Notes under the pieces: model-generated
What the model saw: only the letters and a program-made list of their open reading frames with translations
Told to the model about the DNA's origin: nothing
Database searches by the model: none
In this document: piece by piece, positions 1 to 46,501 of the stretch
Layout: each line of letters begins with the position of its first letter
Position numbering within the stretch: the stretch's first letter is position 1
Translations under genes and position numbers: made by a program
IMG/VR virus record: IMGVR_UViG_3300005512_000063
Location: 1 to 46,501 of that record
Length of the DNA: 46,501 bases
Source of the DNA: a virus
Taxonomy: Duplodnaviria; Caudoviricetes
Direction: 5' to 3' (one strand)

Positions 1-1431
1 GATGTTATCCGTCCACTCGACACCGGTCCCAGCGGCATCGGTCTGGAGGAGTTGGCGAGCGGAACCGTCGGAGAGTTTGGAGACGGCGATTTCGGCGGTC
101 GCCGACACATCCGCATCGACAATGACACCGGCGCTGATGGCGGCCGTGCCGGTATTGGAGATGGTAATATCCCCGCCGACCTTCCCAAACACGTAGTCGG
201 TTATCCGTGTCGCCGCCGCTTTACGGTTGGTGCCGGCACCACCATCATCGACGATAAATATGTCGGAGTCGGTTAGCGCCGCATCGATGTCAGTTCCGCC
301 GTCGATATCGAGAGCGGATAGGGAAATTTTATTCGCGGTAGATATGGTAGCCAGCTTGGTGTCGACAATACCCGCGCTAGCGTTGATGTCTTCGTTGACG
401 ATCGTGCCGTTCTCGATCATCGCCGATGTGACGGTACCCGTATCGCCGCTGGTAACCAGCGTGCCGGAAACATCGGGCAGAGTGTATGTCCGGTTACCTG
501 TAAGCGTGGCTGCGGTTATGGTGCCAGCGTAGGTTCCCTGGTCAAATGCGAGATCGAGATCGGATACTAGTGTTACCAGGGTATCCGATACCCTAACTCT
601 CTCGTTACTATTAGTAGCTATTGAAAGTTGATTATCATTAGAACGGTATAGGCCTAGCCCGGCGTCGTCAGAGAATGAGAAGGCGGGTGATGACTGATCT
701 CCATAAACACCTTTTAATACTTTATTAATATTCCATGAGTCCGTTGAAACTTTATACAGCAGACTAGATCCTGATCCGGCCACAATTAAACCGGAGTTAT
801 CTGCTTCAGCAGACGTAGTAGCAGATTTAGAGACAACAATGGTCTTGTCTTCTACTTCCAGGGTTGTAGAATTAATCGTCGTCGTCGTCCCTTGTACAGT
901 TAAATCTCCGAGAATAATTAATTCGCCGGTATTATCCCCCTGAGCGGCGGGATCGATCACGAACTGGCTAGGCCCGTACAGGACACCGGTCAGCGTTGTA
1001 TTGTTAAACGTTACGCTGGAAGTTGTTGATACCGGCTGGCCGATGGCCACCACGCCGTCGGTGATGGTGACCCCGGTCCCGCCAGAGAAATGCGCCCGAA
1101 CCTCACTCGCACTGGGTCCGGTGTAAGTGATTACGCCCGTGGAGTCGCTATAGCTCAGAGACCCGTCACCACCGCTATCGGTAACTGAGATAGACTCTCT
1201 CGCCCTAGCAGTAGTGAAGTAGAGATATCCTGGATCTTCAGCTACCTGCGAAGTATCGATGTTATCAAAGTATCCCTTGAGTTCGTTGACAGCGGCTACG
1301 ATTCCGCTTTTATCAGAGGTATCGAGATTACCGATGTCACCCACATCGACTAAGATCCCGCTGGCGTCTACAACGCTCTTTGTAGCGGTCTTAAGGCCGT
1401 ATCTGGCCGTTAGTGATCTAAAAAGTGCCAT
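1..1431 (-). CDS. Tail fibre-like virion protein, partial (runs off the left edge)
   Basis: Not in the ORF track because there is no stop in the window. ATG at 1431 overlaps the upstream TAA. Hand translation gives MALFRSLTARYGLK...LYFTTARARES...GDLTVQGTTTTINSTTLEVEDK...RTYTLPDVSGT, motifs typical of cyanophage fibre proteins. Confidence 0.8.
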   Translation of the reverse strand, partial: MALFRSLTARYGLKTATKSVVDASGILVDVGDIGNLDTSDKSGIVAAVNELKGYFDNIDTSQVAEDPGYLYFTTARARESISVTDSGGDGSLSYSDSTGVITYTGPSASEVRAHFSGGTGVTITDGVVAIGQPVSTTSSVTFNNTTLTGVLYGPSQFVIDPAAQGDNTGELIILGDLTVQGTTTTINSTTLEVEDKTIVVSKSATTSAEADNSGLIVAGSGSSLLYKVSTDSWNINKVLKGVYGDQSSPAFSFSDDAGLGLYRSNDNQLSIATNSNERVRVSDTLVTLVSDLDLAFDQGTYAGTITAATLTGNRTYTLPDVSGTLVTSGDTGTVTSAMIENGTIVNEDINASAGIVDTKLATISTANKISLSALDIDGGTDIDAALTDSDIFIVDDGGAGTNRKAAATRITDYVFGKVGGDITISNTGTAAISAGVIVDADVSATAEIAVSKLSDGSARQLLQTDAAGTGVEWTDNI

Positions 1432-2252
1432 TAGAATAGAGAGATCTGAGAGCTACGTAGAGTCATGGAGCCAGTTATTCCAGCGGTGCGTCGGAACTGT
1501 AAAGAGATCATATCCGTGCCCCCGACATTAGTGGTTATAGCTTGAAACTCTCCCAGGGGGTCCTGAGTACTACCTACAGTTCCATATTCAGTCATATAAG
1601 TATCCGCAGCGTTATGGGATACAAGAAGTTCGGTAATTGAGACTTCATCGGTAGAGGTGTAAATCTCTACGAGATATTTACCACTCTTGTACTCTGATTT
1701 ATCGTAAGACTCTAACTCGACCCAGCCAGTATCCCCCACACCGATGAGTGTTTTAAATACCGATGTTCTAAGGCCTACCCCCGTCTCGCTTATAAACTTA
1801 AACGAACCGAACTCTATGTTGTCAGCTAATCTAACCTCCAAGCTCCCGATAGTATGATCTACGAAGAAAGAGTTAGCATTTAACTCATAGGTCTTTGCTA
1901 AGCCAGAAGTATTGCCGACAACGATGTTATCTTCATCCAAAGGTGAATCTAAAATTCCCGTACTTATCCACGAATCGGATGATGCGTCCCAGTATCTTAT
2001 TGACGGAGAAGCCCCTGAGATGTCTATCCATAACTCCCCCTCTGACAGGTCGGTATAGTTTACCGGACTGGGCTGAGTAGCACTGACATATGCCGGTCCG
2101 ATCTTTCTTATATATCCCAGCGTGTCTTGGATAAAAACACCAACACTATCAGTGTGATAGTTTACTGCAATTTCACCGTCAAGAACATCGGTTGACAGCG
2201 GGCGCCTTTCAAATACCGCGCTACGTATATGCCTATAAGTATCCCTGCTCAT
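1431..2252 (-). CDS. Virion structural / tail-fibre-associated protein
   Basis: 273 aa. RRPLSTDVLDGEIAVNY and EGELWID motifs are common in phage fibre N-termini. Translationally coupled to both neighbours. Confidence 0.65.
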   Translation of the reverse strand: MSRDTYRHIRSAVFERRPLSTDVLDGEIAVNYHTDSVGVFIQDTLGYIRKIGPAYVSATQPSPVNYTDLSEGELWIDISGASPSIRYWDASSDSWISTGILDSPLDEDNIVVGNTSGLAKTYELNANSFFVDHTIGSLEVRLADNIEFGSFKFISETGVGLRTSVFKTLIGVGDTGWVELESYDKSEYKSGKYLVEIYTSTDEVSITELLVSHNAADTYMTEYGTVGSTQDPLGEFQAITTNVGGTDMISLQFRRTAGITGSMTLRSSQISLF

Positions 2253-2971
2253 CAGTACACTCCAGCATCGAGGTTATAGAAGGTATTTGTATCCGGTCTC
2301 ACTGCATCTTCGAAGAAATCTACGACATAGGATTGCATGGCCGAGAGGGGTACGGCGTCGGATCCGAGAACGGGGGTAGCGACACCGGTGATACGTTTAC
2401 CGGATACGTTTAGAGCGACTCCACCATTCGAGACTAATCTTCCCACGGTGAGTAGATTTTCGAACGTAACTGATCCAGAGTTGCTAACATAGCCGATAGT
2501 ATCGCTAGTATCATCGAGCCACTGAGTAACTATCGCGTTAGTACTCGATCCTCTTACTGTCAATGCGATGGCATCGTTAGATCCCGGGTTTATTGTATTA
2601 TCCGCAGTGTTAACGGGAACCTTACGCAAAAAATTATTCGGATCTAGATCTACAGCATCGATTAAATTGTCAACCTCAGACTTTGAGTAAGTATCGCTTA
2701 TAGTGGCATATGTAGTTGCTACTCCAGATTCTATAGTAGATTGCAGAGATGATAGCTGCGTATCGAGATCGGCTTGTTCGATCTGGGAGGCGGAAAGCCC
2801 GGAGATTAAACCGTCAATTCGATTTATTTCAGTATCAAGGTAGGAGCGTGTATAGACAGTAGATACTCCGGCCTTCGAGCTCAGTAGCCTATTAACCTCC
2901 GTCTTAGTATAAAAATCTTGTACCCCTCCCAAATTCGGTGTACATTGATCCCCGTAGTAATTAGCTGCCAC
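2252..2971 (-). CDS. Virion structural protein (fibre-like)
   Basis: 239 aa, GTG start. YTKTEV/YSKSEV repeats and GKRITGVATP..SDAV stalk-like motif. Preceded by the GTTGAAAGC motif at 2993-3001. Confidence 0.65.
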   Translation of the reverse strand: MAANYYGDQCTPNLGGVQDFYTKTEVNRLLSSKAGVSTVYTRSYLDTEINRIDGLISGLSASQIEQADLDTQLSSLQSTIESGVATTYATISDTYSKSEVDNLIDAVDLDPNNFLRKVPVNTADNTINPGSNDAIALTVRGSSTNAIVTQWLDDTSDTIGYVSNSGSVTFENLLTVGRLVSNGGVALNVSGKRITGVATPVLGSDAVPLSAMQSYVVDFFEDAVRPDTNTFYNLDAGVY

Positions 2972-2977
2972 TGGACA

Positions 2978-4459
2978 CTATCCCCCTACTCTGCTTTCAA
3001 CGGGAACACAGATTAGATCGTTGTCTCCGGGGGATAGAGATACCAGTTCTCGGTTTGGCCGATCACATGTTACTTTCTTCTCACATCTATCTTCTTTGTC
3101 GTTTTTGACGCAGTAGAGTTTTTGCCAATAATCAGCCGGAGGAGGACCGGGCACAATCAATTCGCTGTTGGCCGGCATATCAGCAGTAGCCACATAAACA
3201 CAGGTGTGATCCCCACAAGCCGTATCGTACAGGACGATGTCTCCGGCCCGGTAGAAGTAGTTGAGCGCGATCTTCGCATCGCCCCACTGATCGGAATCAA
3301 GGTTCACGAGATCAGTTTCCCAGGTCTCTCCGAACTCTCCCCACTCGGAGAGATAGAGTTGAGGATCGTAATACTCGTAGCCGGATATATCCGGGGAGCC
3401 TACGGGCTCGGATACGTAGATGTGGCAGAGTTCGGTCCAGAGGCTGGGGTCGAATGCGCCGGCAGGAACGGAGACATCAGCACTCGCCTCGTAGAGAGTC
3501 AGTTTGCGACCCCCATCTTCGATACGAACGACCTTATCTCCAGTCCGGTAAGACCGGGTGTCCACGTATTCAGAGATTTGCCAGAGTTCATCGCTCAGGG
3601 CATCTCCATGGTCCCAGGAAAATCCGATGTCACCCCAGGCCGTGTAGGTGCCTTTAGTTGGATCGTAGAACGGATAAAAGGAAATTAGTTCTCTTGCATC
3701 CTTAACGACTCGATATGCTTTTACATCCCCTGAGGTTACAAGAGTTCCAGGAGAAGTAATAATAATACCAGGAGTATCGCTACTCGGATTAACTATAGGG
3801 AAGGTTGAAGGGGTAGGGGTAGCCGGAGCGTCGTTCTCTTGATTAACGACAGAAATGGTCGCTGTTTCTGTGCCTGCGTAACCTCCTGTACTAGAAGCAG
3901 TGGCGATGAGTGTGTAAAATATGTCACCGTCAGGATCAGAATCACTGACACCTGTGACGGTAACGATCTGGGGAGTATACCAGTTAGCTTCTGTGAAGGT
4001 CAGAGTTGTTGGGCTAAGTAAGCCTTCAGTGTCGTCTAATCCTGAGAAAGTGACTGTGACATCAGCGGTTGGTCGTGTGTTGAGAGAAACGGTAAAGGTA
4101 TTAGTGCTCCCGGATTCTGTGGTAAAGAGATTACCTTTACGGAGGTTACTTGTTGTTGTAACCGTAAAAGTATCCAAATCGATGGCAGTAATGGGGTACT
4201 TACCATTTGTCGATTCACCAGTAATGAAAACTAGGTCTATTACAGTACCAGTTGACAAACCGTGATCAGCTATTGTCACGGTTATAGTATTCCCACTTTG
4301 AAAGTAAGTTCCTGTTTTCTCGTATACTGTTCGAAGGGAGCACGTATTAAGGTCAGACGCTGTACACGAGGTACCGCTTACCGATGTGATTCCGGCTTCA
4401 TTCAAAGCTTCGCTTTGCGCGGCGGTTAGAGGGCATCCGGTAAACGATCTGGCAGCCAC
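2978..4459 (-). CDS. Virion protein with an Ig-like (Calx-beta-like) domain and two putative carbohydrate-binding repeats
   Basis: 493 aa. FTVSLNTRPTADVTV...LTFTEANWYTPQIVTVTGV is Ig-like. YRTGDKV...W and YRAGDIV...W resemble CBM5/12-type modules. Confidence 0.6.
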   Translation of the reverse strand: MAARSFTGCPLTAAQSEALNEAGITSVSGTSCTASDLNTCSLRTVYEKTGTYFQSGNTITVTIADHGLSTGTVIDLVFITGESTNGKYPITAIDLDTFTVTTTSNLRKGNLFTTESGSTNTFTVSLNTRPTADVTVTFSGLDDTEGLLSPTTLTFTEANWYTPQIVTVTGVSDSDPDGDIFYTLIATASSTGGYAGTETATISVVNQENDAPATPTPSTFPIVNPSSDTPGIIITSPGTLVTSGDVKAYRVVKDARELISFYPFYDPTKGTYTAWGDIGFSWDHGDALSDELWQISEYVDTRSYRTGDKVVRIEDGGRKLTLYEASADVSVPAGAFDPSLWTELCHIYVSEPVGSPDISGYEYYDPQLYLSEWGEFGETWETDLVNLDSDQWGDAKIALNYFYRAGDIVLYDTACGDHTCVYVATADMPANSELIVPGPPPADYWQKLYCVKNDKEDRCEKKVTCDRPNRELVSLSPGDNDLICVPVESRVGG

Positions 4460-4467
4460 GGAGCTTA

Positions 4468-4896
4468 TTAGTTATAGAGGAAGTTGTCAGACACCATGGT
4501 GATCTCGACAGTGCTAGGGTTACCACTGGTACGATCTACAGCACCGAAGTTTACCGAGGTCAATTGAGCGTCGGGAAGAATAATGGTTCTAGAGCCAAGG
4601 GGCCGGGGGTCTTCGCCGCAGGTCACAGGAGTCACGGTAACAGTGATGAATTCGCAACCATGAGATTTCCAAAAATCCAGAACATCAGCGTGCTGGATAG
4701 GATCGAAGGGGGTGGCGATAGTCATCTCTGATAGGGTCTTGGGCCCTTTGATGTTATAGACCCGTTGACGGATGCCGTCGGCGTATTGAGCGGTGGCAGC
4801 GGTGTCCCGAATACCACTGAATGAGGTAAAGTAATGAGACCAGGGGCTAGCCTGGACATAAAATTGGCTTTGTGATGCCGGACGTATTTGAATCAT
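4468..4896 (-). CDS. Tail tube protein (gp19-like)
   Basis: 142 aa. FTSFSGI...Y..G.....KGPKTLSEMT pattern and size fit contractile-tail tube proteins. Late motif upstream at 4930-4939. Confidence 0.7.
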   Translation of the reverse strand: MIQIRPASQSQFYVQASPWSHYFTSFSGIRDTAATAQYADGIRQRVYNIKGPKTLSEMTIATPFDPIQHADVLDFWKSHGCEFITVTVTPVTCGEDPRPLGSRTIILPDAQLTSVNFGAVDRTSGNPSTVEITMVSDNFLYN

Positions 4897-4963
4897 GGTC
4901 AGAGGTCACTTGTATGTGTTGTCCTACAAAGCTTTCAACACTCAACCTCTAGACAAATTCAGC

Positions 4964-6868
4964 TCACATGTAATACGGTGAGAAGTAAGACCAGTAACCT
5001 GTCTTCTCGGGATTTAAGACAACACATTCTTTGTGAATAAACTTCCTATTGAGCCGATAAGATAGAGAATAGGTGTTAATTAAATCTCTAATTTGTTCAG
5101 GAGACAACTGCTCCTCTCTTAACAGCAGGTTTTCGTACTCGACCATATCTCGGCGTAACCCGTCATATTCTGGGGGCAAAGATCTGTAAGGAATAGTTCT
5201 TATCTCATCGAGAAGACGTTTGGCAGTAAATACGATGTCTCCCGGGCTAGTGTATTCGTCTATCACTAGCCTCGATGTCTCAGCGTCACTATCGCTAACC
5301 CCAGTAGCGAGGCGTTCCCAACCAACTTCGTCCATCCCGCCTTGAGAGAACCTTTCTGAAATACGTTTGGCAACTTTATCTCTAGTAGTCTGATCTTTGA
5401 GATCTCCGTCTTCATCGAATTCGGTAAAGTCGAGATTCTCGCTAGATACCGGAGATCTACTAGATAACATCTGACCGATGGCGCGTTCGCCCAGGACCGG
5501 TGTGTCACTTTCCCCGGCATCAGCGGACTGAGGTTCTCCCATACCCATCTCAGCGGGCATATCTACCTTCTCGAGAGAGGGAATTTCCAGCTTATCTCTA
5601 ACCCAATCAAGATCGCTAACGTTATAGCCAATTGCTTGAAGCTGAGTAAGCATCTGTACAGTCTTGACAGGGTCTTCTCTCTGCTCGAGATCGTCGAAGT
5701 TTCTACGAATCCTCGGTACCGAGGCCCCGGGATAATTTAACTCCGTAAGCCAGCGTATCAACGTTGCATTCAACGTTTCGTCTAGTTCTTCTGAAAAACT
5801 CTTCGCTTTTCTCATCCGTACAGAATCAGCTACGGAATCACGAGCATATGACCCGGTGCTACCCGTATCCTGTCCGACTGTATTCTCTCCGTTGATGAGA
5901 AAACTAATCTGCTGATCGATGTAAGAGATTAAACTTTCATATATTTCCGGTCTACCGTCAGCTTTTAAAAACTCAATGGACATCTCATCGGGTATAGTTA
6001 TCGACGTTTCCTGTCCCAGCCTCTGTAAAGCTGTAAATAGTGATTTAACCTCCTCTTCAGGCGTACCTAGACTAAATTTTCCCACCGCTGTGGGAGTCGT
6101 ATGCTTATCGGCATACTGGAGCCAGAAAGACATCAAGGTGCGGCGGAATTCCACCAGGGAGTAGATTTGTCTACCTAGACCAGTTCCGTACGGGTCCATG
6201 ATGCTGCTATATGCCCAGTGGCGATGAATTATCATCGATCTCAGGGGTATTGGCAATCCTTCTACCGGAGATTGAATGGTAATAATTCTCGGGCTTACAG
6301 ACCCATCCGTATTCAGGATAAACTGGAAGCGTCTGGGATCTCTTATCTTAATCTCTGACGGAACGACATAGGAGCCCTGTCTCACCCAGCAGATTTCACC
6401 AATACTGATGCCTAAGATCAGCGATTCGCACATGCCACGGATAAAAGCATCAAAGCCTGAATTAGCTGTGACAACCATGTCACGACCACGACTCTGAACG
6501 CTATTACTACCCATGTGGTATAATGCTTGGCGAATAAATTCAGCTACTTCTTCGTCTTTATCGCTATCGGAGGCGGGGTATACTTCCCATTTTCTAGCTA
6601 TAATCTCTCCAACTAACTTTTCCCAGGCACTAATAACCGCGCTGTCGTTGAATAACCGGATATAGTTCTCAATGGCCCTAGGACCGCCTCCGGCTTCGGA
6701 GATGAGGATCTCGTCCCTACGAACCAGTATGGTATTACCGGATACAGTTGGAACCCCGTTATACTGATAAGGGTCACCTATGTATCCGGCTAAAGACCCC
6801 TGACTTAGCCCGAGATTATATAAGCGGTCATTGTATCCAGTTTTTACGATGCGCTTCTTATCTGCCAT
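4964..6868 (-). CDS. Portal protein, Mu gp29-like (DUF935), with a long acidic C-terminal extension
   Basis: DPYGTGLGR..Y....F.R.....W..YADKH..P and IDQQISFLINGE...GSYA motifs. Start moved to ATG 6868 (track start 6883) from its spacing to the motif at 6894-6903. Confidence 0.85.
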   Translation of the reverse strand: MADKKRIVKTGYNDRLYNLGLSQGSLAGYIGDPYQYNGVPTVSGNTILVRRDEILISEAGGGPRAIENYIRLFNDSAVISAWEKLVGEIIARKWEVYPASDSDKDEEVAEFIRQALYHMGSNSVQSRGRDMVVTANSGFDAFIRGMCESLILGISIGEICWVRQGSYVVPSEIKIRDPRRFQFILNTDGSVSPRIITIQSPVEGLPIPLRSMIIHRHWAYSSIMDPYGTGLGRQIYSLVEFRRTLMSFWLQYADKHTTPTAVGKFSLGTPEEEVKSLFTALQRLGQETSITIPDEMSIEFLKADGRPEIYESLISYIDQQISFLINGENTVGQDTGSTGSYARDSVADSVRMRKAKSFSEELDETLNATLIRWLTELNYPGASVPRIRRNFDDLEQREDPVKTVQMLTQLQAIGYNVSDLDWVRDKLEIPSLEKVDMPAEMGMGEPQSADAGESDTPVLGERAIGQMLSSRSPVSSENLDFTEFDEDGDLKDQTTRDKVAKRISERFSQGGMDEVGWERLATGVSDSDAETSRLVIDEYTSPGDIVFTAKRLLDEIRTIPYRSLPPEYDGLRRDMVEYENLLLREEQLSPEQIRDLINTYSLSYRLNRKFIHKECVVLNPEKTGYWSYFSPYYM

Positions 6869-6891
6869 GCGGCTATGGGTCACTATTCTTA

Positions 6892-7131
6892 TTAGCTTTC
6901 AACGGATTTTTCGTCCTTACTTTTATACACGACATCGAGATCGAGAATGGCCGAGTATAGGTCTTCTCTGCTTATCTCACCTTTTTCGTACATTTCTATG
7001 GTTTTCTCTGCCCCCTCTAAGTAGACACCGAAGTCTGTATTGGTTAGTATATTTACCCCCTCGCTCTCTTTTTTATCTCTCTTAGATCTTCTTGCCATAG
7101 TTTTAGATACTCCGGTAAGTATTGTTGCCAT
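6892..7131 (-). CDS. Hypothetical protein
   Basis: 79 aa ORF in the same-strand gene run. The true start may be the internal MARRSK. Confidence 0.5.
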   Translation of the reverse strand: MATILTGVSKTMARRSKRDKKESEGVNILTNTDFGVYLEGAEKTIEMYEKGEISREDLYSAILDLDVVYKSKDEKSVES

Positions 7132-7826
7132 CTTTGTTTCCAGCCTTTGACTTCTGATAACTCGGATGGAGGATTGTTTCTGAATTGTTTACGAAGGATG
7201 TGTAAACACGCGGATATAAAATCCTCATTGTGATTATTATAGCATGTTTCGAAGGTATGTCTATCGATAAACGGATAGGATTTATGCAACTCGTGATAAA
7301 GGGGGTCTTCCGATCCAAGCTTATCTTCAATAAGCGATGTATTCCATATATTAAGGGATTTGGAGAGAAGTTTTATACAACTCTCTAACGTGCTTTCACC
7401 ATATTTTACCCTCATACGGTTAAAACTGTCAAGCAAAGAACTGAGAGAATCTATATCTCTAGCTTTGGGCCACCTTGCCGATCTCTCTCCGCACCAGGAG
7501 ATAGTGATAAGGAGGGAGAGTAGAGGCAAGGGTAGATTGTCGGGATTATCTAACTTTTTAGCCATCGCCAGTGCTCCCTCTGCCACTGCGGCTTTGGCTA
7601 TTAGCCCTTCATGTTCGTCTTTGCACTTGCTATGAGACGTATCTTGGTTAAAAGTGTCACGTACCTGCTTCCTCTTTTCCGGTATTTCCAGTAGTTTCAT
7701 CTCCCTCTCGTGCCTGTGCTTCTCCCTTACCTTCCACTTGTCGTGCTCGAGTATTTCTCGAACCAGATCGAGAGGGAGATTTAGACTTGCTAGCCCCTTT
7801 AGCTGTTCCAGAAACTCCTGATCCAT
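7053..7826 (-). CDS. Hypothetical protein
   Basis: 257 aa ORF with ATG start and no recognised motif. Confidence 0.65.
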   Translation of the reverse strand: MDQEFLEQLKGLASLNLPLDLVREILEHDKWKVREKHRHEREMKLLEIPEKRKQVRDTFNQDTSHSKCKDEHEGLIAKAAVAEGALAMAKKLDNPDNLPLPLLSLLITISWCGERSARWPKARDIDSLSSLLDSFNRMRVKYGESTLESCIKLLSKSLNIWNTSLIEDKLGSEDPLYHELHKSYPFIDRHTFETCYNNHNEDFISACLHILRKQFRNNPPSELSEVKGWKQRWQQYLPEYLKLWQEDLREIKKRARG

Positions 7827-8247
7827 TACTCAATGGTAGCACGTCTTGACGAGAAATACTGACAATGTCCTTATAGGACCAAGAATAAATGATGCGGGTC
7901 GAAGAAGATCCTGGCATTCTCCCCATATCAATCCCCCTAAAGAACAGAGTATTCAGCTCTCGATCAATCGCTGCTCCGGGCTCGTCATACATGACGATCC
8001 TGATCTCCTCGGGGACAACTTCCATGGCATAGTGGAGAGAAGCTAAGGTTGCATGATCGTAACCACAGAATACAAGGTGGTTATAGTTTGTCAAGGGTAT
8101 GAAGACCTTTGACGGATCGAGAATAAGCTGGCTTACCTCGACCCCGGGGATTCCGGACAGTTCAGAGTCTAGGTGGGCTATCATTTTTCCCAAATCTCTC
8201 TCTGATGCGGAATTTTCTGTGAAAATTAGGGCTATCTGGTAGGACAT
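7657..8247 (-). CDS. Hypothetical protein
   Basis: Start reassigned to ATG 8247 (MSYQIALIF). This avoids overlap with the 8291 gene and follows the extended -10 TGCTATAAT at 8273-8281. Confidence 0.6.
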   Translation of the reverse strand: MSYQIALIFTENSASERDLGKMIAHLDSELSGIPGVEVSQLILDPSKVFIPLTNYNHLVFCGYDHATLASLHYAMEVVPEEIRIVMYDEPGAAIDRELNTLFFRGIDMGRMPGSSSTRIIYSWSYKDIVSISRQDVLPLSNGSGVSGTAKGASKSKSPSRSGSRNTRARQVEGKGEAQAREGDETTGNTGKEEAGT

Positions 8248-8290
8248 TGGTTGAAAGCTAATTAGCACTAAAATTATAGCACAAAATCTT

Positions 8291-11200
8291 GTGTCTGAGA
8301 TTAGCAGGTTAGTTAAGGAAAGGGCGGGTGTCATCGTTACCAAAGGTATCGACGGATACCAGGGGTATCTCAGTGACCGGGACAAGTTAAGATTTTATAA
8401 AATAGCAATAGACTTACTCTTATCTATCAACGAAAGAATAGAGTCTAGAGAAATTACTACTCTATCCCCCCTGAGAGATCAATTAATCTCTGGAGTATTC
8501 GCTCTAGGGATTAATCAAGAGCTAGCAATATCTCTGTTTAAATCTGTATCAAAAAATCTCTACGAGGAAGTTGATAAGTCTGGTTACAGAGATTCCAGGG
8601 TTTTAAGGGAATTCAGAGAGTACGAATCTCTTCTGGAAGAAGTTATCTCTGATGTAAATGTCCTGTTGGGCGATAATATATCAGAATTTTTGAGTAGCAT
8701 AGATCAGTATTCTGACTCTGAGACACTAATCGATCTAGGTGATACCAGGTCTAGGCTATTGAAAGTCAATAGGCCAGTAAATTCTAAGTTTTCTAGACCC
8801 AGTAGGTTAAAGAAACGCTACAGTGCAGTGTTTGACGAGGGGGTTAGGAGAGTAAGAGAATTTATCTCCAGATCTGCTGTAGATATAAACTCTATAACTT
8901 CTGATTCGAAAGTAGATGTAGAACTCCCCGGCGTAGTAGATACTGACCTGCTTACTGCTACTTTTGCAGGGGAGGGTAAGAAATTATACAGCTCTATTTC
9001 AAATCTGTATGATTTTTATCTCAGATTTGGGTCTTATCAGGGATCATTAGCTAGCGCGGTCACCTACCAATCAATGTACTATGAGTACATAGTGGCCATG
9101 TGCTATGGTAAAAGTCTCCCCTTAGGGGTTTTAAACTCAGAATTTGGTGATTTTCAATCCCTATATGGCAAGAAAACTACGGAGTCTAGAATATCAGGCC
9201 TTAAATTTCTAGAACCTATCTTCTCTACTAGATCGGGTAACCAGAGTACGGTAAACGGTAACCATGTGGCAGAAAGGTTTGTCAATGGGATCTTTGATAG
9301 GTATGTGTATGAGTCTGAACCCGCCACCGACTTTTTATCTCTGTCTCTAGAATCTTTGTATCTCTCTTGCCTACAGGTAGGCGACTATACCCGCTCTATT
9401 TTAAATAACCCGCCTGAGGAGATAGGTGATGTCACCCTTCACTTGAACTTATTGGCAAAAGTCTTCCCTCGGTCTTCTGACATAAGAGAACGTTACACGG
9501 GCATTACTGGTTCGGTTAAAGAACTACTCGATTCTAACAAATTGCTATACGGACTTCTGGGCTATAGTCCGGATCTTAGTGGATATGGGGGTGAGTTTCA
9601 AGCCCTATCTGAGAGATTAGATGAGATCTCCTCGGTACTTAGATCGGTAGGATTTAAGCCGGGCGGGTACATTCCGTCCATAGAGTTAACCTACTACGAG
9701 CCGGACAGAGAAAAGATTAGAGATAATCTTAGGAAGATGGGATTTAATAATACAGAAATTCAGGACATAATGTCGGTATCTAATTTCTCCGAGCTTATCG
9801 ATAAATTCGCACCTCTCACCGACTCATCCGATGTTATCTCCTTCTTCCGTGCCTACGACCTTACTAAATTACTCTATGAATATGGTGGACAGGAGGCTAT
9901 AGACCGGTATATTGATTACTTATACGGGGTGGATGGTGACAAATCAATTCTGAGATTCCTGGATTTTCTTAAAATCGATAGGTCCCAGGCTTCTAAATTT
10001 ACTGAGAATCAGTACTCTCGGCTCATAGGCTATCTCATCCCCCTTACCTATGCTATAGATCCCGACCAGCTTGTTTACTACGACTCTGTATTAAAGGGGA
10101 ACAATCTAGATCTGCTGGAGTCGATAACCTTTTTGTTTGAAAATGGCGTAGAGAATCTTATCAAAGATAAGTCGGAAATATCTCTACTCTCTGGCATGGT
10201 ATCTCAAATGGTGACTATGCCGGGAGATATGTATGACTCTAAAAAAACTCTGTGGAATGATTTGATATCTAAGTCATCGGGGAATGTGGGCAGGGATATC
10301 TCTGGGCTCTATGAAAGAGCGGAGGGGATAATACCCAACGAGTTGTACTCCGCGCTTAATGATCCGAGCCCCTATTCCCCCTTTGGACAGATACTTAACG
10401 GGGTTAGGGGTGGCCGTATGACCTCGTTACTGAGGTACTGCAGTGTATTCGGATTGCTATATACTCTCTCTCCTTATCGCAACTCTGGTCAACTGGTTAA
10501 TAAATCGGCCGAGGACTTCACACTTATCTTGGATCTTATAGACCAGATTGAAAGATTGTCTGAGGTGACAAAACTATCGGCACTGATATTTAACCGGTCG
10601 GAAGAAAATAGTGTTGCCGACTTATCCCCTTACCGCAATCTGCTTAATGTGCAGAATAAACAGTTTAGTGCGTTTGTAGGGTTAATAAGTAACTCTAATG
10701 CCCAGGAAGCAGCTATTGCAGAGTCACCTGGTATAGGGAATTCGCGAATACCGAATGGCCTCAGGGTGGCCAATTCACTCTCTCCCGAAGAAGCAGCTTT
10801 GCTATCCGATCTGGGCCGGTCTACTGGCTCGTTTACATCGAGGTTGGGGGTGGATACGGGTGGTAGTAATTATGTCCGCATCGCTTCAGAGAATCTTTTG
10901 GCTAACGGCCTACTGGCGGGGAGAGATTCCCCCACTGGTATTGTAAACTTAGATACCCCCACTAGCGGGGTATTCTCTGATTATACCATTAAGTACAGCG
11001 TGGCACAGAGTGGTGGTAGTAGCCGCTCAGACTTCGATCCGATAGAATCCTGCAGACGTTTTGGGGGTACCCAGTGCGATGAGTTAGGATACGACACCGA
11101 CTCGATGTGCGGTAAAGACTTTAACAAAGCGTTGTTCCCGGAGACCGGGTATGGCGATGAAACACCTGCCTTCTCTCCCGGCAGCGTGCCTGTAGACAGA

Positions 11201-11473
11201 CCTTTGGGGTCTAGTTTGTCCCGCGATCTGGTATACAATACCATCGAAGCTTCCGACCCCCAGAGGTATTTCAGTTCTAGCGGCTTAAGCGAAGCGAGTA
11301 GGTCGCCCCTGTTGAAAGAAAATGAGATGCTTTGTGCCAGTCTAAAGGATCCCATGGAATACGGAGCTTGCATCTCGATGTTAAAATGCAAAAGATTTGA
11401 TCCCCCTTACGAAGGGAGGTACTGGTTCGAGTTTTGCCCCAGCACTCTACACGGTGGTAGGTTAAGAAAATGA
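8291..11473 (+). CDS. Large hypothetical protein (probably virion-associated), Cys-rich C-terminus
   Basis: 1060 aa ORF preceded by the GTTGAAAGCT motif at 8250-8259. No family recognised. Confidence 0.75.
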   Translation: MSEISRLVKERAGVIVTKGIDGYQGYLSDRDKLRFYKIAIDLLLSINERIESREITTLSPLRDQLISGVFALGINQELAISLFKSVSKNLYEEVDKSGYRDSRVLREFREYESLLEEVISDVNVLLGDNISEFLSSIDQYSDSETLIDLGDTRSRLLKVNRPVNSKFSRPSRLKKRYSAVFDEGVRRVREFISRSAVDINSITSDSKVDVELPGVVDTDLLTATFAGEGKKLYSSISNLYDFYLRFGSYQGSLASAVTYQSMYYEYIVAMCYGKSLPLGVLNSEFGDFQSLYGKKTTESRISGLKFLEPIFSTRSGNQSTVNGNHVAERFVNGIFDRYVYESEPATDFLSLSLESLYLSCLQVGDYTRSILNNPPEEIGDVTLHLNLLAKVFPRSSDIRERYTGITGSVKELLDSNKLLYGLLGYSPDLSGYGGEFQALSERLDEISSVLRSVGFKPGGYIPSIELTYYEPDREKIRDNLRKMGFNNTEIQDIMSVSNFSELIDKFAPLTDSSDVISFFRAYDLTKLLYEYGGQEAIDRYIDYLYGVDGDKSILRFLDFLKIDRSQASKFTENQYSRLIGYLIPLTYAIDPDQLVYYDSVLKGNNLDLLESITFLFENGVENLIKDKSEISLLSGMVSQMVTMPGDMYDSKKTLWNDLISKSSGNVGRDISGLYERAEGIIPNELYSALNDPSPYSPFGQILNGVRGGRMTSLLRYCSVFGLLYTLSPYRNSGQLVNKSAEDFTLILDLIDQIERLSEVTKLSALIFNRSEENSVADLSPYRNLLNVQNKQFSAFVGLISNSNAQEAAIAESPGIGNSRIPNGLRVANSLSPEEAALLSDLGRSTGSFTSRLGVDTGGSNYVRIASENLLANGLLAGRDSPTGIVNLDTPTSGVFSDYTIKYSVAQSGGSSRSDFDPIESCRRFGGTQCDELGYDTDSMCGKDFNKALFPETGYGDETPAFSPGSVPVDRPLGSSLSRDLVYNTIEASDPQRYFSSSGLSEASRSPLLKENEMLCASLKDPMEYGACISMLKCKRFDPPYEGRYWFEFCPSTLHGGRLRK

Positions 11474-12246
11474 CAAGAACGCTTCTGTCTTACTGTAAGA
11501 CCGAGAACAACACTAGGCTGCTGGAGTTTGGCCAAGGGCCTGAGTACTTCAACGGTACGCGTTGTAATACAATTTACCGCGCTATGATTAAGAAACAGTT
11601 AACCGATTCTGTCGAGATTTCCTTGGAGCAGTATGACAGCGATACAGTGCAGCCTATTAGAGAATTTAAGCTAACAAATCAAGCTCTGGTTACCTGGGAC
11701 GATCACTGGATCAGTAAAAAAAGTAGCCTTGTTGTCGATCCTAAGATCGTGAAGATGAATCTTCAGCGTAATAGTCTTGTTTATGTGAACATAAATACTC
11801 CGAGACTTGAGTTAAAAAATTTAAATCTTGAAGGTAACGTATCCCTCGAGCACTTGTATATTCATGAAGCTCCGGTACTAGAGCGACTTGACATCTCTAA
11901 TTGTAGGAGTCTTAGATACATAACGCTGGGGATTAATAGGGGCATAAAATACCTCAATGCTAATGGCTGTAACATGGACTCTGGTGTCATGGAGCAACTT
12001 TTGCGCGACTTTACCCCCGTTCACTGTGCCAGTGCCAATAACTCAGGCATTGGGGCTTTTAGGAAGCAATACGATACGGAAATTGACCTTAGGGGCAACG
12101 TGATAGACTGGGGAAATCCCCGGGTTGCCAGTAAAATTCGCATGCTTCTGGTTAATAATTGGATCGTCAGGTGGGATAATAACCCTCCACCAGAAGTAAT
12201 CCCCCCACAGCTCTATGCATTTTTCGTTGAAAGCAAGATAGAATAG
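11470..12246 (+). CDS. Leucine-rich-repeat-containing protein
   Basis: 258 aa. LKNLNLEGN, LEHLYI, LERLDISNC, LRYITL and IKYLNANGC fit the LxxLxLxxN/C pattern. Confidence 0.65.
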   Translation: MTRTLLSYCKTENNTRLLEFGQGPEYFNGTRCNTIYRAMIKKQLTDSVEISLEQYDSDTVQPIREFKLTNQALVTWDDHWISKKSSLVVDPKIVKMNLQRNSLVYVNINTPRLELKNLNLEGNVSLEHLYIHEAPVLERLDISNCRSLRYITLGINRGIKYLNANGCNMDSGVMEQLLRDFTPVHCASANNSGIGAFRKQYDTEIDLRGNVIDWGNPRVASKIRMLLVNNWIVRWDNNPPPEVIPPQLYAFFVESKIE

Positions 12247-12262
12247 GGTTTATTATTCCAAC

Positions 12263-13552
12263 GTGGCGGATCTAAGAACTAGATTTATAGAAGATTATGC
12301 AGGCGGGCTATTGAACATTGCCCGTCAAGAGCTGTCTAGTACGGGAGAAGTGCTAGCCCAGGACGGATTTGTCGAAGGAACTTCTCTTTTCGTAGAAGAT
12401 GGCCGAGGAGTCAAGAGCGGATTGAGATTAGGTTCTTCTATAGCCGAGTGCGTGGATCCGACAACTGAGACCGGAATTCTTAATGTCCGAACGGCGGATC
12501 GAACATATGCTCAAATTAGGGATCTCAAGGTATTCGCCACTGCAGTGGCTTCGGCGCAGGGAGCCCTTAGCGAATCGGTCGCGGAATCATTCACCAACCT
12601 CGAGGGGGCGTTTGAGACCTTGGAGGCAGATGTCCAGACCTACCGGACACAAATAACCGAGACGATCGACTCAACCAATCTTGCGGTATCTAATTTTTCC
12701 GGCCGGTTGAGTGTTGTCGAGTCCGGACTATCGTCCGTAAATACCACGCTAACCACCCTATCCGAGCAGGTGTTTGCGGTGGAGACGAGTGGGATCACGG
12801 ATGGTGAGCGGGGAGATATCTCCATCCTCGAAAAGGGTACGGTGTTTGAGATTAACCCGAACACTATTGGTCCGACAGAATTGCTTGACACGACGGTGAC
12901 GGCAGGTGAATATACGAATCCGATCATTACTGTCGACGATCAGGGCCGGATTACTGCGGCCGAGGACAGCGGAGTTGTCGGGGTTACGGATGGGGACAAG
13001 GGCGATGTAACCGTATCGTCATTCGGCACCACATGGGCGTTGAACAATAACGTTGTCGGGCCGGATCAGTTGGAGAATACGACTGTGACGGCGGGCACGT
13101 ACACTAACGCCAGTGTTACCGTCGACGGTCAAGGCCGGATTACCGCCGCCAGTAACGGTGGCGGACTTACAGCGGCACGGACGACATCGGATGGAACGAG
13201 TGCGAGTATTGCGGACGGCGCGGCGGCCAATATCACTATCTCAGGTGCGAAAAGCTACTTGCTGTTAAAGGTTACCACTTCCGTTGCGGCCTGGGTGACC
13301 CTGTACACCGACATCGCTAGCCGTACGGCCGATGCGGGCAGGTTGGAGGGAACCGATCCGGCTCCCGGATCTGGTGTTATCGCTGAAGTAACCACCACCG
13401 CCCTAGCGCTGTCTCAGATTGTTTCTCCGGGGGCCGTAGGCTGGAACAATGAGACCTCGCCCGTGTCGGAGATCTACGCGAAGGTGGTTAATAAGAGTGG
13501 TAGTGCGGCGGCAGTAACCGTTACGGTTATATATATTCCGTTAGAAAGTTGA
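12263..13552 (+). CDS. Tail fibre-like protein with a coiled coil and a tandem internal repeat
   Basis: 429 aa. Two copies of TDG(E/D)(R/K)GD...GP..L..TTVTAG.YTN...TVD.QGRITAA. Late motif at 12226-12234. Confidence 0.7.
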   Translation: MADLRTRFIEDYAGGLLNIARQELSSTGEVLAQDGFVEGTSLFVEDGRGVKSGLRLGSSIAECVDPTTETGILNVRTADRTYAQIRDLKVFATAVASAQGALSESVAESFTNLEGAFETLEADVQTYRTQITETIDSTNLAVSNFSGRLSVVESGLSSVNTTLTTLSEQVFAVETSGITDGERGDISILEKGTVFEINPNTIGPTELLDTTVTAGEYTNPIITVDDQGRITAAEDSGVVGVTDGDKGDVTVSSFGTTWALNNNVVGPDQLENTTVTAGTYTNASVTVDGQGRITAASNGGGLTAARTTSDGTSASIADGAAANITISGAKSYLLLKVTTSVAAWVTLYTDIASRTADAGRLEGTDPAPGSGVIAEVTTTALALSQIVSPGAVGWNNETSPVSEIYAKVVNKSGSAAAVTVTVIYIPLES

Positions 13553-13888
13553 CAGGATGTCGGTTAGCGTCTCTTCGCTAAGCCGGATCACCAGCGCCGG
13601 GCCGACCTTGCGGAGCACGTAGAACAAGATACCTTGCGACCTTTCGATATCATTGGTGAACAGAGATCGGAACGTCTTGTCATGGATGTCTTCACCCCCG
13701 ATCATCTCGTACACAGTATCGGGATCGAATATCCAGGTACAATTACTTCTGTCTCTTGTCGCGATGTAGAGAGCGAAGGGAGTGTGATTGTTGGCTATTG
13801 TTTCGAGACAGTGGATAATACTCTTAGTATCCCCGGAACGCTTTAGTGAGTCGGCTAGGATCTCTTTTTCTTGTTCAGTGTTGAACAC
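13541..13888 (-). CDS. Hypothetical protein
   Basis: 115 aa ORF lying 4 nt downstream of the preceding minus-strand gene. Confidence 0.6.
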   Translation of the reverse strand: MFNTEQEKEILADSLKRSGDTKSIIHCLETIANNHTPFALYIATRDRSNCTWIFDPDTVYEMIGGEDIHDKTFRSLFTNDIERSQGILFYVLRKVGPALVIRLSEETLTDILSTF

Positions 13889-13892
13889 GGCC

Positions 13893-14198
13893 CTACAGCT
13901 TTACAGAGCGTGATTTACCGCTAAGTCCGAGATATTTAGCTATCTCTCTAGTCATCCTATCCGCGAGCTTTTTATCCTCTGCGGACAGAACACTGGGCTT
14001 GCTTTTCTCACCTGAGTCTTCGACAACTGGAACATCCTGTACGGGTTCGGGGTCGGGGACTTGAGTCTCCGGGGTAACGGGCTTCTCGTAATCCTTCATC
14101 ATCTGCAAGCTGTCGGCTACCGCCACCTCTTTGTTGCTGTCGTCTAGCCCACTCTCTCCAAGCTGCGATTTGTTCCTTTGTGAACGAGTTGTTGCCAT
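13893..14198 (-). CDS. Hypothetical protein
   Basis: 101 aa. ATG is about 42 nt downstream of the motif at 14231-14240. Confidence 0.6.
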   Translation of the reverse strand: MATTRSQRNKSQLGESGLDDSNKEVAVADSLQMMKDYEKPVTPETQVPDPEPVQDVPVVEDSGEKSKPSVLSAEDKKLADRMTREIAKYLGLSGKSRSVKL

Positions 14199-14235
14199 GA
14201 TACATCGGATAATGTGTGCTTATCTTACTGAGCTT

Positions 14236-15231
14236 TCAACGTTTTTCGAGCCAACGAGAGATTGTATACGCACGGCACGGGGAACACAGGCGGCAAAGAA
14301 ACGGGAGACTGGCGGTGCGGATACCATGGCTGAGATAGGACGCAAGCGCACTGTGGTCTAGCGGCCCGGATCGAAGTTTGTTCCGGATTCGTCGGATCGT
14401 TGACTTTCTGACCAAGCGGTACCTTGGCCAGTGCCTATACCCGACCCAGTCGATACCGGCCGAACACGTCCCAATATGGCTGCAGGGGTTGAGAAAGAAA
14501 CCGAGTCCGTTAAGACGGCGTTCTATGCCAGATAACGCATCCACCGCTTCATCCCGGCTCTCGAACACTGCGACCATGTCGTCGCAGTACCGGAGGTAGG
14601 TGTCGATGCCCAGATCCCGCCTCGCGTGATGGTCGAGAGGGTTGAGGGCGAGATTGGCTAGAATCTGGCTGGTACTAGCACCGATAGGTATCCCTTTTCC
14701 GGTGTCGTTAACCCTGACGAACAACTCCAAAAGACTAATAGTCTTTTGGCACTTGAACACCCGCCGGACTTCGGCCATCAACGCGTTGTGGTTGATGCTG
14801 TAGAAAAATTTGCTTACATCGGCCTTCAAATAGTACTTGTACCGGCCGGTTGACAAGTAATGCGACAGTTGTTCCGAGCACCTATGGACGCCGCGACCGA
14901 TCAGGCAGGAGTATGTGTGGTGGATGAGTTTGTTCTGGACAGGGATCCGGATCGCATTACACACAGCATGTTGCACAATGCGGTCTTCGAGATGCGGGGC
15001 GTGGATCAAGCGGGCTTTTGTGTCGCGGAGCGTGAATTCGTAATGGGGTTTGGGCTGGTATGTGCCATCACGTAACGACTCAAGAACACGCTCTAAGTTG
15101 GCAACTAGATCGTTTTCGTAACGCAATATTAACCCTCTCTCCGACTTCCCGCGCTTAACTTCCCTCCATGCCGTATACAACGAGTCGAATGTGCAGATTT
15201 GTTCCCAGGTGTGGTTAATTTTTCGGGGCAC
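14236..15231 (-). CDS. DGR reverse transcriptase
   Basis: 331 aa. DRIVQHA, YSCLIGRGVH, LKADVSKFFYSI, GIPIGASTSQILAN (DGR-type GxxxSQ), YLRYCDD and IDWVGY motifs. Confidence 0.95.
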   Translation of the reverse strand: MPRKINHTWEQICTFDSLYTAWREVKRGKSERGLILRYENDLVANLERVLESLRDGTYQPKPHYEFTLRDTKARLIHAPHLEDRIVQHAVCNAIRIPVQNKLIHHTYSCLIGRGVHRCSEQLSHYLSTGRYKYYLKADVSKFFYSINHNALMAEVRRVFKCQKTISLLELFVRVNDTGKGIPIGASTSQILANLALNPLDHHARRDLGIDTYLRYCDDMVAVFESRDEAVDALSGIERRLNGLGFFLNPCSHIGTCSAGIDWVGYRHWPRYRLVRKSTIRRIRNKLRSGPLDHSALASYLSHGIRTASLPFLCRLCSPCRAYTISRWLEKR

Positions 15232-15371
15232 AACAAGACGCTCGCAGTTAGTTCGCTACTAGAATCGTTGTGCCATAGTAATTCGGGAACAAGTTCCCTA
15301 GACTAATCTCCACCTTTGAGCACCACACGGTGTACAGCCGTAACCATACATCTCGGGGGTGGATGTGCTCA

Positions 15372-15490
15372 AATCGGCAAGACCGCCCGCCGACGTTCTG
15401 GTTCGTGTTGCCGGAATCGTTGTTCAGATTCACCGCAAAGGACCCGGCATTAGCGCCGTTGTTCCAGTTACCGCCAACATGCGGGAGCAT
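15372..15490 (-). repeat. DGR template repeat (TR)
   Basis: 119-nt match to 15913-16031. Contains 26 adenines on the coding strand and 10 AAC/AAT codons. Lies between avd and RT. Confidence 0.95.
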
Positions 15491-15496
15491 TGGAGT

Positions 15497-15865
15497 TTAA
15501 CCTACCTCGCTGGCGGAGAGAAACGGGCTAAGCCGTTTTCCCACGCCAGTGAGGATGTTATTGGCTGTTCGGAATTTCTTTAGGTCGATATGCCCGCAAT
15601 CGTAAGATAGTTGTAGGAGGTTTTTGAGTAACTCTTTTTGCACGGAGAACTTTGTAAAATCAGTCTTCTTGTGTACCTTGAGACGGACACACACTGCCAA
15701 TTCTAACATAGAATACCCACAATCTCGCATTTTGGCCGAGAGAATATGTTTTTCGTACCTCGGCATGTTTAAAGTGATTACGTTAAGGTATTTGCACAAC
15801 TCCCTGCACTGCTTTTCGCAGAGAAGATACGGGTCGTCTTTTCGAGAGAGGGTAGTTTCTGACAC
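15497..15865 (-). CDS. avd: DGR accessory variability determinant (Avd-like four-helix bundle)
   Basis: 122 aa, basic, with MPRYEKHILS motif. Positioned between target and TR. Confidence 0.85.
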   Translation of the reverse strand: MSETTLSRKDDPYLLCEKQCRELCKYLNVITLNMPRYEKHILSAKMRDCGYSMLELAVCVRLKVHKKTDFTKFSVQKELLKNLLQLSYDCGHIDLKKFRTANNILTGVGKRLSPFLSASEVG

Positions 15866-15870
15866 GGATT

Positions 15871-15892
15871 TAGAATTGCTATCGCAATTCTA
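15871..15892 (-). promoter_or_regulatory. DGR target-recognition hairpin/cruciform
   Basis: Perfect 9-bp inverted repeat TAGAATTGC/GCAATTCTA. The loop reads GATA on the coding strand (GRNA type). It begins 8 nt after the target stop codon. Confidence 0.85.
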
Positions 15893-15899
15893 GCATAGG

Positions 15900-17405
15900 T
15901 TAGACAGAGAGGAAGCGGCAAGACCGCCCGCCGACGTGCTGGTCCGGGTTGCCGGAAGCGTTGAGCAGAACCACCGCAAAGGACCCGGCAGAAGCGCCGT
16001 CGAACCAGCTACCGCCAACACGCGGGAGCAAATCGGACCTATGGGCTCGGTACAGGCCGTCACCGCCGAAAATATTAGTTGATGTCTGGGTGAGGCTGGT
16101 ACCCGCTTGACGCGGTAAACCAAATTCCGCCATGGCCTTGCGGGTAGCGTTAGCGGACCAGGTCGAGGAGGGGTGATACGTGCCGCCGGCATTGGGCACC
16201 AAGTAGATCCATGCGTTGTCGTTGCCCCACCACACACCATCATCCGATACGTCGGCAGCAAGAGAGATTACATTAGCGGCCCCGGTAATTCCCGCATTGC
16301 TGGATACGGCTGTGTAGTCGTCGAGGTCGCTGAAAGCCTTGTAGCCGGCGTTCGTTCCGGTGTTGTTGGTAAGGCCGGGCGTCACGTCCCACTGGTTGCC
16401 GTCGACATCCACAATCCCGCACAACTGTCCGTTATGAGTCGTTTGCTCGACGGCTGAAAGTGTCCCGATCCGCGCCGCGCCGGTAAACGCTCGGCTGGCT
16501 TCGCCAGCCCAACCACTCGCGTTACCACCGACATCGGTACGAGAGAATACCAGACTCGTCTTATTGACATCAGAACCGTCATTATTATTGCCCTTCGGGG
16601 CATAGGGGGCTTCGTCCATCCAAGCCGCGTTGACTATCGCACCAGAGATTGGGACCCCACTGTTATCTAGCAGGGCCTGAGAATGAGCAAGGGCTAAGTA
16701 CCCCAAATGAATCCTGGTCCACATCGGTACGGGGTACCAATCGCTACCGCGACTCTGACATACTGCCCACACCCCCCCGTAGTTGTTAGACGGTGTAGTA
16801 GCAGAAGAATTAAGAGCGGTGCTGTTGCAGTAACTAAACGGACTCCGGAGGGTGCCGCTAATGCCAATCGCCGACACCGGCCAGTGCAAGGGTCGGGAAG
16901 CAAAGATGCCGCCGGAACTCGGAAGAGTTCCTGGGAGACCATCGCTGCTGTTAGGGCGGCCGGACCCATCGGGCAGACAGTTACTACCCTGATACTTATC
17001 GACAAACACACCGGCCAGTTCGCTACCCCCATTCCTAAACGCTTTCGCCAACACGCCGTTGCCGGATTGCGTGGAGGATATTACGACTTTTGTCAAAAAC
17101 GCATCATTGCCACTGCCCGGTGCTTCTAGGTCGATATAGTGGGAGGGTAAGAAACAAACAATACTAGCCGAAGGCAAGTGTATATAGTTACCATAATTCG
17201 GGCTAAACCTATCCGTTGTACCGGGTAGCTCGGCAATATCGCTGGGCAATAACTCTGGTCGGCAGCATCCGACACCGAAACCGGTAAGCCCGGCCAAGCC
17301 TATAGTATACTTGAACTCGTCGGCGTAGCCGTACCAAGAGTTATCAATGTTCCACAAACCCCTGGGACCTATAATTCTCTCTTTAACTTTTAATAAAATA
17401 CTCAT
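15900..17405 (-). CDS. DGR target protein with a C-terminal CLec/FGE-sulfatase-like (Mtd-like) variable domain; putative receptor-binding protein
   Basis: 501 aa. FVDKYQGS, HNGQLCGIVDVDGNQWD and RVGGSW...AGSFAV...GGRSC motifs. Contains the VR. Confidence 0.88.
   Translation of the reverse strand: MSILLKVKERIIGPRGLWNIDNSWYGYADEFKYTIGLAGLTGFGVGCCRPELLPSDIAELPGTTDRFSPNYGNYIHLPSASIVCFLPSHYIDLEAPGSGNDAFLTKVVISSTQSGNGVLAKAFRNGGSELAGVFVDKYQGSNCLPDGSGRPNSSDGLPGTLPSSGGIFASRPLHWPVSAIGISGTLRSPFSYCNSTALNSSATTPSNNYGGVWAVCQSRGSDWYPVPMWTRIHLGYLALAHSQALLDNSGVPISGAIVNAAWMDEAPYAPKGNNNDGSDVNKTSLVFSRTDVGGNASGWAGEASRAFTGAARIGTLSAVEQTTHNGQLCGIVDVDGNQWDVTPGLTNNTGTNAGYKAFSDLDDYTAVSSNAGITGAANVISLAADVSDDGVWWGNDNAWIYLVPNAGGTYHPSSTWSANATRKAMAEFGLPRQAGTSLTQTSTNIFGGDGLYRAHRSDLLPRVGGSWFDGASAGSFAVVLLNASGNPDQHVGGRSCRFLSV
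15913..16031 (-). repeat. DGR variable repeat (VR)
   Basis: 3' end of the target gene. It has 17 mismatches to TR, all at TR adenines, and an invariant GC-rich tract GTCGGCGGGCGGTCTTGCCG near its 3' end. Confidence 0.95.
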
Positions 17406-17764
17406 TGTCTAAGCTCCCAAGCCTCATTAATATCCGGAGTAGAGGGGTCGTCCGCAATAAACTTACCTTCCTCGTCTCTAGCTCTTACCCAAAAGTGAGG
17501 GAAAAATGTCACGGGATTGGGAAGCTCTTCGTAGCTAATTTCCTCCAGAACCCCGGTGTTCTTCTCTGACCAGCTATTCAATAGCTCAATAGAATCGGAA
17601 TGTGACATCCAATAGTCGTAGCCGGTGTGATTATTGGCATCGGGATCGTTATTTCGTTCCAGACAAATTACCGATATGAGGGGGTTACCAAATTCGTCGG
17701 ATTCCGGTGGCTGGACCGGAAGCCCCTGGTCTTCCGGCAACGCCCTGTAGTAACGTGTATACAT
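17402..17764 (-). CDS. Hypothetical protein
   Basis: 120 aa, with an ATGA overlap with the DGR target. Ends in RARDEEGKFIADDPSTPDINEAW. Late motif at 17788-17797. Confidence 0.7.
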   Translation of the reverse strand: MYTRYYRALPEDQGLPVQPPESDEFGNPLISVICLERNNDPDANNHTGYDYWMSHSDSIELLNSWSEKNTGVLEEISYEELPNPVTFFPHFWVRARDEEGKFIADDPSTPDINEAWELRQ

Positions 17765-17792
17765 AGCTGGGTAAATACTTACTATCTAGCTT

Positions 17793-18080
17793 TCAACAAA
17801 AGCTACCAGATTTAATATCAACCACATTATACTGACCCAGGTCTAAAGGTGCAAGATCTTGTCCTACCCCTGCTACAGGGCCGACACCGAAGGGTACGGT
17901 GCCTGGAACACCGATGCTGTAGCTTCCTTGAAACCTGATCGCCTCTGCTTCGGAAAGAGTTTTCAAGAGGGTCTTTAAACTCTCATAGTTAATCCCAGAA
18001 GTACCCGACAATACCCCGTTATCATTATACTGAAGTTCTCCGCTGTTGCCGGAGACATTAGGTTGAGAATAAAACGACAT
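17793..18080 (-). CDS. Short or truncated paralogue of the DGR target N-terminus
   Basis: YSIGVPGTVPFGVG...YNVVDIKSGSFC aligns with YTIGLAGLTGFGVG...GNYIHLPSASIVC of the target. The stop codon is the TGA inside the GTTGAAAGCT motif. Confidence 0.55.
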   Translation of the reverse strand: MSFYSQPNVSGNSGELQYNDNGVLSGTSGINYESLKTLLKTLSEAEAIRFQGSYSIGVPGTVPFGVGPVAGVGQDLAPLDLGQYNVVDIKSGSFC

Positions 18081-18084
18081 AGAA

Positions 18085-18774
18085 CTAGACGTACTCCGTT
18101 ACCTGAGCCGTACCGTCAACACTGTCCCAAATCCCATAGATGGCATTACCTACAATCAACTGCTGATCTAAGAGCAAGAAGGATTTTGGCTGCATGACGA
18201 TAAAGGCGTTAACACTTGTAGCGGGGTTAGTGAACGAAAGACGTAATACAGAAGTGCTGTCATTGGCGACACTAATCCCACGTCGATTAGAATTAGCAGC
18301 TAGGATAGTAACACTGGCCACGCTGCTGTTAACACTGGTGGTAGTCGGGGAGCTTATTGGTACGGTGGAAGAGACCGGCTGAGTCTCTGACAAATCAGCT
18401 TTTAACTCCAGCTCTGTCAGCAAGGCTGCCAGGGTAGTCTGCGTAGCAGCGTCAGGGGGGAGAGATGGCTCTACAAGTAATCTAGTACTAGAAACAGTCA
18501 GATTATCGGGGATTTTTCCGTCAAGACTAGTAAGTTCAGGGTTATCTATAGTCAGACTACCGCCTGCATCGCTAACCGGTACCGGGTTACCCGAGTCGTT
18601 TTTTATCTCGACTTCATTGTCGATCGTTACTTCGCCATCAAACACAACCGAACCCTGTGCCGGGTCGACAATATTACCGCTACTATCGGCTATCTGAATA
18701 ACCTGAAATGTTTTACCACCAGCTATACTGATGGCTTCATCATTTATCTGACCAGGGTTGTCATAGTAAGCCAT
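18085..18774 (-). CDS. Hypothetical virion-associated protein
   Basis: 229 aa with EVEIKNDSGNPVPVS and ILAANSNRRGISVAN motifs. Variant motif GGTGAAAGCT at 18800-18809. Confidence 0.65.
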   Translation of the reverse strand: MAYYDNPGQINDEAISIAGGKTFQVIQIADSSGNIVDPAQGSVVFDGEVTIDNEVEIKNDSGNPVPVSDAGGSLTIDNPELTSLDGKIPDNLTVSSTRLLVEPSLPPDAATQTTLAALLTELELKADLSETQPVSSTVPISSPTTTSVNSSVASVTILAANSNRRGISVANDSTSVLRLSFTNPATSVNAFIVMQPKSFLLLDQQLIVGNAIYGIWDSVDGTAQVTEYV

Positions 18775-18797
18775 GCTGCACTTAATACTTCTTCTAC

Positions 18798-19139
18798 CTA
18801 GCTTTCACCGCAGCCGGGTATGTCTGATGAATCCGTAGACTCTTCGAGAAGATTGCTGGAGACATCGGACGCAGAGAGATATTCCCCGGTCTCTGCCCAG
18901 CGCTGCCAACCCCACACCTCTTCGTTACAGAGTGTATGAGGCTCCTGGGCTGCTGAATCAGCGACTCGAGCGCGGAGATTTCTTGAAGGCCCAGGATTAA
19001 CCCTGTTGCTGCGCAACAGATATTCGGGTTGCCTAAGCATCTGCCTCGTAAGCGCACTGGCTTGAGTTTCACGAGACCGGTAATCAGCCTCATCTCTCTC
19101 GTCCTCCCAGTGCCGGTACGGATTACTCTGTACAGCCAA
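18798..19139 (-). CDS. Hypothetical protein
   Basis: Likely TTG start at 19139 after GGAGG, 30 nt downstream of the motif at 19161-19169. The track start (19181) lies upstream of the motif. Confidence 0.55.
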   Translation of the reverse strand: MAVQSNPYRHWEDERDEADYRSRETQASALTRQMLRQPEYLLRSNRVNPGPSRNLRARVADSAAQEPHTLCNEEVWGWQRWAETGEYLSASDVSSNLLEESTDSSDIPGCGES

Positions 19140-19160
19140 ATTTACCTCCCCCTCTACCCT

Positions 19161-19197
19161 GCTTTCAACGCAAAATGGCAAAAAACCGTTGAAAGCT
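19161..19197. promoter_or_regulatory. Back-to-back pair of GTTGAAAGC putative late-promoter motifs (representative of about 20 copies)
   Basis: GCTTTCAAC at 19161-19169 and GTTGAAAGCT at 19188-19197 each point to an adjacent divergent gene. Confidence 0.7.
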
Positions 19198-19259
19198 AAT
19201 AGTACACAGGTAGCTATTTGACAGCCTTCTCCCCGTGGGGTGTTAAATTAACACTCATG

Positions 19260-19268
19260 TGCTATAAT
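19260..19268 (+). promoter_or_regulatory. Sigma70-like extended -10 element (representative)
   Basis: TGCTATAAT. Similar TGnTAyAmT elements occur at 8273(-), 29752(-), 41336(+), 41601(+) and 44052(-), mostly ahead of non-structural genes. Confidence 0.55.
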
Positions 19269-19302
19269 CTTAAATACCGGCCATAAGCCTCCACCCTCAA
19301 AT

Positions 19303-19671
19303 ATGCCACTAACATCTAAATCAACTAGAGAACTGGAATCTCTGGCCAAAACCTCCCAAGATGAGTTCGACTTCGGAGAGCCGGAAATCATCGCTGTGGA
19401 GATTTATCCCGGCAAATTTCTTTCTCTCAAAGAACCGAATGCCGACGAATTAATCTCTATTGGAGAGATCTCTTCCGACGAATCGATCGATGATATTGAA
19501 GCTACGCTGAAGATTATCTGCATCTTGCATTATCCGGATAGCGGTGGTCGTAAACTTACCCTGAAAGATGCTAAAAGACTAAGGGGTAAGCAGATTGAGA
19601 AGCTAGGGGAAGCCATGGGTCCTCTGCTTAAGGGGGGGGATGGGAACTCTGATATGAAAAGTAACGACTAA
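19303..19671 (+). CDS. Putative tail assembly chaperone
   Basis: 122 aa, acidic. LSLKEPNADELI...LTLKDAKRL pattern resembles myovirus tail chaperones. Confidence 0.5.
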   Translation: MPLTSKSTRELESLAKTSQDEFDFGEPEIIAVEIYPGKFLSLKEPNADELISIGEISSDESIDDIEATLKIICILHYPDSGGRKLTLKDAKRLRGKQIEKLGEAMGPLLKGGDGNSDMKSND

Positions 19672-19735
19672 GCGTAATTCTGACTACACCATATCATGCT
19701 ACGATATCTCCGGTCGTTGCGTATCATTTAGAGAT

Positions 19736-20092
19736 ATGAAGGGCAGCGACCTGGAGTATTTTGACATGATTTTTACAGAAGACGAGGAAGAAGTCATTTC
19801 AGGTCAACAAGTCACCGAGATACTCTCTTATCTCTGTACAAATAAATCTCTCGATTTCTCCCATTTTCTCCCCCGATCTATAAAATGTCTGTATTCAGAA
19901 GTCAGACAACACATACTCTGTAACTATATGTCCAAAGAGACTTGGTTACGTCAGTGTTACTCAGTACAGAACGGGTCTTTTGAGAATTTAATTGCCATGG
20001 AATCGGTACCTATGTCGAAATTTGTCGTTCTGTGCAAAATTCACAAAGATGCAATGGATCAAATAGGGAATATTAACAACAACGATGCCTGA
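19736..20092 (+). CDS. Hypothetical protein, possibly a second tail chaperone or frameshift extension
   Basis: 118 aa. The frame stays open upstream to 19658 without a canonical start. Confidence 0.55.
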   Translation: MKGSDLEYFDMIFTEDEEEVISGQQVTEILSYLCTNKSLDFSHFLPRSIKCLYSEVRQHILCNYMSKETWLRQCYSVQNGSFENLIAMESVPMSKFVVLCKIHKDAMDQIGNINNNDA

Positions 20093-20360
20093 ACCCCACC
20101 TTAAACACTTCAGTAATGAAATAGACGCTGTAGACGTATTAAAGTACATGATGGTCTTGTATGAAATCTCCTTGAACCGAGATCAGGAAGAACTGAAGCG
20201 ATTCGTAAAACTAATCTCCCTTATCATTGATCCGGAGGATTTTAATAAACTTTTGCGTAGAACTATAAGAATGATGGGTAATTCGAAGTGTGGCAAAGAT
20301 CTATGCTCGGATTGGATCATGACTGAACTGTACGATCAGTACACTTCAGTTGGACATTAA
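20085..20360 (+). CDS. Hypothetical protein
   Basis: 91 aa, overlapping the previous stop by 8 nt. Confidence 0.6.
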   Translation: MPEPHLKHFSNEIDAVDVLKYMMVLYEISLNRDQEELKRFVKLISLIIDPEDFNKLLRRTIRMMGNSKCGKDLCSDWIMTELYDQYTSVGH

Positions 20361-20387
20361 CCAGGAGGAACTATTCCCTTAAGTTCA

Positions 20388-20508
20388 GCAGCCAAGAATA
20401 TTCTCACCGCCGGGCTGGCGGGTAGTGCCTGTGGACCTGATGGACATGTTTGAGCTTGAGGAGTTGAAGCAGAAAAGCCCCTGCCGTTTACGGCGGGGAA
20501 AATGTCAA
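20388..20508 (+). mobile_element. IS200/IS605-family (tnpB) right-end remnant
   Basis: 20388-20453 translates to AAKNILTAGLAGSACGPDGHV*, matching the TnpB C-terminal NAAxNIxxxGLAxxACG motif. It is followed by the hairpin CCCTGCCG-TTTA-CGGCGGGG and a terminal TGTCAA. Confidence 0.75.
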
Positions 20509-20560
20509 ATCTTTTAGTTGAAAGCTTATTGAAAGGACTATCGCATATGGAGAGTTTTCC

Positions 20561-23371
20561 TTGGCTACTTCCATCACAACTAATGTGAGTTCACTGAATC
20601 GTCCCGGGGTTTTTATTTCCCAAGCCGCGACGGGTGGACTTCCACAGCCTCTTGCTAGTCACGCTGTAGGATATCTGTTTGGTACTACACCAGCAGATGA
20701 GTACTATGGCGATGGCAGTGAGGGGATCTATTCAGAATTTTTACCATACACACCGACTCAGATCGCATCGGCTGATGATTTTCTTCGTAAAATTGGTGGA
20801 TCGGCCCCTAGCACCAGTGTCGGAGCGCTAACAACTTACGATTCGGTAAAGGGGTTTTTCGATAACGTAGGTGTAAATGGCATCCTATACTTCACTCGTG
20901 TAACTCCGACCCCAGAGACCGTCATCGATATCAGCGCTAGTAACGCCGGAGCGGGATATAACGCTTTTGCTATCAAGGTTAACGGTCGCTACTTCGGAAC
21001 TCCTATCAACGTCTCTGACGCAGACGGAGATGAGATTAGAGTTATTACCACGACCGGGATCGATCAGCTCGATAACGCCCGTGACCTTTTTAACTACCTC
21101 TCTTCAGCCGACTCTGATGGCTTCTCTGACTTCTACGCTGTAGAACAAACCGCGACCGAGGCGACTCAGGGTAAATTCCGCATCTTTTCTCGTGACAATA
21201 GCTACCTCCCTCAGGTCGACCGCTTTGTCGCGTATAACTTCAGCGATACCGGCTATGCATCTCCTCTAGATATCAATACTACCGGTGTAGTAAGACTCTA
21301 CACCTCAGTTAAGGACATTAGCTTTCGTTGTAATAGCCGAGAGGTCGAAACCGGAGAACCTATCCTCTACGTTGATGGTTCGGCTGTAAGCCTGTTCATC
21401 GCCGCTGCCAATGCGGAGACTCCCGGCACTTATGACCCGGCCACTGATCAATCAGATATCCTGAAAGCCTATCTCGACTCTAAATCTATTACCTATGTAA
21501 ATGATAAGCTCGTAGCTGTGTCTAAGGACTTTAGCTCAGGTGTCGGAGCAGGTGACAAGTGGGCGGATGCCGACGCAGCGTATTGGCGTTATGACTTAGA
21601 AACGACTTCTTTTGTCAAAGAGTCCAACGTGCCTACGGGCACCATTAGCGCGGATGGTCTTACCAGAACCAAATATGTTCCCGACTCCGTTCAAGTGTTC
21701 TATGTCAATGTTGCCGGAGAAAACCGGGCCATCATTGTTAACGGAGCAACCCCTGACGAATTAACAAATAGCCTCAGGGACGAACTGATCTCCATTCTCG
21801 CTGAAAAAGAACTTGATAAATATTACACCGTAGAGTCGGCTACCATCGACGCTAATTACAGCGGGACTAACTACGTCCCCAATAATGGCTACGAGGTAAG
21901 CAATGTCCTAAGCGAAGCAGGAACGCCGTTTATCCGCCCTGACCTTGAAGACATAGACCTCAGCGGAACGTTGGCAATCAGCTCGGGTAGTGTGACCGGT
22001 ACTAACACCTTGTTTACGCAAGAACTTGGCGTAGGGTTTACATTCGTAGCTAATGGCACCCGGTTCACTGTCTCAGCGATCTCCGATGATACCAGTGCTA
22101 CGGTAACTCCGGCCACTGTAACTGTCTCTGCAGGGACTTCGGCTAAGCTAGAGAAATCTCTGGCCAATGGCTTCTCGTCTTTTGATTACGTTCTCAGAAT
22201 TCGGATCACCGCGAAGAACGGTCTAGTGAGCTCCGTGCTCCCTGGTACTAATCGCCAAGGACTTATTGACAGCAATGTTGTCAAGCTGACTTCGGAATCT
22301 GAAGATATCGCGTATGAATCCTATAAGCTTACCTCAGCAGCTCGGGCCCAAGACTTTGTCTATGCCATTAAGAAAGGTATGGGAGACGAATACTATGCTC
22401 CCGGGTTCCTAATGGCGCCGGAGGCCTATGCGACCTTAGCCTACTCTGCAGGTTCTGATCTCTCCTCACGTAGCGAAGCGATTACCGAGCGGCTTAAAGT
22501 GACCCAGACCCTAATCGCTGCTGCTGAAGGTAAGTTCGGTACGACTGAAGGGATTACCAATACTCAGCATGTCGCCCTAATCGACTGCGGAGGCGATGTA
22601 GAAAACCTCTCACAAGCCCAAGATGAACTGAACACTATCAAGAGGACTGTAGGCTCGTTCTATGGCCACGCTTCCTTCTACGCACCGTATGTGAAGAACC
22701 TAGACGACCGCTTCATCCCCCCTAGCTCATTCGTCGCCGGTACCGCCTGCGGGCGATACATCAACGAGGGATTCCAGCAACCGCCTGCCGGTTCGAGATA
22801 TCCGCTACGGGGTGTGGTGGGACTTAAGTTCTCTATCAGTGCTCAGCAGCAAGAGGTTACCTACGCTCTCGGCCTAAACCCGATTAGGTCGCTACCTAAT
22901 CGTGGCATTGTGGTCTGGGGTGCACGGACCTTGTCCAGCAGCCCGCTATTCCGATTCACCAACACTCGGGTCATTCTAAATGTCTTAATTGACATCATGA
23001 ACCGCAGCTTTGATGACGTCCTATTCGAGTCGATTGACAGCAGTAATACTGTTTTCTCTAGAGTTAAGTCCATTGCTACTCAGGTTCTTAATCAGTTCTA
23101 TCGTCAAGGCGCTTTGTTCGGTAATCGTCCGGAGCAGGCCTACCTCGTTGTATGCGATACGTCCAACAATGACTCCACCCTACTCGAGCAGGGTACGGTG
23201 AGAATGGATGCCTACGTGGCTACTTCTCCGACTCTGGAACGCCTAGCCGTTACCATTGTCCGCACTCCGGTGGGACAAATATCCCTGCTAAGTGATAGCT
23301 TTAGTAGAAATGAGGAAAGATTTACTTCATTCCTCAACGCTACTAACCTAAACGTTAGGGAAACCTTTTAA
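20561..23371 (+). CDS. Contractile tail sheath protein (large, with insertions)
   Basis: 936 aa. N-terminal RPGVFI. C-terminal FYAPYV...IPPSSFVAG...GFQQPPAG...GLNPIR...VWGARTL...RFTNTR...FESID motifs. Confidence 0.92.
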   Translation: MATSITTNVSSLNRPGVFISQAATGGLPQPLASHAVGYLFGTTPADEYYGDGSEGIYSEFLPYTPTQIASADDFLRKIGGSAPSTSVGALTTYDSVKGFFDNVGVNGILYFTRVTPTPETVIDISASNAGAGYNAFAIKVNGRYFGTPINVSDADGDEIRVITTTGIDQLDNARDLFNYLSSADSDGFSDFYAVEQTATEATQGKFRIFSRDNSYLPQVDRFVAYNFSDTGYASPLDINTTGVVRLYTSVKDISFRCNSREVETGEPILYVDGSAVSLFIAAANAETPGTYDPATDQSDILKAYLDSKSITYVNDKLVAVSKDFSSGVGAGDKWADADAAYWRYDLETTSFVKESNVPTGTISADGLTRTKYVPDSVQVFYVNVAGENRAIIVNGATPDELTNSLRDELISILAEKELDKYYTVESATIDANYSGTNYVPNNGYEVSNVLSEAGTPFIRPDLEDIDLSGTLAISSGSVTGTNTLFTQELGVGFTFVANGTRFTVSAISDDTSATVTPATVTVSAGTSAKLEKSLANGFSSFDYVLRIRITAKNGLVSSVLPGTNRQGLIDSNVVKLTSESEDIAYESYKLTSAARAQDFVYAIKKGMGDEYYAPGFLMAPEAYATLAYSAGSDLSSRSEAITERLKVTQTLIAAAEGKFGTTEGITNTQHVALIDCGGDVENLSQAQDELNTIKRTVGSFYGHASFYAPYVKNLDDRFIPPSSFVAGTACGRYINEGFQQPPAGSRYPLRGVVGLKFSISAQQQEVTYALGLNPIRSLPNRGIVVWGARTLSSSPLFRFTNTRVILNVLIDIMNRSFDDVLFESIDSSNTVFSRVKSIATQVLNQFYRQGALFGNRPEQAYLVVCDTSNNDSTLLEQGTVRMDAYVATSPTLERLAVTIVRTPVGQISLLSDSFSRNEERFTSFLNATNLNVRETF

Positions 23372-23375
23372 TTAA

Positions 23376-24980
23376 ATGGCCAGAAGACAGCGGTACAGCG
23401 AAGAAGTGGTCATGAACGGGGATAAGCCGATCACTGAACAGCAGCCTAAACGGACTGTTTACATCGAGCTATTCCGTTCAGGACCCCAGATCAGCTCTAG
23501 CGGACAAAAAATGGTGTTCGAAGAGGGCGATCTGGACCAGGTTGTATCTAGCTACAACCCGGATAGTCACGAAGCACCGTTGATCATTGGCCATGACCAA
23601 GACGATGGTACCCCGGCTCTTGGCTGGGTACGAGAGGTGTGGCGGAAAGGTAAATCCCTTTGGGGTAAGGTAGAACTTACCCCCAAGGCAGAAAGACTGA
23701 TCCGTGACGGTGTCTTTAAGAAAGTAAGTAGCTCTTTCTATCTCCCTGACGCGGATACCAATCCGTCTCCGGGACAATTAGCACTTCGCCATCTCGGCCT
23801 TGTGTCAATCCCTGCGGTAAAAGGTCTCACGGCCTTTGCCGAAAACCCAACCGAAGGCTCGATTACAATAACTCCAACGGAGTCTTCTATTTCATTTCAA
23901 GAAACTTTACCTACTATGGCTAAAAGAAAAACCGAAGCCCCCGCTGAAGAAACCCAACAACAGGTTGTCGATCATGCCGACGGTCGGGGTATGACTATCA
24001 ATGTCAACATTAATGGCATGAAGGCTACAGACGAAGAGGGAGAGCCGGTACAGGAAACCGGTTCACCTGCTCCGTATGATATGGAGTACGCGGACCAGAT
24101 GGCTCCTGAAGCTCCGACGCCAGGTGTGGCTGACCCTAGCCTCATGCGCAATGAGCAGGAGGGGATGGCTTCACTGTCCATGGTCGAAGGCCCCGATGGT
24201 GAGGAGATGGGCGACGAAGATGCCGGCACTGCTCCTCCGGTCGACGAAGAGGGCGCTGGTCCTGACGGCATGGAGGGCGAAGAAGGAGAAGAGATGGCCC
24301 CTGAAGCCGAAGCCGATGCCGATGTCGAGGATATGTCGGGCGACGACGATGAGCAGGTAGCTTCCGATCTCGCATCTCAGTATACCGAAGAGCAGCTCAT
24401 CATGGCTCTTTATCAACTCGCACAAGGTTCACAAGAGATGGGTGAGGGCATGATGCCCGGCTATGCCGAGCCCGAATCAGAAGAAGTTGTAACTGAAACC
24501 ACTGATTTCGCTGAAGAGTCAGACCCGGACCCCCTCTCCATCAAAGTAGCCGAACTTGAAGAAGAATTGGCCGCACAGCGTAGACTTATGAGGCAGAAAG
24601 AGATTACCGATTTCTGTGAAGGTCTATACAGTGAGGGTAAGCTAACCGAACAGGTCGTCCCCATCTCCGATCTTTCTCGGTTTATGGAGACCCTGAACCC
24701 CAAGAATAATGTAAACTTCAGCGAAGCCGGTAAGGCAACTCAGTTCGAGTTTATGAAGTCTATGCTGCAGAGCCTACCTGCCATGGTCAACTTCAGCGAA
24801 GTAGCTACTCCCGCTTCTGCACCTAAGAAGGCTAAGGCTCCTCGCCCCAGCGCTGATGGTTATGTCTACGATCAACGTAATGCAGACATCCATGTTAAAG
24901 CTGTGGAATACTCTGAATCGGGTAAGGCTCCTGACTACATGTCCGCAGTTAAACTCGTTCTAGAAGAGCTTAGCGAGTAA
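23376..24980 (+). CDS. Prohead protease / scaffold (Mu gpI-like)
   Basis: IELFRSG, HEAPLIIGH, PALGWV, FKKVSSSFY and LRHLGLVSIPAVKGL motifs, followed by a long acidic scaffold-like region. Confidence 0.85.
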   Translation: MARRQRYSEEVVMNGDKPITEQQPKRTVYIELFRSGPQISSSGQKMVFEEGDLDQVVSSYNPDSHEAPLIIGHDQDDGTPALGWVREVWRKGKSLWGKVELTPKAERLIRDGVFKKVSSSFYLPDADTNPSPGQLALRHLGLVSIPAVKGLTAFAENPTEGSITITPTESSISFQETLPTMAKRKTEAPAEETQQQVVDHADGRGMTINVNINGMKATDEEGEPVQETGSPAPYDMEYADQMAPEAPTPGVADPSLMRNEQEGMASLSMVEGPDGEEMGDEDAGTAPPVDEEGAGPDGMEGEEGEEMAPEAEADADVEDMSGDDDEQVASDLASQYTEEQLIMALYQLAQGSQEMGEGMMPGYAEPESEEVVTETTDFAEESDPDPLSIKVAELEEELAAQRRLMRQKEITDFCEGLYSEGKLTEQVVPISDLSRFMETLNPKNNVNFSEAGKATQFEFMKSMLQSLPAMVNFSEVATPASAPKKAKAPRPSADGYVYDQRNADIHVKAVEYSESGKAPDYMSAVKLVLEELSE

Positions 24981-24986
24981 AATAAG

Positions 24987-25058
24987 TCCTTGTAACAACG
25001 GGGCGGCACTCCGCCCCGGCAGAAAGCTAAGCTTTCTGTTCTGGTTACATTTAAAGGA
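24987..25058 (+). ncRNA. Putative structured intergenic RNA element (three-way junction)
   Basis: TGTAAC/GTTACA closing stem encloses the hairpins CGGGGCGG/CCGCCCCG and CAGAAAGC/GCTTTCTG. Confidence 0.45.
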
Positions 25059-25105
25059 AACGCTTCAACGGATCATTAACAACAACCAATAATATAGGAG
25101 GCAAA

Positions 25106-25819
25106 ATGGCGACTGATCCTCGTTATATGTCGTTCGACCATAAGTATGTAGAAACGGTAACCGTCACCGACGCTACCGCTCTCTCTAATGGAATCGAACG
25201 CTGCCGCTTCGTCAAGAGAAGTGGCGCTTATCCTGGTGCTGGCGAATATGCCGCCGGGATTAATGTTTATAAGCTGTACGGTCAGGGCGAACTGACCGAT
25301 AAGGGTTATCAGGTAGAAGACGCGTCTATGACCGCGCTTACCGGTACTCTGTCCATCAACACCAGTGGCGTTGTGACAGGCTCCAATACCAACTTCGACC
25401 CTGAACTCAACGTCGGCGACACCATCAAGATTGGTGCTCAGCTATTTCGAGTTATGACTCGGACTAGCGATACCGCTGCGACTGTCCTGCCTGCGCCCGC
25501 TACCGCTATCAGCGGTGGTACTGCGTATATCTGGCCTGGAACTTATGAAGGTGAAAGCAATCCTTCTACCACCCCCCGTAAACCCGGCGTATTCCCGTAT
25601 CAATCGCTCATGAGCGTAGTCACTACGGGCATTGCTATTGCCGAAGTTGACTCCGGTTCTACCTTCGCAGTAGACGACGCTGTGTATTCCGATGCGACTG
25701 GTAAGGCTAGCAGCACTGCTGGTTCAGGCCTGATTCTTGGTCGCTCTCTGGACGTCATCGGTACTGCCGGTGCTGGACAATATATCCGGGTAAAACTGGG
25801 TAACGAAGCTGGTTCTTAA
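25106..25819 (+). CDS. Capsid decoration/cement protein (DUF2190-like) with an inserted beta domain
   Basis: Located between protease and capsid. C-terminal VVTTGIA...AVDDAVYSDATGKA...GRSLD...AGQYIRVKL. GGAGG RBS. Confidence 0.7.
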   Translation: MATDPRYMSFDHKYVETVTVTDATALSNGIERCRFVKRSGAYPGAGEYAAGINVYKLYGQGELTDKGYQVEDASMTALTGTLSINTSGVVTGSNTNFDPELNVGDTIKIGAQLFRVMTRTSDTAATVLPAPATAISGGTAYIWPGTYEGESNPSTTPRKPGVFPYQSLMSVVTTGIAIAEVDSGSTFAVDDAVYSDATGKASSTAGSGLILGRSLDVIGTAGAGQYIRVKLGNEAGS

Positions 25820-25838
25820 GAATAGGAGGTAAACTATC

Positions 25839-26828
25839 ATGATGAATCTAGATCAGGTTAGAATCATAGATCCTATTCTAACCCAAATTGCCCAAGGGTA
25901 TAAAAATGCGGAAGGTGTTGCTACTTTCTTTGGCCCAGTTGTGTCAATGAATGTACGTGCTGGTAGAACTTTGGTGTTTGGAAAGGAAGCGTTTGCCGCT
26001 CAAACTTTCCTCCGTGCACCTGGTACCAATATCCAGAAAATTTCTCAGGAGTTCGGAACTCGTAGCTTTGCGCTTCGCCAAGAAGCTATTAGTTGGGAAA
26101 TTGCTGAAGAGGTTGCCGCTGAGGCAAAGAACGGCGCAGCCGCCATCGATCTTCGTGCTTTTGCTGCTAAAGACGCTGCTAATCGCCTAATGCAGTCGTT
26201 TGAGGTTGAAGTAGCAACTAAGATTCAAGACGTAACTCAATATGAGTCTGGTAACGTTCTTGATCTCGCCACTTACAACAGCGGTGCAGATCAGTTCAAT
26301 AGCCCGACTTCTGATGTTGAGGTGCTAATTGATGACATGAAAGAACAAGTGAGGGGCCAGGTCGGAATTTATCCGAATAAAATGGTTATCTCTCCTGACG
26401 CTTTTAATGCGCTAAAACGCAATAAAAGAATTCGTGATTTCATGCAGCGTGGTGTACTAGTAAACGAGAAAACTCTCGCCGAGATCTTCGGTCTCGACGA
26501 AATTCGCGTTGCTCGTCGCCTAAAGCTGAATCAGGAGACTGATAAGCTTGAGAATATCTACAACAACGTGGCTATTCTCTTCTATCATCCCAGTGGTGCA
26601 ACTGATGGTTTCCAACCTGCATTAGATGCTAATTATGGAACTCCGGCGTTTGCATATACCTATCAACTTTCAGGTTACCCCATTGCAGTTCCTGAGCGCT
26701 TCAATCTTGACCGCCGTACATTTACCGGCGATATTCTTGTAGAACGCAACTTCGAAATTGTTGGTATGGGAGAGACTGGCAGAGTCGGCGCTGGCGCCGT
26801 ATTCCTCAATCCTGTAGGCGCAAGCTGA
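25839..26828 (+). CDS. Major capsid protein
   Basis: 329 aa. IDPILTQIAQGYKN start, FLRAPGT and PAFAYTY motifs. Strong GGAGG RBS and a terminator immediately after. Confidence 0.9.
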   Translation: MMNLDQVRIIDPILTQIAQGYKNAEGVATFFGPVVSMNVRAGRTLVFGKEAFAAQTFLRAPGTNIQKISQEFGTRSFALRQEAISWEIAEEVAAEAKNGAAAIDLRAFAAKDAANRLMQSFEVEVATKIQDVTQYESGNVLDLATYNSGADQFNSPTSDVEVLIDDMKEQVRGQVGIYPNKMVISPDAFNALKRNKRIRDFMQRGVLVNEKTLAEIFGLDEIRVARRLKLNQETDKLENIYNNVAILFYHPSGATDGFQPALDANYGTPAFAYTYQLSGYPIAVPERFNLDRRTFTGDILVERNFEIVGMGETGRVGAGAVFLNPVGAS

Positions 26829-26852
26829 ACGATTTAGAGAATAAATAGTAAT

Positions 26853-26880
26853 GCCCACCGTAACGGTGGGCTTTTTTTTT
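26853..26880 (+). terminator. Rho-independent terminator
   Basis: GCCCACCG-TAA-CGGTGGGC followed by T9. Confidence 0.9.
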
Positions 26881-27898
26881 ATGGATTATATATTTTCCAC
26901 CCCTTGTGGCTATCTGATTTCCCCGTGGAAACGTATGATAATCTACCTCTTTGTAATCCTAGCTCAGGGAACTTTTTAATAAGTTCAGAACAGCTAAGGT
27001 TTAAGTGAACCCCGTGCTTATTATGTATCCAGTTAAATCCGTTTATTTCTGGCTTAGATTCGGGGTCTGCTTTAAAAATTTTACCTTGATTTTTGTATAA
27101 AATCCATCCTTTGTGGCTTTTAGCTTTTCCAATTGATACTTTGCTTAAACCCGATAAGGTTAAAGCCTGATCTTGAAATTTTAAAACCATTTCTGCACAT
27201 GAAAGGTTGCTTATTTTTCCGTAATTTAGATGATACCAGTCGAATGACTTTCCTCTTTTAGACTTTATTTTCTCTAATTCTAAGTCTATGTTTTTATTTT
27301 CAAGTAAAACCCACCGTTTGTGATGATTTTCTTTACCTAGGGCAACTTTTACTAAGGCAGATCTGTCTAACTCTTGGTCTAAAAACATTCTAGCTAGTTC
27401 ACTAGTTGATACTCCTAACTGCTCCCCGTGGTCCGGGTGATACCAGTCATAGAACTTAGAAAGAGTGTTAATTGTTTCTTGTGTATGGGTAATCCCAAAC
27501 CGATTATGCAATGGACCCTTTAGACCGTACCTTGGGTTATTCTGCCCCGACATTCTTTTAGAGATAATATTTCTTACTCTTTGGGTGGGGTTGGAACATC
27601 CTTCTCCTCCATTGGTCAAATTACGCAAAATTCCCCATTCTGGGAAAGCATCTGCGCGTCCGTACAACTGAATAAATTTTTTCTCGTATTCAAAGGCTGT
27701 GTCCTCGTCAAGGTCTTTATGAAGAATCTCTATAAAACTGATATCTTTAGGTCTTTTAATAACCCTGCCTGATTTTTGATACGGCCTATTAGGTTTACCT
27801 TTACCAATATAATATACGGTCCTGTACCGTCCAAACCGGTCGTCGCGGTCCCGATAAAAAGCGTACACGACAAAGTTGTTTACAGGTTTGCGGGGCAT
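26879..27898 (-). CDS. Free-standing GIY-YIG homing endonuclease with NUMOD-like DNA-binding repeats
   Basis: VVYAF...YYIGKG...R, AFEYE, LRNLTNGGEG, MSGQNNPRYG...HTQET, and three W.H...G...L....L....L..V..GK...HK.W repeats. AT-rich and antisense to its neighbours. Confidence 0.85.
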   Translation of the reverse strand: MPRKPVNNFVVYAFYRDRDDRFGRYRTVYYIGKGKPNRPYQKSGRVIKRPKDISFIEILHKDLDEDTAFEYEKKFIQLYGRADAFPEWGILRNLTNGGEGCSNPTQRVRNIISKRMSGQNNPRYGLKGPLHNRFGITHTQETINTLSKFYDWYHPDHGEQLGVSTSELARMFLDQELDRSALVKVALGKENHHKRWVLLENKNIDLELEKIKSKRGKSFDWYHLNYGKISNLSCAEMVLKFQDQALTLSGLSKVSIGKAKSHKGWILYKNQGKIFKADPESKPEINGFNWIHNKHGVHLNLSCSELIKKFPELGLQRGRLSYVSTGKSDSHKGWKIYNP

Positions 27899-27967
27899 GA
27901 CAAGTCGGTTGCTAGTGCACCAATCCTACCATACTTTCACCGTTGAAAGCTATATAGAAGTAAGATT

Positions 27968-28753
27968 ATGTCACCATACACCCCGCCCCCTGACGCATAT
28001 GGTGTCGCTAACAACTGCGACCCCGCTACAGTCGACTACTTCATCGAAGTGTTTGGCTTCAACGAAGCCCTAGAGCTATCTCGCATCGAAGATCCCACCG
28101 CGAATACAGTAAATTACCAGCGCATTCAAGTAGCCCTTAACGACGCCGCTCAACTTATAAATAATTTTATCGAGACTGCACCGCCACAGGGTAAGCTGTT
28201 GATCGCGGGCTCGTACCGCCGAACTCAGGCTACTCTGGCCAGGTGGTATCTCGACACTCTAAGGCCTCGACAGCAGGTCGTGGACGCCGCAGAGGCCGCC
28301 CTGAAGCAGCTAGACCTATGGGCAGCTAAAGACTCCCCCTCCAGCGGGTTAAAGTGGCAAGAAGCGTATCGGTACTGGTCAGGTGCATGTGCAATGACAA
28401 TGTCGAATACGCAGAGAGATAGAGCGTTTACACCGGCATCACTATCTCGTTGGGAACAGAGGTGGGGGACGAATAATCGCTGGAGCCCGTATGTCCGCAA
28501 GGGTGCACTGGTGGCGGATAATGTGACCCCCAGACAGCCCAGTGGTTCTCTGGATAGGCAGAATCCCACCGTCATCGGTGACAGCACTTTAGCCGTCAAT
28601 AAACTCTTCGACGAGCTTGAAACCACCCGGGACGTCGCATCGTTCACTGATACCCAGAACGCGGCTACGCCGGAAGAAGGGGATGTTCTGGTCGTAGAGA
28701 ATACGGACGGCGATATTACTACTGGCGGCTTAGAAGAAGCCGACAGCTTCTGA
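27968..28753 (+). CDS. Head-tail adaptor, Mu gp36-like (DUF1320), with a C-terminal extension
   Basis: IQVALNDAAQLINNFI...LARWYL...AALKQL pattern. Late motif at 27942-27951. Confidence 0.7.
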   Translation: MSPYTPPPDAYGVANNCDPATVDYFIEVFGFNEALELSRIEDPTANTVNYQRIQVALNDAAQLINNFIETAPPQGKLLIAGSYRRTQATLARWYLDTLRPRQQVVDAAEAALKQLDLWAAKDSPSSGLKWQEAYRYWSGACAMTMSNTQRDRAFTPASLSRWEQRWGTNNRWSPYVRKGALVADNVTPRQPSGSLDRQNPTVIGDSTLAVNKLFDELETTRDVASFTDTQNAATPEEGDVLVVENTDGDITTGGLEEADSF

Positions 28754-28774
28754 CACAACGAAGAGGACTAAACA

Positions 28775-29134
28775 ATGCTAAGTGGCGACGAGAATCAGGT
28801 TTACGGGTACGACCCCTTTAATCCCGGTATGCCCGGGGGATCGGGATCAGTGGTAGTTGTTCCGAGTAACGGAACGGCGGAGTGTGGTTATAATACCAGC
28901 GGTCTCCAGGGGCTAACACACTCGAGTTTTGGTGTATTCCCAGATACAACGGCTTATAAACAATCCGCCAGTGAACTTAGGCAATATATCATAAACCTCG
29001 AAGCGACTAGAAGACTTCGCGACCTCGCTGACATCAACTTTACTCGTTCCCCTATGCCCGGGGACATCATGGCTTATAACCACACTACAGGCCTATGGGA
29101 GCTCTTGGACTTCGTATCAGGAGGGGAGTTCTAG
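28775..29134 (+). CDS. Hypothetical (structural) protein
   Basis: 119 aa with a GAGGA RBS. The ending LRDLADI...PGDIMAYNHTTGLW resembles fibre repeats. Confidence 0.6.
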   Translation: MLSGDENQVYGYDPFNPGMPGGSGSVVVVPSNGTAECGYNTSGLQGLTHSSFGVFPDTTAYKQSASELRQYIINLEATRRLRDLADINFTRSPMPGDIMAYNHTTGLWELLDFVSGGEF

Positions 29135-29506
29135 AGCTTCCCAAGAACCATCGTCGGTAGAGTAGTAAACATTCTTCAACCCATACTCTGCTATAGCAAG
29201 TTGACAGACGGAACAGGGCTTAGAGAGACGGAATTTACCAGACTTATCTAGTCTGCCTACTACCAGTGTGTCGCAAACCTCCTTCGCCCTCAACAACGCT
29301 CTTATCTCCGCGTGCAGAGACCGACGATAGGGTTCACCGGCCATATCTGCTAAGCGGGACTGAAAGGGGTGTGTTTTCCCCTCCATATTGGGGGCGCTAA
29401 CAACGAGACGGCTCTTGCGGAAGAGAAGGCAACCTACACGTCTTCTACTAGTAGACGACAAAGCGACACTTCTTACCTGATCTTCAACCCTGCTGTCAAT
29501 TTTCAA
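29117..29506 (-). CDS. Cytidine/deoxycytidylate deaminase-family protein
   Basis: Zn-binding LHAE...SKPCSVC motifs. Confidence 0.8.
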   Translation of the reverse strand: MKIDSRVEDQVRSVALSSTSRRRVGCLLFRKSRLVVSAPNMEGKTHPFQSRLADMAGEPYRRSLHAEIRALLRAKEVCDTLVVGRLDKSGKFRLSKPCSVCQLAIAEYGLKNVYYSTDDGSWEALELPS

Positions 29507-29714
29507 GCTCCTTGGCCTTCTTCATACAAGCATCTCCCCAGCTTAACACATCTTGCTCCCTGAAATACTTCGAGACCGGGACTTCCTGATCCAAAACCCT
29601 TTCGCCACTGTCTAGACGCTCCATGCGCAAATAGCCATAAGTATCCGTCTGCATGAGTACATAGCAGCGATAGGTGTTGTCTAAAGTGTTTTCCCAAGTA
29701 ATTTTGTCGGGCAT
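29496..29714 (-). CDS. Hypothetical protein
   Basis: Likely start ATG 29714 (MPDKITW), downstream of TGCTACAAT at 29752-29760. Confidence 0.55.
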   Translation of the reverse strand: MPDKITWENTLDNTYRCYVLMQTDTYGYLRMERLDSGERVLDQEVPVSKYFREQDVLSWGDACMKKAKELEN

Positions 29715-29859
29715 GGCGAGGAAAAGAAGGTGTTTTAGGGCGAACCCTATTATTGTAGCAAGAAGACCTAAGAGAGGCAAGGTTAAAAGAATCGATAGAA
29801 TTACCGACTCAAAACTCACAGAATCCGTTGAAAGCTATTAAGACGTTAACATACCCCTA

Positions 29860-30810
29860 ATGCTCCTCGAGATCGAGAATCAGCTCTATCGTCGTGTCCA
29901 TGGGACTTTGGGCCAAAGCGCTGTGGTCCTAAGGCTCGCGGAAGAGCTCGACCAGTCAGGTCGAGTAGCTGAAGGGGCAATGATAATCGTCGCGTTTACA
30001 AACGGCAATACAGATAACCCTAATAAGGGGGCTTATATACCTACTGTTAGAAAACGTTCATTAAACTACACTCTTACTCTCGTACAAAAGCAGGCACAGA
30101 GGGAAGGACATTCCTTCTGTCTGCCTATTCTCGACTTGTTGGCAGATTCTATAACCGGGTGGGTACCTGAGATACCAGGTTTAGAATTCCAAACCGGCTT
30201 CGAATTGGGTTCAGAGCGTTTCGTTCAAGTAACAAAAGAAGCTAGTCAATTTATCTACGAGCAGTCATACAGCATTGAGGTGTTAATACCGGATGGGAGA
30301 TTTTACTCTCAACCCTGCGCAGCATTCGATCCTGTAGAAGTAGCAGACTTCCTACCTGTCCGTAAATGCCTGGTTACCCCGGGATCAGAGAGTCGTCAGA
30401 CCGGCCTTGCTGTATGGCGACGTACGGTCGGAGAGGGAGAAGTCCAGAAGTATGTGGTCGAAGATAACCGGTGTGGGAGATTGACAGGTGACAACCTGTA
30501 CGTCCAGTGTACTGGAGAAGAAGGGTCTGGAAACGCGACCTACGAGTTTATACCTATCACCGCTATTGGAACGGATGGTACCATAGACAGCAGCAAAGTT
30601 GTGACTGGAACTCTTACTAATGTGTGGAAGTGTACGAGGGAGGGTATAGAATCCGAAGAGAACATACCGCCATGGTTTAAATTAAATATAGAAATGGGGC
30701 TGTGGAGAAACAGCATAGGAACCTTACCCAACACAGAGGCAGAAACAAGCGCTTATCAGGTTATAACACAGGATTTAAATAGACAGTATAATGAGGATAC
30801 TGCCACGTAA
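29860..30810 (+). CDS. Putative tail terminator/completion protein (Mu gp37-like) with a C-terminal extension
   Basis: MLLEIENQLYRRV...LDLLADSITGWVP pattern. Late motif at 29827-29836. Confidence 0.55.
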   Translation: MLLEIENQLYRRVHGTLGQSAVVLRLAEELDQSGRVAEGAMIIVAFTNGNTDNPNKGAYIPTVRKRSLNYTLTLVQKQAQREGHSFCLPILDLLADSITGWVPEIPGLEFQTGFELGSERFVQVTKEASQFIYEQSYSIEVLIPDGRFYSQPCAAFDPVEVADFLPVRKCLVTPGSESRQTGLAVWRRTVGEGEVQKYVVEDNRCGRLTGDNLYVQCTGEEGSGNATYEFIPITAIGTDGTIDSSKVVTGTLTNVWKCTREGIESEENIPPWFKLNIEMGLWRNSIGTLPNTEAETSAYQVITQDLNRQYNEDTAT

Positions 30811-30850
30811 GTAATCCTTCTCTACCCCCTCCTCCCCCCCCCTATCCGCC

Positions 30851-31264
30851 ATGGAAACCGAATTCATCGACGCTTTAACAGCACAGTACAGTCTCGCCGG
30901 AGCAGCTCAGCTCGCCCACTGGAACTCAGTGGGAGAAAATTTCTACTCCTTTCACCTCCTGTTTATGAGAATTTACGAGATGGTGGAAGAAAAAATTGAC
31001 AACCTTGCCGAGCAGGCAAGAGGCAAGGGTGTTGAGATTCCTGCTAAAATCTTTAGCAGTGTCCCCGAGATTGAATGGGACGATTGTAGTGAGTTAGCTA
31101 AAGAAGTTCTTGAGGTCTGTGAAGAGCTATGCGATGCTCTAGATAAACTACACAAAAAAGCTGACGAAAAAGCTGAGTACGGTGTTCTTAATGTAGTCGA
31201 AGACATCATGTCCGATTGTAACACAGTGAAGTACCTGCTCAGCTCTATTGTTAACAAAATCTAA
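30851..31264 (+). CDS. Dps/ferritin-like protein
   Basis: AHWNSVGENFYSFHLLF..IY.....IDNLAEQ matches the Dps ferroxidase signature. Confidence 0.85.
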   Translation: METEFIDALTAQYSLAGAAQLAHWNSVGENFYSFHLLFMRIYEMVEEKIDNLAEQARGKGVEIPAKIFSSVPEIEWDDCSELAKEVLEVCEELCDALDKLHKKADEKAEYGVLNVVEDIMSDCNTVKYLLSSIVNKI

Positions 31265-31584
31265 AGGATTGTGTAACAGACGGGAATTAGCCCGGAGTTA
31301 GGAGAACCGATCTTGATGAAAGCGCCGTAGGACAGATCGAGGATACGTCCTCTACCACTATACGGCCCCCTATCGTTGACTCTCACAACCACGGACCTCT
31401 TACTCCTCCTATTAGTGACCCTGACCCTAGTCCCCATAGGTAACTTCCTATGCGCTGTGGTCAACTCGCCGGGGCGCATAACCTCACCAGAAGCAGTGAT
31501 TTGCCCTGCAAATCCATCGCCCCTACCATAATACGAAGCGATACCGCACTGTGTCGCGGCTACAAGTTCTGCTAGAAAAATCAA
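31261..31584 (-). CDS. RlpA-like (double-psi beta-barrel) lytic transglycosylase
   Basis: GIASYYG...TASGE...TAHRKLPMGTRVRVTN...VVVRVNDRGPY...LDLSYGAF. Confidence 0.9.
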   Translation of the reverse strand: MIFLAELVAATQCGIASYYGRGDGFAGQITASGEVMRPGELTTAHRKLPMGTRVRVTNRRSKRSVVVRVNDRGPYSGRGRILDLSYGAFIKIGSPNSGLIPVCYTIL

Positions 31585-34331
31585 ACCGGGGGGGATTCTA
31601 AACTTCTCAGAGAGTTTAGCACAGGGACGAGGCTTGTAATCGTATGAGCACGACCGTCTGGTTCTCTGGCAGGCTGAGAGACGGTCACCGTACTCGCCGT
31701 GGCCGACTTTCTAAAAATCTTATCGATCTCGATACTACTGAACCAGGCATTGGCATGTGGCATCTCGCAGATCCCGTAGTTGTAACGCAACCACGCCCAG
31801 GACCATAGATGGGCGACTTGATACAGCGCAGCGACGACATCGGCGTCCTCTTCATGACACATATAAAGGACACTGTCATGCACTGACATGCAAAACCTAG
31901 CCTTTACACCATATCTCTGAGTCAAATACTCCATTGCTGTTAGGAAAGCATGGAGCATTGCACTTCCGGTGGACTGGATAACCCAATTATTCCTCATTGT
32001 AAAGAAATCTTTTCCTACATTTTGAGGGCGAAAAGCAGTGGACATTTTTGTGCCGCTTAGGGGATTTCTAGGAATCTCAGAGTTGGCGATTCTGGACATC
32101 TCGTTATAAGCGAAGGAATCACTACCGCCTATTAAATTGCCAGAGTGATCACTGGCTTTCTTCCCCTTTTTCCTGGCTATCAAAGTCTTCCCCATCTCTT
32201 CTGCATCTTTCACGCTAATACTCTTATTACCTTTTCTAATCGTAGCGGCTAGAGTTTTTACTCCTGAACCATAAAGCATGCCATAATTGCATCCCTTAGC
32301 GATAGATCGGGAAATTCCGATCGTCTTCGCTGTCATAGTGTGCATGTCAGTTCCGTCTTCCTTCGATCCAGCAAGAACACTGTGACCGAACTGAGTGCTG
32401 CCAGCTATCTTATGTTCCGAGTCAGCAAAGATTGAAGCGACTACTGATTCTTGCCCGTCGTAGTCGGAGGATACAAAGGTCCAGGGAGAACTGACCTGGA
32501 CCCTAGTCTTCACTTCAGTCCCGATCTTATCGGGTTTGGGGTCGGGTACCGTGAGCCAGAGGTGCTCACCGGCCCTGTTAGTAGCGGTATTGTGAGGGAT
32601 GGTCTGAGGGACTATCACGGTTAGATCGGAGTCTAAAGAGGGTAGAGGCAACTGCTCTTTTACCCTACTGCGGACAGAGGTCCAGTAGGATACCTTAACA
32701 GCCAATTGAATTAGCTCTTGGGCCTGAGGCAAATCGCTGGACAAGACTCCTGATTCAAAATCGTCGATATAATCTTTACTAAGTACTCCGCCCACATTAA
32801 GTCCTTCCCCGTTGGGATGGGGGACTCGCACATACTCAGACTTTTCCACATCGAGATATGTCCACCCCTTTGTGCTATTGTAAATAATTGGCTGGCCGTT
32901 CCACTTTAACCTTAACAAGATGTGGCTAAGCCTACTCTTTGTAGTGATAGGCTCTAGAACAATTTTCCCCAGCTCTTTGTTATTCTTGGCATTTTTTCTA
33001 TACCACATAGGTATTCCGTACCAAACCGATTTAGGCTGTCCGTTCTTTTTAAGATCATAATTAGCCTCCCAGTCTAGCTGAGAGAGCCAGGGGTCGGATT
33101 TCACATCGATTTCGTCATTCTTCCAGTCTTCCAACAACTGTTCTGCCAAGCTGCTAAGGAGTTCGTTCTGTCTATCTACAGCCTCAGACCAGATCTTTTC
33201 ACATCCATCCACCCAATCTTTCCACCCCGGGGTTACCGGTAGGATCGAAGATGTCTGAGCAAAATGACCGTAGAGGGTTGTCAAAGAGGGATTAGATTGC
33301 AGGTATTTAACAACGAGGACGGAATACAATTCATGAGTGACCTTCACATCTCTTAGAGCGTAAGAGACAAGTTCTTCCCTGTCGGGGACAAAATCAGACA
33401 TCGAGTCGGCCACGACGAAGAGGTTTCGAGTCTTCTTAGACTCTTTTTCCATTCTAACCACAGGACAGCAGTGGAAGTTATACGCATCGACTAGATTATT
33501 CATAGACCCTTTGTCTGCCCATTTAGGCGGAGTTTTACTCTCAAACCTGTTAGTATCTGCGCTCTGGCTAAACCAAAATCTCTGATCAGAAGCGAGGCCG
33601 GAGATGTTTATATGGGCGGACAGTGTGTCGAACCAGAGGTTTCCGAAGGGTTTGTTTGGATTAAAAGGATCGTGCTTGAGATAGTAAGCTTCCTCTGTCC
33701 TCTGCCTGTCAAATCCCACATTGTGAGCGATTAGTATGGAATTAGTAGTGCCGAGGGGTACTAGTTGAGGTACGTAAGGTATTTCGGGGTCTACAAAAGA
33801 CTCATGCATCCAAATCCAGTATGATCCTGGAGAAAATGCCGTAGCGAGAATGGGATGCCCAAAGTCTGTGCCTCTTACGAAAGTTTCGCAGTCAAAAATA
33901 GCGATATCTACTCCGCTTAAGCCTTTTTCTCCTCTGATTTCCACATCCCATTCACACTGGTCATCACACCAGGTATAGCGTACCCATCCAGATTCGTACA
34001 CTATATCTGAAGGGTCCGGTATGTCTAGGGTGTCGGTATCAGAGAATCTGCGAAGAGTTTTTACTTTCTCGGACAGCAAATCCTTGCTTATTTTATCAAA
34101 ATGTTTTGATATACCAGAGTCTTCCAGATTTGGGAGATAAAAGTCAGATAGTTCTGTAAAAGACTTAGGGTTTTTAATTGGAAACTCTACCCCAAACTTC
34201 TCCATATCATCGATGATATGGTTTACTTCTGCCTGATCGGGGCAGTAAGAGTCTACAGCCTCTTCTCCGTACACGGTCCTGGTCATCTCAGGACTGAGGA
34301 CAGAGTAGCCTAGGGGATTAAAGTGACCCAT
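31581..34331 (-). CDS. Family A DNA polymerase, mitochondrial Pol-gamma-like
   Basis: Exonuclease motifs FDCET, AHNVGFDR, YALRDV. Polymerase motifs DYDGQE, KGCNYGMLYG, SVHD. Pol-gamma-type blocks DPWLSQLDW, PHPNG...NVG, GTDMH and RNNWVIQS. Confidence 0.93.
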   Translation of the reverse strand: MGHFNPLGYSVLSPEMTRTVYGEEAVDSYCPDQAEVNHIIDDMEKFGVEFPIKNPKSFTELSDFYLPNLEDSGISKHFDKISKDLLSEKVKTLRRFSDTDTLDIPDPSDIVYESGWVRYTWCDDQCEWDVEIRGEKGLSGVDIAIFDCETFVRGTDFGHPILATAFSPGSYWIWMHESFVDPEIPYVPQLVPLGTTNSILIAHNVGFDRQRTEEAYYLKHDPFNPNKPFGNLWFDTLSAHINISGLASDQRFWFSQSADTNRFESKTPPKWADKGSMNNLVDAYNFHCCPVVRMEKESKKTRNLFVVADSMSDFVPDREELVSYALRDVKVTHELYSVLVVKYLQSNPSLTTLYGHFAQTSSILPVTPGWKDWVDGCEKIWSEAVDRQNELLSSLAEQLLEDWKNDEIDVKSDPWLSQLDWEANYDLKKNGQPKSVWYGIPMWYRKNAKNNKELGKIVLEPITTKSRLSHILLRLKWNGQPIIYNSTKGWTYLDVEKSEYVRVPHPNGEGLNVGGVLSKDYIDDFESGVLSSDLPQAQELIQLAVKVSYWTSVRSRVKEQLPLPSLDSDLTVIVPQTIPHNTATNRAGEHLWLTVPDPKPDKIGTEVKTRVQVSSPWTFVSSDYDGQESVVASIFADSEHKIAGSTQFGHSVLAGSKEDGTDMHTMTAKTIGISRSIAKGCNYGMLYGSGVKTLAATIRKGNKSISVKDAEEMGKTLIARKKGKKASDHSGNLIGGSDSFAYNEMSRIANSEIPRNPLSGTKMSTAFRPQNVGKDFFTMRNNWVIQSTGSAMLHAFLTAMEYLTQRYGVKARFCMSVHDSVLYMCHEEDADVVAALYQVAHLWSWAWLRYNYGICEMPHANAWFSSIEIDKIFRKSATASTVTVSQPAREPDGRAHTITSLVPVLNSLRSLESPPV

Positions 34332-34352
34332 ACCGATCCATAGAGACCCAAG

Positions 34353-35000
34353 TCAATAGTATATCACAGTCTCGTCCCGATCGCTGTAGTACACCGATGT
34401 GGTCTCGAGATTAGTCCCATCTAAGATATGGACATTTTGATGGTGATATGGTAATCCGTAATGCCCGAAGAAATACTGATAGGCAGGGTGGATCATGTGT
34501 TTTGACAAATCTTCATCCTTATACCAGGGGTACCCCGGCCCAAAGATAACCGTATCCCTCGTTACATTTTGTCCGTTGTGGGGGTAATAGGCATGGGCTA
34601 GCCTGAAGTTGCCAGGGAGCTCGAGACTCAGAGGTGCGCTAGATAACATAGAGATATAGTGCAATCTCTCTGACATCTCAAGGGATTTTAAGCACTCCAG
34701 GGTATAAAGTAGCTCTTTTTTCTTTATCTTTTTTTCTGGCATTATTAAACTTCTTAATACATAGTTTTCGTTATTCCCCAGTATCAAGGTACCCTTACCT
34801 CTTTCTATGAGATTCGAGGTCATTCTGAGTATTTTAAGGGGAGAACTGGGCTTATGTCTCTTAAAAAAAGGTTTGTGGTGTAATATATCTCCTAAAAGGA
34901 CATAATGGTACTTTTTACTTTTATCTCTGTCTAAAATACCCTGTAGGAGCCTGTATCTGCCGTGCAGGTCTCCTACAAAGGCATAAGGACCTTCGATCAC
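34353..35000 (-). CDS. Metallophosphoesterase (Ser/Thr phosphatase-like)
   Basis: GDLHG, LGDILH, LGNNE, LAHA and FGH motifs. Likely GTG start at 35000, overlapping the upstream TGA. Confidence 0.8.
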   Translation of the reverse strand: MIEGPYAFVGDLHGRYRLLQGILDRDKSKKYHYVLLGDILHHKPFFKRHKPSSPLKILRMTSNLIERGKGTLILGNNENYVLRSLIMPEKKIKKKELLYTLECLKSLEMSERLHYISMLSSAPLSLELPGNFRLAHAYYPHNGQNVTRDTVIFGPGYPWYKDEDLSKHMIHPAYQYFFGHYGLPYHHQNVHILDGTNLETTSVYYSDRDETVIYY

Positions 35001-35110
35001 ACTTCGTACATCCTTGCCTCTGGAGCCCACGGATTTTCCTCTAGATATTTCTTAAACGCCATTGTAGGACAGTGGTCAGGGCAGAACAAGGCTTTTAGAA
35101 TGCGTAACAC
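34997..35110 (-). CDS. CP12 C-terminus-like microprotein (37 aa)
   Basis: Hand translation MLRILKALFCPDHCPTMAFKKYLEENPWAPEARMYEV*. GTGA coupling to the next gene. Too short for the ORF track. Confidence 0.55.
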   Translation of the reverse strand: MLRILKALFCPDHCPTMAFKKYLEENPWAPEARMYEV

Positions 35111-35117
35111 GGGGTGA

Positions 35118-35273
35118 TTAATGCAAGGTGCACTGAGTAGAGCTTAGTACAGTAAGCGAGTTTCGATCGGAAATATCTTGAACCCACCACATTGCATAAT
35201 GACCCGGAAAGTCAGCTATCGTATGTAGTACACGATACACTTTATTGCGGAAAATAACTATTCGACCACGCAT
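35118..35273 (-). CDS. Small hypothetical protein
   Basis: MRGRIVIFRNKVYRV... fills the gap in a minus-strand gene run. Confidence 0.45.
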   Translation of the reverse strand: MRGRIVIFRNKVYRVLHTIADFPGHYAMWWVQDISDRNSLTVLSSTQCTLH

Positions 35274-35673
35274 ACTCGTACCGGGGTGTCCTGGGGGAAG
35301 GGAAGACAAAATCAGAAAGTTCTATCTGACTCAGGAGCACTGAACTCAGAGCAGCCATACCCAGTCCCATCCAAAAAAATCTATTGGTTCGGCTAAAAGC
35401 TTCAGATAGGGTTTTGATCTCTTGACTAAGATCTGTCTTAGCTTTTTCTATATTTTTTAGAGAATCACTGCTATCTTCAGCAACTTTTTCGATTCTCTCG
35501 TCATGACGAATCAGAATCTGAGATATATTATTGTTGGATTCTGATATTTTTTCTACAGCCTGCTCTAGTTTATAGAGCATTTGTTTACTTACTTCGTCGT
35601 AAGCTGATAATCTCTCTTCGAGAAGAGATACCCTTGTCTTAAAGGGTACCTCCTGAGAACCAAAGACAGGCAT
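35242..35673 (-). CDS. Coiled-coil protein with a C-terminal transmembrane helix
   Basis: Heptad-like region followed by FFWMGLGMAALSSVLL. ATG 35673 lies 42 nt after the motif at 35706-35715. Confidence 0.65.
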   Translation of the reverse strand: MPVFGSQEVPFKTRVSLLEERLSAYDEVSKQMLYKLEQAVEKISESNNNISQILIRHDERIEKVAEDSSDSLKNIEKAKTDLSQEIKTLSEAFSRTNRFFWMGLGMAALSSVLLSQIELSDFVFPSPRTPRYEYAWSNSYFPQ

Positions 35674-35714
35674 GATGATATCTAATTGAAAAAGTGTTTC
35701 CAATTAGCTTTCAA

Positions 35715-35828
35715 CTACCAGACTCCTGGAATTACCTGCCCAGTGACGGCGTAAGCACCGATAGCTGCGACAAGGCCTAGTAGAGCTAGGCGTGAGTTCC
35801 AAAGTTCTACGGATTTGGGTGGAGGCAT
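35715..35828 (-). CDS. hli: High-light-inducible protein (one-helix CAB/ELIP/HLIP family)
   Basis: Hand translation MPPPKSVELWNSRLALLGLVAAIGAYAVTGQVIPGVW*, with the ExxNxR motif and TGQxIPGxW tail. Confidence 0.9.
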   Translation of the reverse strand: MPPPKSVELWNSRLALLGLVAAIGAYAVTGQVIPGVW

Positions 35829-35876
35829 AGGGATTCTTAGTAATTAACGAAGAGCTGAAGTCTTCTTACTATTCTT

Positions 35877-35978
35877 TCAACGGGTTTTTAGAGATTTGAG
35901 AGAGTGTACGTACTCTTTGTTCTTTTTTTCCTGCTGTTTTTTCTTAGAGGAGTGGTAGATGAGAAATGTAGGTTCCAT
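35877..35978 (-). CDS. Small basic hypothetical peptide (33 aa)
   Basis: MEPTFLIYHSSKKKQQEKKNKEYVHSLKSLKTR*. ATG lies 33 nt after the motif at 36002-36011. Confidence 0.4.
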   Translation of the reverse strand: MEPTFLIYHSSKKKQQEKKNKEYVHSLKSLKTR

Positions 35979-36017
35979 GGGTACCTGAGTTAATTACAAT
36001 TAGCTTTCAACAAAAAG

Positions 36018-36108
36018 TAGGGGCACTGGGACTCGAACCCAGACCTCGCGCTAATCTGGCGCTAATACGGAGTATAAGACCGCTGTTCTGCCATTGAACT
36101 ATGCCCCC
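36018..36108 (-). tRNA. tRNA-Ile(UAU)-like, with a long variable arm
   Basis: GGGGGCA/TGCCCCT acceptor, GTTC/GAAC D-stem, anticodon loop CT-TAT-AC, 24-nt variable region with a GCGC/GCGC stem, CTGGG-TTCGAGT-CCCAG T-arm. Confidence 0.8.
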
Positions 36109-36123
36109 CTCTGAGCTACTCCC

Positions 36124-36453
36124 TCATCTTAGCACATCCTGATAGGTTGTGCGGCCAGAGGAAAAAAACTCGACGAGAGATGATACTACGTGGTCGGTAT
36201 CCACATCGCCGCAGGTGAAGATATCTACAGCCGCGCTTTGATACTCCGGCCAAGTATGGATAGAAAAATGTGAGGTAGTAAGAAGAGAGATTAAGGTGTA
36301 CCCTTGTGGCTGAAACTGGTACTCCATGGTGTCGACCACCTCGGCCCCCGAGGCTGCGAGTAGCAGACAGATATGGTCCCTGAACTCCTTGACGGTTCTA
36401 AGACGCCCCACATTAGCGCAGTCGTATAGGTTTAACAGGACGTGGTGCCCCAT
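36124..36453 (-). CDS. speD: S-adenosylmethionine decarboxylase proenzyme-like protein
   Basis: MGHHVL..LYDC...QFQPQG...SHFSIHTWPE...AVDIFTCG. Start reassigned to ATG 36453. Confidence 0.85.
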   Translation of the reverse strand: MGHHVLLNLYDCANVGRLRTVKEFRDHICLLLAASGAEVVDTMEYQFQPQGYTLISLLTTSHFSIHTWPEYQSAAVDIFTCGDVDTDHVVSSLVEFFSSGRTTYQDVLR

Positions 36454-36454
36454 A

Positions 36455-37276
36455 CTAGGTGTTAGGTTCAAGGTTCGCAACTAAGTAGACCTCGGTTACC
36501 GGAGGATTCTTACTTGCTTTCACCTCTTTGTAGTAATAAGATCTGAACAAGCTACTGTCGAACTGATCGGTCAACTCTGACCTTTTTCTGCCCCATTTTT
36601 CATACACAGAGCTGATGCAGATCTTATAGCCCATCTGTGCTAGTTCGGTTAAGTCCTTTAAATAGTGTTTAAATTTTCTTTTGGTCCAGAAGTAACCACA
36701 GCCGTAAGAGGCGAATTGGCCAGGGATATGAAAATATATAACAGAATTATCGCCTAACTCGGAGGTAGGAAAATTATAGATATTTCTCTTCCTATACTTA
36801 ATAACCTTATCTTTTTGGAGGTTAGACCAGCTCTTTATGGCCTCGTAATTAGGGGTAAGAGGATTATGTTCTCCTACCATCTTCCATTTATCATAACTGA
36901 CATTAAAACTACTCATTGACAATATACAGTAGTACCTAGACATATCTTCCCAGGTATTTAAATGCTTGGGACGAGAAAAGTTGTTATATGATGATAGCCA
37001 GGAGCATCTTGCTTGCCAATTTAAGCCGTTGTCAAAGGTGTTCTCCCACATATCTCTTATATAGATGGAGGAGGGGGGCACAGCTAGGAACTTATGTAAC
37101 TCGAGATGATATCTTTCGGTGGAGCAGATAATTAAGTTGTCCGATCCGCTTGCATAGGGTAAATCTCCTGATCCCACATCGAGAGTTAGGATTTTCTTTT
37201 CAGAAAAGGAGCTAAAATCGGACAAAAACTGCTCATGAGTCTTTGTCCCCCTGCCCGGACACAGTAACACGGTCAT
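36455..37276 (-). CDS. Degenerate Dam-like (D12-class) methyltransferase-fold protein
   Basis: Layout resembles Dam (DVGSG; SVIYFHIP; L..L...GYKICISS; EVYLVAN), but DPPY is absent. Confidence 0.45.
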   Translation of the reverse strand: MTVLLCPGRGTKTHEQFLSDFSSFSEKKILTLDVGSGDLPYASGSDNLIICSTERYHLELHKFLAVPPSSIYIRDMWENTFDNGLNWQARCSWLSSYNNFSRPKHLNTWEDMSRYYCILSMSSFNVSYDKWKMVGEHNPLTPNYEAIKSWSNLQKDKVIKYRKRNIYNFPTSELGDNSVIYFHIPGQFASYGCGYFWTKRKFKHYLKDLTELAQMGYKICISSVYEKWGRKRSELTDQFDSSLFRSYYYKEVKASKNPPVTEVYLVANLEPNT

Positions 37277-37674
37277 TTTGTCTTAAATTTTCTCCAATTT
37301 TTGCCAGTATAGTAAGAAATTAACTCATTTGAGAATATTCTTACCGTTCCGGGCTTAATCCCCAGCCATCTCTTTTTACTCCCCTCTTCAAACATCTTTT
37401 TTAACTTGTATTCCATGTCTTCCCCCGAAGATGTCACATGTTTTTCTACTTTTTTAAGTATTTCCACTAAATCGCTGTTTCTAATTTTAACAAACAACAG
37501 GGAACTTGAAAAATCTATAGTACTTCTTTTCTTGAAAGAGATAGATATATAAGAAGACGGATCTAGTTTAGAATAAAGCTCTAATTCGTTTATTTTTACC
37601 TCAAAGTACTCGTCCGAGCTAACACGGTGTCTGATAATGCGGGAAGAGGAACCCTCTAATGTACTCATTTGCAA
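37273..37674 (-). CDS. Hypothetical protein
   Basis: 133 aa, with a 4-nt overlap with the downstream gene. Confidence 0.55.
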   Translation of the reverse strand: MQMSTLEGSSSRIIRHRVSSDEYFEVKINELELYSKLDPSSYISISFKKRSTIDFSSSLLFVKIRNSDLVEILKKVEKHVTSSGEDMEYKLKKMFEEGSKKRWLGIKPGTVRIFSNELISYYTGKNWRKFKTK

Positions 37675-38257
37675 AATCCGGACCGAAGTACGACTTCAGT
37701 ATACCATGAGCCGGGTCGTTATCGGCCATATACCGGTCAAAACTTGAAAACCGGTCGGGATTAGGGGACTTGGACACTGCCATACCGGACAAAACACTTA
37801 TATAGGCCGATAAGCGCCTTTTACAATCTGTAACATACTGGCTGTAGAAGTTTTCTCTGTCCTTTTTGTGCCAAAGTTTATTGGAAAAGTAAATACCCAA
37901 GTCGTAATGCTTAGAACTCTGCACTTCTCTGTCCGGTTCAGAGCTAAAAACCGTATCTACTAGGTCATGTTCGCCGTTTGAGGGGTGAAAATCAGTAGCA
38001 CCGAAGTATCCCTTAGCTGTCATGATGTATTCAGAGCCAAAAATTGGGAAAAAAGACTCTGTGCAAGGGTAGATAAGAGAGGTTTCGGCAAAAAATTTGC
38101 CCGGAACATCAAAGATACATGTTCTTGCATATAAAATCCCCCTACTTCTGTCTTCGGACCACATCGATCTGAGAAGAGCAGGTTCTTTATAGCGAAGTTT
38201 ACTTGACCAACTAAGACCCGTAATGTTTTCTAGCCAATTTTCCTTTTTAAAAATCAT
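37619..38257 (-). CDS. Ferredoxin-dependent bilin reductase, PebA/PebS-like
   Basis: IYP...PIFGSE...DFHP...YD...YFS...FDRYMADNDPAHGILKSYFGPDFANEYIRGFLFP. Confidence 0.85.
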   Translation of the reverse strand: MIFKKENWLENITGLSWSSKLRYKEPALLRSMWSEDRSRGILYARTCIFDVPGKFFAETSLIYPCTESFFPIFGSEYIMTAKGYFGATDFHPSNGEHDLVDTVFSSEPDREVQSSKHYDLGIYFSNKLWHKKDRENFYSQYVTDCKRRLSAYISVLSGMAVSKSPNPDRFSSFDRYMADNDPAHGILKSYFGPDFANEYIRGFLFPHYQTPC

Positions 38258-38262
38258 GATTT

Positions 38263-38379
38263 TTATTGTTTACCGTACAATCTACGAAATCTAGACCAAC
38301 GGGTGATACTAGGTGATACTCCCAAGCTCTTGCAGACCTCCAGATAGCTGTTAAACTCATACCATGGGGTCGATTCCAT
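38263..38379 (-). CDS. Small hypothetical protein (38 aa)
   Basis: Hand translation MESTPWYEFNSYLEVCKSLGVSPSITRWSRFRRLYGKQ*. Fills the intergenic gap. Confidence 0.5.
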   Translation of the reverse strand: MESTPWYEFNSYLEVCKSLGVSPSITRWSRFRRLYGKQ

Positions 38380-38605
38380 CTCTGATTGACTTAGACATTT
38401 TGTAGAATTTACTTGGAACATGCCCTCTTTTCATCATAAAGGTATCATATTTCAGTCTGATGAGCAATCTTTGCTTCATTAGAAACATTTGAAAGGAGAC
38501 CCATGGACTTTTTACAATTTTTAAGTACAAATACTCAGAAACATTAGCGTCTACAGAAACCATGTACAGGAGTATTAGTAATGGGAGCAGGTAAAGGTAG
38601 TCCAT
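38357..38605 (-). CDS. Hypothetical membrane protein
   Basis: Hydrophobic N-terminus. ATG 38605 lies 31 nt after the motif at 38628-38636. Confidence 0.55.
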   Translation of the reverse strand: MDYLYLLPLLILLYMVSVDANVSEYLYLKIVKSPWVSFQMFLMKQRLLIRLKYDTFMMKRGHVPSKFYKMSKSIRDGIDPMV

Positions 38606-38620
38606 AGGGGGATAAAACAT

Positions 38621-39121
38621 CTACCCTGCTTTCAACAGCAGTTCTTGTATGTCTCTTAAATGGTATTTGGGGACAAAATACGCAGGTCTGCCTCCCGCAG
38701 GGTCGGCCCAGAATTCATGTTTCATCATCTCCCCTGCAATACACCAGCCATGAATAAATACTTTCCCTTGTTCTACTGTCACAAGAACTAGTTTTTTACT
38801 AGGATTCTCATCCTTTTGAATAATAAGATCGTACTTGTGCTTGCTCCTGGTCTTCACTTCTACATTACCGGGCAAATCGCAACTCCCCCGCTTAGGGGTT
38901 TTATCTTTAAACAACTGATCTTCAAAACCCATAAACGATGCTACTGCTACTTCGCCAAGAGCCCCAAGCTCATGCATCCTAAGGGCTTTCTCCCCATACG
39001 CAGGAGCCCTATTTCTCCCCCTATACCTTCTTGCTTCGTTTACGCTTTGGCGCCTCTGAGCTTCGTCCTGAGCTAGTTTTAGGAGATCCGGAGACAGATG
39101 TACTCTTATCGGTGTTGGCAT
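38621..39121 (-). CDS. Hypothetical protein, possible PD-(D/E)XK nuclease fold
   Basis: GALGE.AVA...CDLPGNVEVKTR pattern. Confidence 0.55.
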   Translation of the reverse strand: MPTPIRVHLSPDLLKLAQDEAQRRQSVNEARRYRGRNRAPAYGEKALRMHELGALGEVAVASFMGFEDQLFKDKTPKRGSCDLPGNVEVKTRSKHKYDLIIQKDENPSKKLVLVTVEQGKVFIHGWCIAGEMMKHEFWADPAGGRPAYFVPKYHLRDIQELLLKAG

Positions 39122-40973
39122 TGATTTTTTCTAACCACCCGGTAATTTTAACACTTACCACTGGGATTGGCAAGTCCTTGTTTTCGGATATAAATGCGTT
39201 CCAGGCGTTCTTCCCCCTCTTAGGTAACCCTTTGGCCTCAGCCTCGGCCCTTATCCGATCAAGATTCTGCTTATACTCTCTCCTCCCCTCTCTACTCCTG
39301 ATTCTTACCTCGTGCATATGCACGGTCCATCTTTCTTCAATTTTTTGTTGTCCCATATTTTCTTTTAACCATTTCTTAACATATCTGCTACTTAGTCCTA
39401 TCTCTTTCCCTTGCTCGATCATTTTTTCCTCTTTGGTAATGCCCCTCTCCCGGGAGGGGGTTTCTGGGATACTCTCGGTCATCCAGAGGGCCCTTGTAGG
39501 GCCTCCCAGAGGCCTTAGAGAAGCAATCTGAGCGCACATGGTATCATCAAGTTCTCGGCCGGTGTGGCAAAGCGGTTTTAGATCGTCTATTTGAGTTTTT
39601 ACATCCCCATATTCTCTCTCAACCGACCCCCTCTCTGTCCTTATCATTGTCGATATGGGCACTCCGACTACATACTGAGCCATATCTCTACTCATCTTCC
39701 AGACCTTCGCCACCTTATCAATCGCTGACTCTTTATCTCTCGACTTCCTGAGAATATCAATAAACTTGTCGATATCGTCAAGAACTTCTATAATAGAAGA
39801 CAGACGTTCAAGTTTCTCAGAAAGTTTGTCAACTTTCCTGGTGTATTTATTAATAAGATATTTCTCTCTTTCTTTATACCACGTACTAATTGCCTCTTTA
39901 ACCCCCACAGTACGCGGCCTATTATCTAACCCTACCGCGACACAATTAACATTGTGAGTATATTTAAGGCCCGTATTTCCATGTACCAAAGCTGTTATTA
40001 ACTCATTTCTTTGCTCTTTCGTCTTGGTTACAAGGACAATACGGACCCCCTCACGGCTAGAATAATCAGCAGCGTCAAGAAGACCTGGGGGGAGCTTATC
40101 CTCTTCAGCAAGAGTCCGGACTTTTTCTAGAAATTTCTCGGAAGAACCGTTAGCGAGACGGGTAATCACTAAAGCCGGCCTTGTCGATTTCTTACCCCAC
40201 TTGATATCGTCTTGGGTCTCCCACTCTCCCAGGACAGTAACCGACCCTTTGCCCGTCTTAAGGGCGTCGGAGAGTCCTTCATCTTTCATCACCCTGCCCC
40301 CCTGAGGGAGTTCAGGGGGGTGGGAAAACTTAGCGAGGAGGGATTTATCGCTAATCGTTTTATTTTTTATCCACGCCCTCGTAGCAGCTATCACATCGCT
40401 GATGTTATAGGGTACATAGTGACATGCATATCCCGAGGCAATTCCCTGCGCACCTGTTAGTAGTAGAGCGGGTAGCTTGGGTACGTATCTAACTAATTCA
40501 CTGCTAGTGCCATCGTAGTTCGGTCGCCAATTCCCCAACCCGTGGGCGATTTCTTCCATGTATAGCTTCTCTGCCACATCTGTAGCCCGAACTTCCAGAT
40601 ACCTGGGAGCGGCTGGTGGATCTTCTGACACCATCTGACCGGCGTACTTACCCGTCTGTATCGATCCCCCAGCATTACCGTGAATATCCGTAAGTACATA
40701 TCTCATAGTGCACTGCTGACCCATGTTAATAATGGTTGATGAGCAGTTACCCTGGGGGTGGTATTTTCCTAGGACATTACCTTCCAGCTTTGTAACTTTA
40801 CAATATGCCGATGAGCTATTTAGCTTAAGATCGGTCATCCCCATAAGGACTCGTCTCTGAGCGACTTTGAGGCCGTCCACGATGTCAGGAAGAGCACGGT
40901 TATAAATCGCTGTAGAGTAGGATAAAAAGTCTCCTATCAGCTCGTTAGTAATCGATACTCTGCTGTTATTCAT
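39021..40973 (-). CDS. Type IIA topoisomerase subunit A (GyrA/ParC-like)
   Basis: FLSYS...RALPDIVDGLKVAQRR, KYHPQG, AAPRY (catalytic Tyr) and LLLTGAQGIASG motifs. Confidence 0.9.
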   Translation of the reverse strand: MNNSRVSITNELIGDFLSYSTAIYNRALPDIVDGLKVAQRRVLMGMTDLKLNSSSAYCKVTKLEGNVLGKYHPQGNCSSTIINMGQQCTMRYVLTDIHGNAGGSIQTGKYAGQMVSEDPPAAPRYLEVRATDVAEKLYMEEIAHGLGNWRPNYDGTSSELVRYVPKLPALLLTGAQGIASGYACHYVPYNISDVIAATRAWIKNKTISDKSLLAKFSHPPELPQGGRVMKDEGLSDALKTGKGSVTVLGEWETQDDIKWGKKSTRPALVITRLANGSSEKFLEKVRTLAEEDKLPPGLLDAADYSSREGVRIVLVTKTKEQRNELITALVHGNTGLKYTHNVNCVAVGLDNRPRTVGVKEAISTWYKEREKYLINKYTRKVDKLSEKLERLSSIIEVLDDIDKFIDILRKSRDKESAIDKVAKVWKMSRDMAQYVVGVPISTMIRTERGSVEREYGDVKTQIDDLKPLCHTGRELDDTMCAQIASLRPLGGPTRALWMTESIPETPSRERGITKEEKMIEQGKEIGLSSRYVKKWLKENMGQQKIEERWTVHMHEVRIRSREGRREYKQNLDRIRAEAEAKGLPKRGKNAWNAFISENKDLPIPVVSVKITGWLEKINANTDKSTSVSGSPKTSSGRSSEAPKRKRSKKV

Positions 40974-41325
40974 AGCCTACTGGGTAAATACCGATATTCC
41001 GCGATAGCAAGAAATATCCGATATCTTTGTTAAAATACTCGATATAAGTTTCTTGACCGTTGAGTATGAAGTTATTATAGTAATCTTTTACTATCTCCAT
41101 CTCCTCTTCGCTCTGCATTTCAGACGGATAGCTGCTTCTCAGGCATAAAGTTCCGTCTTCTGGGTCTAGTTCCATAATCTCTACCGTATCGCCGAATACG
41201 GGGTGTTCTATCCTGACCTTGAAAGTTGTCATATCAACCTGTACAACCTCCCTAATGATATCTGTACGATCGGACAGATACTTCCCCTCCACGTAGATCT
41301 CGGGGTATCGTTTTAACTTCTGCAT
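40966..41325 (-). CDS. Hypothetical protein
   Basis: 119 aa, overlapping the topoisomerase start by 8 nt. Confidence 0.6.
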   Translation of the reverse strand: MQKLKRYPEIYVEGKYLSDRTDIIREVVQVDMTTFKVRIEHPVFGDTVEIMELDPEDGTLCLRSSYPSEMQSEEEMEIVKDYYNNFILNGQETYIEYFNKDIGYFLLSRNIGIYPVGYE

Positions 41326-41342
41326 GCTTTCTTAGTGCTACA

Positions 41343-41600
41343 ATGCTCTCAACTATACACTACGATCTTACCTTGAACCCTGTCACCGAGCTAGAAAAGA
41401 TGATTAAGGAGATGGAAGAAGCGGAGACTGGCAGAAAAAGCCCAAGGATGAAGGACGTTAGGGTGAGGAGAGACGTGGCTGATAAACTCGAGGCGTGGAA
41501 AAAAGCGTGGGGGGATAAGACTCTAACCGACGCTTTGGACCGGGCATTAACAATGGCCAAGGGGGAACTGCAGAGCCTTATTGATGATCTGAGAGAATAG
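41343..41600 (+). CDS. Putative ribbon-helix-helix DNA-binding protein
   Basis: KDVRVRRDVADKLEAWK...TLTDALDRAL. The true start is probably an internal Met. Confidence 0.5.
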   Translation: MLSTIHYDLTLNPVTELEKMIKEMEEAETGRKSPRMKDVRVRRDVADKLEAWKKAWGDKTLTDALDRALTMAKGELQSLIDDLRE

Positions 41601-41631
41601 TGCTATACTTTTATAGTTGACTTCCACAGCG

Positions 41632-41874
41632 ATGAAGCAAAAAACTCTCTTCGGCCCCTTCGAGCCCTTTGTCCACTGCCACGATGACACCTACCACAGG
41701 AAGGATAAACCAGGCCGCTGCGGGGTGTGCGGTAAACCGACTCATTACAAGTCCTTGTATTCTGCCGAATTTTGCTGTAGTGTAGAGTGCAGCAACGAGC
41801 TCTGGTGCGAAATCAGTGAAAAAGTTGCCACGACCTCTACCAGGAAGAAAAACTCCCATGGCAAAAGAAAATAA
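41632..41874 (+). CDS. Small zinc-finger-like protein
   Basis: CGVCGK...CCSVEC. Downstream of TGCTATACT at 41601-41609. Confidence 0.55.
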   Translation: MKQKTLFGPFEPFVHCHDDTYHRKDKPGRCGVCGKPTHYKSLYSAEFCCSVECSNELWCEISEKVATTSTRKKNSHGKRK

Positions 41875-43279
41875 AGTCGAAGAGCTTTACACTATTGCCA
41901 CTGATCCCAGCTCAGGAGCTAAAAAACTCCTGTGGGCCTGGGGTCAGACTAAGTCGTCGAGGGTTAGGAAGGCTATTGCCAGTAATCCTAACTCCGACTC
42001 AAAAATCTTGGCCATGGCGGCAAGGTTGTATATCAAAGAAGTTATTAACAACCCTTCACTCGAACTGATTAATCTGTTTAATGAGGATAAGTTCATTAAA
42101 GAGATCTATGAAGCGTACATAAATCCGGAAAAATACACTAAAATTAATGTAATTCATCATTCCAACGAAAAAGAGAATATTGCCAGAGCGGTCATAGTAT
42201 CTCCGAATCTAAAAACCTATGGTCCTCTGAACTCTATAATCTCCTTTGTTAATCAGACAGAGTTTACTAGAGAACTAAAAGATCCTGTAGTAAAAAATAA
42301 TATACAGAGGATTGTAAAATCCAATCTCGACCTAATTAACCTGCCCACCATCATATTCTTCATGAAGTGTGATGTGGTAGACATTAGTGACTTTGAATCT
42401 TCTCTTGACCAGAGAATGCCGGAGTCCAGATCGTCCAACTGGGTAGGTAAATCCACTTACTGTAAGTTTTTCTCCAAATTAGCAGAGAATTCTTCTACCT
42501 ACGAAACCCTGCTGAAGTTTATTTATACCGCTACCCCCGGTAATTCCAGAGATTTTATTAAAATGGTAAAGGAAGACAGTGACCTGTCTTCGGATGAGAT
42601 GTTAGATCTTTATGCCAGTTTGTATAAAGATTCCACCCACATCGCTGTTAAATTGAGAAGGCAGAGGAAAGTCAGTTCGAGGATGAGTTACTCCTATAAC
42701 TATAGTCGCCTCTGTGATGATGACTGGAGCTATCACCTCTGCGATCTACTCTGGACCGCTATTATTTCTAGAAATTCAGACGAGATTAAAAATTTTGACT
42801 TTGAAACCCTGTATGGAGATTTGGACAGAGTCGGATTTATAGACGAAATGGGCCCCTACAAGTGTCCGCTTAAGTTTCAGTATGAAGGGATTTCAAATAA
42901 AAATAAGGTAATTGACAGCCTATTAAATCTAAAAGACAATAGAGTTCTAGAATTTTTCTTAACCAGCGGAATGGTAAAAGATGAGTGGTTTATTTCCAGA
43001 AAAACTAGTAGTTTGGAGTCCAAACTCGTAGATCGCATCGATCATATCAATGAGCTTAAGTTCTATAACGGAGAGCCTCTGCTCTATGAGTATTCAAATT
43101 TAGAGCTACCATGCCCCGTAGTTAAGGTGAAATTCCAAAACGGCCTTAACTCGAACCATGAGAGGTTTAAGGTTTCCACTAATTATCGGGAGTCTGATTC
43201 CGATCTCTTAAAGCTACCCCTGCCAGAGGTGTCCGGCAGGGCGAGCTCGGGTCTTTTAGATAAGATCTCTACCCCCTAA
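41858..43279 (+). CDS. Hypothetical protein with an N-terminal LRV/HEAT-like repeat
   Basis: RVRKAIASNPNS motif. Likely ATG start at 41858. Confidence 0.65.
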   Translation: MAKENKVEELYTIATDPSSGAKKLLWAWGQTKSSRVRKAIASNPNSDSKILAMAARLYIKEVINNPSLELINLFNEDKFIKEIYEAYINPEKYTKINVIHHSNEKENIARAVIVSPNLKTYGPLNSIISFVNQTEFTRELKDPVVKNNIQRIVKSNLDLINLPTIIFFMKCDVVDISDFESSLDQRMPESRSSNWVGKSTYCKFFSKLAENSSTYETLLKFIYTATPGNSRDFIKMVKEDSDLSSDEMLDLYASLYKDSTHIAVKLRRQRKVSSRMSYSYNYSRLCDDDWSYHLCDLLWTAIISRNSDEIKNFDFETLYGDLDRVGFIDEMGPYKCPLKFQYEGISNKNKVIDSLLNLKDNRVLEFFLTSGMVKDEWFISRKTSSLESKLVDRIDHINELKFYNGEPLLYEYSNLELPCPVVKVKFQNGLNSNHERFKVSTNYRESDSDLLKLPLPEVSGRASSGLLDKISTP

Positions 43280-44024
43280 GGTCGTCCCAGAACTTCTTTA
43301 TTTTGTCGTCGTAGAGACGCTTCACCTTAATCGACTGATACTTCTGAGCTCCAGTAGGATTAGTGCCATCCCGATCGTATTCGATTCCGATCGGGGGGTA
43401 TTTTGCTGATGTAATGGCGATCAGGATGGATAGCCCGTCCTCGCCAGAGTCCATCTTCTTTCTGACCACCTTGACCCGTTTCTCGAAGGAATCGGGGTCC
43501 AGAGAAGTGCCCAGCCAGGCCTTCACAACATCCTCAGCGGTGAGTGTCTTGCTAGAGCTGGTGTTTACCACCGGATTGGATGAGACAGTCACTTGAATAC
43601 CTAAATTCCTACGAAACCGAACGGGCAAGTAGCTGGACTCCTGCCCTGAATTTCTTGATTTTTCAATCTTACTACATAATCCGGAGATAAATGCCCGGCC
43701 TTTAGACTTTAAAATATCCTCATAAAACGAGTTTTTGAAGTCGTTGGGGTCGGATTCCATCCCTTCTCTGAACCCATTTTCCCACTCATTAAGTTTTCTT
43801 ACAATAGTGGAGGTAAGGTTGGGCTTCTTGTCTTCCCTGTTCCACTTCATTCCTTGAGAGCGAGCTTCAAGGATTCTTTTGTCTAGTGCCTCTTTTTTCT
43901 CTAGGCCTTTGTTTTTTATCTCGAGAATAGAGTCAATAAGGGTCTGTTTGCTCAGGGTCTGAAGCCAGGTGGGCGAGACGGAGCTCTGCAAGACGATTTT
44001 GTCTATGTCTGAGAGGTTGGACAC
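43269..44024 (-). CDS. Hypothetical protein
   Basis: 251 aa, downstream of TGGTATACT at 44052-44060. Confidence 0.65.
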   Translation of the reverse strand: MSNLSDIDKIVLQSSVSPTWLQTLSKQTLIDSILEIKNKGLEKKEALDKRILEARSQGMKWNREDKKPNLTSTIVRKLNEWENGFREGMESDPNDFKNSFYEDILKSKGRAFISGLCSKIEKSRNSGQESSYLPVRFRRNLGIQVTVSSNPVVNTSSSKTLTAEDVVKAWLGTSLDPDSFEKRVKVVRKKMDSGEDGLSILIAITSAKYPPIGIEYDRDGTNPTGAQKYQSIKVKRLYDDKIKKFWDDLRG

Positions 44025-44059
44025 GAGGAGGTGTTTCCCGGTACGGACTCAAGTATACC

Positions 44060-44508
44060 ACACAGAAACCACATGGGCGGCAGGACATTATATACACAGA
44101 AATCACATCTAAGTACGCAGGGCCAAAATTTTTATCTATTAAAATCACATTTTCTCGACTAGATTATATACACAGAAATCACATTTATATGCACAAAAAT
44201 CCTATTTACTTACATAAAATCACACCGTTCGGGAAAAATTACCTACATAAAAATCACATTTACCTACACAAAAATCACATTTTCCCCAAAAATTACCTAC
44301 ATAAAAATCACATTTACCTACACAAAAATCACATTTTCCCCAAAAATTATATACACAGAAATCACATTTTTACCGTATTTTATATACACAAAAATCACAT
44401 TTACCTACACAAAAATCACATTTGTCCTGAATATTTTATACACAGAAATCACATTTTCCCCAAAAATTATATACACAGAAATCACATTTACCTACACAGA
44501 AATCACAT
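44060..44508. repeat. Iteron-like array of about 16 copies of 21-bp TTAYMTACAYARAAATCACAT; putative replication origin
   Basis: From 44239 to 44508 the copies start strictly 21 or 33 bp apart. Intergenic between divergent genes. Confidence 0.85.
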
Positions 44509-44606
44509 CGCCCGGAGGGGTCATTACCAGCACCAGGCCATATTTAGGGGGTAAACCCCCCTAAAACGCTATATATAGCGTACCTGACCCTTCGCCTTGA
44601 AGCCTT

Positions 44607-44705
44607 CTCCTCCTCTCTCTCTACTCTTATACTCTTTATACCTATATAGTACATATATATTATGTATATAATATGTAGAGAAGAGAGAAGAGAGGGAGGA
44701 GAGGT
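44607..44705. repeat. Pyrimidine tract / AT-rich core / purine tract imperfect inverted repeat
   Basis: CTCCTCCTCTCTCTCTAC...TATATAGTACATATATATTATGTATATAATAT...GTAGAGAAGAGAGAAGAGAGGGAGGAG. Confidence 0.6.
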
Positions 44706-44732
44706 GAAAGGAGAGATGGAGGAGCAAACCAC

Positions 44733-44948
44733 ATGAAATTCGAATTCAACGAAACCACGATCTCTTACGATTATGAGTCTCAAGAGGTCCATGTTTATAC
44801 AACGCTCTCAGAGGTGGCTAGAAGCCTCCTGAAGGGGCCTAAACCCCCTCTCAGGTACAAACACCTTCAACCGGGGTACGAGCTCTCCTACAGGCTCTCA
44901 GAGTGCTTAGAGCCAATCGACCTAATTATTATTAAGAAAAATGACTGA
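44733..44948 (+). CDS. Hypothetical protein
   Basis: 71 aa with a GGAGG RBS. Confidence 0.6.
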   Translation: MKFEFNETTISYDYESQEVHVYTTLSEVARSLLKGPKPPLRYKHLQPGYELSYRLSECLEPIDLIIIKKND

Positions 44949-45120
44949 AATTTCACCCACAGACATCCATACGGCGTTATACTCCTTCATCGGAGTGATG
45001 TTCGCCGAGGTAGTGGTAAAGCCCATAGCCGTCCGCACAGGGAGATATCTACTTCGTAAGCTGGACGGACAGATCAAGATTATTCCTGACTGGTTAAGTA
45101 AGCCTAAAAACTCGCATTGA
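44941..45120 (+). CDS. Small hypothetical membrane protein (59 aa)
   Basis: Hand translation MTEISPTDIHTALYSFIGVMFAEVVVKPIAVR... with an 8-nt overlap with the upstream gene. Confidence 0.5.
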   Translation: MTEISPTDIHTALYSFIGVMFAEVVVKPIAVRTGRYLLRKLDGQIKIIPDWLSKPKNSH

Positions 45121-45322
45121 GTACCCATCCCACTATCCTCTTCTCTAAGAGTCTCCATGGGACTAGCCTTAGTTCTCTATACGTTAATGCGCCTATGCGC
45201 ATATACTCCCAAACTGATATAGAGATAGCTATGTCAAACTCTTCCTTGTAGTCATTTCTTACCGCGACTAGGTCGTACTGCTTACACATATCTTCAAGAT
45301 GCTCGCAGTTCTCCTCGTACAT
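45104..45322 (-). CDS. Hypothetical protein
   Basis: 72 aa ATG ORF filling the gap. Confidence 0.45.
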   Translation of the reverse strand: MYEENCEHLEDMCKQYDLVAVRNDYKEEFDIAISISVWEYMRIGALTYRELRLVPWRLLEKRIVGWVLNASF

Positions 45323-45366
45323 ATGGTAATATGGTGGGGTACCCTTGTTGTGTATATCAACTAAAA

Positions 45367-45555
45367 ATGGCCAATTATCTGGTGTTTCAGGTGGGGTGTA
45401 TCGAATGCGGGGTAAGCTCGTATCCCGTATCCCTCTGGGATACCCTAGAAGAGGCTAAGCAGGCCCGAGACTCCCACCCCAGTACATGGGATACAGAAGG
45501 CGGGGATGGATTCGTTACCATCATAGACTTGCTCACCTGCAAGACGGCGGTATAA
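45367..45555 (+). CDS. Small CxxC hypothetical protein
   Basis: MANYLVFQVGCIECGVSS..., with a likely start at ATG 45367. Confidence 0.55.
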   Translation: MANYLVFQVGCIECGVSSYPVSLWDTLEEAKQARDSHPSTWDTEGGDGFVTIIDLLTCKTAV

Positions 45556-45645
45556 TATCTTTACGGCTGGTTCGGGGGTCCTCTAACACTCCCGGTAATA
45601 CTAGGGAGGGCAAAGGTCTTCTCGTTTCCCAGCCCCACCCTCCAT

Positions 45646-45719
45646 GGGCACGTAGTTCAGCGGATCAGAATAGCGCACTTCTAATGCGTAGGTCGGTGGT
45701 TCGAATCCACCCGTGCCCG
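45646..45719 (+). tRNA. tRNA-Arg(UCU)
   Basis: Canonical cloverleaf: GGGCACG/CGTGCCC acceptor, GCGCA-CTTCTAA-TGCGT anticodon arm, GGTGG-TTCGAAT-CCACC T-arm. Confidence 0.95.
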
Positions 45720-45736
45720 TCAACCCCCTCACCCTC

Positions 45737-45871
45737 ATGAAAAAGAAAAAGCTACGGGAGATTATTCAAAGACCATTAAGATTCCACCACCAAGACATCC
45801 ACGAGGAGCTGGAGGAGATTAAACTACTCTTGTACTCCGTCTTAAAGAGGTTAGATGAACAAGAACAATAA
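45737..45871 (+). CDS. Small hypothetical protein (44 aa)
   Basis: Hand translation MKKKKLREIIQRPLRFHHQDIHEELEEIKLLLYSVLKRLDEQEQ*. Confidence 0.55.
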   Translation: MKKKKLREIIQRPLRFHHQDIHEELEEIKLLLYSVLKRLDEQEQ

Positions 45872-46019
45872 CGTGCCAAGCCTCTTCACCATACTATGCG
45901 ACGGGGATTATATCACACTTTTGGCAAAAAGTAAACAGTCGGCATTGTCCGCCGCTATAGAGCTGTACCCAGGCAGAGAAGACTACAGGCTCGTTTCTCC
46001 CGAGCCGATGTGGAAGTGA
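45855..46019 (+). CDS. Small hypothetical protein (54 aa)
   Basis: Hand translation MNKNNNVPSLFTILCDGDYITLLAKSKQSALSAAIELYPG... ending just before the tRNA. Confidence 0.45.
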   Translation: MNKNNNVPSLFTILCDGDYITLLAKSKQSALSAAIELYPGREDYRLVSPEPMWK

Positions 46020-46022
46020 CCT

Positions 46023-46093
46023 TGGGGTTTAGCAATCTGGTGAATGCTCGGCTCATAATTCCGCTAAGGCGAGTTCGATCCTCGCAACCCCCA
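46023..46093 (+). tRNA. Degenerate tRNA with CAU anticodon (Met or Ile2), probable pseudogene
   Basis: GGGGTT/AACCCC acceptor and GCGAG-TTCGATC-CTCGC T-arm are intact. The anticodon arm reads CGG-CTCATAA-TTCCG, so the 5' strand is two nt short. Confidence 0.7.
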
Positions 46094-46501
46094 TATCTAG
46101 TGCAATTGACAATCTTTTCCGGCCGCAGGCCGCATGGCCCGTTAGGGCCTAAAGCAGATATTTTTGCGTATACAAAGCCGTCCTGATTAAAAAACCAGTT
46201 GAAGGCTATATAGGGGTGTATCTGCTCTTAAGATGTCACTAGATATGCTCCTAACATGACGCAGGATTTGTTTACGCATCTCCTGCGTTTTCATTAAAGC
46301 TTTCAACGGAAAGTGTACCTCTTCGAAGACTCCACATTATGTATCCCTTTTTACACGATTACACTAAATTAGACTCTCCACTCTTACCCCCCCCTCCGAA
46401 GTCATCCGCATCATTAAATAAAAACCGCTGATGGGGGGTCCTTAGCGACTCCTTCTCATCGGTATCGTATTGAGAGATTGCGTAAAGGGGGGAGGGGGGC
46501 C

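Follow-up and report, generated by a model that had tools for sequence, protein, structure and literature searches.

The mechanism of diversity-generating retroelements (DGRs), their occurrence in predicted lytic phages and the loss of the reverse transcriptase (RT) with retention of the target are already known. In phage BPP-1, whose DGR is ordered mtd-avd-TR-brt, the spacer next to the template repeat (TR) is of 144 nt and primes cDNA (available part of PMC6182149), and the SQ motif is a hallmark of DGR RTs according to the accessible section of PMC11054128. For cyanobacteria, the part of PMC7517822 at hand reports that no DGR could be assigned to a prophage and that none was seen in Synechococcus or Prochlorococcus.

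The locus described here is a complete DGR in an S-TIM5-like phage. This phage is known only from one contig, referred to as the window, which is the whole 46.5-kb stretch of DNA analysed, when compared to 172 kb for the S-TIM5 genome. The relevant features are as follows.

14233..14240, minus strand: further copy of the GTTGAAAG motif, which overlaps the RT stop and forms the right border of the block absent from relatives
14236..15231, minus strand: RT, 331 aa in an open frame, with PF00078, phrog_1423 and RT motifs
15232..15371, minus strand: spacer of 140 nt between TR and RT, a conserved and structured RNA that is likely the priming element
15372..15490, minus strand: TR, 119 nt with 26 adenines and 10 AAY codons
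15497..15865, minus strand: avd, accessory variability determinant, 122 aa (PF22296, phrog_3206)
15871..15892, minus strand: DNA hairpin past the target stop, 9-bp stem with a GATA loop
15900..17405, minus strand: target protein of 501 aa with a predicted C-type-lectin (CLec) fold of FGE type, likely receptor-binding tip
15913..16031, minus strand: variable repeat (VR), target residues 459-497
17402..17764, minus strand: 120-aa gene overlapping the target start, with no family match
17790..17797, minus strand: candidate late promoter of the phage subclade, a GTTGAAAG motif located 33 nt ahead of the 120-aa gene
17793..18080, minus strand: 95-aa gene, candidate adaptor, with a conserved C-terminal module of ca. 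48 aa

Sequence features of the contig follow the order target, hairpin, avd, TR, spacer and RT on the minus strand, and all elements that a sequence-only reading had proposed between 14236 and 17405 were located. The RT matches PF00078 in a profile search (73.8 bits for a cut-off of 29.6) and phrog_1423 in PHROGs (E 1.9e-93), the GxxxSQ and YCDD motifs noticed earlier being intact (GASTSQ at 184, YCDD at 215). Its dN/dS value of 0.047, calculated against locus L002, indicates that it is under purifying selection. The avd product matches PF22296 (50.2 bits, cut-off 40) and phrog_3206 (E 8e-13), and reaches 48 bits with NF033474, which is below the cut-off of 80 of this family. By analogy with BPP-1, the 140-nt spacer is likely the cDNA priming element: the consensus fold of 15 spacer sequences, computed with no shuffle control, displays two-sided changes in 19 of the 30 predicted pairs. 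Alignment to the BPP-1 spacer revealed only a weak sequence resemblance, with no clear positional match to the BPP-1 priming site. Putative homing signals are present by sequence, with the hairpin located 3' of the VR and the 3' ends of VR and TR diverging (IMH/IMH*) after position 119. DGR hairpins typically follow a GRNA-loop rule. That of the window (z -4.6) was equalled in stability in 1 of 200 shuffles, and L003, L004, L076, L068, L009 and L005 likewise have a predicted hairpin with a 4-nt loop behind the VR, the one of L002 being weaker.

When recomputed, the TR/VR comparison returned the very figures of the sequence-only reading, with a gapless alignment over 119 nt, 17 mismatches all falling at TR adenines, and 10 AAY codons in the TR when read in the frame of the target. 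The mismatches affect 17 of the 26 adenines and none of the 93 other positions (chance 1.9e-14). The further VRs that this reading proposed to look for were searched across the 46.5-kb window and none was found, the rest of the genome lying outside the contig.

Recent activity, which had also been suggested, is supported by a sibling assembly, L073, that is 99.8% identical to the window over 22,044 nt and has an identical TR. Between the two VRs, 17 substitutions occur on the 26 TR-adenine positions and 0 on the 93 others, when only 10 were counted in the 21,925 positions outside the 119 nt of the VR (Fisher 1.9e-14 and 1.5e-46, respectively); 10 target residues differ between these alleles, the VR spanning 39 residues. 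Collapse of TR reads onto the VR was ruled out as the source of the L073 differences since 10 of the 17 substitutions are letters present in neither the TR nor the window VR. In run X2, a close relative is represented by one TR contig and by two VR contigs that differ from each other, and the four other full-cassette TIM5-like loci (L002, L003, L004 and L076) all have 0 non-adenine TR/VR mismatches. The VR of L001/L059 is the same as that of the window and was counted against activity. Adenine-specific diversification is seen among assembled contigs, not reads. Because the VR differs between near-identical virus copies only at TR adenines, the predicted host-binding protein is likely still being rewritten.

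The VR occupies the C-terminus of the target, and the CLec fold first proposed from the letters was recovered in a predicted model (AlphaFold2, pTM 0.85) whose best Foldseek match in the PDB is TaqVP (5vf4, E 2.8e-13), labelled as a Thermus aquaticus protein. Comparison with TaqVP (VIA) gave a Z of 23.2 and an rmsd of 3.4 over 297 aligned residues, the runner-up being Mtd (1yu0, Z 11.8). The fold, the gene context and kinship suggest a receptor-binding protein that would be displayed on the tail. It is improbable that the DGR is active on an accessory or non-virion ligand binder, directed to the extracellular matrix or to an intracellular host factor, instead of the primary receptor-binding protein. 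Such a role would fit the absence of the target from S-TIM5 and from 18 other slot-spanning TIM5-like loci, the lack of a firm PHROG or Pfam name (best tail match phrog_5302, E 8.5e-4) or of a recognisable fibre anchor, and a nearest solved structure that is TaqVP and not Mtd. Against it, relatives devoid of the cassette carry other fibre-like genes in the same slot, and in podoviruses the target is placed after a tail-fibre gene, as is mtd in BPP-1. The viral structure neighbours of the model are also mostly tail collar fibre proteins, and the target cluster of L073 (PC_00002) is classed as phage structural in the available part of Roux et al. 2021 (PMC8144416).

Two small genes accompany the target. 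The 120-aa gene is found with it in both phage groups, and returned no family match in Pfam, PHROGs or further profile searches and no usable match in the ESM Atlas. The 95-aa gene ends with a module of ca. 48 aa that also terminates tail-fibre proteins of sister phages, which makes its product a candidate adaptor; it weakly resembles target residues 31-60 (hhalign E 0.002, probability 14%), and is absent from two target-only loci, L060 and L078. Comparison of 14 module proteins to PHROGs yielded a single match at E 0.055 and nothing named, and a complex prediction for the target, the 120-aa protein and the 95-aa module (score 0.01, mark 0.32) decides neither way. The GTTGAAAG motif occurs in 18 copies in the window for 1.6 expected, with 10 of them 20-45 nt ahead of a listed gene start, and precedes the 120-aa gene in 16 of 18 TIM5-like loci but in none of the 31 loci from other phages, duplicates being counted. 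From its position, it is a candidate late promoter of the phage subclade; the two copies that overlap stop codons were counted against this reading.

The S-TIM5-like lineage assigned earlier to this phage was upheld. The window encodes a mitochondrial-type (gamma-like) DNA polymerase, which hits PF18136, an exonuclease family of mitochondrial type, and is 57% identical to that of S-TIM5, next to an S-TIM5-type capsid, portal and sheath. Relative to the S-TIM5 / S-TIM54/61/66 group, the capsid is at 80-81% (81% in the lineage comparison) and the gyrase at 39%, structural genes are syntenic, and a backbone tree places the window inside a separate 11-row subclade. In line with what had been noticed, none of the 47 window ORFs scanned matches an integrase family. 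Kinship and gene context suggest a strictly lytic life for the DGR-bearing phage and a cyanobacterial host. A lifestyle other than strictly lytic, or a host outside the cyanobacteria, seems unlikely, and would void the contrast with temperate DGR phages. The small part of the genome known (46.5 kb versus 172 kb in S-TIM5), the polymerase at only 57% and head genes that fall in Mu-like families leave room for it; a bilin reductase in the window is only 26-30% similar to cyanophage ones. It is opposed by the absence of tyrosine integrase from 18 of 18 TIM5-like records (one of them complete, from outside the DGR-bearing subclade) and of serine recombinase from 5 of 5, and by TIM5-like isolates, which the available part of PMC10087341 describes as lytic on Synechococcus, of narrow host range and of low diversity. 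Also against it is psbA, which was found in 2 of 5 large relatives, although G001, the sole large record with the target, showed none. The contrast with temperate-phage DGRs is in any case weaker than the sequence-only reading had it because DGRs on predicted lytic phages have already been reported (PMC7981956; PMC8143477).

The search of TIM5-like genomes proposed by that reading shows that the cassette is limited to one subclade, where it recurs in five full copies. Of the 11 target-bearing loci of this subclade, 5 have avd-TR-RT, 1 retains a remnant of it and the other 5 lack it; when 50 TIM5-like records, mostly fragments, were searched for the RT family, only a near-copy of the window matched. 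Assembly collapse of the TR/VR repeat was rejected as the origin of the engine-less loci since it would drop only the hairpin and avd and keep the RT, which is also missing. With the engine lost in 6 of 11 target-bearing loci, the element could be conceived as a recently silenced relic, with VR alleles fixed earlier and now moving by recombination only. This we regard as very unlikely given the 10 substitutions in 21.9 kb versus 17 adenine-position differences between siblings, the lack of non-adenine TR/VR drift, and an RT with intact frame and motifs and low dN/dS. A chimera, named earlier as a possible refutation, in which assembly would have fused the DGR of a small phage with a TIM5-like contig, can be dismissed almost entirely: the nearest outside relatives of the cassette are in other phage types and target GC is 0.56 versus 0.46 for capsid and polymerase, but four more TIM5-like contigs have the cassette in the same slot with RTs 70-88% identical, TIM5-like RTs and targets each form their own clades, and the GTTGAAAG motif of the subclade borders the cassette.

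An RT phylogeny, another suggestion of the sequence-only reading, was built with FastTree and, for 41 of 103 rows, with IQ-TREE. The latter tree joins 14 rows (5 TIM5-like loci and 9 context-less proteins) with 17 other-phage rows (support 100/99), the sister being DGRs of Synechococcus-type podoviruses and siphoviruses, which indicates one cassette family across three phage types. Since the two RT clades are reciprocally monophyletic, the tree gives no direction of transfer. The sister phages have a terminase at 71% to that of Synechococcus phage S-SRP02 and, for L005, a capsid at 47% to that of S-CBS4; integrase was matched in 5 of 5 of their records, over the cut-off in 4. One cassette copy comes from a Synechococcus MAG, in a contig that also holds the target and on which no integrase was found; 1 of 401 genomes of the MAG's family matched. 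No target was found in GTDB species genomes by pattern search, a scan that misses 60% relatives, since the RT search had found the MAG contig with its target. We infer from the trees that one TIM5-like subclade acquired the cassette from smaller picocyanobacterial phages, or from a source common to both, and that it is swapped among subclade members, with avd-TR-RT deleted at least 2 times to leave a fixed target.

Overall, rewriting of the VR at TR adenines likely diversifies the predicted tail-tip binding surface and changes which cyanobacterial cells can be attached, a reading that we hold with good confidence. A late transcript from the phage's GTTGAAAG would cover the 120-aa gene, target, avd, TR and RT; as in BPP-1, RT and Avd would copy the TR RNA, with the folded spacer serving for priming, and misread its adenines, after which the cDNA would replace the VR beside the hairpin, for which the anatomy is observed. 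VR alleles differ at TR adenines only, with 10 of 39 residues changed between two siblings, and the altered protein would then be selected on host receptors once on the tail. A broader and tentative proposal, which we consider rather doubtful, is that picocyanobacterial podoviruses, siphoviruses and large myoviruses trade a hypervariable tail tip as a portable unit, made up of a shared docking module, the 120-aa partner, a CLec head and the DGR engine, which a lytic TIM5-like subclade would run from its own late promoter as a switchable mutator. Engine-bearing and engine-less genomes would coexist, deletion of avd-TR-RT freezing a winning receptor allele and recombination or trans action in coinfection renewing variation. 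Picocyanobacteria and their phages being a standard model of the host-range arms race, a programmed mutator that acts on a predicted receptor-binding protein in this subclade gives a direct handle on variation: VR alleles could be followed through time series and tried on panels of Synechococcus or Cyanobium, and close relatives with and without the engine offer a natural comparison. If the phage is indeed lytic, the DGR must complete its cycle inside one lytic infection.

A DGR in the TIM5-like phage group appears to be previously undescribed. The sequence-only reading had known of none in this lineage, which stands insofar as no lineage assignment was found; the DGR of L073 itself is nonetheless in print, its RT (an identical protein), target, TR and VR being catalogued as viral, taxonomy NA and DGR clade 4 in the available part of Roux et al. 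2021 (PMC8144416). S-TIM5 (Aurunvirus) differs in having no RT and, like S-TIM54/61/66, no target, and has 1 GTTGAAAG copy in 49 kb. The target resembles TaqVP more than any other solved structure, yet shares 19% identity with it and is ca. 120 residues longer, with a conserved N-terminus that is not resolved in the monomer model. The epsilon crAss-like phages, as described in the available part of PMC11054128, are also large, with a TaqVP-like target kept in some members in which the RT is broken or deleted, but are gut Bacteroidota phages of uncertain lifestyle with a GxxxSP motif. Filamentous cyanobacteria, of the same phylum as the inferred hosts, carry chromosomal DGRs (PMC7517822, in the part available) that belong to the same retroelement class and differ by their cellular multidomain targets. 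Finally, the BPP-1-type architecture recognised earlier is confirmed, with gene order, hairpin past the target, SQ and YxDD motifs, TR-RT spacer length (140 versus 144 nt) and a C-terminal VR in a CLec fold all shared; the locus departs from this 42-kb temperate phage by an RT just 31% identical to Brt, by a larger target closer to TaqVP than to Mtd and accompanied by two extra small genes, and by its location in a large virus that has a contractile tail and a polymerase of its own.

The cassette lies on the minus strand of the window and comprises the following features, the variable repeat (VR) being part of the target:

15900-17405, minus strand, target ORF, 501 aa
15871-15892, minus strand, hairpin
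15497-15865, minus strand, avd ORF, 122 aa
15372-15490, minus strand, template repeat (TR), 119 nt
between TR and RT ORF, minus strand, TR-to-RT spacer, 140 nt
14236-15231, minus strand, RT ORF, 331 aa

The VR (15913-16031) aligns with TR across 119 nt without gaps, and the mismatches fall exclusively at TR adenines (17/17): 17 of 26 adenines are changed and none of the 93 remaining positions, a distribution with a chance probability of 1.9e-14. Read in the target frame, TR has 10 AAY codons, enough for about 4e14 protein sequences. The 331-aa protein is a reverse transcriptase (PF00078, phrog_1423) with motifs GASTSQ and YCDD, and the 122-aa protein corresponds to Avd (Pfam over cut-off, PHROGs match, NCBIfam match under its cut-off). 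The sequence-only reading, which had described a diversity-generating retroelement (DGR) from this gene order, the gap-free repeats, the adenine mismatches, the AAY codons and the RT motifs, is thus borne out. The scan for additional VRs that it proposed found none in the 46.5-kb window, which is the full extent of the record.

With an unchanged TR and 99.8% identity to the window across 22,044 nt, the sibling assembly L073 nevertheless differs in VR at 17 positions, every one opposite a TR adenine; outside VR, 10 substitutions and one 14-nt indel occur in 21,925 positions (Fisher 1.5e-46). The VR differences change 10 of 39 residues, while residue 472 stays serine through different codons in the two alleles. 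Collapse of TR reads onto VR does not account for them, since 10 of the 17 new letters occur neither in TR nor in the window VR. L001/L059 carry the window VR with 11 substitutions elsewhere. Two VR alleles therefore occur on a near-clonal background, whether or not the assemblies are independent samples. In the public run X2, a close relative is represented by a single TR contig alongside two VR contigs that differ from each other. The RT is under purifying selection (dN/dS 0.047 versus L002; synonymous sites are saturated versus the other three). Judged from assembled alleles, the DGR is active, in line with the earlier claim of apparent recent activity.

Affiliation with the S-TIM5 group, also proposed earlier, was confirmed: a search of 50,697 phage records placed the polymerase nearest those of S-TIM5, -54, -61 and -66 (57%), the capsid and gyrase are 80-81% and 39% identical to those of the same cultured phages, and the structural genes show synteny with those of S-TIM5. 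In the same records, the target query matched three, none a cyanophage and none a cultured TIM5-like phage; the Avd query matched 13 with no cyanophage among them, and the best 40 of 157 RT matches included no cyanophage and none above 36%. TIM5-like isolates are described as lytic on two Synechococcus strains (PMC10087341). Tyrosine integrase was detected in none of the 18 TIM5-like records searched (one of them complete) and serine recombinase in none of five; psbA was detected in two of five large relatives, though not in G001, the sole large record with the target. A cyanobacterial host and lytic lifestyle are thus inferred from kinship.

The AlphaFold2 model of the target (116-sequence alignment) has a pTM of 0.85, residues 1-43 being conserved yet not resolved. 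Among PDB structures it most resembles TaqVP, itself a DGR target (Foldseek E 2.8e-13; VIA Z 23.2, rmsd 3.4, 297 aligned), followed by Mtd (Z 11.8) and FGE-type proteins, and the viral models that match it are mostly those of tail collar fibre proteins. In BFVD the top match is D5GV96 (E 3e-16), a hypothetical protein encoded by Campylobacter phage CP220. In cassette-free relatives (L150, L161, L094) the slot is filled by other fibre-like genes. Of the proposed CLec-type receptor-binding protein, the fold is thus supported on a predicted model, and this fold, the fibre matches and the shared slot make receptor binding likely.

Searching TIM5-like genomes for the cassette, with RT, target and capsid queries (80 of 133 capsid-scan loci taken in, eight duplicates or near-copies of the window removed from the counts), gave 29 loci that span the slot or hold the target and right flank: four full cassettes, one remnant (L068, avd start fused to RT end), five targets alone and 19 with neither, the first three counts being inflated by target-based collection. 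In all four full cassettes, TR/VR mismatches are at adenines only. A 28-row backbone tree, built without L002 and L003 because they offer too little sequence, places all target-bearing loci within one 11-row subclade (support 100). Engine-less targets sit in three separate places in target and backbone trees alike, with different junctions, which implies at least two losses of avd-TR-RT and probably more. The orphan VR of L063 shows 2/90 non-adenine mismatches to the TR of L004 while the remainder of the gene is 86% identical, so either this engine loss is recent or the VR was refreshed; other orphan VRs have drifted (27-38 mismatches). A 209-nt contig of run X4 (depth 3, 47 nt on the short side) connects 14241 with 15886, its 30 loose letters differing by eye from that run's TR at adenines only (8/8), a weak hint that engine-bearing and engine-less forms coexist. 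No RT was found elsewhere in the 127-kb G001 record (79% complete). The window backbone is closest to L004/L063, yet its RT is 88% identical to that of L002 and 71% to that of L004, suggesting that cassettes are exchanged among subclade members and making engine regain by recombination as possible as loss.

The motif GTTGAAAG occurs 18 times in the window versus 1.6 expected, and 10 of the 18 copies are found 20-45 nt ahead of the start of a listed gene, usually a structural one (portal, tube, sheath, adaptor), for example:

4939, 6903, 8250, 17797, 20517 and 27942, GTTGAAAG before structural genes

Its density is 3 to 7 per 10 kb in the 11-row subclade versus 0 to 1.4 outside, S-TIM5 being nearly without it. 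One copy lies ahead of the 120-aa gene that overlaps the target start in 16/18 TIM5-like loci versus 0/31 others (duplicates included), and still does so in L060 and L078 although the upstream gene differs. From its position, GTTGAAAG is a candidate late promoter. A conserved 113-127-aa gene found across the subclade (18798-19181, minus strand), which has no family assignment, also has GTTGAAAG ahead of it.

In the RT phylogeny (41 of 103 rows; FastTree with all 103 agrees), likewise proposed earlier, TIM5-like RTs form a clade (100/100) that is sister (100/99) to RTs of other viral contigs at 50-57% identity. This sister clade (L005-L026, L171) belongs to podoviruses resembling S-SRP02 and to an S-CBS4-like phage, most of which carry an integrase: 5/5 records match an integrase family, four over cut-off. 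The L009 terminase is 71% identical to its counterpart in Synechococcus phage S-SRP02, a freshwater podovirus that itself has an integrase and no RT, and the L005 capsid is closest to siphovirus S-CBS4 (47%). One sister-type copy is on a contig binned with Synechococcus, on which no integrase was found. Between the two groups, the target is 59-64% and the 120-aa gene 31-43% identical; avd and TR are also common to both, as is a spacer predicted to fold alike (two-sided changes at 19/30 pairs, counted with no shuffle control). The C-terminus of the window's 95-aa protein is a module of about 48 aa that, in the podoviruses, likewise terminates the tail-fibre protein as well as one or two small proteins:

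17793-18080, window, C-terminal module of small ORF
6138-6884 and 7081-7347, L009, same module ending tail-fibre protein or small ORF
5547-7277, L014, same module, likewise

Among 33,153 ORFs of 216 loci that these queries had selected, its profile matches only upstream of this target family, making it a candidate docking element. The two RT clades are reciprocally monophyletic, so the tree names no donor; confinement of the cassette to one subclade favours its gain there. In the sister group, L064, L067 and L072 retain the target without RT. In one phage (L019, L020; GC 0.52; a 2,500-aa gene downstream; no 120-aa gene), the target branches beside the TIM5-like targets and the RT falls in the other clade.

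Elsewhere, the window encodes:

13893-14198 and 14008-14205, both minus strand, a 101-aa and a 65-aa ORF that overlap in different frames, both kept in 5/6 TIM5-like loci, the 65-aa one with a conserved N-terminus and a terminal CxxC motif; possibly dual-coding genes
26879-27898, minus strand, homing-endonuclease-like gene on the strand opposite to the capsid and adaptor genes that flank it; not there in S-TIM5
30851-31264, Dps-like ferritin
36124-36480, S-adenosylmethionine decarboxylase
37619-38257, ferredoxin-dependent bilin reductase, divergent (26-30% identical to homologs in cyanophages)
44060-44520, AT-rich stretch close to the contig end, with arrayed 21- and 33-nt repeats and no long ORFs; possibly an origin or terminal region

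The supplements of Roux et al. 2021 (PMC8144416) list at least the RT, target, TR and VR of L073, classed there as viral, taxonomy NA, clade 4, cluster PC_00002. The "TIM5-like" and S-SRP02 papers have no occurrence of "reverse transcriptase" or "retroelement", and searches of the open literature (including PMC6182149, PMC12691664 and PMC7824862; subscription papers and bioRxiv supplements lay outside them) located no description of a DGR in TIM5-like or other picocyanobacterial phages. The earlier, tentative remark that no DGR was known from this lineage agrees with these searches, with the L073 DGR already listed. The earlier contrast with temperate DGR phages is weakened, as PMC7981956 and PMC8143477 report DGRs on predicted lytic phages. 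RT loss with target retention is also reported (PMC11054128), and a cyanobacterial survey assigned no DGR to prophages and listed none in Synechococcus or Prochlorococcus (PMC7517822). The host lineage, a cassette family common to three cyanophage types, its wiring to the subclade-specific motif and its repeated loss appear to be new. Unlike S-TIM5, which is without RT, the window phage carries a cassette that belongs to, and works like, the DGRs typified by that of Bordetella phage BPP-1 (mtd-avd-TR-brt).
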